NCBI GenBank assembly: GCA_945878025.1
Contig: CAMDXM010000001.1
Coordinates: 2,109 to 66,108, forward strand
DNA from: Pseudorhodoplanes sinuspersici
GTDB taxonomy: Bacteria > Pseudomonadota > Alphaproteobacteria > Rhizobiales > Xanthobacteraceae
Length of the DNA: 64,000 nucleotides
Direction of reading: 5' to 3'
Part shown: positions 1-64,000 of the stretch, piece by piece
Layout of the letters: every line of letters starts with the position of its first letter
Position numbering within the stretch: the first letter of the stretch is position 1
Made by a program: the position numbers and the translations under genes
The notes under the pieces: generated by a model
Database searches by the model: none
The model's input: only the letters and a program-made list of their open reading frames with translations
Told to the model about the DNA's origin: nothing

Positions 1-70
1 CGTTTCGGCCGGGCCGAATGCCCGGCATGTTATTCAGATGTCGGCCAGCCCGCAATTTTACCGTTCGCGA

Positions 71-301
71 TTACGCCTTGCGGATGCGGAATGTCAGCAA
101 TTCCCCGTCCTGCGTGGTCGATTCCAGCGCGTCGCCGGTCTCGCGGATGAGATTGGGAATATCGATCGCAGTCAGCGGATCGGTACATTCGGCGACAATG
201 ATGTCGCCCGCCGCGAGGCCGCCAAGCGCCTTGCGCACGCGCAAGGCCGGAAGCGGGCATTTCAGCCCGCGCAGGTTGATGGCTTTTTCGGTCATGTCCA
301 T
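71..301 (-). CDS. tusA: TusA/SirA family sulfurtransferase
   Basis: 76 aa with N-terminal LRGLKCPLP (CPxP) motif; lies beside Moco genes. Confidence 0.9.
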   Translation of the reverse strand: MDMTEKAINLRGLKCPLPALRVRKALGGLAAGDIIVAECTDPLTAIDIPNLIRETGDALESTTQDGELLTFRIRKA

Positions 302-396
302 AGCCGTAAACTATCGCCCGACACTGCCCGCGCCTTGACCGGCGCGTCAAGACGATGCGTGCTTGACCCGCGTTTTGCGCTTCGCCAGAACACGGC

Positions 397-1521
397 ATGG
401 TCTCGGATCATCAATCGCCGCAACGCATCGCGCGCCTTGCGCCGCTGCCGGACGTTTTTGCGTGGATCGATGCGAATGTCCACGCGGTCCCGCCGAGCGA
501 CGTGAGCCGCGAGGACGCCATCGGGCGAATTCTTGCTAAGGATATCGCGGCTTCGCACGCGATGCCGCCGAAATCCATTGCGCTGCGCGACGGATTCGCC
601 CTGCAATCCGAGGCGACCAGCGATGCGAGTTCCTACGCGCCCGCGGCGCTGCCGCAGGTTCCGGTTCGCGTCGATGCCGGCGACGCATTGCCGTCTGACA
701 CAGACTGTGTCGCCGCGCTCGAACAGATTGCGATCAAAGGCGACCGCGCCGAAGCGCTCTGCGTCATGGCTCCGGGGGAAGGCATATTGCCCGCCGGTGG
801 AGACGCGGGAGCGAACCAGGCGCTTCTTCGCGGCGGAAGAAAACTGCGCGCGCATGACGCTGCAATTCTTCGAATTGCAAATGTTTCCAGCGTGAGCGTC
901 CGCGCGCCGCGCATCCGTATCGTTCAGGCCGGTCCCGTGGACGATACGATCGTCGCTTCAGCCGCGGCCATGATCGCCGCAGCCATCGTCGCGGATGGTG
1001 GAACGGCAATGGATGGCGTGAACGGCTCTCTCGAATCCGCGCTTCAGAATAAGGACGCGGATGCCATTGTCGCAATCGGCGGAACCGGCGCAGGAAAAAA
1101 CGACGCATCGGTCACCACCTTGTCGCGCAGAGGCAGCGTCGCCTTTCACGGTATCGGCCTCAATCCCGGCGAGACGGCGGCCATCGGCGTGGCTGGCGGC
1201 AAACCGGTGCTGCTCGTGCCGGGCCGCATCGACGCGGCGCTTGCCTGCTGGCTGGCGCTCGGACGAAAAATTCTTGCGCGGCTGACTGGGGGCGGCGTGG
1301 AGAACGTCACGACGCCGCTGAAACTGATCCGCAAAATCACTTCGACCATCGGCATTGCCGATGTCATCCTGCTGACATCGCGCGGCGGCCAGGCCGAGCC
1401 GTTCGCCCGCGGATATTGGCCGATGCAGGCGATGACGCGAGCCGACAGCTATCTCATCGTGCCGCCGGAGAGCGAGGGCTTCGCCGCCGGCGCGACTGTC
1501 AATGCGAGTCCGCTGCCATGA
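397..1521 (+). CDS. MoeA-like molybdopterin-binding protein (divergent paralogue)
   Basis: MoeA-like layout (A.GRILA.DI, RDGFA, GE.I...G.D, FHGIGLNPG, C-terminal ADSYLIVP), but several canonical motifs are altered. Confidence 0.8.
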   Translation: MVSDHQSPQRIARLAPLPDVFAWIDANVHAVPPSDVSREDAIGRILAKDIAASHAMPPKSIALRDGFALQSEATSDASSYAPAALPQVPVRVDAGDALPSDTDCVAALEQIAIKGDRAEALCVMAPGEGILPAGGDAGANQALLRGGRKLRAHDAAILRIANVSSVSVRAPRIRIVQAGPVDDTIVASAAAMIAAAIVADGGTAMDGVNGSLESALQNKDADAIVAIGGTGAGKNDASVTTLSRRGSVAFHGIGLNPGETAAIGVAGGKPVLLVPGRIDAALACWLALGRKILARLTGGGVENVTTPLKLIRKITSTIGIADVILLTSRGGQAEPFARGYWPMQAMTRADSYLIVPPESEGFAAGATVNASPLP

Positions 1522-3494
1522 GCGGCGCGAAAGAATCCGAGCTTCTCGCCGCCATCCGGCGCGCGGCGCGCCAGGAGCAGTTCCTCGAAGTCGTGTCGCC
1601 GGAAGAAGCTCAAAAGCGTTTCGCCGCGCATCTCGATCTGTCGCCATTGTCGCTGGAAATTGTCGCTCTCGACTTGGCGCTCGGCCGCGCGCTCGCGCAT
1701 GACATCGCAGCGCCGCTCGACGTGCCGCCCTTCGACCGTTCGGGCGTCGATGGCTTCGCGCTGCGCGCCGAAGACATTGCCGGGGCGAGCGAAGCCTCAC
1801 CGTTGCGGCTTTGGCTCAATGCGGAAGTGATCGCCTGCGGCCACGCGCCAAGGATCGAAGTGGGACCTCAAACCGCGAGCACGATCGCGACCGGCGGCAT
1901 GCTGCCGCGCGGCGCCGACGCCGTGGTGATGATCGAACAGACCGAATTGATCGAGGACAAGGACGGCCTGTTCGTCGAATTGCGCCGCCCGACCGCCGCC
2001 GGACAATTCGTGTCCTATGCGGGCTCCGACATCGCGCGCGGCGAGACCTTGCTTCGCCACGGCACGCTGATCGGCTCGCGCGAAATCGGAATGCTCGCGG
2101 CCTGCGGTATCGCTTCGATCGATGTCGTGCGCAAACCGAAAGTGGCCGTGCTGTCGACCGGCGACGAACTGGTGCAGCCTGGACAGCAATTAAGACCTGC
2201 CGGGATTTACGACAGCAATGGCGCGATCGTCGCCGCCGCGGTCACCGAGGCCGGCGGGCTTCCGGTTGCGTATGGCGCTTTCGCGGACGACGAAAGGATT
2301 CTCGAAGCCGCGATGCGCCGCGCTCTGTCCGAATGCGACATGGCGATCCTGAGCGGCGGCACCTCCAAGGGCGCGGGGGATCTCTCGCACCGCGTGGTCT
2401 CGCAGCTCGGTCAACCGGGCGTGCTGGTGCATGGCGTTGCGCTCAAACCCGGCAAACCGCTCTGCCTCGCAGCCGTGGGAAAAAAACCGGTCGTGGTGCT
2501 GCCGGGATTCCCGACCTCCGCGATTTTCACCTTCCATGCCTTTGTCGCGCCGGTGATCCGCGCCTTCGCGGGCCTGGCCCCGGACGCGGCAAAATCCGTC
2601 ACCGCGAATGTTCCGGTGCGCATCGTATCGGAAATGGGGCGCAAGGAATTCGTGCTGGTGTCGCTGGTCGAGGGCGCGGACGGCGCCATCGCGTTCCCCT
2701 CGCCGAAAGGATCGGGCTCGGTAACCGCCTTTTCGCAAGCCGACGGATTTCTCGAGATCGACGCCCTCGCGAACACGCTCGATGCGGGCACGCCGGCGCG
2801 CGTCACTTTGATAGGCGAGTCGGCGCGCCCGCCCGATCTCGTTCTGACCGGCAGCCACGATGTCGCGCTCGATATCGTCGTCGGCGCGCTCGCCGAACGC
2901 GGATTTTCCGCGCGCACGATCGCTGTCGGCAGCCAGGGCGGTGTCGGCGCGGCGCAGCGCGGCGAATGCGATCTCGCGCCCGTGCATCTCGTCGATCCGA
3001 AAACCGGAATCTACAACGAGCATCTGCTGACACCCGGCATCTCTCTCGTGAAAGGCTGGCAGCGCATGCAGGGCTTTCTGTTTCGCCCCGGCGATACGCG
3101 CTTCGAAAGCAAGACCGCGGAGCAGGCGATGAAGACCGCGCTGGCCGATCCATCCTGCCTGATGGTCAACCGCAACGCCGGCGCTGGAACCCGCATCCTG
3201 ATCGACCGATTGCTGGAGGGACGCAAACCGAAGGGCTATGCGAACCAGCCGAAATCGCACAATGCGGTCGCAGCCAGCGTCGCGCAATCGCGCGCGGATT
3301 GGGGCATCGCCATCGCGCCGGTCGCGCGGCTCTATGACTTGAGATTCCTGCCCATCGCGCCCGAGCACTACGACTTCCTCCTGGTCGAGGCGCGCCGCCA
3401 GCGGCCCGCGGTGCAGGCGTTTCTGGCCGCATTGCAGGACGAGCGTACGCGCGAACGCATCCGCGCCATCGGCATGCAGCCTGCGACATCGTGA
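1518..3494 (+). CDS. moeA: MoeA fused to a C-terminal periplasmic-binding-protein-like (PBP/LysR-substrate-like) domain
   Basis: PPFDRSGVDGFA, SGGTS.G, LPGFP motifs; C-terminal GSHD...NRN.GAGTRIL..LL...SH..VA domain. Start moved to the ATG at 1518 (ATGA overlap with the upstream stop). Confidence 0.88.
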   Translation: MSGAKESELLAAIRRAARQEQFLEVVSPEEAQKRFAAHLDLSPLSLEIVALDLALGRALAHDIAAPLDVPPFDRSGVDGFALRAEDIAGASEASPLRLWLNAEVIACGHAPRIEVGPQTASTIATGGMLPRGADAVVMIEQTELIEDKDGLFVELRRPTAAGQFVSYAGSDIARGETLLRHGTLIGSREIGMLAACGIASIDVVRKPKVAVLSTGDELVQPGQQLRPAGIYDSNGAIVAAAVTEAGGLPVAYGAFADDERILEAAMRRALSECDMAILSGGTSKGAGDLSHRVVSQLGQPGVLVHGVALKPGKPLCLAAVGKKPVVVLPGFPTSAIFTFHAFVAPVIRAFAGLAPDAAKSVTANVPVRIVSEMGRKEFVLVSLVEGADGAIAFPSPKGSGSVTAFSQADGFLEIDALANTLDAGTPARVTLIGESARPPDLVLTGSHDVALDIVVGALAERGFSARTIAVGSQGGVGAAQRGECDLAPVHLVDPKTGIYNEHLLTPGISLVKGWQRMQGFLFRPGDTRFESKTAEQAMKTALADPSCLMVNRNAGAGTRILIDRLLEGRKPKGYANQPKSHNAVAASVAQSRADWGIAIAPVARLYDLRFLPIAPEHYDFLLVEARRQRPAVQAFLAALQDERTRERIRAIGMQPATS

Positions 3495-3584
3495 ACGCCA
3501 GGACACCCGCATGATCGGCGCCTTGCAATGGATTAAATCCGGCCGGCGACGGCAAACCGCCGACGGCTTTGCTATATAGAGCCC

Positions 3585-4112
3585 ATGCGCATCATCGGTC
3601 TCGCAGGCTGGAGCGGCTCCGGCAAAACAACGCTTCTCAGCAAGGTGATCCCGTGCATCGTGGCGAAGGGCAAACGCGTGTCCACGCTCAAGCATGCCCA
3701 TCACGGCTTCGACCTCGACCAGCCGGGCAAGGATTCGTATGCGCACCGGGCCGCGGGCGCGAGCGAAGTTCTGATCTCCTCTGCGAAACGCTGGGCGATC
3801 ATGCATGAATCGCGCGACGAGCCGGAGCCGCATCTGCGCGACCTGCTGGCCCGGTTGTCCACGACCGATCTCGTGATCGTGGAAGGCTACAAGCGCGAGC
3901 GAATCCCGAAACTCGAAATTTACCGGGCGGAAGTCGGCAAACCCATGCTGCATCTCGAGGACGACTGGATTGTCGCCATCGCGTCGGATGGTGCCTTGCC
4001 GCAGGCCAGCGTCCCGGTGGTGGACCTCAACGATATTGCGAAAATCGCCGATGTCCTGCTCGCGGAAGCCATCCCGGTCGAACGTCTCGACTTGTCCGCG
4101 CCGGTGACGTGA
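3585..4112 (+). CDS. mobB: Molybdopterin-guanine dinucleotide biosynthesis protein B
   Basis: GWSGSGKTT P-loop, KHAHH.FD.D..GKDS, DLVIVEGYK. Confidence 0.95.
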   Translation: MRIIGLAGWSGSGKTTLLSKVIPCIVAKGKRVSTLKHAHHGFDLDQPGKDSYAHRAAGASEVLISSAKRWAIMHESRDEPEPHLRDLLARLSTTDLVIVEGYKRERIPKLEIYRAEVGKPMLHLEDDWIVAIASDGALPQASVPVVDLNDIAKIADVLLAEAIPVERLDLSAPVT

Positions 4113-5365
4113 TGGCGCAGCTGACCGACGACTGCTTTGCATTCTCCGGTCCTCTGCTTGCGGTCGAGGATGCCGCGAAACTGATGGCCGAACAGGTCCC
4201 GGCGATCCCGGACACAGAGATCGTTCCGCTCAGCGATGCCTTGGGGCGCGTCGTCACCGGCAACATTAATGCGCCGGTTTCGCTTCCGCCTTTCGACAAT
4301 TCCGCCGTCGACGGCTACGCCGTGCGCCACGCCGACATTGCAGCGTCGGGCGAGACAGCGCTCACCGTCGCCGGCCGCGCCGCGGCCGGCGCGTCGGCGT
4401 CACGGCCGCTTGGCGCGGGCGAAGCACTCCGCATCTTCACGGGCGCGCCGATGCCGGCGGGAGCCGATACCGTTTACATGCAGGAAGACTGCAGGCTGGA
4501 GGGCGGGAGCGTCATCCTCCCCGCCGGCCTGAAATCCGGCGCCAACCGCCGGCTTGCGGGTGAGGACGTCGCGGCGGGAACGATCGCACTCGCGGCCGGA
4601 CGGCGTCTGTCTCCCGCGGATGTGGCGCTGGCCGCGGCTTTGGGCCTCGATCGCCTGACGGTCCGGCGGCGCGTGCGGGTGGCGCTGTTTTCGACCGGGG
4701 ACGAGATCGTCGAGCCGGGCTCGCCTTTGCCGGCCGCTTCTCTCTACGATTCCAACCGCTATCTGCTGCTCGGCATGCTGGCCCGCCTCGGCGCGCAGAC
4801 GACCGATCTTGGAATTCTTCGCGACGATCCGGCGACCTTGGGCAAGGCGATCGCGGACGCCGCGGCGAATCACGATCTCGTTCTGACCTCGGGCGGCGTT
4901 TCGACCGGCGAAGCCGACCACGTCAAGAACGCCGTCGAAAAAATCGGCAAGCTCGTATTCTGGCGGCTCGCGATCAAGCCGGGACGCCCGGTGGCGATGG
5001 GTGTGGTGAAGGGCGCGGCCTTTGTCGGCATGCCGGGAAATCCGGTCGCCGTGTTCGTGACCTTCATCAACGTGGTGCGGCCGCTGATCCTGCGCTTATC
5101 GAACGCGGACGCGGAGCCGCTCACTCCGTTTCCGGCGCGCGCGGTCTTTCATCATGAGAAGAAAGAAGGCCGCCTCGAATATGTGCGCGTGACGGCGCGC
5201 ATCGCCGGTGGCGTAACCGAAGTCGACAAGCATCCGCTCGAAGGCGCGGGCCTCATCACAAGCCTCACGCGCACCACCGGCCTCGCCGTTCTCCTGCCGC
5301 ATATTCGCAAGATCGCGCCCGGCGACAATGTCGGCTATCTGCCCTATTCCGCCGTGCTCGGCTGA
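4112..5365 (+). CDS. moeA: Molybdopterin molybdotransferase (gephyrin-like)
   Basis: PPFDNSAVDGYA, IFTGAPMP.GAD, STGDE, SGGVS.G, GMPGNP; TGATG overlap with mobB. Confidence 0.95.
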   Translation: MAQLTDDCFAFSGPLLAVEDAAKLMAEQVPAIPDTEIVPLSDALGRVVTGNINAPVSLPPFDNSAVDGYAVRHADIAASGETALTVAGRAAAGASASRPLGAGEALRIFTGAPMPAGADTVYMQEDCRLEGGSVILPAGLKSGANRRLAGEDVAAGTIALAAGRRLSPADVALAAALGLDRLTVRRRVRVALFSTGDEIVEPGSPLPAASLYDSNRYLLLGMLARLGAQTTDLGILRDDPATLGKAIADAAANHDLVLTSGGVSTGEADHVKNAVEKIGKLVFWRLAIKPGRPVAMGVVKGAAFVGMPGNPVAVFVTFINVVRPLILRLSNADAEPLTPFPARAVFHHEKKEGRLEYVRVTARIAGGVTEVDKHPLEGAGLITSLTRTTGLAVLLPHIRKIAPGDNVGYLPYSAVLG

Positions 5366-5383
5366 TCGGCATCCTTCGGCATT

Positions 5384-6016
5384 TCAGATGTCGCGATATT
5401 GCCCGGCGAGCGCGGCGGCGCGATCGCGATCCTCGGGCGTATTCACATTGAAAAACGGATCGACGGGGGTATCCGGCCATTCCGCAATCGCAACCCCGTG
5501 CCGCGCGGTCCAGACCTCGATCTTGTGCAGGTCTTCGTTCACCAGCGCATGACGGAGATCCGCGCGCAGCGAGACCGGCCACAAGCCGATCACCGGGTGC
5601 CGCCAGTCGCCCGACTTGGCGCAGCTCAGCATCCGGTTTTCGGCGATGCGCGCGGCGTGCAGGCGGCCGACCATGTCTTTCGGCAGAAACGGGCAATCGC
5701 CCGGCACGCTGACCACCCATTCGATGGCGGACATATTCGCCGCAGCCCAGTCGAGCGCGGCGAGAATGCCCGCCAGCGGGCCTGCAAAATCCGGAACATC
5801 GTCCGGGATCACCGGCAGGCCATACGGCGAAAATCGCCGCGGATCGCCATTGGCATTGAGCACGATCCCGCTGCATTGCGGACGCAGCCGCGCCAGCACG
5901 CGTTCGAGGATAGTGACGCCGCCGATCTCGATCAGCGCCTTGTCGCCGCCGCCCATGCGGCGCGCGAGGCCGCCGGCGAGAACGAGGCCGAGCGTCGGCG
6001 GATGATCAGTCGTCAT
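5384..6016 (-). CDS. mobA: Molybdenum cofactor guanylyltransferase
   Basis: LAGG.ARRMGGGDK, GPLAG, DCPFLP, FFNVNTPED; start set at MTTDHPP (6016), overlapping the fdhD end. Confidence 0.95.
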   Translation of the reverse strand: MTTDHPPTLGLVLAGGLARRMGGGDKALIEIGGVTILERVLARLRPQCSGIVLNANGDPRRFSPYGLPVIPDDVPDFAGPLAGILAALDWAAANMSAIEWVVSVPGDCPFLPKDMVGRLHAARIAENRMLSCAKSGDWRHPVIGLWPVSLRADLRHALVNEDLHKIEVWTARHGVAIAEWPDTPVDPFFNVNTPEDRDRAAALAGQYRDI

Positions 6017-6905
6017 GCACCGCCGCTTTGCGCCGGTGCTTCGTGCTCTCCTCCTCGACATAATCGAGGTCCTGGTCGAACACGATGCGCTCGATGCCGG
6101 CAAGCGCCACGAACCGCTTGCCGCGGGCGCGGCCGATCAGCGTGAGATTGGCCTTGCGGGCGAGCTCCACGCCCCAGGCGGTGAAGCCGGAGCGCGAGAC
6201 GAGAATCGGAATGCCCATGCGCACGGTCTTGATCACCATTTCGGAGGTGAGACGGCCGGTGGTGTAGAAAATCTTGTCGCTCGCCGATACTTTTTCCTTG
6301 AACATCCAGCCCGCGATCTTGTCGACCGCGTTGTGGCGGCCGACGTCTTCCATATAGACGAGGGCGCGGTCTTCCTTCGCCAGCACGCAGCCATGAATGG
6401 CGCCGGCTTCGAGATAGAGCGACGGCGTGGTGTTGATCGTCTGCGTCAGCGCATAAAGCCACGAGGTGCGGAATTCCGTCGACGGCAGCGACACGCCGTC
6501 GAGCGCCTCCATCAGATCGCCGAACACGGTGCCCTGCGCGCAGCCCGAGGTCTGCACGCGCTTCTTCATCTTCTGCTCGTAATCGGTCGCGCGTTCGGTA
6601 CGCACCACGACCACGCTCAATTCCTCGTCGTAATCGACGCCGGTGACCTTGTCGTCCGGCTGCAGCATGCCCTGATTGAGCAGATATCCGGTCGCGAGAT
6701 AGTCCGGATGATCGGCGATGGTCATCGCGGTCACGATCTCCTGCGAATTGAGGAAGATCGTGAGCGCGCGCTCGACGGTCACCAATGTCTCGATGGGCGC
6801 GCCGGTCTGGTCGACGCCTGAGACACGCTCGGTCAGCCGCGGATCGTGCGGATCTGGCTTGAGCAGATAATCGTCGCGCGCGCGCGCCATCCCGTTTTTG
6901 CTCAT
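6006..6905 (-). CDS. fdhD: Formate dehydrogenase accessory sulfurtransferase
   Basis: SGCAQG, TGAIHGC-like [28 protein letters not shown]; start set at the ATG at 6905, overlapping the ybaB stop (ATGA). Confidence 0.93.
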
Positions 6906-7225
6906 CCAAACAGATTGAGGCCGGGCGGAAGCGGCAGGCCGCCGGTCAATTGCTTCATCTTTTCGGCCATCACGCCTTCGGATTTCTTCCTGGCGTCGGC
7001 ATGGGCGGCGACCAGAAGATCCTCGAGAATCTCTTTCTCGTCGGCCTTCATCAGCGACGCATCGATCCGCACGCCTTTCATGTCGCCTTTTGCGGTCAGG
7101 GTTACGCCGACCACCCCGCCGCCGGCGACACCCTCGACCTCGATGGTGTCGAGTTCGGCCTGCAGCGCCTTCATCTTGGCCTGAAGCTGCGCCGCCTGTT
7201 TCATCATTCCCATCAAGTCGGCCAT
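6902..7225 (-). CDS. ybaB: YbaB/EbfC nucleoid-associated protein
   Basis: MKQA..LQ.KM, GGG.V, D.EILEDL..AA; directly downstream of dnaX. Confidence 0.95.
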
Positions 7226-7234
7226 AGGTCCTTC

Positions 7235-9052
7235 TCAATCGTTCTCGGATTCGGGAGCGGGCATGGTCTCGTCATCGCCCGCGGGTCTTGCCTCTGTGTC
7301 GCCGCGCACGGCCACGATCTCCGCGCCCGGAAAGCGGTCGAGCACCGCCTGCACCAGCGGGTCGGCGCGCACGCCGCGCTTGCGCTCGGCGTCCTGCGCA
7401 TCGGCTTGCGCCTTGAGCGTCGATGCTCCGGCCTCGCGCGACACGATCACCATCCATTGGCGGCCGGTCCAGGCCGACAGCTTGCGCGACAATTCGTTGA
7501 CCAGCGTTTTGGTTGCGCCCGGCTCGAGCGCGATTTCGAGCTTGCCGTCCTCGCAATGCACGAGCCGCATGTCGCGTTCGAGCGCGGCCTTCATTTGCAG
7601 GTCGCGCTTGTCCGCCGCCAACGCCACCAGATCCTCGAAACGGCCGATCCGCAGAGCGGCGGTTTCCGGCGCGCCATCGGGCAAGCGCGCAACCGGGCTT
7701 GCGGCCGGCGACAGGGCCGCACGCGGCGCACCGCGTGGCGCGTCGAGCCGGGGCGCCGCCGCGCCCGTCACGTTCGGCATGGCGCCGCCACCGTTGCCAA
7801 TATTGCCATTTTGCGGACGCGTACCGGCCGACGCCGAGCCGTTTCCAATCGAACGCACCACTTCATCCGGCGTCGGCAAATCGGCCGCATAGGCGATGCG
7901 CACCAGCACCATCTCGGCGGCGGCGACCGGACGGCCGGCGGCCTGCACTTCGGCGATGCCTTTGAGCAGCATCTGCCAGGTGCGCGACAGAACGCGCATC
8001 GACAATGTGGCCGCGAAAGCGCGCCCGCGCACCCGCTCGGCTTCCGCGAGCGAGAGGTCGTCGGCGACCGCTGGAACGATTTTCACGCGCGTCACAAAAT
8101 GTGTGAATTCGGCGAGGTCGGTCAGGATCACCGCCGGGTCCGCGCCGGAATCGTATTGATCGCGCAATTCGGCGAGCGCCGCCGCGATGTCGCCGCGCAA
8201 GAGCGCGTCGAACAGATCGACCACGCGCGCGCGATCGGCAAGTCCCAGCATCTGCCGCACATGCTCGGCTTTCACCGGTCCCGCCGCATGCGCGATGGCT
8301 TGATCGAATAATGAAAGTGAGTCGCGCACCGAACCTTCCGCGGCGCGCGCGATCAGCGCCAAGGCTGCCGGCTCGACGGAGATGTTTTCTTTTCCGGCGA
8401 TGTTCCCGAGATGCTCCACAAGCATGCCCGCCTCGACGCGGCGCAGATCAAAGCGCTGGCAGCGCGACAGCACCGTGATCGGCACCTTGCGGATTTCGGT
8501 CGTGGCGAAGACGAATTTCGCGTGCGGCGGCGGCTCTTCCAGCGTTTTCAAAAGCGCGTTGAATGCCGCGGGCGACAGCATGTGCACTTCGTCGAGGATA
8601 TAAACTTTATAGCGCGCACTCACCGGCGCGTAGCGCACGGCGTCGTTGATCTGGCGGACATCATCGACACTGTTGTGGGACGCGGCGTCCATTTCCAGAA
8701 CGTCGATATGCCGGCTTTCCATGATCGCCTGGCAATTCACGCCAAGCGCCGGCATCGAAATGGTTGGGCCGGGTATCGATCCGTCCGGCAATTGGTAATT
8801 CAGCGCGCGCGCGAGAATGCGCGCGGTCGTGGTCTTGCCGACCCCGCGCACGCCGGTGAGAATCCAAGCCTGCGGAATGCGTCCGGTTTCGAACGCGTTC
8901 GAGACGGTGCGGACCATCGCGTCCTGCCCGATCAGATCGTCGAATGTGGCGGGGCGGTATTTGCGCGCAAGAACGCGGTATACGGCGGAATCGGAGCCAG
9001 CCGGCGCGGCCGGACCGGAACTTTCGCGCGAACGGCTCTTGGCGTCGCTCAT
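7235..9052 (-). CDS. dnaX: DNA polymerase III subunit gamma/tau
   Basis: VLARKYRP..F.DLIGQ, GVRGVGKTT, DAAS, DEVHMLS, SRCQRF; start set at MSDAK (9052). Confidence 0.97.
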   Translation of the reverse strand: MSDAKSRSRESSGPAAPAGSDSAVYRVLARKYRPATFDDLIGQDAMVRTVSNAFETGRIPQAWILTGVRGVGKTTTARILARALNYQLPDGSIPGPTISMPALGVNCQAIMESRHIDVLEMDAASHNSVDDVRQINDAVRYAPVSARYKVYILDEVHMLSPAAFNALLKTLEEPPPHAKFVFATTEIRKVPITVLSRCQRFDLRRVEAGMLVEHLGNIAGKENISVEPAALALIARAAEGSVRDSLSLFDQAIAHAAGPVKAEHVRQMLGLADRARVVDLFDALLRGDIAAALAELRDQYDSGADPAVILTDLAEFTHFVTRVKIVPAVADDLSLAEAERVRGRAFAATLSMRVLSRTWQMLLKGIAEVQAAGRPVAAAEMVLVRIAYAADLPTPDEVVRSIGNGSASAGTRPQNGNIGNGGGAMPNVTGAAAPRLDAPRGAPRAALSPAASPVARLPDGAPETAALRIGRFEDLVALAADKRDLQMKAALERDMRLVHCEDGKLEIALEPGATKTLVNELSRKLSAWTGRQWMVIVSREAGASTLKAQADAQDAERKRGVRADPLVQAVLDRFPGAEIVAVRGDTEARPAGDDETMPAPESEND

Positions 9053-9132
9053 CCTGCCTCCGGCGCCGCGTGATCTTGATTTTTGGGTGCCGGGCGGCGC
9101 GGTCCGCACATTCCGCAAAAAAATACAAAGGT

Positions 9133-9228
9133 GGGAGGCTGACGAGCGACCCGAACCGGAGCTCGTTAGGGCTGCTTCCTTCCGGACCTGACCCGGTTGG
9201 CGAGTGGCTCGTCCACCGCCAACCTCCC
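9133..9228 (-). ncRNA. ffs: Signal recognition particle 4.5S RNA
   Basis: Minus strand contains the conserved domain IV GGTCAGGTCCGGAAGGAAGCAGCC, closed by GGGAGG/CCTCCC; canonical position upstream of dnaX. Confidence 0.97.
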
Positions 9229-9234
9229 GAAACC

Positions 9235-9263
9235 TATATCGGGCCTAAAAAGCGGGAAAGCAA
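9235..9263 (-). promoter_or_regulatory. Putative sigma70 promoter of ffs
   Basis: Minus strand TTGCTT-17nt-GATATA, ending 7 nt before the ffs 5' end. Confidence 0.65.
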
Positions 9264-9320
9264 GCGCAGCGGCCAATAGACGTGCTAGGGTGAAAGTCTT
9301 GTGATCACTCAGGTTTCCTC

Positions 9321-9746
9321 ATGAATATGCTTTCGCCGGCCTGGTCGCTGCATCCACAGCTGGAACGTGACACGACCCCGCTCGGCGACCTGCCTTTGTC
9401 GCGCGTATTGGTCATCAACGACGCCAATTATCCATGGCTGCTATTGGTTCCGCGCAGGTATGGCGCCGTGGAGGTGATCGATCTCGACGAGGTCGAACGC
9501 GCGCAATTGATGACCGAAATCGCGCTGGTCTCCCGCGTGCTCAAGGATGTGACCGAATGCGACAAGCTCAATGTCGCGGCCTTGGGCAATGCGGTGCCGC
9601 AACTGCATGTGCACGTGATCGCACGCCGCAAGACCGACAAGGCATGGCCGAAGCCGGTCTGGGGGGCGATCCCATCGCTCCCGCACGACGCCAAGGAGCT
9701 TGACCGCTTCATGGATGCCATGAAGAACAAGCTCTGGGTCTCCTGA
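9321..9746 (+). CDS. HIT family protein
   Basis: KLNVAALGN.VPQLHVHVIAR variant HIT motif. Confidence 0.9.
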   Translation: MNMLSPAWSLHPQLERDTTPLGDLPLSRVLVINDANYPWLLLVPRRYGAVEVIDLDEVERAQLMTEIALVSRVLKDVTECDKLNVAALGNAVPQLHVHVIARRKTDKAWPKPVWGAIPSLPHDAKELDRFMDAMKNKLWVS

Positions 9747-9766
9747 AAAGCCGAAACGTCCTTGCA

Positions 9767-10720
9767 ATGCCGCCGCCCATCGATCTCGGTCCCAAGCCCA
9801 ATCTCGCCTATGCGAATTCGCCGCTCGAACGCGCGGCCGAAAAACGCGGCGACGACGCCGTGCTTGCCTCGTTGCGGGAAGCCGAATCCTGCCTGCATTA
9901 TGTTGTCGGTGGCGAATGGGTGGTGCTGAAGAAAACGCAGAACGGCTTCGATCCGGCCTTCTCGTATTCCGAAATCGGCTCGCTGTTCAGCGAGGCGCAA
10001 ACGCTGTTTCTGGGCCTGCAGGACGATGCCGCGCGGTTCGGCGTCGGGCTCGATCCGCAATTCGCCGAAAGCCTGAAAGCGCGCGACGAATTTCTTGTCA
10101 CCGATCTGCGCTCGATCGCGGTGCAGGGTCTTGTCGCCCATGACCACCTGCCCGCGCTCGCGGAGACCAAGTCGCTCCTGCATTGGCACGCCCGCCACCG
10201 CTTCTGCTCGAATTGCGGCGCGCCGAGCAATATCACGCAGGGCGGCTGGCGGCGCGATTGCCCGCAATGCAACGCCCAGCATTTTCCGCGCACCGATCCG
10301 GTTGCGATCATGCTCGCTTTCGACGGCGACAATTGCCTGCTCGGCCGCTCGGCGCGCTTCGTGGCCAATTCCTATTCGTGCCTCGCAGGCTTCGTCGAGC
10401 CCGGCGAAAGCATCGAAGAGGCAGTGCGGCGCGAGACGCTGGAAGAAGCCGGCATCCGCTGCGGACGCGTGCGCTATTTCGCATCGCAGCCGTGGCCCTT
10501 TCCCTCCTCGCTCATGATCGGCTGCCATGCCGAGGCGATTTCGCAGGACATTACGATCGACCGCACCGAACTCGAAGATGCGCGCTGGTTCAGCCGCGAT
10601 GAAACCGCCAGCATGCTGATGAGGCGGCATCCGCAGGGCCTGATCACGCCGCCGCCCTCGGCGATCGCTCATCACATCATCCGCGCATGGGTCGAAGATG
10701 GCGCCCGCGTCCTCGGCTAA
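9767..10720 (+). CDS. nudC: NAD(+)/NADH pyrophosphatase
   Basis: Zn finger FCSNCG...CPQC, Nudix box GF.EPGESIEEAVRRETLEEAG, SQPWPFP. Confidence 0.95.
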   Translation: MPPPIDLGPKPNLAYANSPLERAAEKRGDDAVLASLREAESCLHYVVGGEWVVLKKTQNGFDPAFSYSEIGSLFSEAQTLFLGLQDDAARFGVGLDPQFAESLKARDEFLVTDLRSIAVQGLVAHDHLPALAETKSLLHWHARHRFCSNCGAPSNITQGGWRRDCPQCNAQHFPRTDPVAIMLAFDGDNCLLGRSARFVANSYSCLAGFVEPGESIEEAVRRETLEEAGIRCGRVRYFASQPWPFPSSLMIGCHAEAISQDITIDRTELEDARWFSRDETASMLMRRHPQGLITPPPSAIAHHIIRAWVEDGARVLG

Positions 10721-11645
10721 GCCTTCGCGCGCGAAGGTCATTCTTTGCGCGGGAATCGCGGTCATCGATTACATCTTCCAGGTCGATGCGCTGCCGAAGT
10801 CGGACACCAAGAACCGCGCCACCGCGCTTCGGATTTCGAGCGGCGGCAACATGGCCAACGCCGCGGTCGCCATCGTCCGGCTCGGCGCGCAGGCGCGTCT
10901 TGCCACGCCGCTCGGCGGGCCCGCCGGCGCCGATCTTGCGGGCGACGCAATCCTCAATTGTCTGGAGCGCGAGCATGTCGAGCATTCGGCGGTCGTGCGG
11001 CTTGCTGGCGTGCATTCATCCACCTCGGCAATCCTGGTCGAGCCGGGCGGAGAGCGCTCGATCATCAATTATCGCGACGAAGCGCTCGCCAAGGCGCGCG
11101 TCGATGATCCCGCGACGCTCATCGAGAGCGCCGACGCCGTTCTGATCGACAATCGCTTTCCGGAATTTTCGCTTCCTGTCGCGCGAGCCGCGCAAAAGAG
11201 CGGCAAGATCGTGCTGATGGATGCCGACGACCCGACGCGCGAGACCGATGCGCTGCTCAATGCGTGCTCGCATGTGGTCTTTTCCTCGCATGGACTACGC
11301 AACACGGCGCAGATGCAGGATTTCGAAGCCGGGCTCAACAATATTGCGAAGCGCACCGGCGCTCTGCTCGCGGTCACCGATGGAGCGAACGGATTTTGGT
11401 GGCATGACGGCGGCGATGTCCGTCACATCGCGGCCCATCCGGTCCGGGCCGTGGACACGCTCGGCGCCGGAGATGTCTTTCATGGGGCCTGTATTCTGGC
11501 GCTGGCCGAAGGACAGGATTTCGAACGGGCGCTCCGTTTCGCGGCGGCGGCATCCGCGATCAAATGCACGCGGTTCGGCGGGGTCGCCGGGACCCCGACA
11601 CGAATAGAGGTCGACGCTTTCCTTGAATCTGCCGGCTCCCGCTGA
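10698..11645 (+). CDS. PfkB family carbohydrate kinase (sulfofructose-kinase/YihV-like)
   Basis: GGNMANAAVAI.RLG and DTLGAGDVFHGA signatures. Confidence 0.88.
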   Translation: MAPASSAKPSRAKVILCAGIAVIDYIFQVDALPKSDTKNRATALRISSGGNMANAAVAIVRLGAQARLATPLGGPAGADLAGDAILNCLEREHVEHSAVVRLAGVHSSTSAILVEPGGERSIINYRDEALAKARVDDPATLIESADAVLIDNRFPEFSLPVARAAQKSGKIVLMDADDPTRETDALLNACSHVVFSSHGLRNTAQMQDFEAGLNNIAKRTGALLAVTDGANGFWWHDGGDVRHIAAHPVRAVDTLGAGDVFHGACILALAEGQDFERALRFAAAASAIKCTRFGGVAGTPTRIEVDAFLESAGSR

Positions 11646-11656
11646 TTTTCCTTGAA

Positions 11657-11713
11657 ATAGAATATTTTTCTATATAGAGAAGAATTTCTATCCCACAGAG
11701 ATTTTAATTCTCT
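11657..11713. promoter_or_regulatory. AT-rich palindromes, candidate Lrp/AsnC operator sites
   Basis: ATAGAA-tattt-TTCTAT (11657-73), ATAGAgA-N4-TtTCTAT (11674-91), AGAGA-N7-TCTCT (11697-713) immediately upstream of the Lrp gene. Confidence 0.5.
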
Positions 11714-11732
11714 TCAGTGCCGGATTCCAGTC

Positions 11733-12185
11733 ATGGACGCTATCGACAAGAAAATCCTCGCCACCTTGCAGGAAGACGCCTCGCTTTCGGTCGCCGAAAT
11801 CGGCCAGCGGGTCGGATTGTCCTCGACCCCCTGCTGGAAACGGATCCAGAAACTGGAAGCGGACGGGGTGATCCAGAAACGCGTCGCGCTGGTCGACCAA
11901 GTCAAGATCGGGCTCGGCATCACCGTGTTCGTGTCGATCGAGACCGGCGATCACTCGCAGGAATGGCTCGCGCGCTTCGCCGATACGATCAGCGCGATGC
12001 CCGAAGTGATGGAATTCTACCGCATGGCGGGCGATGTCGATTACATGCTGCGCGTCGTCGTCGCCGACATGCAATCCTATGACACGTTCTACAAAAAGCT
12101 GATCGCGGCGGCGCCCCTGAAGAACGTCACCTCGCGTTTCGCGATGGAGAAAATCAAGTCGACGACCCTGCTGCCGATCCCGTGA
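11733..12185 (+). CDS. Lrp/AsnC family transcriptional regulator (DecR-like)
   Basis: D.IDKKIL..LQ.DA.LS, VGLS.TPCWKRIQKLE..GVI, YRMAGDVDY. Confidence 0.93.
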   Translation: MDAIDKKILATLQEDASLSVAEIGQRVGLSSTPCWKRIQKLEADGVIQKRVALVDQVKIGLGITVFVSIETGDHSQEWLARFADTISAMPEVMEFYRMAGDVDYMLRVVVADMQSYDTFYKKLIAAAPLKNVTSRFAMEKIKSTTLLPIP

Positions 12186-12200
12186 CCGGCCGGCCTCGCC

Positions 12201-12773
12201 TTACGACGCTGTGCGCGTGATGGTGTCCGACAGCCGCGGACGCATGAAAATCTGATCTTTCAGATTCATGGTGCCGGTCAGGACATAACCGACCACCGGC
12301 TTGTATTCGTACGACACTTCGCCCCACACGAGCGACGTATTGGGCACGACAAGCGCGCTCGGGATCGACACCGTGGAGCCCACGGCGCGCGCGGTGCCGT
12401 TGAGCGTATCGCTCCAGGTAACGGTCACCTTGCTGTTGGCGTCGATCTTGAGCACCGAGACGGTGACTTTCGCTTTGTTGGTCGGATAGGGCGAGAGCAC
12501 GGCGGTGGTCGCCTGCAGGATGCTGTTCATGCCGGCATTGTTGACGCTTGCGACCTGAGACGTCAGGTCGGTCACGGTGCGCGCGGTCAGCGTCACTTTG
12601 CGATCGATGCTGACACCCTGCGAGACCTCGACGCCGCCGAGATAAAGAGTCAGCATCAGCGGCAATATCAGAGCGAATTCAACCGCCGACACGCCGCGTT
12701 CATCCTTCGCGAGCCGGATCAGCCGGCGCGGAATGCATTTCATGATGGCTGAACGCAACATGGCAGGCCTCAT
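12201..12773 (-). CDS. TadE/TadG-like pseudopilin
   Basis: DERGVSAVEFAL N-terminal motif; start set at the ATG overlapping the upstream stop (12773). Confidence 0.85.
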   Translation of the reverse strand: MRPAMLRSAIMKCIPRRLIRLAKDERGVSAVEFALILPLMLTLYLGGVEVSQGVSIDRKVTLTARTVTDLTSQVASVNNAGMNSILQATTAVLSPYPTNKAKVTVSVLKIDANSKVTVTWSDTLNGTARAVGSTVSIPSALVVPNTSLVWGEVSYEYKPVVGYVLTGTMNLKDQIFMRPRLSDTITRTAS

Positions 12774-13339
12774 TGATAGGGCTCGTTGCGGAAGGCCGAG
12801 GTCGCGACGATCAGGCGCTTGCCGCCGGCCATGTCGGCAAGATTGAGACCCAGCAGCGACACATAGACCGGATATTGATAGAGCAGCCGCACCACGACGA
12901 TGTCGCCCGGGCCGCCGGGCGCGTATGTGAAATTGTTGACCAGATTGCCGTTCGCGTCGATCGGCTTGGTCAGATCGACGCTGCTGAACGACGTATAGGT
13001 GCGCACGTCCACCTGCACGCCGGCCGAGCAATTGAACAGCCCGAAAATCTTCTTGCAGACTTCGGTCTTGAACTTGGCCTGATCGAAGCCCTGCGTCTGC
13101 GCCTGCCCGGTCATGATCAGCCGCGCGGAATCCGCGACAGCGGTTTCGAGCGTCTGTCCGGCAAAAAACACCACGGCGGTTTCCATGATCGCGAACACCA
13201 GCGCCAGAAACGGCGCGGCGACCAGGCCGAACTCGACCGCGGCGGCGCCGTCATTCTGCCGCGCAAACCGGCGCGCAACCCTCAACCGCAAAAAGCGCAT
13301 CGCGCGCAATGCAAGCGTCTTTCTCGTGAGAGCAGTCAT
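12770..13339 (-). CDS. TadE family pseudopilin
   Basis: DGAAAVEFGL motif followed by a hydrophobic helix; C-terminal FRNEPY. Confidence 0.9.
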   Translation of the reverse strand: MTALTRKTLALRAMRFLRLRVARRFARQNDGAAAVEFGLVAAPFLALVFAIMETAVVFFAGQTLETAVADSARLIMTGQAQTQGFDQAKFKTEVCKKIFGLFNCSAGVQVDVRTYTSFSSVDLTKPIDANGNLVNNFTYAPGGPGDIVVVRLLYQYPVYVSLLGLNLADMAGGKRLIVATSAFRNEPYQ

Positions 13340-13492
13340 GTCACAATCCCGAAAAGCGGCGATCCAGGTCGCGCCGCAGCCTCATGTATTATCAAAGAGG
13401 CGTTGTCGAATTGTTGAAGGAATGTCGTATTCCGCCAGGGCGGAAATTCACGTTCCGGTAACCACAAGAATCGCCGCCCGCGACACGGGCGC

Positions 13493-14002
13493 TTATTTCA
13501 CGCCGAGCTGCGAGGCGCCCTGAACCTGGCCGAGCCAGGTTCCGGTCTGGGACAGGTTGCCGCCGAAGAAAGCCGCGGAATCGCCGAGCGTCACGCGCGG
13601 CTCGCAGAACGGCGCGCAGCTATAGGTTTCGCGCTGCATCCCGCGATAGACCACGACCGTGCTGGCATAGGGCCCTTTGACCCGCACCAGCTTTTCCATC
13701 AGCGTCGCGCCGGTGCGATCGAGCGCAATGAGGTTGGTGACGCCATAACCCTTGCCGGTCACCACCATCAGCCCGCCGGGCTGGATCGACGCGTCCGCGA
13801 TCATGGGATTGCCGATCACAATGGTTGAAACGCGTTCGGGCAGCTTGACGAGGCGGGCCTGATCGAGAATGACGCCGATATCGTCGCCGTCTCCGCTCCC
13901 GTCCGCCAAAGCCGGGCTATAGGCGACGAAAACCATCGCGACAACGGAAACGGCGAGGCAAAGAAAGCGCTCGCAGCGGCAACGCTCGACCAAGGCCGTC
14001 AT
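13493..14002 (-). CDS. Pilus assembly protein with secretin N-terminal-like (T2SS/T3SS pil_N) domain
   Basis: Signal peptide, LDQARLVKLP, IVIGNP.IAD, GKGYG.TNLIALD, YSC.P.C; located in the tad locus. Confidence 0.8.
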   Translation of the reverse strand: MTALVERCRCERFLCLAVSVVAMVFVAYSPALADGSGDGDDIGVILDQARLVKLPERVSTIVIGNPMIADASIQPGGLMVVTGKGYGVTNLIALDRTGATLMEKLVRVKGPYASTVVVYRGMQRETYSCAPFCEPRVTLGDSAAFFGGNLSQTGTWLGQVQGASQLGVK

Positions 14003-14264
14003 TTCTGCTCTCCGCACGCGACGCAACACGCGACATACACACAAGCGGCGGTTACGAAATAAAATTCGCGATCCGCCGAGGGCGACTTCACTTTAAATTG
14101 GTGAATGAAATGCAAATGCACTCGGCGCGTTTGCGCGCATGCCGGCGAGGCGCATTTCGTTGCATCACGACCGGCTCTCCGCGCGGTTTCGGAAAGCGCT
14201 GCAATCAAAGGACTTCTGTATGCCGCAAAACACGATTGCAATGTCGATGCATCGCGCAATCGAA

Positions 14265-14277
14265 CATTAACCACGAA
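14265..14277. promoter_or_regulatory. CtrA-like half site upstream of flp1
   Basis: CATTAACCACGAA, identical to the 13-mer upstream of cpaB. Confidence 0.5.
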
Positions 14278-14422
14278 CAAACAACGCGTCCGATCCGTGA
14301 GTTTCATCGGCCGAATTAACTGAGCCGCAATTGCGCGCTGTTACGTTGCGGCATGGTTCGATGAACGGCAAAAACGGTCACGGACCAGCTCAGACAGCCA
14401 CGTGTGGATCAAGGAGCCTACT

Positions 14423-14587
14423 ATGAAGAATCTCGTTTCGCGTTTCGTGTCGGACGAATCCGGCGCGACCGCCATTGAATACGGCCTCATCGCCGCCGGC
14501 ATCTCGGTTGCGATCATCGCTGTCGTGCAGGGTCTCGGCTCGAAGCTGAAGACGACCTTCACGTCGGTTCAGAACGCCCTCAACTAA
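14423..14587 (+). CDS. flp: Flp family type IVb pilin (copy 1)
   Basis: DESG|ATAIEYGLIAA; AAGGAG SD before the ATG at 14423. Confidence 0.95.
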   Translation: MKNLVSRFVSDESGATAIEYGLIAAGISVAIIAVVQGLGSKLKTTFTSVQNALN

Positions 14588-14610
14588 TCGGCGGCGTTCA
14601 AGGTCAGCGA

Positions 14611-14642
14611 AAGGCTCTGGCGCAACTCGCCGGAGCCTTTTT
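14611..14642 (+). terminator. Rho-independent terminator after flp1
   Basis: AAGGCTCTGGCG-caact-CGCCGGAGCCTT followed by a T-run. Confidence 0.75.
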
Positions 14643-14803
14643 GCATTTGGGACAAGCCGGCGCGCGGATGCGGGCGGAACGGATCGAAAAAAGTCGCGAA
14701 TTTTCCATCAAAGTCGATGTTTTCGCATTACGGAACTTTCAAGGCTCGAACCTAGGGTCGCGAATGACCGGCAGAAGTCGGTTCGTGTCATTCGGAGGAT
14801 TAA

Positions 14804-14965
14804 ATGATCTCACTGAAGAAGTTCATTCGCGACGAATCCGGCGCTACGGCCATTGAATATGGCCTGATCGCCGCCGGCATTTCGGTGGCCATTATCGCTG
14901 TGGTGCAGGGTCTCGGCTCCAAGCTGCAGACGACCTTCACGTCGGTTCAGAACGCCTTGAACTAA
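14804..14965 (+). CDS. flp: Flp family type IVb pilin (copy 2; absent from ORF track, 53 aa)
   Basis: Translated by hand: MISLKKFIRDESGATAIEYGLIAAGISVAIIAVVQGLGSKLQTTFTSVQNALN*; GGAGG SD at 14794-98. Confidence 0.95.
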   Translation: MISLKKFIRDESGATAIEYGLIAAGISVAIIAVVQGLGSKLQTTFTSVQNALN

Positions 14966-14987
14966 CGCACGCATAGTCTGTCTGCGC

Positions 14988-15039
14988 AAAGGGCGCCACG
15001 CGATCCGGACAATGAACCGGGCTCACGCGGCGCCCTTTT
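14988..15039 (+). terminator. Terminator-like hairpin after flp2
   Basis: AAAGGGCGCC...GGCGCCCTTTT stem with a long structured loop. Confidence 0.6.
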
Positions 15040-15115
15040 CATTTCGCGCTAACGGAACGGCAAGGCTCTTTTTCTATTGTTCCGGACACCGGTTCCAATT
15101 CGAGACGTGCGTGCG

Positions 15116-15631
15116 ATGACTTTTGCCTTGACCGACGCGATCCGCCTGCTGCTGTTTCCCGCGCTGATGGCCTTCGCGGCCTCGAGCGATCTGTTCACGA
15201 TGACCATTTCCAACCGCGTCTCGCTTGCGCTGGTGGTGGGATTCGCGGCGATGGCCCTCGCGGCCGGAATGAGCGGCCACGACGTCCTGTCCCATATCGG
15301 GGCGGGCGCGGCCGTTCTGACGGTGACTTTCATATTCTTCTCGCGCGGATGGATCGGCGGCGGTGACGCCAAGCTCGCGGCGGCGACCGCGCTCTGGCTC
15401 GGCTTCGATCAGTTAATGAATTATCTCCTTTACGCCTCGCTGATCGGCGGCGTGCTGACCTTTCTCGTGATCCGTTTCCGCTTCATGCCGCTTCCCACCG
15501 CGCTCGCCGGCCAGGATTGGGCGCAGCGGCTTCACCGCATGGATGCCGGCGTGCCCTATGGCATCGCGCTCGCAATTTCGGCGCTGCTTGTTTATCCGGA
15601 CACCTTCTGGATGCAGTCATTCGCGAAATGA
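15116..15631 (+). CDS. cpaA: A24 prepilin peptidase CpaA/TadV
   Basis: SDL..MTISN and IGGGDAKL aspartate motifs, VPYGIAL; start approximate. Confidence 0.92.
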   Translation: MTFALTDAIRLLLFPALMAFAASSDLFTMTISNRVSLALVVGFAAMALAAGMSGHDVLSHIGAGAAVLTVTFIFFSRGWIGGGDAKLAAATALWLGFDQLMNYLLYASLIGGVLTFLVIRFRFMPLPTALAGQDWAQRLHRMDAGVPYGIALAISALLVYPDTFWMQSFAK

Positions 15632-15678
15632 CGCGAGCCGCGCAATCAATCCAAAATTAACTCAGGTTGGATACGCCT

Positions 15679-15695
15679 CATTAACCACGAATTGA
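15679..15695. promoter_or_regulatory. CtrA-like box upstream of cpaB
   Basis: TTAA-CCACGAA-TTGA, one mismatch to TTAA-N7-TTAA. Confidence 0.6.
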
Positions 15696-15765
15696 CCTTT
15701 GGGTGGTGAAGTCCTCCCGAAGACGGCCCGTACCGGCTGTCGCGTCGTGTCGAAAGTGAAGCGTG

Positions 15766-16536
15766 ATGAAAGCTGCGCGTCTCGTAGTGCTCGGGGTTGC
15801 GATCGCAGCCGGCGGCTTGGCCGCCCTGCTCGCGGGTGGGTCTGATGAACAGGCCCCGGCCCCCGCACCTGTCGTTCAACTCGATACCGTCGATGTCCTG
15901 ATCGCTCAGAAGGATATCGGCATGGGCCATGCCGTCTCGCCCGACGACGTGAAATGGCAGATGTGGCCCACGGCGGCGGCCGGTCCGAACATGATCCGCA
16001 AGACCGACAAGCCGAATGCGATCGAGGAGATTTCCGGATCGATCGCGCGCGGCACCTTCTCAACCGGAGAGCCGATCCAGGAGGCCAAGCTGATCAAGGC
16101 CAATGGCTCAGGCTACATGGCCGCCGTGCTGCCCAGCGGCATGCGCGGCATCTCCATCGAAATCCTGCCGGAGACCGCCGCCGGCGGATTCATCCTGCCC
16201 GGCGACCATGTCGACGTCATCCTGTCGCGGCGCGACAAGGAGGCCGAGAAAGCGACGCGCGTCGAAACCTTTGTCAGCGAAACAATCCTGAGGAATGTGC
16301 GCGTGCTCGCGATCGACCAGACGGTCGAGGAAAAGAACGGCCAGAAAGTCGTCGTCGGCAAGACCGCCACCATAAAATTGACGCCGCCCCAGACCGAACT
16401 CCTTTCGCGCGGACGCCAGCAGGGAACGCTCTCGCTCGCGCTTCGCAGCATTGTCGACAGCGCCGGCAAGCCCGAAAGCGGCAGCGAGGAAAGCCAAAGC
16501 ACGATCAACATCATCCGCTTCGGCGTCAGCCGATGA
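15766..16536 (+). CDS. cpaB: Flp pilus assembly protein CpaB/RcpC
   Basis: SAF-domain region, GFILPGDHVDVIL, L.NVRVLAIDQ, LSLALRS. Confidence 0.93.
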   Translation: MKAARLVVLGVAIAAGGLAALLAGGSDEQAPAPAPVVQLDTVDVLIAQKDIGMGHAVSPDDVKWQMWPTAAAGPNMIRKTDKPNAIEEISGSIARGTFSTGEPIQEAKLIKANGSGYMAAVLPSGMRGISIEILPETAAGGFILPGDHVDVILSRRDKEAEKATRVETFVSETILRNVRVLAIDQTVEEKNGQKVVVGKTATIKLTPPQTELLSRGRQQGTLSLALRSIVDSAGKPESGSEESQSTINIIRFGVSR

Positions 16537-16616
16537 CCGCGTCCGAAACGAATTCCGATACGCACGATCAACATTTGAAGTCCGGCCACCGAGCGACGCA
16601 GAAAAGGACGAGCAAT

Positions 16617-18140
16617 ATGGCGAAGAGGACATTGATCCGGACCGCATCCTTCGCGGCGCTGATCGCCATTTCGGGCAGCGCGCTCGTCAATCTCGCCGAC
16701 GCCGCCGACCGCGGCAAAGTGATCCCGCGCGCGCCCATCGATGCCCGCGCGCCGATGGATGCCGGCGCCCCGGTCATCCAGGTGGTCGGCAGCGATGAAA
16801 GCTCGCGTTTCGTTCCGCTCGGCATCGGCAAGTCCGTCATTCTCGATCTGCCGCGCGATATCAAGGACGTTCTTGTCGCCGACCCGACCATTGCCAACGC
16901 CGTCATTCGCTCGGCGCGCCGCGCCTACCTGATCGGCGTCAAGGTCGGCCAGACCAACATGTTCTTCTTCGACGCCGAAGGCCGGCAGATCGCCGGCTTC
17001 GACATCGCAGTCAAACGCGATCTCGGCGGTTTGCAGGCGATTCTCAAGCAGGCGATGCCGGGCGCGGACATCCGCGTCGAGGCGGTCGGCGACGGGATCA
17101 TGCTGAGCGGCAGCGTCGCCACGCCCTCCGAGGCGCAGCAGGCTTACGATCTCGCCAACCGTGTCGCCGCCAGCGGCGGCGCCGGCGGATTCAGTTTCGG
17201 CGGCGGCGGCGACGCCAAGGTGATCAACAACATCGTCGTGCGCGGACGCGATCAGGTCATGATCAAGGTCACGGTGGCCGAAGTGCAGCGCGACGTCATC
17301 AAGCAGCTCGGCGTCGATCTCAGCGGATCGCTCAATACCGGCACCGCCGTGGTCAATTTCAACCAGACCAATCCATTCTCCGCTTACGGACAAAGTCTCA
17401 GCGGCAGCAACGTGTCGGCACAAATCCGCAACATCACCGCCACGCTGAAGGCCATGGAGCGCGCCGGCGTCGTGCGCACGCTGGCCGAGCCGAACGTGAC
17501 CGTGGTCTCCGGCGAAACCGGCCTGTTCGTCGCCGGCGGCGAGTTCCCGGTCCCGAACGGATTGTCGTGCGACACCACGAAATCGCCTCCGGTCTGCCAG
17601 CAGCAGATCGATTTCAAGAAATTCGGCGTCAGCCTCTCGTTTACTCCGGTCGTTCTGGGCGAAGGTCGCATCAGCCTGAAAGTCGCGACCGAAGTGTCCG
17701 ACCTGTCGAGCGAGAACGCCATCACGCTCGGCGTGCCCGGCACCAACCAGACGCTGACCATTCCCTCGATCCGCGCGCGGCGCGCCGAAACGGTCATCGA
17801 AGTGCCCTCCGGCGGCTCGCTGGCGATGGCGGGCATGATCCAGGAACAGACCAAGCAGCAGATCAACGGCTTTCCAGGCCTGCAGCAGCTGCCGATCCTC
17901 GGCGCGCTGTTCAAGAGCCGCGACTACATCAACAAGCAGACCGAGCTGATGATTCTGGCGACGCCCTTTGTGGTGCGCGCGGTCGCGCAGAAGGATCTGT
18001 CGCGTCCCGACGACGGTTTCGCCGACGCGCCGGATTCCTCCACCGTGCTGCTCAGCCGCCTGAACAAGATTTACGGCGTCCCGGACAAGGTCGATCCGGC
18101 CCAGGTCTATCGCGGAAATGTCGGCTTCATCATCGACTGA
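16617..18140 (+). CDS. cpaC: Pilus secretin CpaC/RcpA
   Basis: DVLVADP.IA, QVMIKVTVAEVQR, F.AGGEFPVP, LPILGALFKSRD; start 16617 (SD present) or 16533 (ATGA overlap). Confidence 0.93.
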   Translation: MAKRTLIRTASFAALIAISGSALVNLADAADRGKVIPRAPIDARAPMDAGAPVIQVVGSDESSRFVPLGIGKSVILDLPRDIKDVLVADPTIANAVIRSARRAYLIGVKVGQTNMFFFDAEGRQIAGFDIAVKRDLGGLQAILKQAMPGADIRVEAVGDGIMLSGSVATPSEAQQAYDLANRVAASGGAGGFSFGGGGDAKVINNIVVRGRDQVMIKVTVAEVQRDVIKQLGVDLSGSLNTGTAVVNFNQTNPFSAYGQSLSGSNVSAQIRNITATLKAMERAGVVRTLAEPNVTVVSGETGLFVAGGEFPVPNGLSCDTTKSPPVCQQQIDFKKFGVSLSFTPVVLGEGRISLKVATEVSDLSSENAITLGVPGTNQTLTIPSIRARRAETVIEVPSGGSLAMAGMIQEQTKQQINGFPGLQQLPILGALFKSRDYINKQTELMILATPFVVRAVAQKDLSRPDDGFADAPDSSTVLLSRLNKIYGVPDKVDPAQVYRGNVGFIID

Positions 18141-18168
18141 CGACGTAGCGAAGAGAGAGAAAACGGCA

Positions 18169-18879
18169 ATGACATCTCATATCCTCCCGCTGCGCATTCT
18201 CGCGGTCACAGGCCTCGCGCTTGTGCTGTCCGGCTGCTATGTCCACAAAAATTCCGCCGGCGAAATCCCGAACGACTACCGCAAGCGTCATCCGATCACG
18301 TTGAAGGAAGCCGAGAAGACCGTCGAGATTTTCGTCGGGTCGAATCGCGGCGGCTTGACCGACGGCCAGGGCGCGGACGTCCTCGCCTTCTCGCGTCTCT
18401 GGAAGCGCGAATCGACCGGCGGCATCATCATCGACGTGCCGTCCGGCACGACGAACGAAATCGCCGCCAACGGCGCCTTGCGCGAAATCCGCTCGATTCT
18501 TGTCGCCTCGGGCGTTCCGGACCACGCTGTCAGCATCCGGCCTTATCAGACCGCGCCGAACAAGCTCGCGACCATCAAGCTGAATTTCTCCAAGATCGTC
18601 GCGCAGGCCGGTCCCTGCGGATTGTGGCCGCACGATCTCGGCCCAGCGGCCGATCCCGCCTATCAGGACAACCGCAATTACTGGAATCTCGGTTGCGCCA
18701 CACAACGCAATCTCGCGGCCATGGTCGCCAATCCAGCCGATCTCGTGCAGCCGCGCGGCGAAGATCCGATTTCCACGAACCGGCGCAGCGTCGTTCTGGA
18801 CAAGTACCGCAAAGGCGACGCGACGCCCACCACCTATCGCAACGAAGACCGCGGCAAGCTGAGCGACATTGGCAAATGA
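18169..18879 (+). CDS. cpaD: Pilus assembly lipoprotein CpaD
   Basis: Lipobox LSGC, DYRKRHPI, N.GCATQRNLAAMVANPADL. Confidence 0.9.
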   Translation: MTSHILPLRILAVTGLALVLSGCYVHKNSAGEIPNDYRKRHPITLKEAEKTVEIFVGSNRGGLTDGQGADVLAFSRLWKRESTGGIIIDVPSGTTNEIAANGALREIRSILVASGVPDHAVSIRPYQTAPNKLATIKLNFSKIVAQAGPCGLWPHDLGPAADPAYQDNRNYWNLGCATQRNLAAMVANPADLVQPRGEDPISTNRRSVVLDKYRKGDATPTTYRNEDRGKLSDIGK

Positions 18880-20153
18880 TGAAAACAGCCTTGCAATCCG
18901 CCGAGGTTGAGCACGCGCCGGCCGAGACGCCGGCGCGCGACGAGCATATCGCGCCCGCACCGCGCGTCTCGATCCAGGCGTTCTGCGAATCCGTGGAGAC
19001 GGCGGCCGCGATCCAGGCCGCCGGCGAAGACCGCCGTTTGGCCAAGGCGCATCTTAAAATCCAGATGGGCGGAATGGCGGCGGCGAGCGAAGCCTATCGC
19101 ACGTCGCCGACCCCGAACGTCATCATTCTCGAATTCGAATCGCGTCCCGCCGATATCCTGGCCGGCCTCGACACGCTCGCAGAAGTCTGCGACGCGGGCA
19201 CACGCGTGATCGTGATCGGACGCCACAACGACGTGGTGCTGTACCGCGAGCTGGTGCGCCGCGGCGTCAGCGATTACCAGATCGCGCCGCTCTCGACGCT
19301 CGACGTCGTGCGCACGATTTGCGGATTGTTTTCGTCGCCGGACGCCAAGCCCGTGGGCCGCATTCTGGCCGTGGTCGGCGCCAAGGGCGGCGTCGGCGCC
19401 TCCACTGTGTCGCACAATATCGCCTGGGCAATCGCGCGCGATCTCAATCTCGATTCGGTCGTGACCGACCTCGATCTGGCTTTCGGCACCGCCGGTCTCG
19501 ATTTCAACCAGGACCCGCCGCAAGGCATCGCAGACGCTGTGTTCTCTCCAGAACGCATCGATACGGCGTTCGTCGACCGGCTGCTGTCGAAATGCTCCGA
19601 TAACCTCAGCCTTCTGGCCGCGCCGGCGACGCTCGAACGGGTCTATGATTTCGGCGACGAGGCGTTCGACTCCATTCTCGATTCCCTGCGCGCGACGGTG
19701 CCGAGCATCGTGCTCGATCTGCCGCATCAATGGAGCGGATGGACCAAGCGCACCTTGCTCGCCGCCGACGATATCCTGATCGTGGCCGCGCCCGACCTCG
19801 CCAATCTGCGCAACGCCAAGAGCATGGTCGACATTCTCAAGGCCGGCCGCGCCAACGATCACCGTCCGTTCTACTTGCTCAACCAGGTTGGCGTGCCGAA
19901 GCGGCCGGAAATCAAGTCGTCCGATTTCGCCAAGGCGCTCGACGACGAACCGATCGCGATCATTCCGTTCGATCCGCAATTGTTCGGAACCGCGGCCAAT
20001 AACGGTCAGATGATCGCCGAGGTCTCGGCGAAGCATCCGACGACGCAGATTTTCAGCCAGCTGGCGCAGCTCCTCACCGGCCGCGCCGAGGTGAAAAAAC
20101 ACAAATCCGGAATCCTGACGCCGCTTCTCCAGAAGCTGCGCAAACAATCGTGA
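18876..20153 (+). CDS. cpaE: Pilus assembly protein CpaE/TadZ (receiver-like plus MinD-like ATPase domain)
   Basis: NDVVLYREL..RGVSDY, GAKGGVGAST, DLDL.FGT; ATGA overlap with cpaD. Confidence 0.92.
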   Translation: MMKTALQSAEVEHAPAETPARDEHIAPAPRVSIQAFCESVETAAAIQAAGEDRRLAKAHLKIQMGGMAAASEAYRTSPTPNVIILEFESRPADILAGLDTLAEVCDAGTRVIVIGRHNDVVLYRELVRRGVSDYQIAPLSTLDVVRTICGLFSSPDAKPVGRILAVVGAKGGVGASTVSHNIAWAIARDLNLDSVVTDLDLAFGTAGLDFNQDPPQGIADAVFSPERIDTAFVDRLLSKCSDNLSLLAAPATLERVYDFGDEAFDSILDSLRATVPSIVLDLPHQWSGWTKRTLLAADDILIVAAPDLANLRNAKSMVDILKAGRANDHRPFYLLNQVGVPKRPEIKSSDFAKALDDEPIAIIPFDPQLFGTAANNGQMIAEVSAKHPTTQIFSQLAQLLTGRAEVKKHKSGILTPLLQKLRKQS

Positions 20154-20171
20154 ACCAAAGAGTTGTAACCA

Positions 20172-21707
20172 GTGTTCGGTAAGCGTTCCCTCTCAAATCC
20201 AGAACCGCGAACGGCCGCAGCCCCGGCGCCGCAGCCCGCGTCCACAGCCGTGGCGCGGCCAGCGCCGCCGCTGTCACAGTCGCATAACGAGTCGGGCCGT
20301 TCGCCCATGCCGGCGTCAGGCCTGGGCGCGCCGTTGATCTCGCCGCCGCTCGTACCGGCAAAGACCGGTCCGGCCGCCTCGCCGATGGTGATGGCGACCG
20401 ATACGCGGCGCTCGGAGACCTATTACGAAGTCAAGGGAACCATTTTCAGCGCCCTGATCGAAGCGATCGATCTCGCACAACTGGCGCGGCTCGACGCCGA
20501 CGCCTCACGCGAGGAAATCCGCGACATCGTCAACGAAATCATCGCGATCAAGAATATCGTGATGTCGATCTCCGAGCAGGAAGAATTGCTCGACGACATC
20601 TGCAACGACGTCCTCGGATACGGACCGCTTGAGCCGCTGCTCAGCCGCGACGACATCGCCGACATCATGGTGAACGGATCGGGCACGGTCTATATCGAAG
20701 TCGCCGGCAAGATTCACAAAACCGGCATCCGGTTCCGCGACAACCAGCAGCTGCTCAATATCTGTCAGCGCATCGTCAGCCAGATCGGCCGCCGTGTCGA
20801 CGAATCCTCACCCATATGCGACGCGCGTTTGCCGGATGGCTCCCGCGTCAACGCCATCGTGCCGCCGCTCGCGATCGACGGGCCCGCGCTCACCATTCGC
20901 AAGTTCAAGAAAGACAAGCTCACGCTCGAGCAATTGGTGAAATACGGCACGGTCTCGCCGGAAGGCGCGCAAATCCTGCAGATCGTCGGCCGCTGCCGCG
21001 TGAACACGGTCGTGTCCGGCGGCACCGGCTCCGGCAAGACCACGCTGCTCAATTGTCTCACCCGCTATATCGACGACGACGAGCGCATCATCACCTGCGA
21101 AGACGCCGCCGAATTGCAGCTGCAGCAGCCGCATGTGGTGCGCCTCGAAACGCGTCCGCCGAATATCGAAGGCGAAGGCCAGGTCACCATGCGCGATCTG
21201 GTCAAGAATTGTCTGCGTATGCGCCCGGAACGGATCATCGTCGGCGAGGTGCGCGGACCGGAGGCATTCGACCTCCTGCAGGCGATGAATACGGGCCATG
21301 ACGGCTCGATGGGCACGCTGCACGCCAATTCGCCGCGCGAAGCTCTTTCCCGCATGGAATCCATGATCACCATGGGCGGCTTCGCGCTGCCGTCGCGCAC
21401 CATTCGCGAAATGATCTGCGCCTCGGTGGATGTGGTCGTGCAGGTCGCCCGTCTGCGCGACGGTTCCCGCCGCATCACGCACATCACCGAAGTGCTGGGC
21501 ATGGAAGGCGACGTCATCATCACCCAGGATCTGTTCGTCTATGAAATGACCGGCGAGGACGCGCAGGGCAACCTGATCGGCCGGCATCGCTCGACCGGCA
21601 TCGGCCGTCCGCGATTCTGGGATCGCGCGCGCTATTACGGCGAGGAGAAGCGGCTCGCCGCCGCGCTCGACGCCGCCGAAACCACCGGCGACGCGCTTCA
21701 GAACTAG
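20172..21707 (+). CDS. cpaF: Pilus assembly ATPase CpaF/TadA
   Basis: [45 protein letters not shown]. Confidence 0.97.
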
Positions 21708-21720
21708 GTCGGGCCGCAAC

Positions 21721-22689
21721 ATGAAAATGCAGACCCTGGCATTGTTCTTCCTCGCGACCATCACGGTCGGCGGCGTCGCCTGGGTGTTCCTTCTCCCCTA
21801 TCTGTCGGGCGAGAAGAACATGGAAAAACGCAAAGCAAGCGTCGCAGCCAAGGAGCCGGTCGCCGTGCGCGTGGCGCGCGGCGCCCAGAAATCGAGGCGC
21901 GAGCAGGTCGAGTCGACGCTCAAGCAGATCGACGTCAAGAACAGCAAGAAAGTGACGCTCGCGATGCGCATCGCGCAAGCCGGGCTCACCTGGTCCAACC
22001 GCCAATTCTACATCATCGCTTCCTGCCTCGGCGCATTCGTATTCGCGGTGGTGATCGGCACTTTTGGATTGCTTCCCGCCATCGGCTTCGGATTTGCCGC
22101 CGCTTTCGGCGTGCCGTTCTGGCTGTTGTCCTATCTCAAGAAGCGGCGCGAGAACAAATTCCTGCACAACTTTCCCGACGCCGTCGACGTCATCACGCGC
22201 GGCATCAAGGCTGGCCTGCCGCTGCTCGACAGCCTGAAAATGATCGCCAGCGAAGGGCAGGAGCCGCTCAAGAGCGAGTTTCGCACCATCATTGAAACCC
22301 AGACCGTCGGCATCCCGCTGGGCGAAGCTTGCGCAAAATTGTTCGAGCGGATGCCGCTGGCGGAAGCTAATTTCTTCGGCATCGTGATTGCAATCCAGCA
22401 GAAGGCCGGCGGCAATCTGTCGGAAGCCCTGGGTAACCTCTCCAAGGTTCTGCGCGACCGCAAGAAGATGAAAGCCAAAATCCAGGCGATGTCGATGGAG
22501 GCCAAGGCTTCGGCCATGATCATCGGCGCATTGCCGCCCGCGGTCATGTTGCTCGTGTACATCACGAGCCCGGATTACATTTCTCTGCTTTGGACCCATC
22601 CGATGGGCCAGATGATGATGGCCGGCTGCGTCATGTGGATGTTCATGGGCTGCATGGTCATGAAGAAAATGATCAATTTCGACTTCTGA
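21721..22689 (+). CDS. tadB: Tad inner-membrane platform protein TadB
   Basis: FPDAVD.I.RG.KAGLP, GGNLSEAL..L..VLRDR. Confidence 0.93.
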   Translation: MKMQTLALFFLATITVGGVAWVFLLPYLSGEKNMEKRKASVAAKEPVAVRVARGAQKSRREQVESTLKQIDVKNSKKVTLAMRIAQAGLTWSNRQFYIIASCLGAFVFAVVIGTFGLLPAIGFGFAAAFGVPFWLLSYLKKRRENKFLHNFPDAVDVITRGIKAGLPLLDSLKMIASEGQEPLKSEFRTIIETQTVGIPLGEACAKLFERMPLAEANFFGIVIAIQQKAGGNLSEALGNLSKVLRDRKKMKAKIQAMSMEAKASAMIIGALPPAVMLLVYITSPDYISLLWTHPMGQMMMAGCVMWMFMGCMVMKKMINFDF

Positions 22690-22698
22690 GCGCGCACC

Positions 22699-23676
22699 AT
22701 GATCGAATTCATCATCAACAGCATGCATAATGGCCGCTTCATGAGCATGCTGTTCGCGGCAATCGCTGCGGGCGCGACCGTGCTGACCCTTGCCATGCCG
22801 TTGCTCGCGGGCGACGCGCTGCCAAAGCGGATGAAATCGGTCGCGCTCGAGCGCGAAAAAATCCGCCAACGCGAACGCGAACGCCTGGCGCGCGGCGAGA
22901 AAGTCGTGCTGCGGGCGTCACCCAAGCAGTATATGCAGCATGCGGTCGAACGCTTCAACCTGAAGAAATGGGTCGGGCAGGAGGAAGCGCGCGCCAAGCT
23001 GACCCAGGCCGGTTACCGCGGCGAAGCGCCCTACATCGCGTACCTGTTTTTCCGCATGATCACGCCGCTGATCACGGTGACCTTCGGCACGATCTATGTG
23101 TTTGTCATTCTCGAAATCGACCAGCCGGCAACGGTCAAGGTCGGGTTCTGCATCTTCGCCGCCTATCTCGGCATGCATATTCCGTTGCTGTTTCTGAAAA
23201 ACAGGATCGCGAAGCGCCAGCTTTCGGTCCGCCGCGCGTTTCCCGACGCGCTCGACCTTTTGCTGATCTGCGTCGAATCCGGCATGTCGATCGAGGCCGC
23301 GTTCAAGCGCGTGAGCGAGGAAATCGGCTCGCAATCGATCGCGCTGGCCGAAGAGCTCACGCTTACCACCGCCGAATTGTCCTATCTGCAGGATCGCCGG
23401 CAGGCCTATGACAACCTTGCCAAGCGTACAGACCTCGAAGGTGTGCGCTCGGTCTGCGTCGCCCTGCAGCAGGCCGAACGCTACGGCACACCGCTCGGAC
23501 AAACCTTGCGTGTGCTGGCGCAGGAAAACCGCGACATGCGCATGGCCGAAGCCGAGAAGAAGGCGGCCGCGTTGCCGCCCAAGCTCACCGTGCCGATGAT
23601 CCTGTTCTTCCTGCCGGTTTTGTTCGTTGTGATTCTTGGACCCGCCGCCATCCGCGTGATGGCGATGCAGCAATAA
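22699..23676 (+). CDS. tadC: Tad inner-membrane platform protein TadC
   Basis: FPDALDLL.ICVESG, QAERYGTP, AEKKAA.LPPKLTVPMI.FFLP. Confidence 0.94.
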   Translation: MIEFIINSMHNGRFMSMLFAAIAAGATVLTLAMPLLAGDALPKRMKSVALEREKIRQRERERLARGEKVVLRASPKQYMQHAVERFNLKKWVGQEEARAKLTQAGYRGEAPYIAYLFFRMITPLITVTFGTIYVFVILEIDQPATVKVGFCIFAAYLGMHIPLLFLKNRIAKRQLSVRRAFPDALDLLLICVESGMSIEAAFKRVSEEIGSQSIALAEELTLTTAELSYLQDRRQAYDNLAKRTDLEGVRSVCVALQQAERYGTPLGQTLRVLAQENRDMRMAEAEKKAAALPPKLTVPMILFFLPVLFVVILGPAAIRVMAMQQ

Positions 23677-23703
23677 AGCGAAAGATCGCCGCGTCGAAAC
23701 CGG

Positions 23704-24513
23704 TCAGGATTCCGCGGCGGCCTGCTTGAATGCGCTCGGCGCGCCTTTGCGACTCTTGCGGCTGCGTTCCTGCTCGATCATCTGCCGCAGATAGGCGACA
23801 TTCGCCGAAGCTTCGTCCGGCGAAAGATCGCCGCGCACGATCGTTTCGGCTTCCGGGAACCGCCCCTGCAATCCGATCACGAGCGCGAGATTCTGCCGCA
23901 CGCGCGGTTCCGCGCCACTCTGTGCGCTCGCCTTGCGCAGGATTTCCTCGGCCTTGGGCAAATTCTTCGACAGCGCGTAGGACAAGCCGAGATTGGAGAG
24001 CACGGACGGCTCATCCGGAATGATCTTCAGCGCGCTCGAATAGTAGCGCCGCGCGTCCTCGTGGCGGCCCATCTGGTCGAGCACCGCGCCCTGCGCGGAG
24101 AGAATGCGCCAGTCCGGCTGGTCGGGCGTGTGAGCGCGGCTCAGCACTTCGAGCGCCTGGTTGAAGGCGCCGGTATCGGCAAGCGCGCGGCCATAGGCGC
24201 CGAGCAGCAAGGTATTCTTCGGATTATGGATCGTCGCTTGTTCGAGCACCGCCGCGGTCTGCGAGCGCTGGCCGGTCGCGCGCAATGCCGCGGCATAGCG
24301 GTAGGCCGCTTCCGCGTCGGCGGGATTCTTGGTGTAGCGTTCCTTCCAGGTCTCGGCTTCCTGCCGCCATTCGCTTTCGGAGCGCTGCGGCTGGCTGATC
24401 GAGCCTGTGGTGTCGGACGAGCCCGTGGTCTTGCATCCGCCCGCCGGCAAGGCGAGCAAGGCGACCAGAGCCGCCGATGTAAGGAGCCGAATTCGCTTGT
24501 GATTCGGGCGCAT
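23704..24513 (-). CDS. tadD: TPR-repeat pilus lipoprotein TadD/CpaO-like
   Basis: Lipobox-like AGGC, TPR helices, NNLG-like SNLGLSYAL, RVRQNLAL; at the end of the tad locus. Confidence 0.82.
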   Translation of the reverse strand: MRPNHKRIRLLTSAALVALLALPAGGCKTTGSSDTTGSISQPQRSESEWRQEAETWKERYTKNPADAEAAYRYAAALRATGQRSQTAAVLEQATIHNPKNTLLLGAYGRALADTGAFNQALEVLSRAHTPDQPDWRILSAQGAVLDQMGRHEDARRYYSSALKIIPDEPSVLSNLGLSYALSKNLPKAEEILRKASAQSGAEPRVRQNLALVIGLQGRFPEAETIVRGDLSPDEASANVAYLRQMIEQERSRKSRKGAPSAFKQAAAES

Positions 24514-24576
24514 GCTGTTGCTCGAACGGGTGGCCGACAGGCCTGCCCATGACGTCCGATCAATAGATTGTTAACC

Positions 24577-24592
24577 CTAACGAGTGGTTAAC
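24577..24592. promoter_or_regulatory. CtrA-like box upstream of tadD
   Basis: CTAA-CGAGTGG-TTAAC, one mismatch to TTAA-N7-TTAAC; extra GTTAAC at 24570. Confidence 0.6.
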
Positions 24593-24688
24593 TGACGGCT
24601 CCGCGCGGAGCGGCGGGAGCGTGAAGATCGCAGGAACCCGTGTTAGGGGAAGCGGCGAAAGCCCCTACGAGAACTTCAAAGAAATCGT

Positions 24689-24724
24689 CCCAAGATCGGC
24701 CCCAAGATCGCCCCCAAGATCGCC
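24689..24724. repeat. Tandem repeat, 3 x 12 bp (CCCAAGATCGSC)
   Basis: cccaagatcggc cccaagatcgcc cccaagatcgcc, ending 12 bp before the pepB ATG. Confidence 0.9.
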
Positions 24725-24736
24725 CCATGAGAGCCC

Positions 24737-26125
24737 ATGCATCCGATATTTGAGCCAGCCGGCAACTCCGCCTCATCCAAGGCCATTCCGATCTGGTTCG
24801 TGACGGCCGCGAGCTGGAACGAGGCCGCCGGTAAACTCGATGCATCGGCGCGCGCCTTTGCCGAAACCTCGGGCTTCCAGCCCAAGCCCGGGTGCTACCT
24901 GGCCTTGCCCGGGTCCGGCGGCGCACTGAACGCCATTCTGTTCGGCCTCGAAAATCCCGATGGTCCGCGCGATCTGTTTCTGCCCGGCAGCCTTGCCGGA
25001 TTGCTGCCGGCCGGTCTTTATCGTTTTGCGAATGCGCCACATGACGCGCGCCTCGCTTGCCTCGCCTTCGCGCTCGGCGCCTATCGCTTCACGCGTTACC
25101 GCAAAGGCGAGGAGCGCAATGTCCGCCTTGTGATGCCGGACGGCGTCGATGCCGAGGATCTCGCCCGTATCGCCGAGGGCGTCGCGCTCGCGCGCGATCT
25201 CGTCAACACGCCGTCGAACGACATGGGACCGCAGGAACTGGAAGACGCCGCCCGCGCGCTGGCGAAACGGTATGGCGCGCAAGCAAGCTGCGTCACCGGA
25301 GACGATCTGCTGAAGGAAAATTTTCCGCTCATCCATGCCGTCGGCCGCGCCTCGTCGCGCGCGCCGCGCCTGATCGATTTGCGCTGGGGCGATGCCAAGC
25401 ATCCAAAAGTGACATTGGTCGGCAAAGGCGTGTGCTTCGACACCGGCGGCCTCGACATCAAGCCCGACAGCGCCATGCTGATCATGAAGAAGGACATGGG
25501 CGGCGCGGCCAATGTGCTGGCGCTCGCGCATATGGTCATGGATCGCAAGCTGAAGGTCTCTTTGCGCGTTCTCATCCCGGCGGTGGAAAATTCGATATCC
25601 GGCTCGGCTTTCCGCCCGCTCGACATCTATCCCTCGCGCAAGGGCATCACGGTCGAGATCGGCAACACCGACGCCGAAGGCCGCCTCGTGCTCGCAGACG
25701 CGCTCGCGCTCGCCGACGAGGAGACGCCCGATCTCCTGATCGATATGGGCACGCTGACAGGCGCCGCGCGCGTCGCGCTCGGGCCGGAATTGCCGCCTTA
25801 CTATACCGACGACGAGACGCTCGCCGCCGACATCGCAAAATGCGCGGCGTCGGAACGCGACCCGCTCTGGCGGCTGCCGTTCTGGGGCCCATACGATTCC
25901 ATGCTCGATTCCAAGATCGCGGACGTGAACAACGTGTCGTCCGGCGGCTTCGCGGGATCGATCACCTGCGCGCTGTTTCTCAGGCGCTTCGTGAGCAAGG
26001 CGAAGGCCTTCGCGCATTTCGACATCTACGCCTGGACGCCGTCGGCAAAGCCGGCGCGTCCCGAAGGCGGCGAGTGCCAGGCAGCGCGCGCTCTCTATGC
26101 GCTGCTGAAAGCGCGTTACGGCTGA
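24737..26125 (+). CDS. M17 leucyl aminopeptidase family (PepB-like)
   Basis: GKGVCFDTGGLDIK, MKKDMGGAA, NTDAEGRL. Confidence 0.95.
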   Translation: MHPIFEPAGNSASSKAIPIWFVTAASWNEAAGKLDASARAFAETSGFQPKPGCYLALPGSGGALNAILFGLENPDGPRDLFLPGSLAGLLPAGLYRFANAPHDARLACLAFALGAYRFTRYRKGEERNVRLVMPDGVDAEDLARIAEGVALARDLVNTPSNDMGPQELEDAARALAKRYGAQASCVTGDDLLKENFPLIHAVGRASSRAPRLIDLRWGDAKHPKVTLVGKGVCFDTGGLDIKPDSAMLIMKKDMGGAANVLALAHMVMDRKLKVSLRVLIPAVENSISGSAFRPLDIYPSRKGITVEIGNTDAEGRLVLADALALADEETPDLLIDMGTLTGAARVALGPELPPYYTDDETLAADIAKCAASERDPLWRLPFWGPYDSMLDSKIADVNNVSSGGFAGSITCALFLRRFVSKAKAFAHFDIYAWTPSAKPARPEGGECQAARALYALLKARYG

Positions 26126-26129
26126 CCCT

Positions 26130-27005
26130 GTGGCATCCTTCGACCCAAGATTCGACCCGAGACTGACACCGGCGCGGCCCGATCTCGCGGCGAAATCGCT
26201 CGAAGGCAAAGTGGCCGCCGCGCGCTTCGTCGAGGGAATAGTTCGCGAAGTGATCGACGCGCAGACGCCTGTTCGCCGCAATCCGTCGCACGAGGCGCCG
26301 CTCGACACCGAGGCGCTCAAGGGCGAGCGCGTCACCGTTTATGAGACGACCGGCGAAGGCTGGTGCTGGGGACAGCTGGAATCGGACGGCTATGTCGGCT
26401 GGCTGCCGGCCAACGCACTCGCGGCTCCCGGCCCGCTCCCGACGCACAAGGTGTCGGCCCTGCGCACGCTGGTGTTTCCCTCCGCCGACATCAAGCAGCA
26501 GCCGGTGGAATCGCTAGCCCTTGGCGCGCGGCTTGCGATCGCACGCATCGACGAGCGTTTTGCGGTCACAACACAGGGCGGACATATTCCGGCGCGGCAT
26601 GTTTCAAGGATCGATTCTTATGAAAGCGATTTCGTATCGGTCGCCGAGAAATTCCTCGGCACGCCCTATCTGTGGGGCGGCAAGACCGGTTTCGGGCTCG
26701 ATTGCTCAGGCCTCGTGCAGGTGTCGCTCGATGCCTGCGGCATTGCGTGTTTGCGCGACAGCGACATGCAGGAACGCAATGCCGGCGCGCGGATCGATGC
26801 CGGTTCGGCGCTTGAAAATCTGCAACGCGGCGATCTGATCTTCTGGAAAGGCCATGTCGCCATCGCGCGCGACAATTCAACGATCATTCACGCCAACGCA
26901 TTTCACATGGCGGCGGCGATCGAGCGCGCAGCGGAAGCCGTGGCGCGCATCAGCGCCGCTGGGTCGGAAGTTACCAGCGTCAGGCGCGTGTCCGCCTCAA
27001 CATGA
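26130..27005 (+). CDS. SH3b + NlpC/P60 (C40) peptidase
   Basis: DGYVGW SH3b motif, PYLWGG, DCSGLVQ, GHV, HAN; no signal peptide. Confidence 0.92.
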   Translation: MASFDPRFDPRLTPARPDLAAKSLEGKVAAARFVEGIVREVIDAQTPVRRNPSHEAPLDTEALKGERVTVYETTGEGWCWGQLESDGYVGWLPANALAAPGPLPTHKVSALRTLVFPSADIKQQPVESLALGARLAIARIDERFAVTTQGGHIPARHVSRIDSYESDFVSVAEKFLGTPYLWGGKTGFGLDCSGLVQVSLDACGIACLRDSDMQERNAGARIDAGSALENLQRGDLIFWKGHVAIARDNSTIIHANAFHMAAAIERAAEAVARISAAGSEVTSVRRVSAST

Positions 27006-27677
27006 TGGCTTGCCGCAGCGGCGCATCGACTGGATCATGTATTGCAGGCTGTTGCGGCCGGGATGGCCGAGAATGGCGATATCGCCGATCACATAGGCCG
27101 GCGTCGCCATCAGGCCGAGCTGATTGCCAAGCCGCACATGCGTCTTCATCGTCTCGGTGACGGTGTCGTCGTCGGCCAGACCCAGAATCTTCTGCTCATC
27201 CAGCTTGAGATCGCGCACGACCGCGAGCGCGCGCTGGCCATCGATCACGCCGCGATTTTCGTAGATTTTCCGGTGAAACGAATAAAATTGCTCGGCGCTC
27301 GCGATTTTTGCAACCGCAAGCTCGACGCGGCCGGCGAGGATCGATTGCACGCCAAGCACGGGAAACGGCACCAGCACGAGCTTCAGCTTCTTGTCCGCCG
27401 CCAGCATGGCGTCCAGATCGGCGGACGCGCTGCGGCAATAGGGGCAGTTGAGATCGTAGAATTCGACCAGCGTGACGTCGCCCTTCGGATTGCCCGCGAC
27501 GACTGCGCCCGGCAATTTTTCCGCCGCGCCCTTGAGTTCGGCAGCGATCCGGTGATTGGCGATCGGCCTACCGTCATCCGCCATGATCTGGACCGCAGGC
27601 GCGGCGCGCTGCTGCGCGGCAGCGAGCGCCGGGAACAAGGCGAGGAACGCGAGAAGAACGAGTGTTCTGTTTTGCAT
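26997..27677 (-). CDS. DsbA family thioredoxin-fold protein
   Basis: Signal peptide, EFYDLNCPYC, cis-Pro ATP; start 27677 or 27689. Confidence 0.88.
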   Translation of the reverse strand: MQNRTLVLLAFLALFPALAAAQQRAAPAVQIMADDGRPIANHRIAAELKGAAEKLPGAVVAGNPKGDVTLVEFYDLNCPYCRSASADLDAMLAADKKLKLVLVPFPVLGVQSILAGRVELAVAKIASAEQFYSFHRKIYENRGVIDGQRALAVVRDLKLDEQKILGLADDDTVTETMKTHVRLGNQLGLMATPAYVIGDIAILGHPGRNSLQYMIQSMRRCGKPSC

Positions 27678-27740
27678 GCGGATGTTCATGCGGGATATCG
27701 CGGCAAATAGGGAATCAATAAAGTGTGAGGCCTTTTGTTT

Positions 27741-27813
27741 GTCGCGCAATCTTTCGGCGAACCGGCGCCCATCCCGGATCAAGTCCGGGACAAGCTTTCG
27801 CCGGATTGCGCTC
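27741..27813. repeat. Palindromic repeat family E, copy 1
   Basis: GCGCAATC/GATTGCGC termini around a TCCCGGAtcaagTCCGGGA core; near-identical to 40940-41012; abuts the ghrA stop. Confidence 0.85.
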
Positions 27814-28766
27814 TAATATCCGCGCTGGCGGCTCACGAGATGATCGAGCGGCTCGCCATTCTCGAAGCGCCCGATCTGCCGGCCGATATCGGCGACGATC
27901 GCCTGCGGCGAGATATCGCCCGCATTGTGCGGCGTGATGGTGACCCTGGGATGCGTCCAGAACGGACTATCCGGCGGCAGCGGCTCCTGTGGAAAGACGT
28001 CGAGGGCCGCGCCCGCAAGCGAGCCTTCATCGAGCGCGGCGAGGATATCGGCGTCGGTCTGCAACTTGCCGCGGCCGGCATTGATCAGGAATGCGCCGCC
28101 CGCCGCGCCGTCGCGCCTGAGTTTGCGCAATAGCGCCAGATTGAGAATGCCATCTGTTGAGGGTGTCGACGGCAGCAGGACGATGAGGATTTCGGTCTTG
28201 CCAAGAAACGCATCGAGACTGGCCGGCCCGGCAAATGTCTCGATGCCGGGAATCTCCTTCGGCGAAGCGCTCCAGCCCACAACCTTGAAGCCGACGCGCG
28301 CAAGCGTGTTCGCAGCATGCGCGCCGATGACGCCGAGGCCCATGACGCCCACGGTCACCTCGCTCGCCGCCGATTGATCGTGACCTTTCCAGACGCGCTC
28401 GCGCTGCTGCGCGTCATAGAGCCGCTGGCGGCGGTGGATCATCAGCGCATGCAGCACGCAATATTCGGTCACGCGCATGCTGAGATCCGGATTGGCCGCG
28501 CGCGCCAGCGGCACATTGGGCAAAGCCGGATCGGCGAGCACGTAATCAACGCCCGCGCCAAGATTGAAAATGACTTTCAGGTCAGGGAATCGCGCCAGCA
28601 ATCCGTGCGGCGCGCGCCAGACGCAGGCATAGGCGATGTCCGCCGTATCGCCGATCTGATCGGGCCACAGCCGGATCTCGCGTCCGGCGAAATGCTCAAG
28701 GAACATCCGGTGATAATCGGCGGCCTGCGGACCGTCGACCGCGAGAAGAATAGCGCCCCTGGGCAT
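27813..28766 (-). CDS. ghrA: Glyoxylate/hydroxypyruvate reductase A (D-2-hydroxyacid dehydrogenase)
   Basis: GAGVD, GVMGLGVIG, LIN.GRG, LDVFPQEPL, ITPHNA. Confidence 0.88.
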   Translation of the reverse strand: MPRGAILLAVDGPQAADYHRMFLEHFAGREIRLWPDQIGDTADIAYACVWRAPHGLLARFPDLKVIFNLGAGVDYVLADPALPNVPLARAANPDLSMRVTEYCVLHALMIHRRQRLYDAQQRERVWKGHDQSAASEVTVGVMGLGVIGAHAANTLARVGFKVVGWSASPKEIPGIETFAGPASLDAFLGKTEILIVLLPSTPSTDGILNLALLRKLRRDGAAGGAFLINAGRGKLQTDADILAALDEGSLAGAALDVFPQEPLPPDSPFWTHPRVTITPHNAGDISPQAIVADIGRQIGRFENGEPLDHLVSRQRGY

Positions 28767-28782
28767 GACGATTGCGCTTCAA

Positions 28783-30414
28783 TTATTGTGAAACGACGCC
28801 GGTGGCCGCCGTTTCGAGATTGAAGGCGGCGGCGAACAATGCGCGCGTATAATCGCTCTTCGGATTCTTGAACAATTCCGCCGCCGGGCCCTCTTCGACG
28901 ACATGGCCGTTGCGCATCACGATCAGCCGGCTCGCCAATGCCGCGACCACGCGCAGATCGTGCGAGATGAACAGGTAAGTGAGATTCTTGCGCTTCTGCA
29001 GGTCGCGCAGGAGATCGACGATCTGCGACTGGATCAGCATATCGAGCGCGCTGGTCGGCTCATCGAGCACCACGAATTTCGGCTCGAGCGCGATCGCGCG
29101 CGCCACCGCGATGCGCTGGCGCTGGCCGCCGGAGAATTCATGCGGATAGCGAAAGCGCGTCTCCGGATCGAGGCCGACATCGTTGAGCGCCTGCACCACG
29201 CGCCGCTCTCGCTCGTCATCGCCCATGTTCGGATGATGCACCCACAACCCTTCCTCGATCACGTCGGAGACCGACATGCGCGGCGACAACGAGCCATAGG
29301 GATCCTGGAACACGATCTGCATGTCGCTGCGGAACGGGAGCATCTCCTTGAACTTCAACCCTTGCAGGCTTTTGCCCATGAACAGGATCGGACCGTTCGA
29401 GGAAATGAGCCGCAGGATGGCCAAACCCAGCGTGGTTTTGCCCGAGCCGGATTCGCCGACGATGCCGAGCGTCTCGCCCTGGCGTACCGCGATGCTCACA
29501 CCATCGACCGCCTTGATGTAACCGACGGTTGACCGCATAAAGCCGCGCTTGATCGGAAACCACACTTTCAGGTCGCGCGTCTCGGCGACGATCGGCGCGT
29601 TCGGCTGCAGCGGCGCCGGATCCGGCTTCGGTTCGGCCGCGAGCAGCGCCTTGGTATAGGGATGCTCGGGCGCGGTGAACACGCGCTCGACATCGCCCTG
29701 CTCGACGATCTTGCCATTGCTCATCACGCAGACACGGTCGGCGATCTTGCGAACAATGCCGAGGTCATGGGTGATGAACAGCATCGCCATGCCGAGCCGG
29801 CCCTGGATTTCCTTGAGCAATTTCAGAATCTGCGCCTGCACGGTGACGTCGAGCGCGGTCGTCGGCTCATCGGCGATGAGAAGGTCCGGCTCGTTCGCGA
29901 GCGCCATCGCGATCATCACGCGCTGGCGCTGACCGCCTGAAAGCTGGTGCGGATAGCTTTCCAATCGGGCCGCGGGATCGGGAATACCGACCTGCCCGAG
30001 CAATTCGACGATGCGCGCACGCGCCTTTTCGCCGCGGAGCCCGCGATGCAATTCGAGAATCTCGCCGATCTGCTTTTCGATGGTATGAAGCGGATTGAGC
30101 GAGGTCATCGGTTCCTGGAAAATGATGGTGATGTCGTTGCCGCGCACCTGGCGAATGTCGCGCTCGGACGCGCTCATCAATTCCTTGCCCTTGAAGCGAA
30201 CCGATCCGGACGGATGGCTGGCGGACGGATAAGGAAGCAGCCGCAAAACCGACAATGCGGTGACCGATTTTCCGGAACCGGATTCGCCGACGATCGCGAC
30301 CGTCTCGCCCTTCTTGATGTCGAAGGAAATGCGATCGACCGCGAGCGTCTGCGATCCGCCATGATGGAACGCAGCCGACAAATCCTTCACCTGCAGCAGC
30401 GGCGTTTCGCTCAT
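28783..30414 (-). CDS. yejF: Peptide ABC transporter ATP-binding protein (two ABC domains)
   Basis: Two GESGSGK(S/T) Walker A motifs, LSGGQRQR and FSGGQRQR; start MSETP (ATGA overlap). Confidence 0.93.
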
Positions 30415-31592
30415 ACGAAGGTCTTTCTCGCGTCGAAGGCGTCGCGCACCGCCTCGCCGATGAAGATCAGAAGCGAAAGCATCGCTGCGATGCTGAAGAA
30501 TCCGGTCAGACCGAGCCACGGCGCCTGCACATTGGCCTTGCCTTGCGACAGCAATTCGCCGAGCGAGGGCGAGCCCGGCGGCAGGCCGAAGCCGAGGAAG
30601 TCGAGCGCGGTCAGCGTCATCACCGAAGACGACAGAATGAAAGGAAGGAAGGTCAGCGTCGCGACCATCGCGTTCGGAAGCAGATGCCGGAACATGATTT
30701 TCGCATTCGACACGCCAAGCGCGCGCGCGGCCATGATATATTCGAAATTGCGTCCACGCAGGAATTCCGCGCGCACGAGCCCCACGAGCGACACCCAGGA
30801 AAACAAAAGCAATATTCCAAGCAGCACGAAGAATCCCGGCACCAGCACCGACGAAATGATCAGCAGCAAATAGAGCGAAGGCACCGAAGTCCAGATTTCG
30901 ATGACGCGCTGGAACAGCAAGTCGGTCCAGCCGCCGAAATATCCCTGCACCGCGCCGGCCGCGATTCCGATCGCCGACGACACCAGCGTCAGGATCAGAC
31001 CGAACAATACGGAGATGCGGAAGCCGTAGATCAGCCGCGCCACCACGTCTCGGCCCTGATCGTCGGTGCCGAGCCAGTTATATTCGAGATCGCGGCAGCT
31101 TTTCAGGCCCTTTTTCTCAACGACGGATTTGCATTGCGCCTCGGTCAGCATCCAGGTCGGCGGCGACGGCGCGGGCGTCGGCAGATCGAGATTATGGGTC
31201 GAGTAAGAATAGCGCACGAGCGGCCACCAGATATGCCCGCCCTTTTCCGCGATCAGCTTCTGCAAATAGGGATCGCGGTAATCCGCCGCCGTCTCGAACT
31301 CGCCGCCGAATGCCGTTTCGGAATAGGTGACGACGGAGGGAAAATATAATCTTCCGTCGTGATCGATCATGAACGGTTTGTCGTTGGCGATGAATTCGGC
31401 GAACAGCGAGATGACAAAGAGAAAGAGGAATATCCAGAGCGACCAGTAACCGCGCCGGTTGGATTTGAAATTCTGCCAGCGGCGCAGATTGATCGGCGAC
31501 AGCGCGGTGCGGCGGCGCTCAGGCGGAATCGCCAGGCCCGTGGGCGCGACGGCCGCCGTCTCCGGCGTCTTTGCGGAAAACCGCGCGTCCAT
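30411..31592 (-). CDS. yejE: Peptide ABC transporter permease
   Basis: N.RRW..FK.NRRG.WSL, LGTDDQGRDV.ARLIYG, EF...RN.EY..AARALG. Confidence 0.93.
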   Translation of the reverse strand: MDARFSAKTPETAAVAPTGLAIPPERRRTALSPINLRRWQNFKSNRRGYWSLWIFLFLFVISLFAEFIANDKPFMIDHDGRLYFPSVVTYSETAFGGEFETAADYRDPYLQKLIAEKGGHIWWPLVRYSYSTHNLDLPTPAPSPPTWMLTEAQCKSVVEKKGLKSCRDLEYNWLGTDDQGRDVVARLIYGFRISVLFGLILTLVSSAIGIAAGAVQGYFGGWTDLLFQRVIEIWTSVPSLYLLLIISSVLVPGFFVLLGILLLFSWVSLVGLVRAEFLRGRNFEYIMAARALGVSNAKIMFRHLLPNAMVATLTFLPFILSSSVMTLTALDFLGFGLPPGSPSLGELLSQGKANVQAPWLGLTGFFSIAAMLSLLIFIGEAVRDAFDARKTFV

Positions 31593-31594
31593 CC

Positions 31595-32710
31595 TCAGAC
31601 CTCCCGCGTCTCGAAATCGATACGCGGATCGATCCAGGTGTAGGCCAGATCGGAAATCAGGTTCACCACAAGCCCGATGAGCGCGAAGATATAGAGCGTC
31701 GCAAACACCACCGGATAGTCTCGGTTGAGCACGCTCTCGAAGCCGAGCAAACCAAGGCCATCGAGCGAAAAGATCGTCTCGATCAGGAGCGAGCCTGAAA
31801 AGAAGGCATGCACGAAAGCGCCGGGGAAACCAGCGATCACGATCAGCATGGCATTGCGGAAAATGTGGCCGTAGAGCACCTGCCGGCTGTTGCAGCCCTT
31901 GGCTTTGGCGGTGAGCACATATTGCTTGCGGATCTCATCGAGGAACGAATTTTTCGTCAGCAATGTCATGGTCGCGAAGGCGCCCAGCATCATCGAGATG
32001 ATCGGCAAGGTCAGATGCCAGAAATAGTCGATGATCTTCTGCCACCAGCTATATTGCGCCCAATTGTCGGAGGTGAGGCCCCGCAGCGGAAACAGATCGA
32101 AGAACGAACCGCCGGCGAACAGGATGATGAGCAGGATCGCGAACAGGAATCCCGGGATCGCGTAGCCGATGATGATGATCCCGGAGGTCCAGGTGTCGAA
32201 GCGCGAGCCGTCCATCACCGCCTTGCGGATGCCGAGCGGGATCGAGATCAGATAGGTCAGAAGCGTCATCCAGATTCCGAGCGACATCGAGACCGGCAGC
32301 TTTTCCCCAATCAACTGCAGCACGCTGACGTCGCGGAAATAGCTCTTGCCGAAATCGAAGCGGGCGTAGTTCCAAAGCATCAGGAAGAAGCGCTCATGAG
32401 CCGGCTTGTCGAAGCCGAACTGCTTTTCGAGGCTCTTGATGAATTCCGGATCGAGGCCCTGCGCGCCGCGATATTTAGACGTTGCAGCGTCGATGCCGCT
32501 CGCGCCCTGCGCCTGCCCGCGCGCCCCGAAATCGCCGCCCGGCGACCCTGAAATGCGCGACGTCGCCCCGGTATCGGAACCGGACAATTGCGCGATCACG
32601 CGCTCCACCGGCCCGCCGGGCGCGAATTGCACCACGACGAAGGACACCAGCATGATCCCGAACAAGGTCGGGATCATGAACAGAAAACGGCGGAGGATAT
32701 AGGCGCTCAT
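31595..32710 (-). CDS. yejB: Peptide ABC transporter permease
   Basis: [32 protein letters not shown]. Confidence 0.94.
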
Positions 32711-32722
32711 GAATACCGGATT

Positions 32723-34597
32723 CTAGCCGCGGCGCTCGAGCTTTGCCGCCTTGTCCGCATCATACCACCAGGTTTCCGGAATGCCGCGCGCATAACGCGG
32801 CTTTTTTGGCGGACGGTTGAAGACGTCCCAATAGGCGATCCAGTGCGACGCCTTGTACCAGTGCGGCACCCAGTAACGCCCCGCGCGAATCATGCGGTCG
32901 AGCGCCTTGCAGGCGGTGACGAGCGTCGGACGGTTGGGCGCTGCGATGATGCGGTCAATCAAGACATCGATGGCCGGATCGGAAATGCCAGCCGAGTTCT
33001 GCGAGCCCTTGGTCGCAGCCGCCTGCGAGGAAAAATAGGTGCGCAGCGAATCGCCGGGCGTGGTGGAAAAGCCGAAGCGCTGCACGACCATATCGAAATC
33101 GAACCCGTCGACGCGCGCCCGGTATTGCACCGGATCGACGATGCGCAAGCTCGCCTCGATGCCGAGCAGCTTGAGATTCTTGATGTAGACTTCGTGGTGC
33201 GGCTTGAACGAGGGCTCGTCCAGCAGGAACTCGATCACAAACGGCTCGCCCGATGCGGTGAGACGCTTTCCATCCTTCAGCGCACAGCCCGCGGATTGCA
33301 GGATCTGCGTCGATTTCCGCAGCAGATTGCGATCCTGGCCGGAGCCGTCCGACACCGGCGGCACGAACGGCTCGCCGAATACTTCATCGGAAACCTTGCC
33401 GCGGAACGGCTCGAGCAGCGCAAGTTCATCCGGGCCGGGCGCGCCCATCGCCATCATGTCGGAATTCTGGAACACCGAATGCGTTCGGTGGTAAGACCCA
33501 TACATGATGTTCTTGTTTGTCCATTCGAAATCGAAAGCGTAGATCAGCGCCTCGCGCACTTTCGGATCGCTGAATTTCCTGTGCCGCGTATTGATGAACC
33601 AGCCCTGCGCGCCGGACGGCGTGTCGTCGGGCAGCACGTCCTGCTTGACCCGGCCATCCTTGACCGCCGGAAAATCGTAGCGCGTCGCCCATGTGCGGGA
33701 GGTGAACTCCTCGCGAAACAGATAATTCTTTCCGGTGAAGCCTTCGAACGCGACATCGCGGTCGCGATAGAATTCGTAGCGCACCACGTCGAAATTATTG
33801 AAACCGATGGATACCGGCAATTGCGCCCCCCACCAGTCCTTTATCCGCTCGTATTCGATGTAACGCCCGGCCTCAAAACGCCCGACCTTGTAAGGACCCG
33901 AGCCAAGCGGGACATCGAGCGTCGATTCATCGAACGACCGCTTGGCATAATAGGCCTTTGAGAAAATCGGCAGCGACGCGACAAAGAGCGGCAGGTCGCG
34001 CCCGCGCTTCTCCCTGAAACGCACGATCAAGGTCGCATCGCCGGCCGCTTCCGCGCTCAGAAAATCGCGCATGAATTGCGTGATGATCGGATGGCCTTTT
34101 TCCTTCAACACCGCGATCGACCAGGCCGCGTCATGCGCGGTGAGCTTGCTGCCGTCGTGAAAGCGCGCTTCCGGGCGCATCGTGAAGGTGTAAGTGAGGC
34201 CGTCCGGCGAAATGCGCACGCTCCTCGCGGCACGGCCATACATCGCGTCCGGCTCGTCGGCGGCGCGCGCCATCAACGTGACGAAGGTCAATTCCATTCC
34301 CTGGGCGGCGTCGCCCTTGAGGATGTAGCTGTTGAGCGAATTGAACGTCTGGAACGATTGGTTGAATTGCCGCGACGAGCCGATATGCGAGAATATCCCG
34401 CCCTTCGGCGCTTTCGGATCGACATACTCAAAGAAAGGAAAGTCGGCGGGATATTTCAGATCGCCAAATGCCGAAATGCCGTGGCGCTCCGCCTCTTGCG
34501 CGGCGGCGACGTCCGGTTTGAACGCGCGGACGATGGCGGCGCCCGCCGCCGCGCCGGCGGCAAGTTTGAGCACATGGCGGCGCGAGGTTTCTCTCAC
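32723..34597 (-). CDS. yejA: Family 5 extracellular solute-binding protein (YejA paralogue)
   Basis: Tat-like SRRHVLK signal, HGISAFGDLKYP, PLGSGPY; start set at the GTG overlapping the upstream stop. Confidence 0.9.
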   Translation of the reverse strand: MRETSRRHVLKLAAGAAAGAAIVRAFKPDVAAAQEAERHGISAFGDLKYPADFPFFEYVDPKAPKGGIFSHIGSSRQFNQSFQTFNSLNSYILKGDAAQGMELTFVTLMARAADEPDAMYGRAARSVRISPDGLTYTFTMRPEARFHDGSKLTAHDAAWSIAVLKEKGHPIITQFMRDFLSAEAAGDATLIVRFREKRGRDLPLFVASLPIFSKAYYAKRSFDESTLDVPLGSGPYKVGRFEAGRYIEYERIKDWWGAQLPVSIGFNNFDVVRYEFYRDRDVAFEGFTGKNYLFREEFTSRTWATRYDFPAVKDGRVKQDVLPDDTPSGAQGWFINTRHRKFSDPKVREALIYAFDFEWTNKNIMYGSYHRTHSVFQNSDMMAMGAPGPDELALLEPFRGKVSDEVFGEPFVPPVSDGSGQDRNLLRKSTQILQSAGCALKDGKRLTASGEPFVIEFLLDEPSFKPHHEVYIKNLKLLGIEASLRIVDPVQYRARVDGFDFDMVVQRFGFSTTPGDSLRTYFSSQAAATKGSQNSAGISDPAIDVLIDRIIAAPNRPTLVTACKALDRMIRAGRYWVPHWYKASHWIAYWDVFNRPPKKPRYARGIPETWWYDADKAAKLERRG

Positions 34598-36489
34598 GAA
34601 CGCGACCCGGTCTTCGCGGCTTTGTCCGCGTCCCACCACCACACTGTCGGGAATGCGGAGAGACCGTATTTCGGCAATGGATCGGGCCGCCCGAACCGGT
34701 CCCAGCGCGCCGAGCGCACCTTGCCGTAGGTCCATTGCGGCACGACGTAATGATGCCAAAGCAGCACGCGATCGAGCGCCTTGGTGGCCGCAACGAGTTC
34801 CGCGCGGCTTTTGGCGAAAATCACGCGCTCGATCATCGCATCGACGGCTTCGTTCTTGATGCCGACGAGATTGCGCGAACCCGGCTGATCCGCCGCCTGC
34901 GCGCCCCAGAAGCCGCGCTGTTCGTTGCCGGGAGAGAGCGATTCTCCCCAAAACGCCGTGATGACGTCGAAGTCCCATTGCCGCAGGCGATTTTCGTATT
35001 GCGCTTCGTCCACGGTGCGCACCGTGACTTCGATTCCGAGCCGCTCGAGCGAGGGTTTGTAGAACAGGAAAAAACGCTCGCTGTTCGGATCGGAGGCGAG
35101 AAACTCCACCTTCAGCGGCTCGCCACTCTTCACGTCGACGAGCTTGCGGTCGCGGATTTCATAACCCGCGTCTTTCATCAATCTGATCGCCTCGCGCAGA
35201 TTGTTGCGCGTGTTTTCCGGACTCCCGCCGACCGGATTGGTGTAAGGTGTGGTGAATACTTCGTCCGGCACCTTGCCGCGCACAGCTTCAAGAATGGCGA
35301 GCTCCTGCCCCTCCGGTAAACCGGAGGAGGCCAGTTCGAGGCCCTCGAAATAGCTTTTGACGCGCTTGTATTGCCCGAAGAAAATCTGCTTGTTCATTTC
35401 CTCGAAATCGAACGCGAAATTGAACGCACGGCGCGCACGCGCATCCTTGAATTTGTCGCGGCGGATATTGAAGGCGAAAGCCTGCATGATCCCGCTCGAG
35501 CGGATATCGAATTCCTCCAGCAGGACGCGCTTGTCCTTCACCGCATGGAAATCGTAAGCCGTCGCCCAGCTCTTGGCGCTGTTCTCGGTGCGCCAGTCCA
35601 ACTGATCGGTCTTGAAGGCCTCAATCGCCGCAATCGTCTCGCGGAAATACTCGTAACGCTGCTCGTTGAAATTATCGCGGCCGATATTCACGTTGGTCTT
35701 CGCACCCCAATAATCGGGAACGCGCTCATAGACGATGGAGCGGCCAGGGACGAAATCCTTGACGCGATAGGCGCCGCAGCCGAGCGGCTTCTCCAAAGTC
35801 GTCGCCGCGATATCGCGTTTCTTGCCGGAGGCGTCCGATCCTTCCCACCAGTGTTTCGGCAGCACGTTGAGCTGACCGACGATCTGCGGCAATTCGCGGT
35901 TGCCCGGTCCATCGAAGGTGAAGGTGACGTCGCGCTCGGCGGTTTTCTCCGCCTTCACGACATGCCGGTAATAAGCGGAGAGTTGCGGGCTATGCTTCTT
36001 GAACGCCGCGAAGGAGAAAATCACGTCGTCCGGCGTCACCGGTTTGCCGTCGTGCCATTTGGCTTCCGCGCGCAGACGATAGGTCACCGAGGAGAAATCG
36101 TCTGGATGGCTGCAGGATTCCGCGAGCAATCCATATTCGGTCGAGACCTCGTCGAGCGCGGGCGCCATCAGCGTGTCGTAGATCTGGTCGATGCCCGCGG
36201 CGATCGAGCCCTTCACGCCCGCGACGACCAGATTGAAATTGTCGAACGTCCCGATGGCGAGAAGCCGCACCGCGCCGCCCTTGGGCGCATTCGGATTCAC
36301 GTATTCGAAATGCTTGAAGCCGGCCGGATATTTCAGATCGCCGAACAGCGAAAGCCCGTGCCGCCAGGTTTTTTCCGCGGCCTGCGCTTGGGCATGCACG
36401 GGAGAAAAGGCGGCGCTGACGGTGTTGAGGGCGGGCGCGGCGAAGGCAAGCGCCCCGCTATGAAGAATGGATCGGCGGGTGAATCTCAA
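34594..36489 (-). CDS. yejA: Family 5 extracellular solute-binding protein (YejA paralogue)
   Basis: Tat-like TRRSILH signal, HGLSLFGDLKYP, NP.APKGG, FDNFN. Confidence 0.9.
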   Translation of the reverse strand: MRFTRRSILHSGALAFAAPALNTVSAAFSPVHAQAQAAEKTWRHGLSLFGDLKYPAGFKHFEYVNPNAPKGGAVRLLAIGTFDNFNLVVAGVKGSIAAGIDQIYDTLMAPALDEVSTEYGLLAESCSHPDDFSSVTYRLRAEAKWHDGKPVTPDDVIFSFAAFKKHSPQLSAYYRHVVKAEKTAERDVTFTFDGPGNRELPQIVGQLNVLPKHWWEGSDASGKKRDIAATTLEKPLGCGAYRVKDFVPGRSIVYERVPDYWGAKTNVNIGRDNFNEQRYEYFRETIAAIEAFKTDQLDWRTENSAKSWATAYDFHAVKDKRVLLEEFDIRSSGIMQAFAFNIRRDKFKDARARRAFNFAFDFEEMNKQIFFGQYKRVKSYFEGLELASSGLPEGQELAILEAVRGKVPDEVFTTPYTNPVGGSPENTRNNLREAIRLMKDAGYEIRDRKLVDVKSGEPLKVEFLASDPNSERFFLFYKPSLERLGIEVTVRTVDEAQYENRLRQWDFDVITAFWGESLSPGNEQRGFWGAQAADQPGSRNLVGIKNEAVDAMIERVIFAKSRAELVAATKALDRVLLWHHYVVPQWTYGKVRSARWDRFGRPDPLPKYGLSAFPTVWWWDADKAAKTGSRS

Positions 36490-36605
36490 GGTGTGCTCCG
36501 GTTCGTTCCCGTACGGACCTTATTTTGCAGGGATTATGTCGCTTTTTGGATATGCCGACACCTCGGCGCGGCCGATCACGCAAAACTTACACGCAATAAT
36601 GCCGC

Positions 36606-36683
36606 AGCGGAGCCTTTTCCGGCGAAAGCCTGCCCGGACTTGGGGTCCGGGATATGCCGCTTTTCGCCGCAGAAATCGCAACC
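36606..36683. repeat. Palindromic repeat family E, copy 3 (degenerate, inverted)
   Basis: TCCGGCGAAAGC..CCCGGACTT..TCCGGGAT matches the reverse complement of 27741-27813. Confidence 0.7.
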
Positions 36684-36704
36684 GGGCAACGGAATCCCGC
36701 CGCC

Positions 36705-36737
36705 AAAAAAGAAGCGGCCGGGAGATGACCCGGCCGC
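36705..36737 (-). terminator. Rho-independent terminator downstream of the cytochrome c gene
   Basis: Minus strand GCGGCCGGG-tcatct-CCCGGCCGC-TTCTTTTTT. Confidence 0.8.
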
Positions 36738-36771
36738 CGCATAACGTTCACGCCAACCGGCCCATTGCCGA

Positions 36772-37332
36772 TTACTGCTTCGGCGCCTCGGCGGCCTTGG
36801 GCAGCGGCTTTGGACTATCCGCGAGCGTGTGCAGGTAATTGATCACGTCCGCCCGTTCGCTGGCGCGGTTCAACCCTGCGAATTGCATATTCGTGCCCTG
36901 GACGAAGGCCTTGGGGCTGGCCAGGAACTTGTTGAGATCGTCGTAGGTCCATTCTCCGCCCTTGGCCTTCAAGGCGGCGGAATAATTGAAGCCACCCTCG
37001 GTCCCCTTGGCGCGGCTGACCACGCCCCAGAGATTGGGGCCAACCCGGTTCGGGCCACCCTTGTTGAAGGTGTGGCAGGCGGCGCATTTCTTGGCCGAAT
37101 TCTCGCCCTTGGAGACGTCGGAAGAGGCCAGCAATTCTGCGATCGGCTTTTCCGGCTCGGCCGGCCCAGCCGGCGCGCCGCCGGCGGGCGTTTCCACCAC
37201 CGCGATATCGTAGCCGGGCTTGTCCGGCTTATGCGGCGCGAAGATCGCGCCCGCGGCGATATTGAGCGACAAAAGGATAAGGCACGTCCCCAGAAGGGCG
37301 CCCAAGATTTTGTTGAGTTCGAAGGAATCCAT
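36772..37332 (-). CDS. cycM: Membrane-anchored class I cytochrome c (CycM-like)
   Basis: MDSFELNK N-terminus, TM helix, CAACH, GPNLWGVV, GTNM. Confidence 0.9.
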   Translation of the reverse strand: MDSFELNKILGALLGTCLILLSLNIAAGAIFAPHKPDKPGYDIAVVETPAGGAPAGPAEPEKPIAELLASSDVSKGENSAKKCAACHTFNKGGPNRVGPNLWGVVSRAKGTEGGFNYSAALKAKGGEWTYDDLNKFLASPKAFVQGTNMQFAGLNRASERADVINYLHTLADSPKPLPKAAEAPKQ

Positions 37333-37405
37333 CGCGACCTTAAGCTCCCGCGGCGTGGCATTGAAGAGGCGGGTAAACCCACGGGGCAAGCCCGCAGCGC
37401 GGCAC

Positions 37406-37434
37406 AGATAGCCGGTTTGCCTGCGCTCTTGCAA
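37406..37434 (-). promoter_or_regulatory. Putative sigma70 promoter of cycM
   Basis: Minus strand TTGCAA-17nt-CTATCT. Confidence 0.55.
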
Positions 37435-37524
37435 CCCGTATAAGCGGGCAACTTCTGCGATATTCGTTCAAGGCCGGGCCATGCTGGCTCCTTGCGCCAC
37501 CCTTGCGGCAACGGCGACTTTCCG

Positions 37525-38262
37525 ATGACGGGACGCGACATTCTCATCCTGATTCCGGCCCGGCTGTCCGCCACCCGCCTGCCCGGCAAGCCTCTGGCCG
37601 TCATAGCGGGCGAGCCGATGATCGTGCACGTGCTGCGGCGGGCCGAGGAAGCAAAGCTCGGTCCGGTTGTGGTAGCGACCGATTCCGAGGCGGTCGCGGC
37701 GGCTGTGGAAAAAGCCGGCGGCCGCGCGGTCATGACGCGCGCCGACCATGTGTCGGGCTCGGATCGCATCTTCGAGGCGCTCGGGATCGTCGATCCGGAG
37801 GGCAAAGTGAAGATCGTCGTGAACGTACAGGGCGACCTGCCGACGCTCGCTCCCGCCGACATCCAGGCGTCCGTCGCACTGCTCAAGGATCCAAAGGTCG
37901 ATATCGGCACCCTCGCCGCGCAGATCGAGAAGGAGCACGAACGGACCAATCCGAACGTGGTCAAGGCGGTCGGAACGGAGGTGGCGCCAGGACGCCTGCG
38001 CGCGCTTTATTTCACCCGCGCGACCGCGCCCACGGGCGAAGGGCCGCTTTATCATCACATCGGGCTCTATGCGTACCGGCGCGACGCGCTCGAACGTTTC
38101 GTCGGATTGCCGCCCTCGCCGCTCGAAAAGCGCGAGAAACTCGAGCAGCTTCGCGCGCTCGAGGCCGGCATGCGGATCGACATCGCGATCGTCGGCAGCG
38201 TGCCGCTCGGCGTCGATACGCCGGAGGACCTGGAAGCGGCACGCTCGATGCTCAAACGTTGA
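37525..38262 (+). CDS. kdsB: 3-deoxy-manno-octulosonate cytidylyltransferase
   Basis: [50 protein letters not shown]. Confidence 0.96.
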
Positions 38263-38292
38263 CTTCACCGCCGCGCAACGCATAACGAGACC

Positions 38293-39177
38293 ATGGCCAG
38301 CAAGAAGAAGATCGTTTTCCAGGGTGAGCCGGGCGCCAATTCCGACCTCGCCTGCCGCGGAGCCTATCCCGGTTATCAGCCGGTGCCGTGTCCGACATTC
38401 GAGGACGCGTTCGCTGCGATGCGCAACCGGAAGGCCGATCTCGCCATGATCCCGGTGGAGAATTCGGTCGCCGGCCGGGTCGCCGACATCCATCATCTGA
38501 TGCCGAATTCCGGGCTGCATATCGTGGCGGAATGGTTCCAGCCAGTGCGCCATCAATTGATGGCCTTGCCGGGTGCAAGCCTGAAAACGATTCATTCGGT
38601 CGAGAGCCACGTCATGGCGCTCGGCCAATGCCGCAAGGTCATCCGCGCGCTCAAGCTGAAACCGGTCGTCGCCGCCGACACGGCGGGATCGGCGCGCATC
38701 GTGTCGGAATCCGGCGACCGCTCGCGCGCGGCGATCGCCTCGGAACTCGCCGCGAAGATTTACGGCCTGAAAATCGTCAAGCGCAATATCGAGGACGAGG
38801 CGCACAATACCACGCGCTTCATCGTGCTCGCGCGCCAGCCGAAATGGCCGAAGCCATCGGCCAAGTCTGCGCCATCAGCCAAGCCCGGCAAGAACCGCAT
38901 CGTCACGACTTTTGTTTTTCAGGTCCGCAACATTCCGGCCGCGCTCTACAAGGCGCTTGGCGGGTTTGCGACCAACAGCGTCAACATGACGAAGCTCGAA
39001 AGCTACATGATCGAAGGCAGCTTCGCGGCCACGCAATTCTACGCCGATGTCGAGGGCCATCCGAAGGACCGCGCGCTCGCACTCGCGCTCGAGGAACTGG
39101 AATTCTTCTCGCAACCGGGCACGCTGAAAATTCTCGGCGTTTATCCCGGGCACAAATATCGCAACACGTTTGCTTGA
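38293..39177 (+). CDS. pheA: Prephenate dehydratase
   Basis: FQGEPGANS, PVENSVAG, NTTRF, C-terminal ACT domain with TKLES. Confidence 0.95.
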   Translation: MASKKKIVFQGEPGANSDLACRGAYPGYQPVPCPTFEDAFAAMRNRKADLAMIPVENSVAGRVADIHHLMPNSGLHIVAEWFQPVRHQLMALPGASLKTIHSVESHVMALGQCRKVIRALKLKPVVAADTAGSARIVSESGDRSRAAIASELAAKIYGLKIVKRNIEDEAHNTTRFIVLARQPKWPKPSAKSAPSAKPGKNRIVTTFVFQVRNIPAALYKALGGFATNSVNMTKLESYMIEGSFAATQFYADVEGHPKDRALALALEELEFFSQPGTLKILGVYPGHKYRNTFA

Positions 39178-39180
39178 CAA

Positions 39181-39319
39181 TCCGACCTCACCCTGAGGAG
39201 CGATCCGCAGGATCGCGTCTCGAAGGGCGAGGTCGGCCCCATCCTTCGAGACGCATTGCGGAGTTTATCATCGGGCCGCGCTTTGCGCGGACCCGTTGGC
39301 AATGCTCCTCAGCATGAGG
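39181..39319. repeat. Palindromic repeat family A, copy 1 (with loop insert 39260-39298)
   Basis: CCTCAcCCTGAGGAGC...GCTCCTCAGcATGAGG termini; matches 47084 and 57211. Confidence 0.9.
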
Positions 39320-39336
39320 CCGAAGGGAGATCAGGT

Positions 39337-40836
39337 TCAAATCTTCTGATTGTATTCGCCGACTTCGGGATGCGTGCGAAGGACGCCGTCCACGGCCTCG
39401 AACATCTGCCGCATGCGCGCTTCCGATTGCGGGCTCTCGACCACAACCACCAGCTCCGGCTTGTTCGACGAGGCGCGCACGAGGCCCCAGGTGCCGTCCT
39501 CGACCGTCACGCGCACGCCGTTGACCGTGACGAGATCGCGGATCTTCTGGCCGGCGACCTTGTCGCCTTTCTTCTGCGCATCCTGGAAATGCGCGATGAC
39601 CTGATCGACGATGCCGTATTTCTTTTCGTCATCGCAATGCGGCGACATGGTCGGCGAGGACCAGGTCTTCGGCAGCGCATTCTTCAGGTCCGCCATGCTC
39701 TTGCCGGGAGAGCGGTCGAGCATGTCGCAAACCGCGAGCGCGGAAATCAAGCCGTCGTCGTAGCCGCGGCCGAACGGCTTGTTGAAGAAAAAGTGCCCGG
39801 ACTTCTCGAAGCCGACCAGCGCGCCAGCCTCGTTCACCCGCCGCTTCATGTAGGAATGGCCGGTCTTCCAGTATTCGGTCTTGGCTTTGTTCTTTTGCAG
39901 CACCGGATCGGTGGCAAAAAGGCCGGTCGATTTCACATCCACGATGAAGGTGGCTCCCGGATGCAAGGCGGAAATATCGCGCGCCAGCATCACGCCGACC
40001 TTGTCGGCGAAAATCTCCTCGCCCTCGTTATCGACAACGCCGCAGCGGTCGCCATCGCCGTCGAACCCAAAGCCCACATCCGCGCCGGAGCCGATCACCG
40101 CGTCGCGCATGGCGTGCAGCATCTTCATGTCTTCCGGATTGGGATTGTATTTCGGAAACGTATGATCGAGTTCGCAATCGAGCGGGACCACCTCGCAGCC
40201 GATCGCTTCCAGCACCTTCGGCGCAAACGCGCCCGCCGTGCCGTTGCCGCAGGCCGCCACCACTTTCAGCTTGCGCTTGAGCTTCGGGCGCTTGGTCAGG
40301 TCGGCGATATAGCGTTCGGGGAAATTCTCGACGAATTCGTAAGCGCCGCCGCCTTTGAGATCGAACTGCGCGTTGAGCACGATGTCTTTCAGCTTGCCCA
40401 TTTCATCGGGCCCGAAGGTGAGCGGGCGGTTCGCGCCCATCTTGACGCCGGTCCAGCCGTTGTCGTTATGCGAGGCCGTGACCATTGCGACGCAAGGCAC
40501 GTCCAGATCGAACTGCGCGAAATACGCCATCGGCGAAAGCGCAAGGCCGATGTCGTAAACCTTGCATCCCGCGGCCAGCAGCCCGGACACCAGCGACATT
40601 TTCACGGATGCCGAATAGCCGCGGAAGTCATGCGCGGTGACGATATGCGGCTTCACACCCATCTGGTGAATCAAGGTGCCGAGCCCCATGCCCAGCGCCT
40701 GCACGCCCATCAGGTTGATTTCCTTGCCGAGCAGCCAGCGCGCGTCGTATTCGCGAAAGCCCGTGGGCTTCACCATCGGTCCGGATTCGTACTCGTAGGT
40801 GTTGGGACGCAAGACAGGCTTAGGCCGGGGAAACAT
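39337..40836 (-). CDS. Phosphomannomutase/phosphoglucomutase
   Basis: FREYDAR, TASHN phosphoserine loop, DGDGDR, EKSGHFF. Confidence 0.95.
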   Translation of the reverse strand: MFPRPKPVLRPNTYEYESGPMVKPTGFREYDARWLLGKEINLMGVQALGMGLGTLIHQMGVKPHIVTAHDFRGYSASVKMSLVSGLLAAGCKVYDIGLALSPMAYFAQFDLDVPCVAMVTASHNDNGWTGVKMGANRPLTFGPDEMGKLKDIVLNAQFDLKGGGAYEFVENFPERYIADLTKRPKLKRKLKVVAACGNGTAGAFAPKVLEAIGCEVVPLDCELDHTFPKYNPNPEDMKMLHAMRDAVIGSGADVGFGFDGDGDRCGVVDNEGEEIFADKVGVMLARDISALHPGATFIVDVKSTGLFATDPVLQKNKAKTEYWKTGHSYMKRRVNEAGALVGFEKSGHFFFNKPFGRGYDDGLISALAVCDMLDRSPGKSMADLKNALPKTWSSPTMSPHCDDEKKYGIVDQVIAHFQDAQKKGDKVAGQKIRDLVTVNGVRVTVEDGTWGLVRASSNKPELVVVVESPQSEARMRQMFEAVDGVLRTHPEVGEYNQKI

Positions 40837-40939
40837 TCAGGAACCTCAAAAAATGACAGTGCGCCGCCAAATGGCGGCACAGCAATAGCGTAAAAGCGCA
40901 ATCAGCCAAACGAGAATACGCCTCGCCAGTTCTTTGTTG

Positions 40940-41012
40940 GTCGCGCAATCCGACGGCAAACCGGTGTCCATCCCGGATCAAGTCCGGGACAAGCTTTTGC
41001 CGGATTGCGCTC
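40940..41012. repeat. Palindromic repeat family E, copy 2
   Basis: GTCGCGCAATC...CATCCCGGATCAAGTCCGGGACAAGCTTT..CCGGATTGCGCTC, near-identical to 27741-27813. Confidence 0.85.
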
Positions 41013-41066
41013 CGGACCAGGTGCTAAAGCCCGATCATGGAGAAATAACGGCTATTGCAGTGGAGG

Positions 41067-41603
41067 TTATTGCTCGAGGACGAGCTTGCCGCCGGCATAT
41101 TCGAAGCGGCGCAGCTTGGTCAGGAACGACAATCCGAGCAGGTTCTCGGAGAGCGCGGAGTCGGGCACGACCAGCGCCCGCACGTCGCGGACGACAAGCC
41201 CGCCGACTTCCACCATCGACAGGTTGGTGGCCGCGGCGCGCACATTGCCGTTGGCGGTGCGGACGCTGACGTTGAATTCGCTTGCGGAGGGATGGATGCC
41301 GAGCCGCTTCGCATCGCTGGCCGTCAGCGCGATGGTGGAGGCGCCGGTATCGACCATGAAGCCGATGCGCCGTCCATCGACGCGGGCATCGACCTGAAAA
41401 TGGCCGCGCCCGTCGCGCTGGATCGTGACGGTCCGATAATTGGAAGACGGCGCCGGAGCGGCAGGCGCCGCGACGGCGGACGAGGCGATTTCGGTCGCGG
41501 GAGCGCGCCCGGCCTTGTCGGCAATGCGCGTGAGCAAACCGGCAAAGGCGAGAGCGAGGGCCGCGAAAACTGCAAAATACCGCATCGGAAAAATCCGCCG
41601 CAA
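41067..41603 (-). CDS. Clan AA (retropepsin-like) aspartic protease, TIGR02281-like
   Basis: GHF.V.A.V.G, FMVDTGAS, LLGLSFL; N-terminal membrane anchor. Confidence 0.9.
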   Translation of the reverse strand: MRRIFPMRYFAVFAALALAFAGLLTRIADKAGRAPATEIASSAVAAPAAPAPSSNYRTVTIQRDGRGHFQVDARVDGRRIGFMVDTGASTIALTASDAKRLGIHPSASEFNVSVRTANGNVRAAATNLSMVEVGGLVVRDVRALVVPDSALSENLLGLSFLTKLRRFEYAGGKLVLEQ

Positions 41604-41740
41604 ACGTGACGATCCGCCCCGATCACATCATTCTTCCGCAAAGGCCGCATTAACACGCTGGGCGCGACATCGGCCTTTCGCCGGAGACGGTATCTCCACA
41701 ATCACCGGGATCGTTAAAATTTGAACGATTCTTTCCGGGT

Positions 41741-42574
41741 TCAGCGGATCATCCGGCTTTCGACCACCCAAATCTCGAAGAATTTGGTCAGTACGCGGGC
41801 CAATGAACTCGCGGCCGCGGCAGCGGCGCGCATCCGGCTCTCCTGCGTCAAGGCTTCCATCCGCAGGCCTGCGGCAAGGTTGGTGACCATGCCGAGCGCC
41901 AGAACGCGAAGGCCGAAGCGCCGCGCAAGGATGGTCTCCGGCACGATCGCCATGCCGACCACATGCGCGCCGAGCGCCTGCGCGGCGCGGATCTCGGCGG
42001 CGGTTTCGAAACTCGGTCCCGGCAGCCACATATAGACGGCTTCATGAATCTTCCGGCCGAGCTGGCCGCAGGCGATCGCGAACCGCTCCTGCAAATGCCG
42101 GTCATAAGCGCCGGCCATGTCGACGAAGCGGTCGCGCCCGCGTTCCCCGATCAGCGGATTCAATCCGGTGAGGTTGATGTGATCGGTGATGGTCACAAGC
42201 GTGCCCGGATTGATATCGGTGCGCACCGAGCCGGCGGCGCTGGTCAGCACCACGCATTTTGCGCCGAGCAGCGACAGCATTTCGAGCGGCACGCGCATGG
42301 CGTTGATGTCGCCCGCGTCATTGTAGTTGGCGCGGCCGCGAAAAATCGCGATCCGCGCCGTGCCGAGCAGGCCGATCACCAACACCGGCTGCTCTTCGCT
42401 CGCGGGCCGGGCAAAGCCCGGCAACTGGTCGTAAGGAATGACGATAGCCTGGCCGACCTGGTCGGCGATGCCCGCAAGCCCGGTGCCGAGAACGAGGCCG
42501 ACATCGATCCGCGCGTCGCCGATTTGCGAACGCACCAATTCGGCGCATTTTTCCGCGTCGCTTTGCACGCCCAA
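41741..42574 (-). CDS. Purine nucleoside phosphorylase I homologue (PNP/XapA type) with altered phosphate site
   Basis: VLGTGL, LT.AAGS, DHINL.G.NPL, GPSFET.AE, VGM..VPE, TN. Confidence 0.85.
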   Translation of the reverse strand: MGVQSDAEKCAELVRSQIGDARIDVGLVLGTGLAGIADQVGQAIVIPYDQLPGFARPASEEQPVLVIGLLGTARIAIFRGRANYNDAGDINAMRVPLEMLSLLGAKCVVLTSAAGSVRTDINPGTLVTITDHINLTGLNPLIGERGRDRFVDMAGAYDRHLQERFAIACGQLGRKIHEAVYMWLPGPSFETAAEIRAAQALGAHVVGMAIVPETILARRFGLRVLALGMVTNLAAGLRMEALTQESRMRAAAAAASSLARVLTKFFEIWVVESRMIR

Positions 42575-42644
42575 TGTCCCCTGACAGGCGAATCACCGAC
42601 GGATCATAGCCGCAGAGAGTCCTTCTCGCGACAGACGCTTTAGT

Positions 42645-43862
42645 TCAGTGCGACGCGTTCGCGGATGGCTCGCCCACCAGGTCGCGCCATCGTTGCGGCT
42701 GCGATGTGAGCCAGACCAGCCAGACATAAATCAGCGTCACGACGAAAGGCTTGGTCACGCGATCGACCGGAAAGCTGACGGAGAAACCCAGCACCAGCAC
42801 GGCGGCGATCAGCAGCCAGCCGCGGATATCCTGCGCATTGCGTCCGAACAGGGCGAAGGCAAGCGCGGTCAGGCCCGGGGTCAGGACAAAGAACGAGAGA
42901 TATTCGTTGCGCGGGCCGAACAGCGTGATGTAGCAGCCGCTCAGGATCAGGATCGCGAGCGGAAAAATCGTCCGGCCCTCGATCTTCGAAATCCGCCAGG
43001 CCAGCGCGAGCGTGCCGAACGCGGCGGCGAAGCGGATCGCGGTCGCGACATTCGGCGGCACGACGATGCGGAAGGTGTCGAGCATGGTCTGGAAATCGGC
43101 CTGATAGGGCCAGTCCGTCGGCATGACGTGCGCCATGAAGGAAAGCTTGAGCATCCAGGCTCTGTATTGCTCGGCCATGTAGGACCATTCGACCACCGCG
43201 AATGGCAAAAGAAATCCGGCGATCAACGCGCCGATCAAAGGCAAGCGCATGCGCGGCTGCACCGCCCCGCACAGAAGCAGCATGACGATGGCGAGCGGCT
43301 TCATCACCGCGGCAAGGAAAATCCAGAGCGACGCGAGATGCCAGCGGCCGCGCATCATCGCCGCCGCGGCGAGGATCATGCCGGAGGTCATCAGGATTTG
43401 CGCCTGGATGTATTTGAAATTGAACCATGCGGCGGGAATGTTAATGAGCAGCAAGATACCCGCAGCCGTCACCGCGCTGACCGAGCGCTTCCGCGGCAGC
43501 AGCGCATCGAGCAGTTTCACGCAGGCGAAGGTGAATACGCCCATCGCCAGCGTGATCATGATCCAGCCGGCGACGACCGGATCGAGCCGCAAGACCGGGA
43601 TGTAAATCAGCAGCGACGACGGCCAGTAATTGAACCCGTCAAGCGTGGTCGCGTCATAGAGCGGCTGCCGGGACCAGAGCCTGTTCGCAAAATCGAGATA
43701 GACGCTAAAGGTGGAACCGAAACGCTTCGGCCCGGTCTGCACCAGGATGGAGATGCAGAACACGATCCACGCCGCCCAGCCGACCCACGGATTCTTCGCG
43801 AACCACACCGCGATTTCGGAGGATCGCTTCGCAAAGGATGCGGCGACAGGATTATTCGGCAT
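42645..43862 (-). CDS. Polytopic membrane glycosyltransferase, GT87/DUF2029-like
   Basis: About 10 TM helices, PLYD...GFNY.P motif, K-P in TM, typical GT-C topology; start uncertain (43862/43940/43958). Confidence 0.7.
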   Translation of the reverse strand: MPNNPVAASFAKRSSEIAVWFAKNPWVGWAAWIVFCISILVQTGPKRFGSTFSVYLDFANRLWSRQPLYDATTLDGFNYWPSSLLIYIPVLRLDPVVAGWIMITLAMGVFTFACVKLLDALLPRKRSVSAVTAAGILLLINIPAAWFNFKYIQAQILMTSGMILAAAAMMRGRWHLASLWIFLAAVMKPLAIVMLLLCGAVQPRMRLPLIGALIAGFLLPFAVVEWSYMAEQYRAWMLKLSFMAHVMPTDWPYQADFQTMLDTFRIVVPPNVATAIRFAAAFGTLALAWRISKIEGRTIFPLAILILSGCYITLFGPRNEYLSFFVLTPGLTALAFALFGRNAQDIRGWLLIAAVLVLGFSVSFPVDRVTKPFVVTLIYVWLVWLTSQPQRWRDLVGEPSANASH

Positions 43863-43984
43863 TGGGGCCCCCGGTTCCGGCGCGCACCATAATCGGATTT
43901 TCCGGCTGGCGAAACGGCTCAATGAAATGCCGCGTTTCATGCCGATCCAAATTTTCAAACAGCCAAGTCTGCGACCGGCAAGCC

Positions 43985-44380
43985 TCGTCCGGTCTCGCGG
44001 GCGGTTTCCCGCCGGAGTTTTCCGGTCGCTTCTTCAGATTTGCGCTCCCTCAAAGAGGGAGCGGAGCGCCGTAACGGCGCGTATTCATCAATCGCGTGCT
44101 CCTGCGACAGAGCACGTGCCAGCCTTGCGATCGGCCAGCTCGCCTTACGGCGCTCCACTGCGGCGTTTGACGAACCTTGGTGCCCCACTTCCTTTGGTCC
44201 CGCCGGCGGCTTTCGCCGCTTGCAGGAAGGTGTAAGGGACATTGACCCTAGGCTTCATAATGAGCCCGGAGGCTGCCCTCCAAGGTCGCCCGGGAGTGTG
44301 ATTGCGAGTCACACGCGCGGGCGCCGCTCCCCATCCGCGCTCAGTTTCGCTCTGCAGAGCGCCCCTCAGCGAATGGGGAT
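43985..44380 (-). ncRNA. Candidate large structured RNA (unassigned family) or long 5' leader of the GT87 gene
   Basis: Multiple nested helices, GNRA loops and GU pairs favouring the minus strand, promoter at its 5' end; see findings. Confidence 0.55.
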
Positions 44381-44387
44381 GATTCGT

Positions 44388-44416
44388 AATATATACTGAA
44401 AGTAAAATTCAATCAA
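44388..44416 (-). promoter_or_regulatory. Putative sigma70 promoter driving the structured RNA
   Basis: (C)TTGATT-17nt-TATATT in an AT-rich patch; predicted start near 44380. Confidence 0.6.
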
Positions 44417-44450
44417 GAGATATTTAACGGTGGAGGCGCGAATTCTTCAC

Positions 44451-44497
44451 CTGTCATTCCGGGGCGCGGGCATTAGCCCGCGAGCCCGGAATGACAG
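44451..44497. repeat. Palindromic repeat family D, short copy
   Basis: 13-bp perfect IR CTGTCATTCCGGG/CCCGGAATGACAG. Confidence 0.85.
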
Positions 44498-44524
44498 TGA
44501 GAAAGGCGTCGATCGCCCGCCACA

Positions 44525-44549
44525 CGCAAGTCGGCCAGGCCGACTTGCG
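44525..44549. repeat. Single hairpin of repeat family B
   Basis: CGCAAGTCGGC-cag-GCCGACTTGCG. Confidence 0.7.
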
Positions 44550-44578
44550 CAGTCAAAATTGCGACGACATTTGAAATC

Positions 44579-47059
44579 CTATTGCCCGCGTGGCTTGACG
44601 CGCCGCGTCGGCATGGCCGAGGCGGGATCGTCCGGCCAGGGATGGCGCGGATAACGGCCCTTCATTTCCGATTTCACCGCCTGCCAGGAGCCGCCCCAGA
44701 AGCCCGGCAGATCGCGCGTCACCTGCACCGGCCGTTGCGCGGGCGACAGCAATTCGATCACCAGCGGCACGCGCCCGCCGGCGATGGACGGATGATGGCC
44801 GAGGCCAAACAATTCCTGCACACGAATGGAAATCGTCGGCCCCGCTTCGGCCGCGTAGTCGATCGCAGCCTGCGTACCCGTCGGCGCCTGGAAATGGGAG
44901 GGGGCTTCCTCGTCGAGACGGCGGCGCAGATTCCACGGCAACAGATTTGTGACCGCATTCCAGAGATCGTCCGCCGCGATGCCGGACAAAGCGGTCTTTC
45001 CATCGCATAAAGGCGTCAGCCATTCCTCCGGCCGTTCCGCAAGCGCGGCATCCGAAAGATCCGGCCATTCCTCGCCCTCGGCATTGCGCAAAAACATTTC
45101 ACGTTCGCGCCATTGCGACAGCGCCTTGGTCCAGGGCAAACGCGAAAGACCGAGCTTCACCACGCCCTCAGCCAGAATGCGCGCGGTTGACTCGTCCGGC
45201 TTCACCGCCACGATCTGCTCGGAGAGCGCGATCGCGTCGAGCCTGCGCGCCTTGCGCGCGCGCAACGACGCGCTCGCCGGATCGAAATTGACCTCGTCGC
45301 GGCTTTCGATCTCGTTCGCAAAGCGCTGCTCGATCTCGCTCACGGCAATCGGCGCGGCCAACAGAATGCGGCTTTGCGCGGCGGTGCCGGTCAGTTCGGC
45401 GACAACGATGAAGGGTTCGCGTGCGAGCGCCAAGGCCGGATCGATCTGCGCGCCGCGGCCGTTGGCGAGCTGAAATCCACCCGTCCCGCCGCCGCGATTG
45501 CGCGCAACGCGGTCGGGATAGGCGAGCGCCAATATGGCGCCGACCGACGGTCCGTCAGCGCTGTCTTTCTTGCCGCCGGCCTCTTCTGCTTCTTGCGCCC
45601 AGCGTTTCGCCATGCGTCGCGCGTCTTCGGCGCGGCCGGAGCGCTCGCGGCGGAATTGATCGAGGCGATGGGTCAAATCCACGTCGGTGCCGCCCAGGCC
45701 CCGTTCGCTCAGGATCGCCGCCATGTCGGCGGCGATGTTTCCCGCGCCCTCGCGTCCGGCATCCACGATCATACGGGCGAGGCGCGGTTGCAGCGGCAGC
45801 GCGCGCAGCTTGCGGCCCTCCTCGGTGATACGGCCATCGGCGTCGAGCGCGCTCAACGTTCGCAGCAGCGATTTCGCCTCGGTGAATGCCCCCTGTGGCG
45901 GGGGATCGAGAAACGAGAGCTTGGCCGGATCGTTCACGCCCCATTGCGCCAGATCGAGCGCGAAGGACGAAAGGTCGGCGGCGAGGATTTCCGGGCGCGC
46001 GAAGGGCTCAAGGCTCGCTGTTTCCGGCTCGTCCCAAAGCCGATAGCAAAAGCCAGGCTCGGTGCGACCCGCGCGTCCACGCCGCTGGTCGGCGGAGGCG
46101 CGCGAAACGCGCACGGTTTCAAGCCGCGTCAGCCCGACATCCGGCTCATAACGCGGCACGCGCGCGAGCCCGCAATCGATCACAATACGAACGCCCTCGA
46201 TGGTGAGCGAGGTTTCCGCGATGGAGGTTGCCAGCACGATCTTGCGTGTGCCCGGCCGCGCGGGCGAAATGGCGCGATCCTGCACGCTGGCGTCGAGCGC
46301 GCCGTAGAGCGAAACGATATCGACGGATTTGTCCTCGATGCGCTGTCTCAGCATTGTCTCGGTTCGCCGGATTTCGCCCGCGCCCGGAAGGAACACCAGC
46401 AGCGATCCGCCTTGCGCACGCAGCGCGCGCACAACGGCATCCGCGACCTGACGTTCTATTTGCGCGCGCGGATCGCGGCCGAGATAACTGGTTTCAACCG
46501 GAAAGGCGCGGCCTTCGCTTTCGATCACCGGAGCACCGCCCAGGAGCTTCGCCACGCGCGCGCCGTCGAGCGTCGCCGACATGACCAGAATTTTCAGATC
46601 CTCGCGCAAGCCCTGCTGCGCGTCGCGGGCAAGCGCCAGGCCGAGATCGGCATCGAGCGAGCGTTCATGGAATTCATCGAACAGCACGGCAGCAATGCCG
46701 GACAATTCCGGATCGCCGAGAATGAGGCGGGTGAAAATGCCTTCGGTCACGACTTCGATGCGGGTCGCACGCGATACCTTGGAACCAAAGCGCACACGCA
46801 AGCCCACGGTCTCGCCGACCTTCTCGCCTAAGGTCGCAGCCATGCGTTCGGCGGCGGCGCGCGCTGCGAGCCGGCGTGGCTCCAGCACGATGATTTTTTT
46901 GCCTTTGGTCCAAGTTTCTTGCGCAAGCACCAGCGGCACGCGCGTGGTCTTGCCCGCGCCCGGCGGCGCCACCAGCACGGCGGCATTCTGCTTGGCGAGC
47001 GCGCCGGTCAGTCGCGGCAGAACGGCGTCGATCGGAAGGGATGTGTCGAAGGTCGGCAT
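44579..47059 (-). CDS. hrpB: ATP-dependent RNA helicase HrpB
   Basis: APPGAGKTT, EPRRLAA, DEFHERS, MSATL, ATSIAETSLTI, QR.GRAGR, RYPRHPWP. Confidence 0.97.
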   Translation of the reverse strand: MPTFDTSLPIDAVLPRLTGALAKQNAAVLVAPPGAGKTTRVPLVLAQETWTKGKKIIVLEPRRLAARAAAERMAATLGEKVGETVGLRVRFGSKVSRATRIEVVTEGIFTRLILGDPELSGIAAVLFDEFHERSLDADLGLALARDAQQGLREDLKILVMSATLDGARVAKLLGGAPVIESEGRAFPVETSYLGRDPRAQIERQVADAVVRALRAQGGSLLVFLPGAGEIRRTETMLRQRIEDKSVDIVSLYGALDASVQDRAISPARPGTRKIVLATSIAETSLTIEGVRIVIDCGLARVPRYEPDVGLTRLETVRVSRASADQRRGRAGRTEPGFCYRLWDEPETASLEPFARPEILAADLSSFALDLAQWGVNDPAKLSFLDPPPQGAFTEAKSLLRTLSALDADGRITEEGRKLRALPLQPRLARMIVDAGREGAGNIAADMAAILSERGLGGTDVDLTHRLDQFRRERSGRAEDARRMAKRWAQEAEEAGGKKDSADGPSVGAILALAYPDRVARNRGGGTGGFQLANGRGAQIDPALALAREPFIVVAELTGTAAQSRILLAAPIAVSEIEQRFANEIESRDEVNFDPASASLRARKARRLDAIALSEQIVAVKPDESTARILAEGVVKLGLSRLPWTKALSQWREREMFLRNAEGEEWPDLSDAALAERPEEWLTPLCDGKTALSGIAADDLWNAVTNLLPWNLRRRLDEEAPSHFQAPTGTQAAIDYAAEAGPTISIRVQELFGLGHHPSIAGGRVPLVIELLSPAQRPVQVTRDLPGFWGGSWQAVKSEMKGRYPRHPWPDDPASAMPTRRVKPRGQ

Positions 47060-47083
47060 CAGGACTCGTTACCGGAAGTCAGT

Positions 47084-47248
47084 TCCGACCTCATCCTGAG
47101 GAGCGACCCACGCAAGTCGGGTTTACCCGATTTGCGCATATTGATTGCTGATCTCGGGCAAGCCCGAGATCAGTGGGTCGCGTCTCGTAGGATGAGGTCG
47201 GCCTCATCCTTCGAGACGCATTGCTTTGCAATGCTCCTCTGGATGAGG
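47084..47248. repeat. Palindromic repeat family A, copy 2, with a nested family B element (47107-47177)
   Basis: Same termini as 57211-57313; first loop replaced by a double hairpin. Confidence 0.9.
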
Positions 47249-47298
47249 GGCGAAGGGCTGCGCGTGCTTCAAAGAGTTCAATGTTAGCGACGCTCGCC

Positions 47299-47323
47299 AC
47301 CCTCTCCCTCAAGGGGAGAGGGT
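47299..47323. repeat. Hairpin of repeat family F
   Basis: ACCCTCTCCC-tcaag-GGGAGAGGGT; resembles the terminal hairpins of the polA insert. Confidence 0.7.
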
Positions 47324-47354
47324 AAACGTCCACGTTGCTCAAGGGCAGTATGTC

Positions 47355-48659
47355 TCATCCGCGTCCGACGCCGGTATAGGAAAATCCGTAACGCGCGACT
47401 TCGTCGGCGCTGTAAACGTTGCGCAGATCGACCACCACCTTCTGCGCCATGATCTCGCCAAGCTTGCGGAAATCGAGCGCGCGGAACTGTTCCCATTCGG
47501 TCACGATCACAAGCGCATCGGCCTTCTCCGCGCAAACATAAGCGTCCGCGCAATAGGCCACATCTTTCAGTTCGCCCTTCGCCTGCTCCATGCCGACCGG
47601 ATCGAACGCGCGCACCTTCGCGCCCATGTCCTGCAACGCCGTGATCAGCGGGATCGACGGCGCCTCGCGCATGTCGTCGGTATTCGGCTTGAAGGTCAGG
47701 CCCAGCACCGCGATGGTCTTGCCGCGCAGATTGCCGCCGAGCGCGGTGGAGACTTTTCGCGCCATCGCGCGCTTGCGCGCGTCGTTGACGGCGGCGACCG
47801 TCTCCACGATGCGGATCGGCGCTTCGTGATCCTGTCCGGTCTTGATCAGCGCCAGCGTGTCCTTCGGAAAGCACGAGCCGCCGTAACCCGGACCGGCATG
47901 CAGAAATTTCGACCCGATGCGGTTGTCGAGCCCGATGCCGCGCGCGATCTCCTGCACGTCGGCCCCCACTTTTTCGGCAAGGTCGGCGATCTCGTTGATG
48001 AACGTGATCTTGGTCGCAAGAAAAGCGTTCGCCGCATATTTGATGAGCTCGGCGGTGCGCCGCCCGGTCATCATGATCGGCGAGGCGTTGAGATAAAGCG
48101 GGCGGTAGATTTCCTCCATCACCTCGCGCGCACGCGCATCCTCGGTGCCGACCACAATGCGGTCGGGATGCTTGAAGTCGCGGATCGCGGCGCCTTCGCG
48201 CAGGAATTCCGGATTGGAGACGACGGCGAATTGCGCATCGCCCCGCGTCTCGCGGATGATGCGCTCGACCTCGTCGCAGGTTCCGACCGGCACGGTCGAT
48301 TTCGTCACAACAACTGTGAAATGCATCAGCGCCTTCGCGATCTCGCGGGCGGCGTCATAGACGTAGCTGAGATCGGCATGGCCATCGCCGCGGCGCGACG
48401 GCGTACCGACCGCGATGAACACGGCGTCGGCTTCGCCCACCGCGCTCTTCAGATCGGTGGTGAAAGACAATCGTCCCTGCGCGGCATTGCGCGCGACCAG
48501 CTCCGGAAGGCCGGGCTCGTAGATCGGCATCTCGCCCTTGCTCAGGCTCGCGATTTTCTTTGCGTCCTTGTCGACGCACACCACGCGATGGCCGAAATCG
48601 GCAAAACAGGCCCCCGACACGAGACCGACATAGCCTGAACCGATCATCGCGACGCGCAT
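47355..48659 (-). CDS. ugd: UDP-glucose 6-dehydrogenase
   Basis: GSGYVG, AVGTP, KSTVP, SNPEFLREG, GYGGSCFPKD, FKPNTDDMRE. Confidence 0.97.
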   Translation of the reverse strand: MRVAMIGSGYVGLVSGACFADFGHRVVCVDKDAKKIASLSKGEMPIYEPGLPELVARNAAQGRLSFTTDLKSAVGEADAVFIAVGTPSRRGDGHADLSYVYDAAREIAKALMHFTVVVTKSTVPVGTCDEVERIIRETRGDAQFAVVSNPEFLREGAAIRDFKHPDRIVVGTEDARAREVMEEIYRPLYLNASPIMMTGRRTAELIKYAANAFLATKITFINEIADLAEKVGADVQEIARGIGLDNRIGSKFLHAGPGYGGSCFPKDTLALIKTGQDHEAPIRIVETVAAVNDARKRAMARKVSTALGGNLRGKTIAVLGLTFKPNTDDMREAPSIPLITALQDMGAKVRAFDPVGMEQAKGELKDVAYCADAYVCAEKADALVIVTEWEQFRALDFRKLGEIMAQKVVVDLRNVYSADEVARYGFSYTGVGRG

Positions 48660-48845
48660 GGGACTTCGATCTTGATGGCTTTTGGGCCGGCCGCTGCCGG
48701 GCGCGGCGTCTTACCAGACAGGGCCGGAACTGGCGAGGCCGGCGCCTGCGCATCGTAAATGGCGGCAATTCCAGTTGAATCCGGTCATGCAGCGGTCCAC
48801 AGGCAGACATTGATAATACGCAGCAGCCGGCCCACATTCGGCGCC

Positions 48846-51800
48846 ATGCCAGCCAAATCAGCCGCCAAAGCTGCAAAAAAAGCTATCCCGACAGCCGCGC
48901 TCGGCGCGCGTCCGATCAAGAAAGGCGACCACGTCTTCCTGGTCGACGGATCGGGCTACATTTTCCGCGCCTATCACGCGCTGCCGCCGCTCAGCCGCAA
49001 ATCCGACGGCTTGCAGGTCAATGCCGTGCTCGGCTTCTGCAACATGCTGTGGAAATTGCTGCGCGATATGAAGCCGGAAGACCGGCCGACGCATCTCGCG
49101 GTGGTGTTCGACAAATCGGAAAAGACGTTCCGCACGGAAATGTATCCCGAATACAAGGCCAACCGCGACGCGCCGCCGGACGACCTCATTCCGCAATTCC
49201 CGCTCATTCGCCACGCGGTGCACGCCTTCGACATCCCCTGCCTCGAACAGGCCGGCTATGAGGCCGACGACCTGATCGCGACCTATGCGCGGCTCGCCAA
49301 CGAGGCGAAGGCAACGACAACGATCGTCTCCTCCGACAAGGATCTGATGCAGCTCGTCGGCCCGACCGTCGTCATGTACGACACCATGAAGGACAAGCGG
49401 ATCGGCCGCGACGAGGTGATCGAGAAATTCGGCGTGCCGCCGGAAAAAGTCATCGAGGTCCAGTCGCTGATCGGCGATACCAGCGACAACGTGCCGGGCG
49501 TGCCGGGCATCGGCGTCAAGACCGCCGCACAATTGATCGGCGAATATGGCGACCTTGAAACGCTGCTGGCGCGCGCCGGCGAGATCAAGCAGGACAAGCG
49601 CCGCCAGACCCTGATCGACAATGCCGAGCAGGCGCGCATCTCCAAGCGCCTGGTCACGCTCGACCAGCATGTCGATCTGCACACGCCGATCGACGACCTC
49701 CTGGTGCACGAGCCGGACTACAAGAACCTGATCGCGTTCCTCAAGGCGATGGAATTTTCCACCCTCACCCGCCGCGTGGCGGAAGCGGCCGAAATCGATG
49801 CCGCGCAGGTCGAGCCGGATTCGCGGCTGGTGTCGAGCAAGGCCCTCATCCCTCCCCTTGCAGGGGAGGGTGGCGCCGCGTCAGCGGCGCCGGGTGGGGT
49901 CACCGCAGACAAGGGCCTCACCCGGCAGCAGCCTTCGGCTGCCACCCTCCCCCTTTCAGGGGGAGGGAAAAGAGAGGCAGCGGCCGGCGACATGACGCCG
50001 ATTTCGCTCGCTGCCGTGCGCGCACAGAAAATCCGCGCCCTGCCGGTCGACCGCTCCAGATACGAGGTCGTGCGCGACCTTGCGCGGCTGAAAGCCTGGA
50101 TGCAGCGCGCGATCGAGGAAGGCGTGCTCGCGGTCGACACCGAGACCACGAGCCTCGATCCGATGCAGGCTACCTTGTGCGGCTTCTCGCTCGCGGTGAC
50201 GCCGAACGAAGCTTGTTACGTGCCGCTGGCGCATCGCAAGAACGGCGCCGATGAAGGGTTATTCGACGGCGGCCTCGAGGACCACCAGATTCTCGAAAAA
50301 GATGCGATCGACGCGATCAAGCCGGTGCTGGAAGATCCCGGCATCCTCAAAGTCGGCCAGAACCTGAAATTCGACTGGCAGGTATTCTCCCAGCGCGGTA
50401 TTTCCATCGCTCCGCTCGACGACACCATGCTGCAATCCTATGTGCTCGATGCCGGCCGTTCGGATCACGGAATGGATCCGCTCGCGATGCGCTATCTCGA
50501 TCACAAGACGATCGAGTTCAACGAGGTGACCGGCACGGGAAAATCGCGCATCACCTTCGACTGCGTGGAGATCGGCAAGGCGTCCGAATATGCCGCGGAA
50601 GACGCCGACATCACGCTGCGGCTGTGGCTTGCGATCAAGCCGCGGCTCGCCGCCGAGCATATGACCAGCGTGTATGAGACGCTGGAGCGGCCGATGGTGC
50701 CGGTGCTGGCGCGCATGGAGCAGCGCGGCATTTCCATCGACCGGCAAGTGCTGGCGCGGCTCTCTGGCGAATTCGCAAAAGATGCCGAACGCCTCGAACA
50801 GGAGATCCAGAAGCTCGCGGGGCAACCGGTGAATCCCGGAAGCCCGAAGCAACTCGGCGACGTGCTGTTCGGTTCGCTCGGCCTGCCCGGCGGCACCAAA
50901 ACAAAAACCGGCGCGTGGTCGACTTCGGCCTCCGTGCTCGAGGATCTTGCCGAAGCAGGCCACGAATTGCCGCAGAAAATTCTCGACTGGCGGCAGGTCA
51001 GTAAACTGCGCTCGACCTATACCGACGCGCTGCCGAATTTCGTCAATCCGAAAACACAGCGCGTGCACACAAGCTACGCGCTGGCGGCGACCACCACCGG
51101 CCGGCTGTCTTCCTCCGAGCCGAATCTGCAGAATATTCCGGTGCGCAACGAACAAGGCCGGAAAATTCGTCGCGCCTTCATCGCCGCCAAGGGCAACAAG
51201 CTCGTCTCAGCCGACTATTCGCAGATCGAATTGCGCCTGCTTGCCGAAATTGCCGACGTGCCGGCGCTCCGCCAAGCCTTCAAGGACGGCATCGACATTC
51301 ATGCTTTGACGGCGTCGGAAATGTTCGGCGTACCGGTGAAGGACATGCCAGGCGACGTGCGCCGGCGTGCCAAGGCGATCAATTTCGGAATCATCTACGG
51401 CATCTCGGCCTTCGGGCTCGCCAACCAGCTCGGCATCGCACGCGAGGAGGCTGGCGCTTATATCAAAAAGTATTTCGAGCGCTTTCCCGGCATTCGCGCT
51501 TACATGGACGAGACGCGCGAATTCTGCCGCGAACACGGCTACGTGGTCACGCTGTTCGGCCGCAAGTGTCATTACCCCGACATCAAGGCCAGCAATCCGT
51601 CGATACGCTCATTCAATGAGCGCGCCGCAATCAATGCGCGGCTGCAGGGTTCCGCCGCCGACATCATCCGCCGCGCCATGATCCGCATGGACGATGCGCT
51701 CGCCAAGGCCAAGCTCTCGGCGCAGATGCTTTTACAGGTTCATGACGAACTGATCTTCGAGGTGCCGGAGAAGGAAGTGGAGCGCACGCTTCCGGTCGTG

Positions 51801-51899
51801 AAAAAAGTCATGGAAGACGCGCCGCATCCGGCTTTGCAGCTGCATGTTCCGCTGCAGGTCGATGCACGGGCGGCGGATAACTGGGACGAGGCGCATTAG
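48846..51899 (+). CDS. polA: DNA polymerase I
   Basis: 5'-3' exonuclease (LVDGSGYIFRAYHA), 3'-5' exonuclease (VDTETT), polymerase motifs SADYSQIELR, KAINFGIIYG, QVHDEL; start set at MPAK (48846). Confidence 0.98.
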   Translation: MPAKSAAKAAKKAIPTAALGARPIKKGDHVFLVDGSGYIFRAYHALPPLSRKSDGLQVNAVLGFCNMLWKLLRDMKPEDRPTHLAVVFDKSEKTFRTEMYPEYKANRDAPPDDLIPQFPLIRHAVHAFDIPCLEQAGYEADDLIATYARLANEAKATTTIVSSDKDLMQLVGPTVVMYDTMKDKRIGRDEVIEKFGVPPEKVIEVQSLIGDTSDNVPGVPGIGVKTAAQLIGEYGDLETLLARAGEIKQDKRRQTLIDNAEQARISKRLVTLDQHVDLHTPIDDLLVHEPDYKNLIAFLKAMEFSTLTRRVAEAAEIDAAQVEPDSRLVSSKALIPPLAGEGGAASAAPGGVTADKGLTRQQPSAATLPLSGGGKREAAAGDMTPISLAAVRAQKIRALPVDRSRYEVVRDLARLKAWMQRAIEEGVLAVDTETTSLDPMQATLCGFSLAVTPNEACYVPLAHRKNGADEGLFDGGLEDHQILEKDAIDAIKPVLEDPGILKVGQNLKFDWQVFSQRGISIAPLDDTMLQSYVLDAGRSDHGMDPLAMRYLDHKTIEFNEVTGTGKSRITFDCVEIGKASEYAAEDADITLRLWLAIKPRLAAEHMTSVYETLERPMVPVLARMEQRGISIDRQVLARLSGEFAKDAERLEQEIQKLAGQPVNPGSPKQLGDVLFGSLGLPGGTKTKTGAWSTSASVLEDLAEAGHELPQKILDWRQVSKLRSTYTDALPNFVNPKTQRVHTSYALAATTTGRLSSSEPNLQNIPVRNEQGRKIRRAFIAAKGNKLVSADYSQIELRLLAEIADVPALRQAFKDGIDIHALTASEMFGVPVKDMPGDVRRRAKAINFGIIYGISAFGLANQLGIAREEAGAYIKKYFERFPGIRAYMDETREFCREHGYVVTLFGRKCHYPDIKASNPSIRSFNERAAINARLQGSAADIIRRAMIRMDDALAKAKLSAQMLLQVHDELIFEVPEKEVERTLPVVKKVMEDAPHPALQLHVPLQVDARAADNWDEAH
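49850..49967. repeat. Family F palindromic element inside the polA ORF
   Basis: Five hairpins bounded by CCCTCCCC/GGGGAGGG stems at both ends; read in frame. Confidence 0.85.
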
Positions 51900-51921
51900 A
51901 AGCATCGACGGCCTCTCAGCC

Positions 51922-52093
51922 GTCATGGCCGGACTTGTTCCAGCCATCCACGTCTTGCTTTGCCGCGACATCCAAGAAAGACGTGGATGGCATCGGAAGT
52001 CGGGCTTGCCCGACTTCCGTGTAATTTAATGTCGCAAGTCGGGTATACCCGACTTGCGATGTCTTCGCGCTACGCGCTTCGTCCGGCCATGAC
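51922..52093. repeat. Palindromic repeat family C with a nested family B element (51991-52061)
   Basis: 13-bp perfect IR GTCATGGCCGGAC/GTCCGGCCATGAC; internal CCATCCACGTC/GACGTGGATGG stem. Confidence 0.9.
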
Positions 52094-52113
52094 GATGGGG
52101 ATAGGGCTGGTCT

Positions 52114-52140
52114 GCGCTTCGCTCGCGCCCCGGAATGACG
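52114..52140. repeat. Right half of a family D repeat
   Basis: GCGCCCCGGAATGACG without its GTCATTCCGGGG partner. Confidence 0.6.
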
Positions 52141-52169
52141 TATGAGAATGCGTCCGTCCCCGCAGCCCA

Positions 52170-52811
52170 ATGGAACCGATGCCCACGACCACCACGCTCC
52201 TCGCCTTCGCCCTGATCTCGCTCGGGATGGTGCTCACCCCCGGCCCGAACATGATCTACCTGATCTCGCGCTCGATTACCCAGGGCTGGGTCGCGGGCCT
52301 GATCTCGCTCGGCGGCGTGGCGCTTGGGTTTGTCTTCTACATGCTGTGCGCGGCCTTCGGCATCACCGCGCTCGTGTTCGCGGTGCCTTATGCCTATGAC
52401 GCGCTGCGCTTCGCGGGCGCGGCGTATCTTCTGTGGCTCGCCTGGCAGGCGATCCGACCCGGCGGGCAATCGCCCTTCCAGGTGAAAAAATTGCCGGTCG
52501 ATGGCCCGAAAAAATTATTCGCGATGGGACTTGTGACGAACTTGCTCAATCCGAAGATCGCGATGCTTTATCTCTCGTTGCTGCCGCAATTCATCGATCC
52601 GGCTGCCAATGTGCTGACGCAATCGGTCGCGCTTGGCTTCACGCAGATCGCGGTCAGCGTCACGGTGAATGCGATGATCGCGCTCGCCGCCGGTTCGATC
52701 GCGGCCTTTCTCGGCGCGCGTCCGGTCTGGCTCCTGGTACAGCGCTGGCTGATGGGCGCGGTGCTTGCCGGGCTCGCGTTGAGAATGGCATTTGAGGCAC
52801 GGCGCGCATGA
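52170..52811 (+). CDS. LysE/RhtB family amino-acid exporter
   Basis: [23 protein letters not shown]. Confidence 0.93.
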
Positions 52812-53395
52812 GCAGGATGGCAAACATGAAAGCGTCCGGCACCAGCGCGCGCGCGCGCCTCGCCGAGATCATCCGCACGCGCTCATTCGGGCGCGGAGAG
52901 ATCACGCTCGCCTCGGGACGCAAGAGCGATTTCTATTTCAATCTCAAACCGACCATGCTCGACGCCGAGGGCGCGAGCCTGCTGGCGGAACTCACGCTCG
53001 ACGCGCTCGCGGGCGAAAAGATCGACTATGTCGGCGGGCTTGAGATGGGCGCGGTGCCGATCGCGGGCGCGATCGCGCAACTGAGCTTCATGAAGGGCCA
53101 TCCGATCCAGGCGTTCTTCGTGCGCAAGAAGCCGAAGGAACATGGCGCCAAGCTCACGGTCGAGGGCCTTGCGCGCGGCGAGAGCCTGCAGGGAAAACGC
53201 GTCGTGGTCGTGGAAGACGTCACCACCACCGGCGGCTCGGCGCTCAAAGCGGTCGAGGTGGTGCGCGAGGCCGGCGGCGAAGTCGCGCTTGTGTTCACCA
53301 TGGTCGACCGCGAGGAAGGCGCCGCCGAAACTTTCAAGGATGCCGGCTTGCCATTCCGTTCGCTTTACCGAGCGGGTGAATTTCTCAAGGGCTGA
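52808..53395 (+). CDS. pyrE: Orotate phosphoribosyltransferase
   Basis: [41 protein letters not shown]. Confidence 0.96.
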
Positions 53396-53495
53396 CGGCG
53401 CGAGCGCGGCGGAAAAGCCGCGCGTCGCCTCGCCGCATGGGCAGGGTTGATCGCGTTTGCCAGAAGCATGGCTGACAAACGTGATAAATTACCCA

Positions 53496-54926
53496 ATGAT
53501 CCGCCGCTTCGCCGCCGCGCTTGCCGCGTGCGTCTTTTTTTCTTGCATGACCACGCCCGCGCAGGCCGCCGCGTTCGATGGCGCGGCGCTGACCTTTCCT
53601 TGGGCGCTGCCTTTCGCCGGCATCCTCATTTCGATCGCGACCGGGCCGCTCCTGTTTCCGAAGCTCTGGCACCATCATTACGGAAAAATCGCAACGCTGT
53701 GGGCCGCGCTCGCGCTTGCCCCGATCGCATTCGTTTTCGGCGTGCCGGCCGCTTTCGGAGCCTTGGTGCATGCCGTGGTGGCGGAATATCTGAGCTTCAT
53801 CGTATTGCTGTTCGCGCTCTATACGGTCGCGGGCGGGATTCTGGTGACCGGCGACCTGCGCGGGACGCCGGCGGTCAATACCGGCATTCTCGCGCTCGGC
53901 ACAAGCATGGCCAGTATTGTCGGCACCACCGGCGCGGCCATGATCCTGATCCGCCCGCTGCTGCGCGCCAACCGCACCCGCGCCAGCAATGTGCATGTCG
54001 TCATCTTCTTCATCATTCTTGTCGCCAATATCGGCGGCGCGCTCAGTCCGCTCGGCGATCCGCCCTTGTTCGTCGGCTTCCTGCGCGGCATCGATTTCTT
54101 CTGGACCGCGCAGCATCTCTGGCTGCAGACAGCGATCGTTTCCGTGCTGGTGCTCGCGCTTTTCTTCGCGGCCGACCTTTGGTTCGCCCGGCGCGACGGC
54201 CTGCCAAAACGCGCCTCCAAGAAGCCTGCGCCAATCCGCATCCGCGGCCGCATCAATTTCATTCTGATCGCACTTATCGTCGCGGCGATCCTCATCTCGG
54301 CGATCTGGCAGCCGGGCGCGGCCTTCGACATTTTCGGCACGCCGATGGCGCTGCAGAATCTCGTGCGCGACGCCGCATTGATCGGCATTGCGCTGCTCTC
54401 GCTCTGGCTCACGCCGAACGAGCATCGCGCGTCCAACGGATTTACCTTCGAGCCGATCCGCGAAGTAGCGATCCTGTTCGCGGGGATTTTCGTCGCCATC
54501 GTTCCGGTGCTGGCGATGCTGCAGGCCGGACGCGCCGGGCCTTTCGCCTTCCTGCTCACCGCCGTCACCGCCAATGACGGGCTGCCGCACGAGGCCGCCT
54601 ATTTCTGGCTGACCGGAATTCTCTCGGCCTTCCTCGACAACGCGCCGACCTATCTCGTCTTCTTCGAGCTCGCGGGCGGCGACGCGGCAAGACTGATGGG
54701 TCCGCTCGCAGGAACGCTCGCCGCGATCTCGATGGGCGCGGTCTATATGGGCGCGCTCACCTATATCGGGAACGCGCCCAATTTCATGATCTATGCGATC
54801 GCGACCGAAAACGGGGTGAAGATGCCGAGCTTCTTCGGCTATCTGTTCTGGGCCGCGCTGATCCTCGTGCCGCTGTTCATGCTGCTCACGCTGCTGCCGA
54901 TTTCTCCGATCCTGAAATTCGGCTAG
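53496..54926 (+). CDS. Ion-transporter (IT) superfamily permease (putative Na+/H+ antiporter or carboxylate transporter)
   Basis: GTTGAAM, ANIGGALSPLGDPPLF.GFL, SAFLDNAPTY, TYIGNAPNFM. Confidence 0.82.
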   Translation: MIRRFAAALAACVFFSCMTTPAQAAAFDGAALTFPWALPFAGILISIATGPLLFPKLWHHHYGKIATLWAALALAPIAFVFGVPAAFGALVHAVVAEYLSFIVLLFALYTVAGGILVTGDLRGTPAVNTGILALGTSMASIVGTTGAAMILIRPLLRANRTRASNVHVVIFFIILVANIGGALSPLGDPPLFVGFLRGIDFFWTAQHLWLQTAIVSVLVLALFFAADLWFARRDGLPKRASKKPAPIRIRGRINFILIALIVAAILISAIWQPGAAFDIFGTPMALQNLVRDAALIGIALLSLWLTPNEHRASNGFTFEPIREVAILFAGIFVAIVPVLAMLQAGRAGPFAFLLTAVTANDGLPHEAAYFWLTGILSAFLDNAPTYLVFFELAGGDAARLMGPLAGTLAAISMGAVYMGALTYIGNAPNFMIYAIATENGVKMPSFFGYLFWAALILVPLFMLLTLLPISPILKFG

Positions 54927-56197
54927 CGAACCGTCGCGACCGCGACCGTGGCCGGCTGCGGGACATCGGTGCGCTTCCTGTGGGGGGCATCCGGATGCCA
55001 GCCAAGAACAGCCAGCATCACAAAGAAGCCGATGACGTAGGCGAGAGCGACATGCCAGCCGTGGCGCAGCCACAGCCCGACCGATTTCGCCTCCGGATAC
55101 ATGTTGGACAGCGCAACGCCGGCGGACGAGCCGAACCAGATCATGGATCCGCCGAAGCCGACCGCATAGGCGAGGAAGCCCCAGTCATAGCCGCCCTGCT
55201 TGAGCGCGAGCGCGGTGAGCGGGATGTTGTCGAACACGGCGGAGACGAAGCCGAGGCCGAGCGCGGTCTGCCAGGATGCGAGCGGAAGCTTCTCGACCGG
55301 CATCATCGACGCGCAGGTGACCAGCGAAAGCAGGAAGATGGTGCCCATGAAGGTTTCCGGCATCACTTCCCAATCCGGCCGCCGCAGCGGCGCGGTCAGA
55401 AGAATCACCGCCCAGACCGCAAGCCCGATCACCGGAAGCATGTCGAGCAAGGCCGGGAAGCGGACATTCGCGATCACGTTGGCAAGAATGGCCACGATCA
55501 GGATCGCCGCGACGATCCCCAGCCTGATCCATTCGATCTTCAATCCACGCGGCGCGTGCTTTTTGATCGGCGAATAAGCATGCTGCTGGAACGACGCCGG
55601 GATGCCGAAGATCACGATCGCGACGGAAGCCGCGACAAACGCCTCCAGCACGCTGAGCGGACTGACGCCGTCGATCCACATCATGGTGGTCGTGGTGTCG
55701 CCGACCACGCTGCCGGAGCCGCCGGCATTGGAGGCCGCGACGATGGCCGCGAGATAGCCGATATGGACTTTTCCGCGGAACACATGCCGCGCCATGGTGC
55801 CGCCGATCAGCGCGGCGGCGATATTGTCGAGGAAGCTCGAAATCACCGCGATCACGACCAGCAGCACGAAGCCGCCCTTCCAGTCGTCCGGCAGGAAGGC
55901 CGGCATCTCGTCGGGCACGCCGCTCTTCTCGAAATGGCGCGACAGCAGCGCGAAGCCCATCAGCAGCAGGAACAGGTTCGCGAGGATCACCCATTCGTGC
56001 TGCATGTGCAGCGCGAGGCCCGCCAACCCGGCGCCGAACTTGAAGCCGGTGAAAACGAGCTTGTAGAGCGTGATCGCGGCGAGACCAGTCAGCGCGACCG
56101 CCAGGGTATGATGGTGAAACAATGCAACGCCGAGCAGCGTCAGTCCGAACAGAATGAAATCGACTGGAATGCCCAGCAGCATTATCGGCTCAACCAT
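54923..56197 (-). CDS. IT superfamily permease (NhaD/ArsB/CitMHS-like)
   Basis: SSFLDNIAA, NAGG.GSVVGDTTT, SAVFDNIPL, WFGSSAGV. Confidence 0.82.
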   Translation of the reverse strand: MVEPIMLLGIPVDFILFGLTLLGVALFHHHTLAVALTGLAAITLYKLVFTGFKFGAGLAGLALHMQHEWVILANLFLLLMGFALLSRHFEKSGVPDEMPAFLPDDWKGGFVLLVVIAVISSFLDNIAAALIGGTMARHVFRGKVHIGYLAAIVAASNAGGSGSVVGDTTTTMMWIDGVSPLSVLEAFVAASVAIVIFGIPASFQQHAYSPIKKHAPRGLKIEWIRLGIVAAILIVAILANVIANVRFPALLDMLPVIGLAVWAVILLTAPLRRPDWEVMPETFMGTIFLLSLVTCASMMPVEKLPLASWQTALGLGFVSAVFDNIPLTALALKQGGYDWGFLAYAVGFGGSMIWFGSSAGVALSNMYPEAKSVGLWLRHGWHVALAYVIGFFVMLAVLGWHPDAPHRKRTDVPQPATVAVATVR

Positions 56198-56515
56198 GCC
56201 CCTTGATCTCCCCCCAGGATTGTTTCCGCGGCCGCTTGGATGCTTACGGCCTTGCCCCGGCCTCTTCTAGCGTGCGGGATCGGGGCGGGCCAAGCGGAAA
56301 CAGCGAACGAAAGCAAGGCGAATGGCCGCGATCGGGGTCCCGGATGGCAGAACGACTCGCCCATCATTTGAGCGGCCGCGCGAACGGCGCGTTTACCGCT
56401 CTGCTTTAACTTTGAACCGGCTGCGCGCCCGGGCCGACCAACGCCCAGATGCAACCTTTGGCTACCCTGCGCGTTACCTGGGCAGCCGGAGTTTATCGTT
56501 TTTTGGGGACTTGCC

Positions 56516-57187
56516 GTGACCGTCAATCGACCCGTTTCCCGCTCGCTGGCTGCGATGATTGCAGCCGCGGTGCTTTCGGCAGCGATGCCGGCGCCCGCCT
56601 CGGCGCAGGGGCTGTTCGATTTCCTGTTCGGCACCCGCCGCTCGGCGCCGCAACCTGTCCCATCCTATGCCGATCCCGGCGATCCGCAGAGCGCCGATGC
56701 CGGCGAACGCGCCGATCGCTCCGCTGGCGGTCCCGCCGTCGCTTTCTGCGTGCGAACCTGCGACGGGCACTTCTTTCCGATCCAGCGTAATTCCAGCGCG
56801 TCGCCGGTCGAAACCTGCCAGTCGCTCTGCCCGGCCGCCACGACCAAAATCTATAACGGCAGCGGAATCGCGAGCGCCGTGTCGCTCGACGGCAAGCGTT
56901 ATTCCGACCTGCCGAATGCCTTCGCCTATCGCGACAAGATCGTTTCGAATTGCACCTGTAACGGCAAGACCGCGTTCGGCCTGGCCAATATCGACGTGAA
57001 AAGCGATCCGACGCTCAAGCCCGGCGACATCGTCGCCACGCATGAAGGGCTCACGCAGTTTCGCGCCGGCGCGCGGCGCGGCGCGGGGGAGTTCACCCCG
57101 ATCAGCAAAGCCGTGCTGATGGCCGACAAGAAACTGTCCGGCCTCAAGGTGGCGCCGCGCGGCGACGAGCCTGTCGGCGTCGACTAA
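56516..57187 (+). CDS. DUF2865-like exported cysteine-containing protein
   Basis: Signal peptide, FCVRTCDGHFFP, C...CP, YSDLPNAF.YR, CTC, D.TL..GDIV. Confidence 0.75.
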   Translation: MTVNRPVSRSLAAMIAAAVLSAAMPAPASAQGLFDFLFGTRRSAPQPVPSYADPGDPQSADAGERADRSAGGPAVAFCVRTCDGHFFPIQRNSSASPVETCQSLCPAATTKIYNGSGIASAVSLDGKRYSDLPNAFAYRDKIVSNCTCNGKTAFGLANIDVKSDPTLKPGDIVATHEGLTQFRAGARRGAGEFTPISKAVLMADKKLSGLKVAPRGDEPVGVD

Positions 57188-57210
57188 TTTCGATCCTTTG
57201 GTCGAACTTA

Positions 57211-57313
57211 TCCGACCTCATCCTGAGGAACGGTTCGAAGAACCGCGTCTCGAAGGACGAGGTCGGCCCCATCCTTCGAGACGCATTGCTTCGCAATGCT
57301 CCTCAGGATGAGG
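57211..57313. repeat. Palindromic repeat family A, copy 3 (uninterrupted)
   Basis: CCTCATCCTGAGGA...TCCTCAGGATGAGG; right end overlaps the lhgO-like stop. Confidence 0.9.
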
Positions 57314-58406
57314 CCGGACGCAGCCGCCCCATCACATCCTGCGCGATCGACAGCGCAGAGGTGAGCCCCGGCGATTCGATTCCGAACAGATGCACAAGCC
57401 CGGCCATGCCGTGCTGCGCCGGGCCTTCGATCATGAAATCGGCGGCGGGTTGTCCCGGCGCGGTGAGCTTCGGACGGATGCCGGAATAATCCGGGACCAA
57501 CGTCCCGTCGGCGAGCGCCGGCCAATAGCTGCGGATGCGGGCGTAGAATGAATCGGCGCGGCGGGGATCGACCTCGTAATGCTCGGCCTCGATCCATTCG
57601 ACATCGGGACCAAAACGCATGCGACCGGCGAGATCGAGCGTGACATGCACGCCGAGCCCGCCATCGACCGGCGTCGGATAGATCAGCCGCGAGAAAACCG
57701 GCCGGCCCGCATAGCTGAAATAGTTTCCCTTTGCGAGCACGAGCGGCGGCACGCGCTGCTCGGGATAACCGTCTGTCTTTCGCGCCAGGCCTTGCGCGCC
57801 GAGACCCGCGGAATTGATCACCGCATCCGCCTGCATATTGCCGGCCTCGCGTCCGCCGAAGCGAACCTCCCAGCCGCCCGCTTTCGGCGTCAGACGCTCG
57901 ACCGGCGTTTCGAACGCGATCACGCCGCCGCTATTCTCCAGATCGCCCTGCAAGGCGAGCATGAAGGAATGGCCGTCGATGATTCCGGTTTCCGGAGACG
58001 TGAGCGCGGCGATGCAGGATAATTCCGGCTCGAGCGCCCGCGCCGCGTTACCGCCGATCAGTTCCAGGCCCTCGACGCCGTTCTTCTGGCCTTGCGCATG
58101 CAGCGTCTCGACCTTGGCGCGCTCGGCGTCGCTGGTCGCGACGATCAGCTTGCCGCATTTGCGGTGCGGGACGCCGTGGCTCTCGCAGAATTCGTACAGC
58201 ATCCGGTTGCCGCGCACGCAATGTTTCGCGCGCAGCGAGCCGGACGGATAATACATTCCGGCATGGATGACTTCGCTGTTGCGGGACGACACGCCCGTGC
58301 CGATGCCGCTTGCCGCTTCCGCGACGATGACATCGTGACCCGCCATCGCGGCCGCGCGTGTGATTGCGAGACCGACGACGCCGGCGCCTATGACCAGAAT
58401 TTGCAA
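57303..58406 (-). CDS. lhgO: FAD-dependent oxidoreductase, L-2-hydroxyglutarate oxidase-like
   Basis: IGAGVVG, SSRNSEVIHAG.YY..GSL.A, GLGVH.TLD..G..RFGPD, GIRPK, GIESPGLTS. Confidence 0.85.
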   Translation of the reverse strand: MQILVIGAGVVGLAITRAAAMAGHDVIVAEAASGIGTGVSSRNSEVIHAGMYYPSGSLRAKHCVRGNRMLYEFCESHGVPHRKCGKLIVATSDAERAKVETLHAQGQKNGVEGLELIGGNAARALEPELSCIAALTSPETGIIDGHSFMLALQGDLENSGGVIAFETPVERLTPKAGGWEVRFGGREAGNMQADAVINSAGLGAQGLARKTDGYPEQRVPPLVLAKGNYFSYAGRPVFSRLIYPTPVDGGLGVHVTLDLAGRMRFGPDVEWIEAEHYEVDPRRADSFYARIRSYWPALADGTLVPDYSGIRPKLTAPGQPAADFMIEGPAQHGMAGLVHLFGIESPGLTSALSIAQDVMGRLRPASS

Positions 58407-58498
58407 GCGGGCGTTTCCCTGACCTTGAATTTCATGCGGCGCTTCGCCGAGACGACAAGCCGTAAATGAGCTGTGGAGTCAACGGACGTACGGCAAGC

Positions 58499-58528
58499 AA
58501 AAAGGGCGGCCACGAGGCCGCCCTTTTT
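58499..58528. terminator. Bidirectional-type intrinsic terminator downstream of pckA
   Basis: AAAAAGGGCGGCC-acga-GGCCGCCCTTTTT. Confidence 0.85.
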
Positions 58529-58630
58529 GTCATTCCGGGACGCGAGTGAAACGAGCGGGGCCGGAATCCATAACCACGATTCCGGAATATGGATTCCGGG
58601 TTCGCGCCTTTCGGCGCGCCCGGAATGACA
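58528..58630. repeat. Palindromic repeat family D, long copy
   Basis: 12-bp IR TGTCATTCCGGG/CCCGGAATGACA with internal CCGGAATCCATA/TATGGATTCCGG stem; ends 2 bp from the pckA stop. Confidence 0.9.
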
Positions 58631-58632
58631 GA

Positions 58633-60252
58633 TCACTCCGCCGCCAAGCGCACTTCCGGCGCCGCGGCGCGCACGTCGGACGAAACGTCCTTCTCGAACT
58701 TGACGAAATTGTCCTGGAACATCTTCACGAGCTTGCGCGCGGTGGCGTCGAACTCGGCTTTGTCCTTCCAGGTCTTCATTGGATAAAGCAGATGCGGCTC
58801 GACGCCGGGCACCGAGGTCGGCACCGAGAAGCCGAAATACGGATCGGTGCGGAACGAAGCGTTCTTCAACGAACCATTGAGCGCAGCGGTCACCAAAGCG
58901 CGCGTCGCCTTGATCGGCATGCGGCGGCCAACGCCGTAGAGCCCGCCGGTCCAGCCGGAATTGACCAGCCAGCAATCGACATTGTGCTCGGTGATATATT
59001 TGCGGAACAGATCGCCGTATTCCGCCGGCGGGCGCGGCAGGAACGGCGCGCCGAAGCAGGTCGAGAATTCAGGCTGCACGCCGACAAGACCCTTCTCGGT
59101 GCCGGCGACCTTCGCGGTGTAGCCGGACAGGAAGTGATACATCGCCTGCGCGGGCGAGAGCTTGGCGATCGGCGGCATCACGCCATAGGCGTCGGCGGTG
59201 AGGAACACGACATTCTTCGGATGGCCGGCGCAGCCGGTGCGCGACGCATTCGGGATGAAATCGAGCGGATAGGCCGAGCGGGTGTTTTCCGTCTTGGCCT
59301 GATCGTCGTAATCGGGAATGCGCGTGTCCGGATCGAACACGACATTTTCCAGGATCGCGCCGAAACGGTTGGTGGCGTCCCAGATTTGCGGCTCGGCGTC
59401 GCGCGACAGCCGGATGGTCTTGGCGTAGCAGCCACCCTCGAAATTGAAGATGCCGTCGGGGCCCCAGCCGGTCTCGTCGTCGCCAATGAGCGTGCGATTG
59501 GGGTCGGCGGAGAGCGTGGTCTTGCCGGTGCCGGACAGACCGAAGAACAGCGCCGAATCTCCGTCCGGGCCGACATTGGCCGAGCAATGCATCGGCATCA
59601 CGCCCTGTGCGGGCAGATAGAAATTGAGCGTGGTAAAAACCGACTTCTTGATCTCGCCCGCGTAGGACGAGCCGCAAATGAGAACAATCTTCCGGCTGAA
59701 ATCGATCGCCACCATGGTGTCGGAGCCATCGCGGCCGCCATGACGCTTCGCATCGGGCCGAAATGACGGCAGATCGACGATGGTCAGTTCGGGGGCGAAG
59801 CTTTCAAGTTCGACATCGTTGGGGCGGATCAGCAGCGTGCGGATGAACAGCGAATGCCAGGCGAGCTCGGTATAGACGCGCGTGCAAATGCGATATTTCG
59901 GATTGGCCCCGCCATAGAGATCCTGCGCGAACAGCGTCTTGCCTTTCATGTGCGCGAGGAAATCCTGATACAGATTTTCGAAATGCTCATGGCTGAGCTT
60001 TCGGTTACCGTCCCACCAGACGGATTTTTCGGTCAGGGCGTCGACGACCGTATGCTTGTCCTTGGGCGAGCGTCCGGTGTGATGGCCGGTTTCCGCGCAG
60101 AGCGCGCCGCCGGCGACGATCTGGGCTTCGCCATTCGCGATGGCGTGCTCGTAGAGCGGCGGCTCGGTCAGGTTCCAGTGAATTTGCTTGAGGTCCTTGA
60201 AGCCGAATGGTTCGGCGCCAAAAGCTTTATTGCGTACGCCCGTCTCTTGCAC
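58633..60252 (-). CDS. pckA: Phosphoenolpyruvate carboxykinase (ATP)
   Basis: [44 protein letters not shown]; GTG start at 60252. Confidence 0.97.
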
Positions 60253-60524
60253 GAAAACCTCCCGATACGCGCCGGCTATTGCCGGGCCGGAAATCATTAA
60301 TTGCCGATTGTCGATGAACCGCCCTGAGGAATTATAGCGCCCTGCCCGGGCGCGCGCGACCTCATAGAACCTCATCGGCCGCATGCCAAGTATTTTGAGC
60401 GTGTATGGTTTCAGCCAAAGCTACGTTGCGCTGCATCAAAAATGCGCCCGATCGGGCGTCGTATCATCATACAACGCGCGGCCTTCGGCGGCGGGTTAAT
60501 CTCCACGCCAGGACCGGCGCGACC

Positions 60525-61250
60525 TCAGGACTTTGCGCGCGCTTCATCTGCAAGTTGTTTGAGCACGGCCCTTAACGTGCCGGCCGCGGTGACGCGTTGC
60601 GGAAACGGCAAGCGCAAAGCGAGCCGGCCGTCCTGCAATTCGATCCCCTCCGGATCGAGGCCGGCGCAACGCCAGTCGCCATCGGGCGCGCCGAGCAGCT
60701 TGGTCGCGTAAAGCCGGCAGGCATCGGCGTGATCGTCGTTCATGTGGGCGACCGCGCCTTCCTCCGCCGCGAGCAATTCATCCGCGCCGGAGAGATCGAG
60801 GAGAATATCCTGCGGTTTCAGGTCGACGATGCGCCCGAAGCCTGCGACCAGATGCGCGCCGGTGACGACGATGCGATAAAACGCGAAATCCGGAAAATCG
60901 ACGAACATGTCCGCTTCCGGCTGGCGCGCGAGATAGCGGCGGCGAACATGCGCATCGTCCGTCCGCTCGGCGCGGCCCATCAGCATGACGCGCGCGCCCT
61001 GCAGCGGATCGCCCTCCTTGCGCTCGTCGAGCATGAGCGAGACGCGTACATCGGCGAGAATGTTCTTGGTGTGTATGGCAAGCCGCGAAATCAGCAGCAG
61101 GGGCGAGCCGTCGAAGCCGGTCGCGACATTCACCAGCGAGCAATAGGGATCGCCGGACGGAACCATCAGGGTCGCGAGCGCGCCGCTGCGTCCCTCACGC
61201 AGGAGTTTTTTGGCGGCGGCTTTGGCGTCGAATGCGCTTGAAGCGTCCAT
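60525..61250 (-). CDS. HugZ-like pyridoxamine 5'-phosphate oxidase-fold protein with C-terminal DUF2470-like domain
   Basis: LLISRLA.HTKN...D.RVSL, DF.FY, H.VAGFG, AVAHMN.DH, G.D.EG. Confidence 0.85.
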   Translation of the reverse strand: MDASSAFDAKAAAKKLLREGRSGALATLMVPSGDPYCSLVNVATGFDGSPLLLISRLAIHTKNILADVRVSLMLDERKEGDPLQGARVMLMGRAERTDDAHVRRRYLARQPEADMFVDFPDFAFYRIVVTGAHLVAGFGRIVDLKPQDILLDLSGADELLAAEEGAVAHMNDDHADACRLYATKLLGAPDGDWRCAGLDPEGIELQDGRLALRLPFPQRVTAAGTLRAVLKQLADEARAKS

Positions 61251-61415
61251 CGAAAGCTCGATTTTTGACGTTAACGAATGGGCGAATGCCGTATTCTTTT
61301 CCGGTATGGGGTTGTTATCGCCCCAGAATCACATAGTTGTTGCAGGATAGACACATTTCAGCCCCGCTTTTCGGGCTTCACCAATGCCGGGATTTTACCG
61401 TCACGGATAGGGCTC

Positions 61416-62117
61416 ATGCCGACAATCGCTTTGGTCGACGACGACCGCAACATTCTCACCTCCGTCTCGATCGCGCTCGAAGCCGAGGGCTATCGGATCA
61501 TGACCTATACCGACGGCGCATCCGCGCTCGACGGCTTCAAGTCGTCTCCGCCGGACCTCGCCATCCTCGACATCAAGATGCCCCGCATGGATGGCATGGA
61601 GCTTCTGCGCCGCGTGCGCCAGAAGACCGATATGCCGGTGATCTTCCTCACCTCCAAGGACGAGGAAATCGACGAATTGTTCGGCCTCAAGATGGGCGCC
61701 GACGATTTCATCCGCAAACCCTTCTCGCAGCGCCTGCTGGTCGAGCGCGTGAAAGCCGTGCTGCGGCGCGGCGCACCCAAGGACGCCACTGCGCCGAAGG
61801 AAGTCGATGCCGCGAAGGTGCTGGAGCGCGGGCTTCTGCGCATGGACCCGGAACGGCATACCTGCACATGGAAGGGCGAACCTGTGACCCTGACGGTCAC
61901 CGAGTTCCTGATCCTGCAGGCGCTGGCCACCCGCCCCGGCGTGGTGAAGAGCCGCAACGCGCTGATGGACGCGGCCTATGACGATCAGGTCTATGTCGAC
62001 GACCGCACCATCGACAGCCACATCAAGCGGCTGCGCAAGAAATTCAAGGTCACCGACGACGATTTCGAGATGATCGAAACCCTGTACGGCGTCGGTTACC
62101 GTTTCAAGGAAGGCTGA
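61416..62117 (+). CDS. chvI: OmpR-family response regulator ChvI
   Basis: [41 protein letters not shown]. Confidence 0.96.
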
Positions 62118-62213
62118 CCGGCCGCCCTATATCGGAACGGCGCATTGCGCTAGAATTGCCGGTCGAGGCTATCAGCGGCGAACGGACGATAAAGCTCAAG
62201 CGGACGCCACCCC

Positions 62214-64000
62214 TTGCTCGACCGGACTCAGGAACTCGCACAACAGGCCGCGGATGCCGACGGCCCCCCCGCGACGCCGCAGCGCGAAGAGCGCCGCAGC
62301 GCGGCTTCGGCCATGCGCGGCTTCTGGCAATTTTTCCTCACGCAAGGGTTTTCGAGCCTTACTCGCCGCATCGTCCTGCTCAACCTCGCCGGCCTGCTCG
62401 CGCTCGTCATCGGCATTCTTTATCTCTCGCAATTCCGCGCCGGCCTGATCGACGCGCGGGTGCGAAGCCTGCAGGTGCAGGCCGACATCATCGCCGGCGC
62501 GATCGCGGCTTCCGCCACGGTCGAGACCGACAGCATCACCATCGATCCCGACAAGCTGCTCGAATTGCAGACCGGCGACACCTACGGACCCGCCGACGAC
62601 GTCCTGTCGGCGCTGGAATTCCCGATCAATCCGGAACGCGTCGCTCCCGTCCTGCGCCGTCTCATCACGCCGACCAATACGCGCGCGCGCATCTATGACC
62701 GCGACGGCGTTCTCGTGCTCGACAGCCGCAATCTCTATGGCCGCGGCGACGTGCTTCGCTTCGAATTGCCGCCGCCGAATGCGGGCAAGCCGGGATTCAT
62801 CGAGCGGCAATGGAATTCCGTGCGCAAATGGCTCGCCAAGGGCGACCTGCCGCTTTACATCGAACTCGGCCCCGACAACGGCAAAGGCTATCCGGAGGTC
62901 GCCCAGGCTTTGGCCGGACAGAAGGCGAGCGTCGTGCGCATCAATCAGCGCGGCGAAGTCATCGTCTCGGTCGCCTCTCCCGTGCAGCGATTCCGCGCGG
63001 TGCGCGGCGTACTGCTGCTCTCGACGCAAGGCGCCGATATCGACCAGATGGTGGAAGCCGAACGCTGGGCGATCCTGAAGGTCTTTCTGGTCGCCGCCGC
63101 GGTGATGATAGTGCTCTCGATGCTGCTCGCGCGCACCATCGCAGGCCCCGTGCGCCGGCTCGCCGACGGCGCCGAACGCGTGCGGCGGCGCATCCGCTCG
63201 CGCGTGGAGATTCCCGATTTTACCAGGCGCGGAGACGAGATCGGCCACTTGTCCGGAACGTTGCGCGACATGACCAACGCGCTCTATAGCCGCATCGAGG
63301 GCATCGAAAGCTTCGCCGCCGACGTCGCGCATGAACTGAAAAATCCGCTGACCTCGCTGCGATCGGCGGTCGAGACCTTGCCGCTTGTGAAATCCAAGGA
63401 CAGCCAGGACCGGCTGCTCGCCGTCATCCAGCACGACGTGCAGCGGCTCGACCGCCTGATCTCGGACATTTCAGACGCCAGCCGCCTCGACGCCGAATTG
63501 CAGCGGCAGGAAGCCGAGCCGGTCGACCTCGTCAAGCTACTCGCCGCGGTCGTGGAATCGACGGGCGGATTGCGCACCGATCACGGCGTCGACGTCACGC
63601 TGTCATTCGAAGGCGGCGCGGCGCAGGCTTTCATGGTGCATGGCCACGATTCGCGCATCGCCCAGGTGATCGACAACCTGGTGGAAAATGCGCGTTCCTT
63701 CTCGTCGCCGGGCGGCATGGTTCGCATCACCGGCCGCCGCCTGAAGAACGAGATCGAAATCGTCGTCGATGACGACGGACCGGGCATCCGCGAGGATGCT
63801 TTCGAGAAGATTTTCGAACGCTTCTATACCGACCGGCCGCATCAGGGCTTCGGCCAGAATTCCGGCCTCGGCCTGTCGATCTCCAAGCAGATCGTCGAAG
63901 CGCATGGCGGCCGCATGTGGGCGGAAAACCGCCGCGGCGTGCCGACGCATGATGGCGCGGCGCCGCTCGTTCTCGGCGCGCGCTTCATCGTGCGCCTGCC
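62214..64000 (+). CDS. chvG: Sensor histidine kinase ChvG/ExoS (3' end runs off the window; absent from ORF track)
   Basis: TTG start MLDRTQ, SSLTRRIV.LNLAGL, HAMP DEIG.LS, FAADVAHELKNPL, G boxes NSGLGLSISKQIVEAHGG, frame open to the window end. Confidence 0.95.
   Translation, partial: MLDRTQELAQQAADADGPPATPQREERRSAASAMRGFWQFFLTQGFSSLTRRIVLLNLAGLLALVIGILYLSQFRAGLIDARVRSLQVQADIIAGAIAASATVETDSITIDPDKLLELQTGDTYGPADDVLSALEFPINPERVAPVLRRLITPTNTRARIYDRDGVLVLDSRNLYGRGDVLRFELPPPNAGKPGFIERQWNSVRKWLAKGDLPLYIELGPDNGKGYPEVAQALAGQKASVVRINQRGEVIVSVASPVQRFRAVRGVLLLSTQGADIDQMVEAERWAILKVFLVAAAVMIVLSMLLARTIAGPVRRLADGAERVRRRIRSRVEIPDFTRRGDEIGHLSGTLRDMTNALYSRIEGIESFAADVAHELKNPLTSLRSAVETLPLVKSKDSQDRLLAVIQHDVQRLDRLISDISDASRLDAELQRQEAEPVDLVKLLAAVVESTGGLRTDHGVDVTLSFEGGAAQAFMVHGHDSRIAQVIDNLVENARSFSSPGGMVRITGRRLKNEIEIVVDDDGPGIREDAFEKIFERFYTDRPHQGFGQNSGLGLSISKQIVEAHGGRMWAENRRGVPTHDGAAPLVLGARFIVRL

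Follow-up and report, generated by a model that had tools for sequence, protein, structure and literature searches.

A clade of trimeric-type purine nucleoside phosphorylase homologues with an intact purine pocket and a putatively remodelled phosphate and ribose site

The purine nucleoside phosphorylase (PNP) homologue encoded in the window, the 64,000-nucleotide stretch of Pseudorhodoplanes sinuspersici DNA analysed here, is orthologous by position to the ordinary trimeric PNP found in its family, and belongs to a clade that, judged by residue equivalence, has released or replaced the phosphate ligands S33, H64, H86, T114, N115 and S220 and the ribose-hydroxyl ligands Y88, Y192 and H257 (human numbering). 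Given a 6-oxopurine pocket that is kept, a phosphate site that is lost and arginines that are gained, the protein probably still recognises purines and carries out a different chemistry. Our preferred reading, at a probability of roughly 40%, is that the protein breaks 6-oxopurine N-ribosides with no phosphate bound, hydrolysis being the simplest route, and that its substrate may bear an anionic group at the 5' position. Four alternatives are weighed below where the evidence bears on them; in descending order of preference after the changed enzyme, they are a purine or nucleotide binder, a weak phosphorylase, a decaying gene and a partner subunit.

Gene, family and fold

All coordinates given here are on the minus strand. 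The variant PNP coding sequence (41741..42568; 275 amino acids plus stop) encodes a protein identical to that of a public gene call (P0001). An initial sequence-only reading had taken the open reading frame as 41741..42574; the frame is real and intact, and its start is better placed at the GTG at 42568 than at the TTG at 42574. A Shine-Dalgarno motif read from the sequence, AGGGGA (42578..42583), lies 9 nt 5' of the GTG and just 3 nt from the TTG, a poorer spacing for the latter. The source organism is a soil bacterium.

Profile searches place the protein within the PNP family. It scores 131 bits against Pfam PF01048 (cut-off 25) and exceeds the cut-offs of NCBIfam NF006054 'purine-nucleoside phosphorylase' (252 bits, cut-off 218) and of TIGR01697, the inosine/guanosine/xanthosine phosphorylase subfamily (225 bits, cut-off 197). 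All three equivalog-level models score below cut-off: TIGR01698 (PUNP, 247 bits against 303), TIGR01700 (PNPH, 185 against 293) and TIGR01699 (XAPA, 158 against 371). The MTAP/MTIP profiles likewise score below cut-off (TIGR01694, 90 bits against 275; NF006599, 69 against 223), and no AMP nucleosidase or MTAN model matches in the profile search. We also considered an anti-phage PNP-like nucleosidase effector and rejected it: PADLOC returned zero defence-system matches for the protein, and it sits among housekeeping genes, whose conservation does not depend on its presence.

The closest solved structure is Agrobacterium vitis PNP (PDB code 4uc0, HMMER E value 6e-58). An AF2 model built on a 72-sequence alignment (pLDDT 89.6, pTM 0.90) superimposes by Foldseek on PNP and XapA structures (8swu, 4uc0, 1yqq and human PNP) with TM scores of 0.83–0.91 and rmsd values of 1.8–2.2 Å, and the variant protein is thus predicted to adopt the alpha/beta fold of trimeric-type PNPs.

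Active-site residues

Human numbering was set by motif identity, with GSGLG, GH, GRxHxYE, TNAAG, GPSFET, GMSTVPE, TN and HEE taken to be the equivalent landmarks. Residues were mapped through HMMER alignments to 4uc0 and 8swu plus MAFFT alignments, and these uphold the correspondence that the sequence-only reading had drawn. Residue roles were taken from the K. lactis enzyme, for which PMC5074518 lists the sites of phosphate, ribose and base, and from calf PNP, for which PMC9916683 gives the active-site list and the E89–H86–phosphate triad.

The 6-oxopurine pocket is complete in the variant PNP, comprising F200, E201, M219, T242 and N243. The first two sit in an unchanged GPSFET motif (residues 184–189, 42002..42019), with E201 present in 67/67 members of the clade described below; M219 is kept within GMAIVPE (residues 205–211, 41936..41956), and both members of the T242–N243 pair, which sets 6-oxopurine specificity (PMC5074518), are kept as T229–N230 (41879..41884). 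Retention of E201 (GPSFET), N243 (TN) and M219, as first noticed, is thereby confirmed by both HMMER and MAFFT alignments. The predicted trimer-interface features are conserved too: F159, which in PNP a neighbouring subunit lends to the pocket (PMC9916683), is F148 (42125..42127; kept in 62/67 clade members), and the N-P-L motif is present.

The phosphate and ribose side of the active site is altered. Within the phosphate set S33/H64/R84/H86/T114/N115/A116/S220, R84, T114 and A116 alone are unchanged, and position 33 is a threonine (T29, 42482..42484, motif LGTG; G, A, V, L or T in the clade). The H64 loop reads ASEEQP, with G63–H64 converted to E–Q (E58-E59-Q60, 42389..42397); the histidine is gone, and clade members show no constraint at this position. 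GRxHxYE has become GRANYND (residues 78–84, 42317..42337), in which R84 is kept and H86, Y88 and E89 are replaced by N, N and D. TSAAGS (residues 109–114, 42227..42244) carries N115S; its A116-A117-G118 backbone segment is kept here and partly variable across the clade, and T114, unchanged here, is relaxed across the clade. GMAIVPE contains S220A (A, T, S or G in the clade) and T221I (I or L in the clade). At QESR (residues 242–245, 41834..41845; motif TQES), H257 is a glutamine and the V260/T260 position is an arginine, R245. The ribose-hydroxyl contacts are therefore changed at Y88 and H257, with Y192 kept in this protein and relaxed in the clade.

These alignments bear out the core of the sequence-only reading, a PNP homologue that retains its base pocket while residues on the phosphate and ribose side have been exchanged, and the ASEEQP, GRANYND, GMAI and TQES segments all map as it proposed. 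Its S33-to-T substitution is present as well, and is not in itself a loss, because threonine occupies this position in 18 of 69 canonical PNPs.

That last observation is one of several that would suit a weak classical inosine/guanosine phosphorylase, in which R84, T33, N86 and the backbone amide of A116 might bind phosphate, with the asparagine and glutamine that took the place of histidines serving as hydrogen-bond mimics. The replacements in the variant PNP are conservative in type (S to T, H to N, H to Q, E to D), the NF006054 and TIGR01697 scores exceed their cut-offs, and in published mutagenesis of human PNP, single substitutions at these positions are reported to lower activity without abolishing it. 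We nevertheless regard such an enzyme as unlikely. At least seven ligands are altered together; the same ligands are invariant across 69 diverse canonical PNPs, a sign of strong selection by phosphorolysis; and TIGR01698, TIGR01700 and TIGR01699 all stay below their cut-offs. Across the clade, moreover, H86 is missing altogether, position 33 is mostly G, A, V or L and position 220 mostly A, which makes a phosphate site common to all members hard to assemble.

Conservation across the variant clade

The pattern is not private to one genome. Among the 120 best homologues it is common to P0001–P0063, down to about 60% identity, with canonical forms appearing only further down; P0055 is a P. sinuspersici member. 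In total the clade holds at least 67 sequence clusters from Pseudorhodoplanes and relatives. We compared 67 clade members with 69 diverse canonical PNPs (24 of the same lineage and 45 distant). Position 86 is H in 69/69 canonical proteins and N in 67/67 clade members, which answers in the affirmative whether the substitutions are conserved among orthologues; Y88 is invariant in the canonical set (69/69) and N in 59/67 of the clade; N115, again 69/69, is G or S; and T221 of canonical PNPs is I or L. A second class of positions, H64, T114, Y192, S220 and H257, is conserved in canonical PNPs and free to vary in the clade, and position 33, S or T in canonical proteins, is mostly G, A, V or L. By contrast with these losses, G32, R84, E89 (as E or D; E in 50 and D in 17 members), F159, F200, E201, M219, T242 and N243 are 91–100% conserved in the 67-member clade.

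To put the contrast in numbers, we took positions at least 90% conserved in canonical PNPs: changes fall on 8/12 phosphate or ribose ligands, 0/8 base-pocket positions and 3/41 others (Fisher p = 2e-5; p = 0.005 without the four group-defining positions). On these alignments, the pattern of substitutions is far from chance.

It also frames a second alternative, a pseudoenzyme that would keep fold, trimer and purine pocket for non-catalytic binding of a purine or nucleotide, be it for binding as such, buffering or sensing. Both the phosphate site and the ribose-hydroxyl contacts are dismantled, several of the positions concerned vary within the clade, as expected without selection on chemistry, and base-pocket residues are 91–100% conserved; dead PNP-fold domains are, in addition, known from tandem PNP proteins (domains 2 and 3). 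Set against this, R84 and E89 (E/D) are kept and N86 occurs in 67/67, none of which a base-only binder would need; the fixed arginines described below point to a specific new ligand feature, one that a binder could use as well; and the gene comes with neither a conserved partner nor a regulator, the protein has no output domain fused to it, and the flanks are equally present without the gene. A binder is our second choice, and a doubtful one.

Clade-wide sharing, positional orthology with canonical PNPs and the gain of arginines on the 5' side had all escaped the sequence-only reading.

Gained arginines

Arginine has been gained in two parts of the protein. The V260 position is T, V or I in canonical PNPs; among the 67 clade members it is R in 54 and Q in 13, and all 13 with Q carry R at the H257 position instead. 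An arginine at one or other of these two positions is accordingly found in 67/67 of the clade, 1/24 same-lineage canonical proteins and 0/45 distant ones. The other gain is R236 in the gate loop 'GLR' (41861..41863), with arginine in 65/67 clade members, again 1/24 same-lineage canonical and 0/45 distant canonical PNPs. Val284 of K. lactis PNP, which corresponds to human V260, lines the ribose site (PMC5074518); by residue equivalence, the arginines at 257 or 260 would lie at the 5' end of the ribosyl pocket, while R236 belongs to the gate loop.

H257R is found in most sister degenerate subclades as well, and in three relatives (P0064, P0065 and P0068) that otherwise retain H86, Y88 and S220. 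Its presence in such canonical-like proteins suggests that H257R may have been an early step in the remodelling.

Locus, orthology and distribution

In every genome of the family that carries the gene (the family being the GTDB family of Pseudorhodoplanes, order Hyphomicrobiales), canonical or variant, the order is hrpB, PNP, TIGR02281 aspartic protease, PMM/PGM, pheA, kdsB. In the window, the HrpB helicase lies upstream (44579..47059) and the TIGR02281 clan AA aspartic protease downstream (41067..41603), both of them flanks that are conserved with or without PNP. The same genes flank PNP in the canonical carriers L102 and L103 and in the variant carriers L081, L082, L100, L101 and L104–L108. 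This shared hrpB–PNP–protease–PMM position identifies variant and canonical PNPs as positional orthologues, not paralogues.

A GT87-like membrane gene upstream in the window is a variable insertion. A link between it and the PNP was considered and discarded: it is absent from most carriers, and present without PNP in two genomes (G011 and G007).

Phylogeny agrees with this placement. In a tree of 88 sequences the variant clade forms 18 rows (SH-aLRT 100), nested in a 50-row lineage (SH-aLRT 100, stem length 0.39) whose basal members are fully canonical; the same lineage holds other degenerate subclades, with the patterns R-L-H-E, N-H, H-H and N-A. Degenerate homologues occur elsewhere too: they make up about 10 of the 127 closest full-length representatives of 50% clusters, and L037, L039 and L041 are independent cases. 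On a quick tree, parsimony requires at least five changes, and when the degenerate sequences are set as a single clade, the AU test gives a borderline result (p = 0.048), for a group that was named after the tree had been seen. We claim two origins of the degenerate state, the variant lineage and the L037/L041 lineage, and no more.

The gene is sparsely distributed. Copies were found in about 6 of 25 sampled genomes of the genus, the window's own included, and in 17 of 401 genomes of the family (8/62 genera), leaving about 96% without it; order-wide, PNP is present in 182/401 genomes and every inspected copy is canonical. Congeners that lack the gene, which are most of the genus, show a clean deletion with zero remnant. 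The gene is dispensable.

No second trimeric PNP was found in any carrier searched, and this bears on the suggestion, raised in the sequence-only reading, of a partner subunit of a canonical PNP, taken here as a regulatory or structural subunit in mixed trimers. Such a role would fit the retained interface features (F159 and N-P-L), yet the window's genome (91% complete) holds no canonical trimeric PNP that could serve as the other half; its remaining PF01048 genes are an MTAP adjoining apt (the true MTAP, L001, at 531 bits) and a distant DeoD/UP-like protein. Nor do the other variant carriers searched, of which the two complete genomes, G517 and G555, have exactly one trimeric-PNP gene each. 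As the gene is in any case orthologous to a canonical PNP and not a paralogue of one, we consider a partner subunit barely credible.

Selection

We estimated dN/dS by the Nei–Gojobori method (own code) for close pairs only, since dS is near saturation (about 1) in distant ones. The KdsB values of L101 stem from an extraction artefact and were left out of account. Values for close variant pairs are 0.129 (window against L083, its closest orthologue), 0.162, 0.185 and 0.089; the adjacent hrpB yields 0.098 and 0.123 in the same pairs. Relative to hrpB, PNP dN is 1.3–1.7 times as high in variant pairs and 1.15 times in the single canonical pair, a mild acceleration at most. Internal stops are absent from all 17 family copies, and the variant state persists between lineages only 50–70% identical, every copy being free of frameshifts and stops. 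The variant PNP is under purifying selection, and the earlier view that an intact frame speaks against decay is borne out by a dN/dS of 0.13 against the closest orthologue and 0.09–0.19 over the close pairs.

The same data address whether the gene is simply being lost, relaxed selection having eroded the active site and the intact open reading frame being transient. Dispensability, clean deletion in most congeners, absence from about 96% of the family genomes searched and the raised dN relative to hrpB would all be in keeping with loss. The dN/dS range and the lack of internal stops, however, largely rule out an incipient pseudogene; the state has endured across 50–70% identical lineages; 38/41 of the other canonical-invariant positions and 8/8 base-pocket positions are retained; and the new residues are fixed (N86 in 67/67, R236 in 65/67, Arg at 257 or 260 in 67/67). 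Gene loss is, on this evidence, very improbable.

A possible phosphate-independent N-ribosidase

Our favoured reading, the phosphate-independent cleavage of a 6-oxopurine N-riboside, would work as follows. The purine pocket would still bind a hypoxanthine- or guanine-type purine riboside, and N243 and E201 would activate the N-glycosidic bond. A tightly bound phosphate would no longer be the nucleophile; its likeliest replacement is water, held perhaps by the cluster of R84, E89, N86 and N88, which would turn the protein into a nucleosidase. A substrate carrying an anionic group at its 5' end, for example IMP, GMP or XMP, is suggested by the new arginines; the sugar product would then be ribose 5-phosphate and phosphopentomutase would be unnecessary. 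Such an activity could have arisen from a phosphorylase in steps, first with an arginine at the 5'-hydroxyl position (H257R) and then with loss of the phosphate-nucleophile site. In its most specific form, in which the clade would be a natural purine nucleotide N-ribohydrolase derived from trimeric PNP (IMP, GMP or XMP plus water giving base plus ribose 5-phosphate), the proposal is a long shot.

Metabolic context is in places compatible with hydrolysis. The phosphopentomutase-related gene context differs between carriers: deoB is present in the canonical carrier G642 and absent from the canonical carrier G536 and from three variant carriers, and an IU-type nucleoside hydrolase was found only in G536, with none in the three variant carriers (two of them complete genomes). 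Lack of both is weakly compatible with a hydrolase; in principle, the nearby PMM/PGM-family enzyme could isomerise ribose 1-phosphate.

Three observations count against the favoured enzyme. Loss of Y88, H257 and Y192 would be awkward for a catalyst that stabilises a ribooxocarbenium transition state, and would suit a base-only binder just as well. Within the clade, residues 33, 64, 220 and 257 are variable, and the 86/88 pair reads L-H, N-H, H-H and N-A in sister subclades; this variability looks more like release of constraint than like one designed water site. Finally, the gene is dispensable, being carried by only 17/401 family genomes.

Relation to known systems

Canonical trimeric PNPs (4uc0, C. 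perfringens 8swu, E. coli XapA 1yqq and the human enzyme) are alike in fold to the variant at 32–40% structure-aligned identity, and share with it F200, E201, M219, T242, N243, R84, E89 (Asp in the variant), F159 and the N-P-L motif. The variant differs from them in being without H64, H86, Y88, N115, S220, T221 and H257, and in carrying arginines in the gate loop and in place of V260. The nearest comparison is with canonical orthologues at the same locus (L102 in G642, L103 in G536, and L095; proteins P0070, P0074 and P0103), which are 54–59% identical to the variant and, unlike it, keep the full S-H-R-H-Y-E-N-S-T-H set with T at position 260.

Relatives of the fold provide a precedent for the proposed chemistry. 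MTAN is the hydrolytic counterpart of MTAP, a Glu/Arg pair holding water where MTAP holds phosphate, and together with AMP nucleosidase these enzymes illustrate that the PNP_UDP_1 fold can swap phosphate for water and accept 5'-phosphorylated substrates. MTAP, MTAN and AMP nucleosidase are other subfamilies with different base pockets, and the MTAP/MTAN pair is a precedent only: the variant has no specific sequence relationship to it (MTAP models reach at most 90 bits). For a non-catalytic outcome, the nearest parallel is the tandem single-chain three-domain PNPs of the P0134 type, whose dead PNP-fold domains 2 and 3 have lost the phosphate and ribose ligands and are maintained all the same. 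Those domains are fused to a live one and have lost the base pocket as well, whereas the variant stands alone and keeps it. A search of the open-access literature turned up no natural trimeric PNP that has been characterised and is without the phosphate site. The variant clade is a new form among already known degenerate PNP homologues.

Implications

Trimeric PNP is a textbook system of transition-state enzymology, and a natural clade that has shed most of the ligands for phosphate and ribose, under purifying selection, reveals what this fold is capable of when it lacks a nucleophile site. Canonical, intermediate and fully remodelled orthologues at one locus in related genera form a series along which the functional change of a phosphorylase can be traced. 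Should the clade prove to be a nucleotide N-ribohydrolase, this would be a new activity for the subfamily and a candidate gene for inosinate-nucleosidase-type activities. Public pipelines label these proteins 'purine-nucleoside phosphorylase', a name that probably overstates their function and would lead metabolic reconstructions for these soil bacteria astray.

Features flanking the PNP gene

The interval separating hrpB from PNP contains a minus-strand gene (42645–43958) for a 437-residue multi-pass membrane protein with a weak match to GT87 (PF09594). Among members of the genus this gene is a variable insertion, found in the window and in genomes G016, G011 and G007 and missing from the compared congeners G517, G555, G003, G713, G024 and G017; across the genus genomes compared, its occurrence is independent of the presence of PNP. 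On the other side of PNP, a hairpin with a trailing T-run (41595–41612, minus strand) resembles a terminator and overlaps the TTG at 41603 that is annotated as the start codon of the aspartic protease ORF. In most genomes this ORF is homologous to its relatives only from residue 57 onward, and the true start may therefore lie downstream of the annotated TTG. The hairpin itself may serve as the terminator of the PNP transcript.

Related proteins and active-site variants

The source genome of the window encodes a third PF01048 protein (locus L003, 1438–2376 of the locus, contig C136, minus strand; PF01048 94 bits). Its matches to models of DeoD, uridine phosphorylase and AMP nucleosidase are weak (≤40 bits), which leaves it an unassigned nucleoside phosphorylase/nucleosidase-like gene; it could be relevant to purine salvage in this genome.

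Elsewhere, six proteins of 814–889 residues (P0134, P0152, P0161, P0169, P0227 and P0267) carry three PNP-fold stretches in tandem. The canonical site is complete in domain 1; in domains 2 and 3 almost all of the catalytic residues are missing. PNP homologues that degenerated independently are encoded by an uncultured alphaproteobacterium and by MAGs of Methylocystis and of Rhizobium sp. (L037:7001–7708, L039:839–1546 and L041:7001–7795). One site pattern among them combines H86T, M219W and N243D, and the other combines H86Q, Y88S and N243H (human numbering); in these homologues the base pocket is altered too, unlike that of the window's protein.

Sister subclades at the window's own PNP locus (L104, L107, L108, L105 and L106; family genomes G569, G718, G490, G445 and G452) carry the site variants R-L-H-E, R-N-H-E, R-P-Y-E and R-H-Y-E with C115/F116, the middle letters being positions 86 and 88. 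Set beside the canonical and N-N forms, these variants complete a graded set of orthologues that can help to trace the sequence in which the active site changed.

Follow-up and report, generated by a model that had tools for sequence, protein, structure and literature searches.

In bacteria, dispersed repeats are usually short palindromes or decayed insertion sequences, and large ornate RNAs are usually encoded by single-copy genes. HEARO provides the precedent of a multicopy ornate RNA that was later recognised as guiding IscB, from which Cas9 descends, and the Alphaproteobacteria carry multicopy small RNAs with C/U-rich anti-Shine-Dalgarno motifs (the alpha-r14/NfeR1 and CcsR "cuckoo" families). 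Br-REP1 and Br-REP2, the dispersed repeats of Bradyrhizobium, have the consensus palindromes CCGGAATCTCGAGATTCCGG, or ATTCCGGG...CCCCGGAATGA (PMC5082802).

The element described here unites the dispersed repeat and the ornate RNA. Its RNA measures about 325 nt, folds into a dozen covarying helices and is served by a strong promoter of its own, and the whole has been amplified, with copies numbering in the tens or hundreds per genome. We propose, with a probability of about 0.75, that positions 44433-43941 of the window (the whole 64-kb stretch of DNA that was analysed) are a copy of a DNA-mobilised, non-autonomous dispersed element encoding an expressed structured RNA. The first-pass annotation had already suggested a large non-coding RNA that is structured and has a promoter of its own, a proposal upheld by covariation, a promoter at a fixed position, presence in metatranscriptomes and the lack of an Rfam match. 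The interval it had assigned, 43985-44416, was real, but the repeat unit is wider, reaching from about 44433 to 43941. The parts of this unit are as follows.

43941..44433, minus strand: whole repeat unit of about 490 bp, bounded near AAATATC on the 5' side and after GGATC(G/T)G on the 3' side
44386..44433, minus strand: promoter module, an AT-rich UP-like stretch plus hexamers, from the promoter scan and the alignment of copies
44416-44411, minus strand: -35 hexamer TTGATT, followed by a 17-nt spacer
44393-44388, minus strand: -10 hexamer TATATT, 7 nt before the start
44052..44380, minus strand: structured RNA body of about 325 nt, start predicted at A44380, full-length nhmmer match 44382-44052, delimited also by covariation
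44043..44064, minus strand: tail hairpin CGCUCCCUC-UUU-GAGGGAGCG, its 5' arm being the C/U-rich tail with the anti-Shine-Dalgarno-like CUCCCUC
43941..44042, minus strand: 3' module (hairpin, variable spacer, terminal motif), untranscribed-looking
about 44021-43994, minus strand: conserved 3'-module hairpin CUCCGGCGGGAAACCGCCCGCGAG
43964-43944, minus strand: terminal motif GGCTGTTTGAAAATTTGGATC, from the alignment of copies

The unit at the hrpB-GT87 junction

The boundaries of the unit were placed where similarity started and stopped in an alignment of 22 copies with their flanks. Homology between the window and other copies extended over 44385-43942 by blastn, and in DNA runs the summed contig depth was elevated across 43970-44392. 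The 5' boundary was fuzzy, as upstream REP-like modules varied among the copies.

In relatives with a GT87 gene 83-90% identical to that of the window, the spacer between hrpB and GT87 measured 53-61 nt; in a relative with 62% GT87 identity the two genes overlapped, and the junctions of loci L001, L002, L044 and L046 were without the unit. Since hrpB and GT87 are tightly spaced or overlapping in close relatives, the spacer of the window corresponds to an insertion. The comparison showed that the repeat unit had been inserted into a formerly tight junction. Filled and empty sites coexisted among the relatives, that is, the unit was polymorphic for insertion.

No target-site duplication was visible when the filled site of the window was compared with the empty site of L046, a comparison in which the 5' boundary of the unit is not sharp. 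Terminal inverted repeats were not found either, the two ends (AAATATC... and ...GGCTGTTTGACAATTGGATC) not being inverted repeats of one another. Neither blastn nor nhmmer found further copies of the unit inside the 64-kb window, and no tRNA or tmRNA was found there. REP-like palindromes adjoin the repeat unit, and a Br-REP2-like one is located just upstream of it, at 44451-44497.

Dispersal and copy number

The distribution of the unit was traced through metagenomes and Logan contigs, under coded run labels. Soil and rhizosphere metagenomes contained the unit of about 490 bp in no fewer than 30 gene contexts unrelated to one another, and 37 metagenome loci were homologous to the window over 44385-43942. 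The flanks of the copies were mostly unrelated, without a recurring flanking protein family, and the adjoining genes were ordinary housekeeping genes. No transposase, recombinase or reverse transcriptase adjoined any of about 30 copies, and tnpB and iscB genes were absent from every locus examined. The gene-context survey, for which a multicopy or variably placed unit had been taken beforehand to suggest a trans-acting or mobile element, thus found the unit multicopy at variable sites. The idea of a long regulatory leader fixed upstream of GT87 had to be abandoned, because the unit was missing from the hrpB-GT87 junction of relatives and GT87 or HrpB adjoined none of the 37 copies in metagenomes. 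A cis leader or riboswitch of GT87 was rejected on the same grounds, as the unit had no conserved position and its downstream genes were unrelated.

The depth of the core in DNA runs reached 493 against a single-copy depth of 5.4 in run X17 (about 90x), 10,512 against 46 in run X20 (about 230x) and up to 516 against 9.5 in run X1 (up to 54x). Each genome would accordingly contain tens to hundreds of copies. The carrier is an uncultured lineage of Hyphomicrobiales from soil and lakes, placed by its HrpB homologues, with Pseudorhodoplanes as the closest relatives that have a name. A scan of 185,579 reference species for an exact 22-mer of the core met it only at 2 contig ends of one MAG, and no match to the unit was obtained in plasmids (distant blastn mode) or in viral contigs. 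Mosaic variants skipped 44071-44140 and portions of the 3' module, and between loci with one flank in common the breakpoints fell within the element. The presence or absence of the unit at a given site turned over between close relatives.

The promoter module

A scan for sigma-70-type promoters found 1 site where 0.2 were expected. The minus-strand promoter TTGATT-17-TATATT, already pointed out from the letters alone, was borne out at 44416..44388: hexamers of the types TTGAC[AG]/TGGACG and TATGGC/TAGATT/TATATT..., separated by 16-17 nt, were placed 6-7 nt before ATCCCC in 20/20 distinct copies. The spacer sequences between the hexamers differed among the copies while the positions of the hexamers stayed fixed. 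The AT-rich upstream element was also kept in every copy, together with the -35 and -10 boxes, whose distance to the conserved ATCCCC start did not change.

Fold and covariation of the RNA body

The 401-nt minus-strand sequence gave a predicted fold of -205.5 kcal/mol (z = -6.5), and the plus strand gave z = -5.1. The RNA body was analysed with nhmmer and with manual pair counts. In 25 distinct copies, a model of 97 pairs was 90.5% paired and 36/97 pairs had changed on both sides; its covariation score of 0.248 compared with 0.05-0.08 in slid controls (3-4x lower), and none of 500 shuffles reached the observed values. The ratio of G·U to A·C combinations (204:57) favoured the minus strand, and the long-range helices of the RNA body also covaried. 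The alignment showed that the predicted fold had been conserved through compensatory changes. The model consists of the following elements.

44328..44379, minus strand: P1 (helix 1), 5' hairpin AUCCCCAUUCG / CGGAUGGGGA, 98% paired
44361-44348, minus strand: inner small hairpin of P1
44160..44327, minus strand: central variable domain, closed by the long-range H4 and containing H5 and H7-H11
44327-22 / 44165-60, minus strand: H4, long-range; pair 64-252 reads CG10/UA6/UG3
44321-10 / 44300-289, minus strand: H5, in the central variable domain
44287-80 / 44180-73, minus strand: H7, 5/6 pairs changed on both sides
within the central variable domain, minus strand: H8
44266-62 / 44255-51, minus strand: H9, 4/5 pairs changed on both sides
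44249-46 / 44237-34, minus strand: H10, in the central variable domain
44230-22 / 44199-91, minus strand: H11, 8/9 pairs changed on both sides
44060..44159, minus strand: 3' domain, the invariant H12 around the variable H13 and H14 and an unpaired linker
44159-41 / 44079-60, minus strand: H12, invariant 19-bp helix, 15/19 pairs never vary, contains CGCC-GUAA-GGCG
44138-33 / 44124-19, minus strand: H13, variable hairpin, covaries
44117-10 / 44101-094, minus strand: H14, variable hairpin, covaries
about 44093-44080, minus strand: variable unpaired linker within the 3' domain

Several helices that had been drawn by eye were confirmed by compensatory changes in the homologues. These were the start hairpin ATCCCCATTCGC / GCGGATGGGG (P1, 44379-44369 / 44338-44328), with covarying pairs CG18/UA7, AU15/GC8 and UA17/CG7, the helices GTGTGA / TCACAC, CTTCCT / AGGAAG and GTGCTC / GAGCAC, and the pairing GCTGGCC / GGCTGGC, whose G·U pairs exist solely on the minus strand. 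CGCC-GTAA-GGCG lies within the invariant 19-bp helix, and this very invariance leaves covariation nothing to score. Positions 44117-44167 were 100% identical in soil metatranscriptome contigs, and contig depth was maximal at 44128-44165. The hairpin GCGGC-GAAA-GCCGC is present in the copy of the window, but it is specific to this copy and falls within a variable region. GGAGG-GCAG-CCTCC competes with the long-range helix 44274-44268 / 44188-44181, which forms even in copies without the local hairpin.

The helix that had been thought to close the structure (44331-44320 with 44070-57) was 88% paired, but with only one covarying pair it was not the best supported. It competes with P1, H4 and H12, and it may be an alternative conformer. 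At alignment column 58, a G to A change found in one subfamily was compensated in all three of another set of mutually exclusive pairings, namely P1, GGGGAGCGG with CCGCUCCCU, and the tail hairpin.

Transcription in the environment and the 3' end

The unit sequence was present in many soil, plant and rhizosphere metatranscriptomes, with the RNA body covered at 24-52x in the contigs. A contig from run X26 ended in an Illumina adapter at 44055, which places a 3' end near 44055, and a contig from run X35 (52x) stopped at the equivalent position in locus L011. The high-depth RNA contigs halted at the tail without extension into the 3' module; these are assembled and unstranded contigs, whose ends could stem from repeat branching and not from RNA ends. 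Transcription of the repeat unit in nature was thus shown by unstranded RNA contigs, and the start of the RNA at A44380 is a prediction.

The tail hairpin folded in the 40/40 copies examined, with compensatory GCUUCC / GGAAGC variants, and the absence of a U-tract after it means that it is not a canonical terminator. The hairpin is conserved past the apparent 3' end of the RNA, and the true 3' end is therefore uncertain.

Downstream, the distal GGCGG-GAAA-CCGCC (44000-13) noticed at first reading turned out to be a conserved hairpin of the 3' module. This module, with a depth of about 38x that of the flank in run X1, ended in GGCTGTTTGACAATTGGATC in every copy, and the terminal motif occurred once per locus and always at the end of the unit, the divergent L020 subfamily included. 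An outward hybrid promoter starting from the terminal TTGACA was considered and rejected, as no flank offered a correctly spaced -10 box, and readings of the 3' motif as a sigma-54 or ECF promoter were a poor fit by eye.

Coding potential and catalogue searches

The first-pass annotation had seen no credible ORF in this interval, and this was borne out: ORFs of 95 and 119 aa had no Pfam match, the reading frames differed between copies and 357/382 alignment gap runs were not multiples of three. Recurring peptide-like strings such as "WLFDNWI" were dismissed as DNA conservation only, since their frames also differed between copies.

Rfam 15 gave no match in the region when the whole window was searched at gathering score or when the region was searched at E up to 10; nor was there a match at gathering score in 12 other copies, and in 3 subfamilies a search at E up to 5 left the element itself without a match. 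The signatures of RNase P, tmRNA, 6S, SRP and riboswitches, reported as lacking, were thus absent at any threshold of Rfam 15, and the possibility of an already catalogued Rhizobiales family was not borne out, the BjrC small RNAs included. The self-cleaving ribozymes in Rfam 15 likewise gave no match. The core AACGCCG.AG..GCGCCG, GGUCCCACC, loosely resembles 5S rRNA; this candidate was dropped, as it had no match, even weak, to the 5S covariance model. The core sequence was not found in the literature, where keyword searches returned just Br-REP1/2, which are different elements. The repeat is uncatalogued, being absent from Rfam 15, plasmids, viral contigs and the literature.

Discussion

Among the identities offered by the first-pass annotation (an ornate non-coding RNA, a selfish structured RNA element or a long regulatory leader), the selfish structured RNA element is the best fit to a unit that is multicopy and stands in variable contexts. 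Each copy would be a self-contained transcription unit, formed by an UP-like element with a sigma-70 promoter, the RNA of about 325 nt and a 3' DNA module. The RNA would be laid out as a 5' hairpin, a variable multi-helix central domain, an invariant 3' helix with two variable hairpins, and a C/U-rich tail. Since what is copied extends on both sides of the RNA, taking in the promoter ahead of its predicted start and a module past its observed 3' end, we infer, fairly safely, that the element spreads as DNA.

It is plausible, at somewhat less than even odds, that promoter and fold have been kept across diverged subfamilies because only copies with a functional RNA propagate, the RNA serving a trans-encoded recombinase or nuclease as its cofactor, scaffold or guide. 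This enzyme would then recognise the RNA at the invariant 19-bp helix. A crude test with 9 copies found no copy-specific complementarity between the RNA body and its own flanks (the longest RNA-flank match was 8.9 nt for own against 8.25 nt for other copies' flanks upstream, and 7.1 against 7.4 nt downstream), which argues against a guide derived from the flank. More tentatively, the element could represent a new class of bacterial selfish element, with a promoter-equipped complex RNA as its only "gene" and as the obligatory cofactor of a recombinase or nuclease encoded elsewhere. Such an enzyme would recognise the terminal GGCTGTTTGACAATTGGATC motif as well as the invariant 19-bp helix and thereby copy the DNA unit or retain it, which would make the element a bacterial equivalent of a SINE, mobilised as DNA. 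With about 100 copies, each bearing a promoter, transcription would also be rewired upstream of many genes.

An improbable alternative is a portable promoter with a regulated leader, acting in cis, in which the promoter drives the downstream gene and an attenuator-like switch results from exclusive pairings of P1, of GGGGAGCGG with CCGCUCCCU, and of the tail hairpin; about 100 copies would put unrelated genes under one signal. The identifiable genes downstream of copies (SPFH, YkuD, TetR, DNA ligase, rpsB, dusA and GT87) are co-oriented and begin just 61-171 nt past the end of the unit, as this would predict, although co-orientation is also expected from purifying selection against antisense transcription, and no function is common to these genes. 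The column 58 change, compensated in all three competing helices, would suit a switch, but this triple covariation goes back to one event within a single subfamily. The insertion in the window does separate GT87 from hrpB, contiguous in relatives; against a leader, the high-depth RNA contigs end at the tail, with none into the 3' module, and the tail hairpin is without the U-tract of a canonical terminator. An amplified family of trans-acting regulatory or sponge RNAs serving the host, with DNA spread being incidental, is also unlikely. Its C/U-rich tail (CUCCCUC) or its linker (about 44093-44080) would pair with mRNAs, or the RNA would titrate a protein. The strong conserved promoter, the abundance of the RNA in many metatranscriptomes (contig depth 24-52x), the invariance of both single-stranded and helical segments and the alphaproteobacterial multicopy RNAs with C/U-rich anti-Shine-Dalgarno motifs all speak for such a family. 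Nevertheless, about 100 copies would each be hard to maintain by host selection, their sites turn over between close relatives, the RNA is 3x longer than the known base-pairing small RNAs and greatly exceeds them in complexity, and Rfam gave no match to the alpha-r14/NfeR1 or CcsR families.

A purely DNA-level repeat of the REP/BIME/MITE type, whose palindromes act as DNA or single-stranded DNA and whose transcripts are incidental, is very unlikely. It would account for the modular mosaic, with variants skipping 44071-44140 and parts of the 3' module, for the adjoining REP-like palindromes and for the breakpoints inside the element between loci with one flank in common, and a protein could bind the DNA at the invariant 19-bp inverted repeat. 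However, the promoter hexamers are fixed relative to the conserved start although their spacer varies, long-range helices covary, the excess of G·U (204) over A·C (57) indicates that only one strand is selected to fold, as RNA, and metatranscriptome contigs reach 24-52x. There is hardly any likelihood that the unit is a diverged catalogued RNA (RNase P, tmRNA, 6S, HEARO/omega RNA, bridge RNA or BjrC) or a decayed protein gene: all that would suggest it is that large ornate RNAs are loosely similar in size and complexity, while four subfamilies had no Rfam 15 match at gathering score or E up to 10, the ORFs had no Pfam match, frames were unconserved and indels were not multiples of three.

The mobile RNA-encoding element thus preferred here has several consequences. 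If the RNA is needed for the spread of the element, it would point to a hitherto unrecognised RNA-dependent system of DNA mobility or retention; if it acts in cis, it would be a natural example of a mobile module building a regulon. Either way, it constitutes a new Rfam family, and the repeat explains fragmented assemblies of the carrier lineage and marks breakpoints of genome rearrangement.

Comparison with known systems

The RNAs of OLE, GOLLD, ROOL and raiA, like that of the repeat unit, exceed 300 nt, combine many covarying helices with invariant segments and are abundant transcripts. In contrast to the unit, they are single-copy or phage-borne, belong to other phyla and do not occur as dispersed repeats whose promoter is copied along with them, and the RNA of the unit matches none of their covariance models. 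The families alpha-r14/NfeR1, CcsR and BjrC2 share with the unit the several copies per genome, the own promoters and a C/U-rich anti-Shine-Dalgarno-like motif near a hairpin. Their RNAs have 80-150 nt, 2-10 copies and conserved loci, whereas that of the unit has about 325 nt, roughly 50-200 copies, unstable loci and no Rfam match.

HEARO, the TnpB omega/reRNA and the IS110 bridge RNA are, like the RNA described here, large structured non-coding RNAs on multicopy mobile elements, with a fold kept by covariation. Their elements have no terminal inverted repeats, and none were found in the unit; IS110-type elements are often found by REP sequences, as is the unit. Unlike all of these, the unit had no adjoining nuclease or recombinase gene in about 30 copies. 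It also differs from HEARO and omega RNA in that its predicted RNA start and observed end lie inside the conserved unit, with no match to HEARO in Rfam, and from the IS110 bridge RNA in that its 490 bp contain no ORF, no DEDD recombinase and, in the crude test (n = 9), no loops matching the flanks.

SINEs (Alu, tRNA-derived) resemble the unit as high-copy, non-autonomous elements, each copy of which has a promoter and encodes a folded RNA. Across subfamilies the fold of SINEs persists, as does that of the unit, which is expected if only functional "master" copies propagate. SINEs have an internal promoter and spread through RNA; in the unit the promoter is upstream of the RNA start and is co-copied with an apparently untranscribed 3' module, which points to spread as DNA, and no poly-A or reverse-transcriptase signature is present.

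MITEs, BIME/RIME, Br-REP1/Br-REP2, Correia and bcr1 elements are, like the unit, intergenic and dispersed in tens to hundreds of copies, form modular mosaics, are transcribed and lie near gene ends. The Br-REP1/Br-REP2 consensus sequences are absent from the unit, and only the neighbouring palindrome at 44451-44497 resembles Br-REP2 (PMC5082802). Like MITEs, the unit is short, non-coding, multicopy (about 50-230x the single-copy depth) and insertion-polymorphic, and neither terminal inverted repeats nor a target-site duplication were found in it. In contrast to the 20-200 bp of MITE/BIME/REP-type repeats, it measures about 490 bp and carries a complete promoter with an UP-like element and at least 12 covarying helices, some of them long-range.

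Insertion of the unit between hrpB and the GT87 gene

The DNA between hrpB and the GT87 glycosyltransferase gene, considered in the first-pass annotation as possibly a long regulatory leader, among other options, was compared with the same spacer in related loci on other contigs (L handles). The spacer was strongly variable, and the short distances in L046 and L001 and the overlapping genes of L002 identified that of the window as an insertion, contrary to a conserved leader.

hrpB–GT87 spacer, with identity of GT87 to the window
Window: 717 nt
L046 (90%): 53 nt
L001 (83%): 61 nt
L044 (88%): 185 nt, occupied by a REP-like palindrome
L002 (62%): hrpB and GT87 overlapping

Features in the window
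44579–47059, minus: hrpB, with HrpB_C and helicase domains
44525–44549: hairpin CGCAAGTCGGCC-TG-GCCGACTTGCG, without a T-run behind it
44433–44386, minus: promoter module (alignment of 22 copies with flanks)
About 44380–44052, minus: RNA body
44064–44043, minus: tail hairpin CGCUCCCUC-UUU-GAGGGAGCG
44042–43941, minus: 3' module (hairpin, variable spacer and terminal motif)
43862, minus: likely start of the GT87 gene
9131–9227, minus: bacterial small SRP RNA (Rfam RF00169, 56 bits), single-copy depth reference

In the alignment with L046, the extra DNA of the window extended from ~44498 to ~43903. It also included an inverted repeat, ATGAAA-CGCGGC-ATTTCAT (43904–43940), which separates the element from the DNA common with the empty site. 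A further 77-nt segment immediately 3' of the hrpB stop codon (44507–44578), missing at the empty site of L046 and containing the 44525–44549 hairpin, seems to be a small insertion in its own right.

A full-length copy was present in the same spacer of L042 and L043 (GT87 90% identical; L042:663–1434, equivalent to 43862–44579 of the window). This copy belonged to a different subfamily, its body being 71% identical to that of the window versus 94% for the flanking hrpB 3' end, and was preceded by a REP-like module of the GGTGCCATCCACGTCTT type, unlike that of the window. Hence, more than one independent event has colonised or overwritten this site. About 20 nt upstream of the window element, an imperfect palindrome (CATTCCGGG...CCCCGGAATGA, 44451–44497) resembled the Br-REP2 consensus of Bradyrhizobium (PMC5082802); it was a widespread repeat in every run examined, on dozens of contigs with differing flanks.

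Dispersal and copy number

When public-run contigs were aligned on the region, 44117–44167 was found with 100% identity in soil metatranscriptome contigs of differing flanks, and over 100 short contigs of variant sequence covered 44052–44393, with very high depth in DNA runs. A 20-mer scan detected 37 loci in JGI metagenomes, homologous to the window over ~44385 to 43942 (70–82% identity), whose flanks were mostly unrelated to each other. Neither a recurrent flanking protein family nor GT87 or HrpB was found near these 37 copies, and the identifiable neighbours were ordinary genes (transketolase, TAXI-type solute receptor, HWE histidine kinase, DUF697, SPFH, YkuD, TetR, ATP-dependent DNA ligase, ribosomal protein S2 and DusA). 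The exact core 22-mer was present in only one genome among 185,579 species representatives, an uncultured Hyphomicrobiales MAG, with both matches at contig ends, as expected of a repeat that breaks assemblies. PLSDB plasmids, IMG/VR contigs and the searchable literature yielded no match to the element. Among named HrpB homologues, the nearest were those of Pseudorhodoplanes MAGs (74–77% identity), relatives of 87–92% being found in metagenomes only.

Copy number was estimated from the summed contig depth at the element core against a single-copy reference, either the SRP RNA contig or the flanks.

Copy number in public sequencing runs
X17 (8.3-Mb single-organism assembly): 493 versus 5.4 (SRP RNA contig), about 90x
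X20: 10,512 versus 46 (SRP RNA contig), about 230x
X1 (lake metagenome with the exact window sequence): 150–516 across the element versus 9.5 (flanks), 15–54x

The window holds one copy only, which agrees with roughly one copy per 50–100 kb. Additionally, the locus pairs L005/L036, L013/L018 and L015/L030 had one flank (84–99% identity) and part of the element in common, the other side being unrelated, and L012/L017 was the mirror image; in all four pairs the switch point lay inside the element. Such pairs would be expected from ectopic exchange among copies, with mosaics and loss of synteny as the outcome, or else from chimeric contigs built across the repeat.

Promoter and ends of the unit

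The minus-strand promoter proposed previously, TTGATT-17 nt-TATATT (44416..44388), was recovered as the sole sigma-70-like site in a scan of 43600–44800, versus 0.2 expected. In the 22-copy alignment the promoter module begins with an AT-rich UP-like stretch (AAATTTTACT and variants), followed by TTGAC[AG] or TGGACG, a 16–17 nt spacer and TATGGC, TAGATT, TATCTC or TATATT, these last hexamers ending 6–7 nt ahead of the conserved start ATCCCC. This arrangement was found in 20/20 distinct copies, with spacer sequences that differ among subfamilies. A GANTC motif (GAATC, GAGTC or GACTC), the CcrM methylation site of alphaproteobacteria, directly precedes the predicted start in several copies, not all (44381–44385 and its equivalents in L011, L015, L018, L023 and L030).

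At the other end, the tail hairpin could be folded in each of the 40 copies inspected, the GCUUCC/GGAAGC variants being compensatory. Two or three tandem tail-type hairpins (GCUCC...GGGAGC) follow the body in L029 (about 380–520), L019, L041, L007, L023, L035 and L039, which indicates that the 3' module grows by local duplication. This module carries the hairpin CUCCGGCGG-AAA-CCGCC.GCGAG and the terminal motif GGCTGTTTGA[AC]AAT.GGATC, beyond which the copies diverge. The 5' edge was less sharp than the 3' edge, the upstream REP-like modules differing among subfamilies, and neither terminal inverted repeats nor a target duplication was seen.

A conserved RNA fold

The absence of a credible ORF was corroborated: the interval ORFs (95 aa minus, 119 aa plus) had no Pfam match, 357 of the 382 gap runs in the alignment were not multiples of three and no reading frame was conserved, so the element is non-coding. 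No Rfam 15 family was matched in the recommended search, which covered the complete window at gathering score and the region itself with E values up to 10. With a minus-strand fold (401 nt) of -205.5 kcal/mol, z = -6.5 against dinucleotide shuffles (plus strand z = -5.1), the features announced for a strongly structured RNA with its own promoter were thus present.

A 97-pair consensus was derived with RNAalifold from 25 distinct aligned bodies, in which 90.5% of cells were paired and 36 pairs (181 cells) had changes on both sides. The covariation score of 0.248 fell to 0.05–0.08 when the partner was slid by 1–3 columns, and all pairing and covariation measures exceeded 500/500 column shuffles. 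G·U pairs numbered 204 versus 57 A·C juxtapositions, which identifies the minus strand of the window as the folded one.

Helices of the consensus fold (minus strand; well supported unless stated)
P1: 44379–69 / 44338–28
H4: 44327–22 / 44165–60, long-range, closing the central domain; weaker (76% paired, one pair CG10/UA6/UG3)
H5: 44321–10 / 44300–289
H7: 44287–80 / 44180–73, long-range
H9: 44266–62 / 44255–51
H10: 44249–46 / 44237–34
H11: 44230–22 / 44199–91
H12: 44159–41 / 44079–60, 15/19 pairs invariant
H13: 44138–33 / 44124–19
H14: 44117–10 / 44101–094

H12 lies beyond the reach of the covariation test because 15 of its 19 pairs never vary. It was nearly invariant in every copy, the divergent L020 type included, which points to sequence-specific recognition more than to pairing alone. 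Its strands are also able to fold locally, CGCC-GUAA-GGCG forming a GNRA hairpin (GGAA in L042).

The closing helix proposed earlier (44331–20 / 44070–57) was 88% paired, with one covarying pair only. One G-to-A change in it was also compensated in P1 and the tail hairpin, so the mutually exclusive pairings that had been suggested are possible, on the basis of a single subfamily event. A divergent subfamily, that of L020 (900–1180) and L037, has a body of 271 nt, with most of the central domain missing. What it retains, namely the promoter, a hairpin resembling P1, the invariant helix with its three internal hairpins and the GGCTGTTTGACAA motif at the end, outlines the minimal conserved architecture.

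Transcription

Many metatranscriptomes, from soil, rhizosphere, plant and wood-decay samples, contained the element sequence. A contig of 312 nt in run X26 (24x) spans the body and runs at 44055 straight into Illumina adapter, which indicates many cDNA inserts with that end; another of 259 nt in run X35 (52x) stops at the corresponding position of L011. High-depth RNA contigs stopped short of the 3' module and, mostly, of the promoter, these Logan contigs being unstranded and their ends possibly stemming from branching at repeats. Since the conserved tail hairpin extends beyond 44055, the RNA 3' end may lie further downstream, or the 44055 end may be made by processing.

Proposed working and comparison with known systems

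The results establish an element that was inserted, exists in many copies, bears a promoter but no coding sequence, is under structural constraint and is transcribed in nature. It probably spreads as DNA, since what is copied takes in both the promoter, ahead of the RNA start, and the 3' module, past the RNA end. Only copies making a working RNA would propagate, which would keep promoter and fold across subfamilies, and an enzyme encoded in trans would use the RNA, recognising it at H12; we give this reading a probability of about 40%. Such 'master copy' logic also applies to SINEs and transposon-encoded guide RNAs. No gene for a candidate mobilising enzyme adjoined any copy, and a crude test for pairing of each RNA with its own flanks was negative.

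Alternatively, the unit may supply the downstream gene with a portable promoter and leader, as favored by the identified downstream genes, which are co-oriented with it and start 61–171 nt past its end. Other explanations would be a family of small RNAs or sponges that act in trans for the benefit of the host, or a repeat that works purely at the DNA level.

The element is filed as a dispersed non-autonomous repeat that bears the full gene of an ornate RNA, with a substantial chance, though below even, of its being a new system for RNA-dependent mobility or regulation. In behaviour it comes closest to HEARO/IscB omega RNA, to SINEs and to the transcribed bacterial repeats (BIMEs, Correia elements, bcr1 and Br-REP), from each of which it differs in the defining features that could be tested.

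Follow-up and report, generated by a model that had tools for sequence, protein, structure and literature searches.

REPINs, or BIME-1 elements, are pairs of inverted REPs around a short spacer that can fold as one long hairpin; singlets also occur, and the unit is conserved across species (PMC3337134, PMC2817692, PMC3333891). Dimers of REPs have already been reported in PolA linkers, Di Nocera et al. (2013, PMC3733652) giving a CGTC-3 dimer in RPE_4821 of Rhodopseudomonas palustris (residues 338-367 of 1012) and a CGTC-1 dimer in MICA_2230 of Micavibrio. Two further groups are described in PMC10969869: the Rickettsia palindromic elements (RPEs; Ogata et al. 2000, 2002), insertions of 100-150 bp that keep the frame of the housekeeping genes they enter, code for a conserved peptide and occupy places where the protein fold permits them, and the intragenic bacterial MITEs (ERIC/IRU, Correia, Coxiella QMITE), which are sometimes in frame and form new peptide segments. 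Finally, Rfam whalefall-1 (RF01762) was described by Weinberg et al. (2010, PMC2864571) as a noncoding RNA that stands on its own, with a whale-fall metagenome as its only known source.

The translation of palindromic repeats in a polA linker is already known from R. palustris and Micavibrio, and the RPEs are also a precedent; here, however, several repeat families have taken up and reshaped one and the same position of polA throughout a bacterial family. We came to this from a stretch of 64,000 nucleotides, analysed in full and called the window below, whose host is an uncultured soil or lake alphaproteobacterium. We think it likely, on balance of the evidence, that positions 49848-49968 are a non-autonomous REPIN/BIME-like repeat which lies in frame in the polA linker, has been inherited there, and is probably neutral.

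An inverted doublet in the interdomain linker of polA

The gene and the parts of the element are as follows.

48846-51899, + strand: polA (DNA polymerase I), 1017 aa from the Met at 48846
49848-49968, + strand: whole repeat element, 121 nt, two REP-like units in inverted orientation; ends ATCCCTCCCC...GGGGGAGGGA(T)
49848-49899, + strand: left unit, made of AT, H1 (49850-49870), TGG, H2 (49872-49891) and the G-rich tail GGGTGGGG
49900-49915, + strand: spacer of 16 nt, TCACCGCAGACAAGGG, which doubles as the loop of the long-range helix H3
49916-49968, + strand: right unit, made of the C-rich tail CCTCACCCGG (49916-49925), H4, CCA, H5 and A

The initial annotation had seen five hairpins here, and all are present where it placed them: H1 is CCCTCCCCT/AGGGGAGGG (49850-49870), H2 is GGCGCCGC/GCGGCGCC (49872-49891), H3 pairs 49890-49899 with 49916-49925 as CCGGGTGGGG/CCTCACCCGG with one G-T mismatch, H4 is GCAGCC/GGCTGC (49928-49942; it had been listed as AGCC/GGCT), and H5 is CCCTCCCCCT/AGGGGGAGGG (49945-49967). 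They are not independent structures, however, being two inverted copies of a unit of about 52 nt together with the pairing of the G- and C-rich tails. The proposed span of 49850-49967 was real but slightly short, the boundaries having now been set at 49848-49968 by comparing the polA copies with the intergenic copies of two other loci, L089 and L094. Two inverted units of about 52 nt around a 16-nt spacer make the element REPIN-like.

The hairpin signal is well beyond chance. The left unit and the reverse complement of the right one are identical at 43 of 57 positions (score 49, against -1.6 +/- 6.6 and a maximum of 22 in shuffles); the RNA fold of 49840-49980 reaches -104 kcal/mol where shuffles give -66.7 +/- 4.0 (z -9.3), its minimum-free-energy structure pairing the left half of the doublet with the right half; and the pattern CCCTCYCC-loop-GGRGAGGG occurs three times in the window and never in 100 shuffles. 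A consensus structure of five helices covers 12 aligned copies, and H4 shows compensatory changes, both partners of a pair differing in one copy or more for five of its six base pairs. The terminal inverted repeats are ATCCCTCCCC...GGGGAGGGAT, and in many polA copies they are longer (TTCTATCCC.../...GGGATAGAA). Apart from the self-complementary AT, no direct repeat that could be a target-site duplication was found on either side of the copies in L089, L094 and polA, nor was an intrinsic terminator or promoter found on the sense strand at the polA element.

The open reading frame of polA extends upstream to 48759, orthologues begin at MPAK/MPT, and they measure 990-1050 aa. All four Pfam domains of the window PolA (5_3_exonuc_N 30-196, 5_3_exonuc 197-292, DNA_pol_A_exo1 406-601, DNA_pol_A 634-1015) are intact despite the element, whose peptide falls in the Pfam-free gap at 293-405. 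The gap, together with an alignment of the Klenow fragment that begins at residue 404, confirms the in-frame position between the 5'-nuclease and the 3'-5' exonuclease/Klenow part that had been proposed from the sequence. The stop-free translation given there, IPPLAGEGGAASAAPGGVTADKGLTRQQPSAATLPLSGGG, is exact in the polA frame; it takes up residues 335-374, that is, exactly 40 intact codons, and all three sense frames of the element are free of stops (four of the six in total). An AF2 model has coil at residues 319-386 with pLDDT 24-33. The element would encode a stretch of 40 residues, rich in Pro, Gly, Ala and Ser and predicted to be disordered, from which the tryptic peptides ALIPPLAGEGGAASAAPGGVTADK and QQPSAATLPLSGGGK are predicted. 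Since this peptide lies in a Pfam-free linker that is predicted to be disordered, and since the tether is about 100 aa long throughout the family, its effect on the enzyme is probably neutral. A literature search on the long rhizobial polA linker retrieved nothing. We reject an intron, an intein or a programmed excision: Rfam gives no intron hit, no ORF resembles an intein, and orthologues conserve the frame of the peptide.

Occupation of the polA and hrpB linkers, and copies elsewhere

The polA site differs between relatives. The linker peptides of 120 orthologues sort into types A to E, hybrids and remnants, and these types are interleaved on the PolA tree; among PolAs 90-96% identical one meets type A, type B, type C, a C/B heterodimer, or no hairpins at all. 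Most relatives hold a type-A doublet, another repeat family, a heterodimer or a decayed remnant, and at least five families have occupied the site; type E, for example, is the peptide VMAGLDPAIH...DPRVKPGGD of the orthologues P0101, P0112, L011, L012 and L017. The element is present in many independent assemblies. In the closest relatives of the window (P0002-P0008 and L001) the hairpins of the left unit are lost and polA is intact; the copy of L001, whose PolA is 88% identical, is an orthologous decayed one with the same H4 as in the window. One contig, L087, stops within the element in G/C homopolymer noise; palindromes can break assemblies.

No empty polA allele was found among about 200 orthologues (120 protein orthologues and 87 loci), and an insertion into polA is therefore something that we infer and did not observe. 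The claim that the repeat had added some 40 residues to the linker does not hold, since linkers without hairpins average 98 aa and those with hairpins 103 aa; the interval QVEPD..TP measures 65 aa in the window, 52-59 aa in the closest relatives and 48-49 aa at its shortest. Equally long linkers lacking the repeat had been put forward as a refutation of the mobile-repeat reading: such linkers are indeed nearly as long, but this reading survives on other evidence.

The second site lies in hrpB, and a further partial unit lies in the ugd-hrpB spacer.

45545-45595, - strand: empty hrpB site, residues 489-505, QEAEEAGGKKDSADGPS, where relatives have in-frame doublets
47287-47323, + strand: solitary partial unit in the ugd-hrpB intergenic spacer, with a small hairpin GCGA/TCGC, CACC and the hairpin ACCCTCTCCC/GGGAGAGGGT, and without a C-rich tail

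hrpB has a second interdomain linker in which doublets of related families recur in frame. Copies were found in L002 (8154-8279, by nhmmer), L095 (593-693) and L098 (4144-4244), with a net gain of 36 aa in L002 and of 28 aa in L098 and L095, while the site is empty in the window, L001 and L097. The close relatives L098 (filled) and L097 (empty) thus differ at this site; filled and empty alleles differ by a replacement and not by a clean insertion.

That the element belongs to a dispersed family had been proposed on the strength of an intergenic hairpin at 47299-47323. This hairpin is real and shares a GCCACC lead with H5; it is part of the partial unit listed above, which sits 3' of the UDP-glucose dehydrogenase gene (47355-48659, - strand), 32 nt from its stop. 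The 64 kb hold one doublet and just this one further partial unit, and dispersal therefore had to be shown in other genomes, where it rests on intergenic copies and on the in-frame hrpB copies of relatives. A scan of the genome collection with the H2-H3 core gave 12 matches in 12 genomes, of which nine lie in the polA linker in one frame; the other three are the full-length intergenic copies of L089 and L094 and a single unit in L091. The two full-length copies, which belong to other genera, have the same architecture of about 120 nt with stems identical to those of the polA element. Each of the 12 carrier genomes, which are fragmented MAGs, has the exact type-A core in a single copy. A regular-expression scan found 35 composite elements in about 1.25 Mb of related loci, some of them intergenic, and roughly 9-13 composites of the superfamily lie outside polA in these loci. 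Logan contigs from four runs on lake water or groundwater break up too much at the palindrome to reveal an empty allele; their depth spikes on H5, with many divergent flanks, indicate that H5 recurs in other contexts. Peptide searches returned no candidate with a 42-aa consensus and, with the 40-aa window peptide in HMMER, only P0136, an unrelated tandem-repeat protein; the queries are short and of low complexity and missed even PolA itself, and so these results say nothing on the absence of coding copies.

Descent of the doublet and conservation of its stems

The spacer of the window is homologous with those of L002 and L003 (69-75% identity over the columns of the H3 loop), lineages whose PolA is 82-85% identical to that of the window, and is unrelated to the spacers of L098, L089 and L094. 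On this sequence homology, the doublet appears to be vertically inherited in the window lineage from an ancestor common to lineages with PolA 82-85% identical.

The stems have hardly changed over this time. Window stems are identical to those of L002, L003 and L098 at 69/70, 67/70 and 67/70 positions (96-99%), and at 23/23, 21/23 and 22/23 of their third codon positions, whereas third positions of polA outside the element are identical at a fraction of 0.62-0.64 (about 63%; synonymous sites are saturated) and non-stem columns of the element at 0.52-0.69. H4, the loops and the spacer change at a rate close to neutral. All type-A polA copies have one orientation and one frame, which fits a single ancient event, but such an event then needs a long-term constraint on the stems.

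One possible source of this constraint is that the doublet is functional as a nucleic acid and under selection, as a candidate site for Pol I, IHF, gyrase or a RAYT-like enzyme, or as a structure controlling the pace of transcription or translation where the two domains meet; it would then be more than a passive passenger. The near-identity of the stems at saturated third positions speaks for it, as do the covariation of H4 amid drifting loops and spacer and the identical stems kept by intergenic copies in other genera; Pol I is a candidate binder because an interaction of E. coli REPs with DNA polymerase I has been reported (PMC2817692). We nevertheless regard this explanation as unlikely, given that P0002-P0008 and L001 do without the left-unit hairpins and retain an intact polA, that other relatives have very different unit families, or none, at the site, and that the element bears no terminator on the sense strand. 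It is similarly doubtful that the polA and hrpB doublets are long-lived "safe-harbour" or master copies of the REP-like superfamily with stems selected at the DNA or RNA level, a candidate cause being the binding of a cellular factor, perhaps a RAYT-like enzyme or Pol I; if this were true, polA would bear a candidate site for its own product or for the enzyme mobilising the repeat, and would be a hub for the exchange of units between families. Gene conversion from paralogues of the same type is weakened as a cause of stem conservation by the single-copy state of the type-A core.

The initial annotation implied a fresh insertion in the window genome, and a recent, lineage-specific event lengthening a short linker by about 40 residues could draw on the exact and intact 40 codons of the element and on the genuine filled and empty hrpB alleles of related ones. 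This reading is already largely refuted, and we give it very little weight: spacer and loops are homologous with those of L002 and L003, the decayed copy of L001 is orthologous, neither the protein orthologues nor the loci include an empty allele, and linkers with hairpins are hardly longer. Most improbable of all is a native linker whose palindromes arose in situ (for instance by template switching in G+C-rich DNA), or a product of chance or assembly, for although most orthologues share the position, no empty allele is seen and palindromes can break assemblies (the contig end of L087), this is already contradicted by the non-polA copies, namely the intergenic elements of L089 and L094 with their identical stems and the related families in hrpB and other spacers, by shuffles that never match the observed fold, pattern count or similarity between units, and by the many independent assemblies.

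We thus favour an inherited REPIN/BIME-like repeat. Each unit has a CCCTCCCC/GGGGAGGG hairpin, another hairpin that varies, and the G-rich tail, and the superfamily of such units spans Xanthobacteraceae-like genomes, mostly in intergenic positions and recurrently in the interdomain linkers of polA and hrpB. At the polA site units would have been repeatedly retained, exchanged for other families (giving heterodimers) or left to decay, their arrival and exchange being possibly due to transposition by an enzyme or to gene conversion from other copies; some force, presumably, holds the stems intact.

If so, a G+C-rich, free-living family joins the few cases in which selfish palindromic repeats supply part of the sequence of an enzyme central to replication and repair. 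Nor is this a one-off: the polA and hrpB tethers are occupied, swapped and eroded by several families over family-level divergence, and the persistence, exchange and decay of REP/REPIN-like repeats can therefore be studied in the polA linker as a natural time series. The near-perfect conservation of stems at synonymous positions is a testable anomaly, bearing on whether such repeats are purely selfish, are kept alike by recombination, or benefit the host. In practice, such segments break short-read assemblies and yield spurious low-complexity "domains", and this sort of unit resembles the Rfam "noncoding RNA" whalefall-1.

Comparison with described repeats

The likeness to whalefall-1, the only Rfam motif found to share the architecture of the unit, concerns how the parts follow one another: first a CUCUCC/GGAGAG hairpin, then a variable one, then a GGGUGAGG tail. 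Its 56-position covariance model is matched end to end by the left unit (+ strand, 21.5 bits), the right unit (- strand, 18.6 bits) and a unit of L097 (19863-19915, 23.6 bits), all below the gathering threshold of 37, and across the window and seven loci no Rfam family scored above its threshold. Whalefall-1 has been described neither as a repeat nor as coding, whereas the window units form a coding repeat. Sub-threshold matches to miRNA precursors were set aside as generic long-hairpin matches.

Like MITEs, the window element is small and non-autonomous and has terminal inverted repeats, but no target-site duplication is recognised, and a deleted IS describes it less well than a dimer of two independent units. 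The parallel with RPEs drawn in the initial annotation is apt, both being palindromic elements of about 100-150 bp (121 nt here) in frame in the gene of a functional protein. RPEs inhabit reduced, A+T-rich intracellular genomes and are scattered over dozens of genes, while here the hosts are free-living, G+C-rich Xanthobacteraceae and our data suggest long residence and turnover at two linker sites, polA and hrpB. Homology with RPE families is unlikely because the base composition is very different.

In principle the element is built just as REPINs and BIME-1 are, from a pair of inverted units and a short spacer; the differences are that it has no GTAG head, that its apparent copy number is low, and that it is coding and not extragenic. 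The closest described case is the R. palustris dimer of RPE_4821: both are inverted in-frame dimers of a short palindromic unit in the polA linker, within one bacterial family and at almost equal residue numbers. The window unit, however, is unrelated in sequence to GTAG/CGTC REPs, lacks their tag and is longer (about 52 nt, with two hairpins and a G-rich tail). Its ends are ATCCCTCCCC and GGGTGGGG in 12 of 12 aligned copies, with no conserved GTAG or CGTC tetranucleotide, the CGTC in the H2 loop of the window being GCCA or GCAA in other copies. That five families or more have occupied the site, that heterodimers occur, and that third positions in the stems are conserved do not figure in the accessible part of Di Nocera et al. 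(2013, PMC3733652).

The element and its place in PolA

The element lies in the gene for DNA polymerase I (identified with Pfam), whose synteny with a UDP-glucose dehydrogenase gene and hrpB is kept in relatives. Residue 1 is taken as the Met at 48846, the start seen in orthologues; the frame is open for 29 further codons 5' of it (48759-48845), but 48846 is the likelier start since orthologues begin MPAK/MPT.

Features of the polA region
44579-47059 (-): hrpB
47355-48659 (-): UDP-glucose dehydrogenase gene (ugd)
49850-49870: hairpin H1, CCCTCCCCT / AGGGGAGGG
49872-49891: hairpin H2, GGCGCCGC / GCGGCGCC
49890-49899 with 49916-49925: hairpin H3, long-range, one G-T, CCGGGTGGGG / CCTCACCCGG
49928-49942: hairpin H4, GCAGCC / GGCTGC
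49945-49967: hairpin H5, CCCTCCCCCT / AGGGGGAGGG
PolA residues 30-196: Pfam 5_3_exonuc_N
PolA residues 197-292: Pfam 5_3_exonuc
PolA residues 406-601: Pfam DNA_pol_A_exo1
PolA residues 634-1015: Pfam DNA_pol_A

Inspection of the sequence finds the hairpins at 49850-49967 as the initial annotation had described them, and the stop-free translation that it claimed is IPPLAGEGGAASAAPGGVTADKGLTRQQPSAATLPLSGGG, within the long ORF 48759-51899 (+). The intergenic hairpin at 47299-47323, which it had linked to the element, is the third match to the terminal-hairpin pattern in the window (against none in 100 shuffles) and has the GCCACC lead in common. RNA from 49840-49980 folds at -104 kcal/mol (shuffles -66.7 +/- 4.0; z -9.3), so that the palindromic structure is far beyond chance.

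By alignment, the right half of the element is an inverted copy of the left: the unit 49848-49899 and the reverse complement of 49916-49968 share 43/57 identities with a score of 49, while 1000 shuffles averaged -1.6 +/- 6.6 and never exceeded 22. Each unit reads AT, CCCTCCCC-loop-GGGGAGGG, TGG, another hairpin (its sequence varies), CC and GGGTGGGG, and the two tails, G-rich on the left and C-rich on the right, base-pair over a 16-nt spacer. Two hairpins in each unit plus the tail pairing therefore make the five hairpins.

The element encodes residues 335-374, within a Pfam-free gap (293-405); the alignment of the E. coli Klenow fragment begins at residue 404. The AlphaFold2 model, moderate overall (mean pLDDT 63), shows residues 319-386 as coil (pLDDT 24-33) between the last 5'-nuclease helix and the first helix preceding the 3'-5' exonuclease. 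Translation of the element is suggested by its intact frame and by the conservation of the domains downstream.

Dispersal in the window and in related genomes

Only one further unit, partial, occurs in the window (47287-47323). A scan of the H2-H3 core GGGTGGCGCCGCNNNNGCGGCGCCGGGTGGGG against 185,579 species genomes gave 12 matches in 12 MAGs (taxonomic labels Xanthobacteraceae, Hyphomicrobiales, Variibacter or Rhodoplanes), nine of the matches in the polA linker and in the same frame as here. The other three are a full-length element between two ORFs (L089), another 37 nt 3' of a 566-aa ORF (L094, Rhodoplanes piscinae) and a single left unit (L091); their comparison with the polA copies sets the boundaries of the element at ATCCCTCCCC...GGGGGAGGGAT, or 49848-49968 in the window. 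A regular-expression search through related loci (about 1.25 Mb) turned up 35 composite elements with this architecture, including intergenic ones (L002 3422-3570, L007 13013-13121, L051 9780-9888, L097 19804-19912). In-frame copies also occupy a single site in hrpB (L002 8154-8279, by nhmmer; L095 593-693; L098 4144-4244), which is empty in the window (45545-45595), L001 and L097; the filled and empty alleles of L098 and L097 come from close relatives (PolA 95.7% identical). In lake-water metagenome runs containing the window, contig depth rises about 10-fold at H5, with many differing flanks. The copies in other genomes, intergenic and in hrpB, bear out the dispersed repeat family proposed initially.

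One locus (L087, contig CAYJNT010000427.1) ends within the doublet, in G/C homopolymer noise, and in four runs the Logan contigs are broken between 49808 and 49943; the palindrome interferes with short-read assembly.

A second hairpin family, unrelated to the polA element (CGCAAGTCGGG-loop-CCCGACTTGCG), has four copies in the window: 44525-44549 (just 3' of hrpB), 47111-47136 (ugd-hrpB spacer), and 51994-52019 and 52032-52059 (3' of polA). Two score terminator-like, and the family has the look of REP-like or terminator repeats. The 295-nt ugd-hrpB spacer holds two further perfect hairpins of 9-11 bp (47148-47173, 47189-47210); it is missing in L001, the closest relative, where ugd and hrpB abut. 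In its hrpB (L001 6029-8542), an Arg-rich tail from another frame takes the place of the C-terminal ~90 HrpB residues, through a frameshift or an assembly error.

History of the linker and conservation of the stems

Among the best 120 PolA orthologues (75-87% identity, 987-1127 aa), the linker carries several repeat families.

Linker types in PolA
Type A (the window's): IPPLQGEGGAAPAAPGGV...TLPLSGGG
Type B: PPPLRGRSASEASREGG...PSPTLPHKGGGS
Type C: PPPLAGEVG...PQPSPASGGG
Type D: PPLPPVRPEDG
Type E: VMAGLDPAIH...DPRVKPGGD
Other states: heterodimers (A-left with B-right, C-left with B-right), tandem or nested cases, eroded remnants

On a PolA tree from which the linker was left out, these types are intermingled. 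At the DNA level, five PolAs that are 90-96% identical carry type A (L098), B (L095), C (L096), a C/B heterodimer (L099) or no hairpin (L097), between the same flanks and around a common centre, GGCGAnCTGTTYGC. Heterodimers and copy-specific spacers would be expected if units of ~52 nt, rather than whole doublets, were exchanged. Perfect hairpins of at least 8 bp occur in the linker of 28/70 homology-ascertained loci versus 8/70 control polA segments.

The initial annotation was right about an in-frame dispersed palindromic repeat; a discrete, recent insertion adding about 40 residues does not hold. The net gain over the nearest relatives is 6-13 aa. Measured from KAMEF to VDRS, linkers that lack hairpins average 98 aa, those with a single hairpin 101 aa and those with at least two 103 aa. 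Neither the 120 linkers nor 87 loci included an empty allele. Moreover, the copies in L002 and L003 (PolA 82% and 85% identical to the window's) have homologous spacers and loops, with 65-69% identity over non-stem columns, and in L001 (88% identity outside the linker) the orthologous copy retains its right unit, where H4 is unchanged and compensatory changes make H5 CGCTCCCCC/GGGGGAGCG; its left unit has lost its stems. The doublet is therefore older than these splits, and dispensable.

Wherever the doublet is intact, its stems are almost frozen, with polA third codon positions elsewhere only 62-64% identical in the same comparisons.

Stem identity with the window (P for stems / third positions)
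L002: stems 69/70, stem third codon positions 23/23, P 5e-13 / 3e-5
L003: stems 67/70, stem third codon positions 21/23, P 4e-11 / 2e-3
L098: stems 67/70, stem third codon positions 22/23, P 3e-10 / 5e-4

H4 varies in sequence and keeps its pairing (compensatory changes in 5/6 pairs), and outside the ascertained core the stems are shared by intergenic copies from other genera. Together, these observations place the constraint on the nucleic acid rather than on the PolA protein; candidate causes are selection for structure or for a binding site, or homogenisation against other copies.

A short motif, G-D/E-L-F-(A/G)-P-P, is kept in many PolA linkers that are hypervariable in other respects, often as the spacer between the two repeat units (for example L097 10886-11140, L098 8279-8554, P0102, P0106, P0077, L039, L077); it resembles the beta-clamp-binding motif QL[SD]LF, and is absent from the window's PolA linker. 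In the 1127-aa PolA P0080 the left unit is interrupted (IPPLQEPASGRAQARPGWEGGDAPAAPGG), apparently by another insertion, nested within the H1 loop of a type-A unit.

Proposed origin and known systems

We think that the element is most likely a selfish or commensal REP-like doublet residing in a permissive, disordered tether. It is open in all three sense frames, so that only a frameshift-free length would be needed for survival, and the tether in relatives tolerates wholesale replacement. Units would have arrived, or been swapped, at the polA site. No transposase was recognised. Apart from the self-complementary AT, no direct repeat is evident in the flanks of the polA, L089 and L094 copies, and the filled and empty hrpB alleles differ by replacement, not by a clean insertion.

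The doublet is built on the same plan as a REPIN or BIME-1, two inverted REPs and a spacer. The Rfam motif whalefall-1 matches both units end to end (49848-49901 (+) and 49914-49969 (-); 21.5 and 18.6 bits, below the gathering score of 37), as well as L097 19863-19915 (-) at 23.6 bits, and its parts follow the same order; this "noncoding RNA" could belong to the same REP-like superfamily, as one of its repeat units. In the Rfam scan no repeat unit of the window or of seven loci reached the gathering score. The one family in the window that did is the bacterial small SRP RNA (RF00169, 9131-9227 (-), 56 bits).

Rickettsia RPEs are a classical example of in-frame palindromic repeats (review PMC10969869). 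Di Nocera et al. 2013 (PMC3733652) describe intragenic REPs as concentrated in replication and repair genes, and their Additional file 3 lists dimers in two PolAs: CGTC-1 in Micavibrio (residues 304-325) and CGTC-3 in R. palustris RPE_4821 (residues 338-367 of 1012 aa, VMAGLDPAIH...NPRVKPAGD). The latter, as listed there, is type E of our survey, at the same PolA site. Our unit lacks the defining GTAG or CGTC tag, and thus falls outside those REP families. An interaction with Pol I is reported for REPs of E. coli (PMC2817692), which might offer a lead for the present element. What seems to be new is the unit family, the turnover of several families at one polA site with a parallel site in hrpB, and the synonymous-site conservation of the stems.
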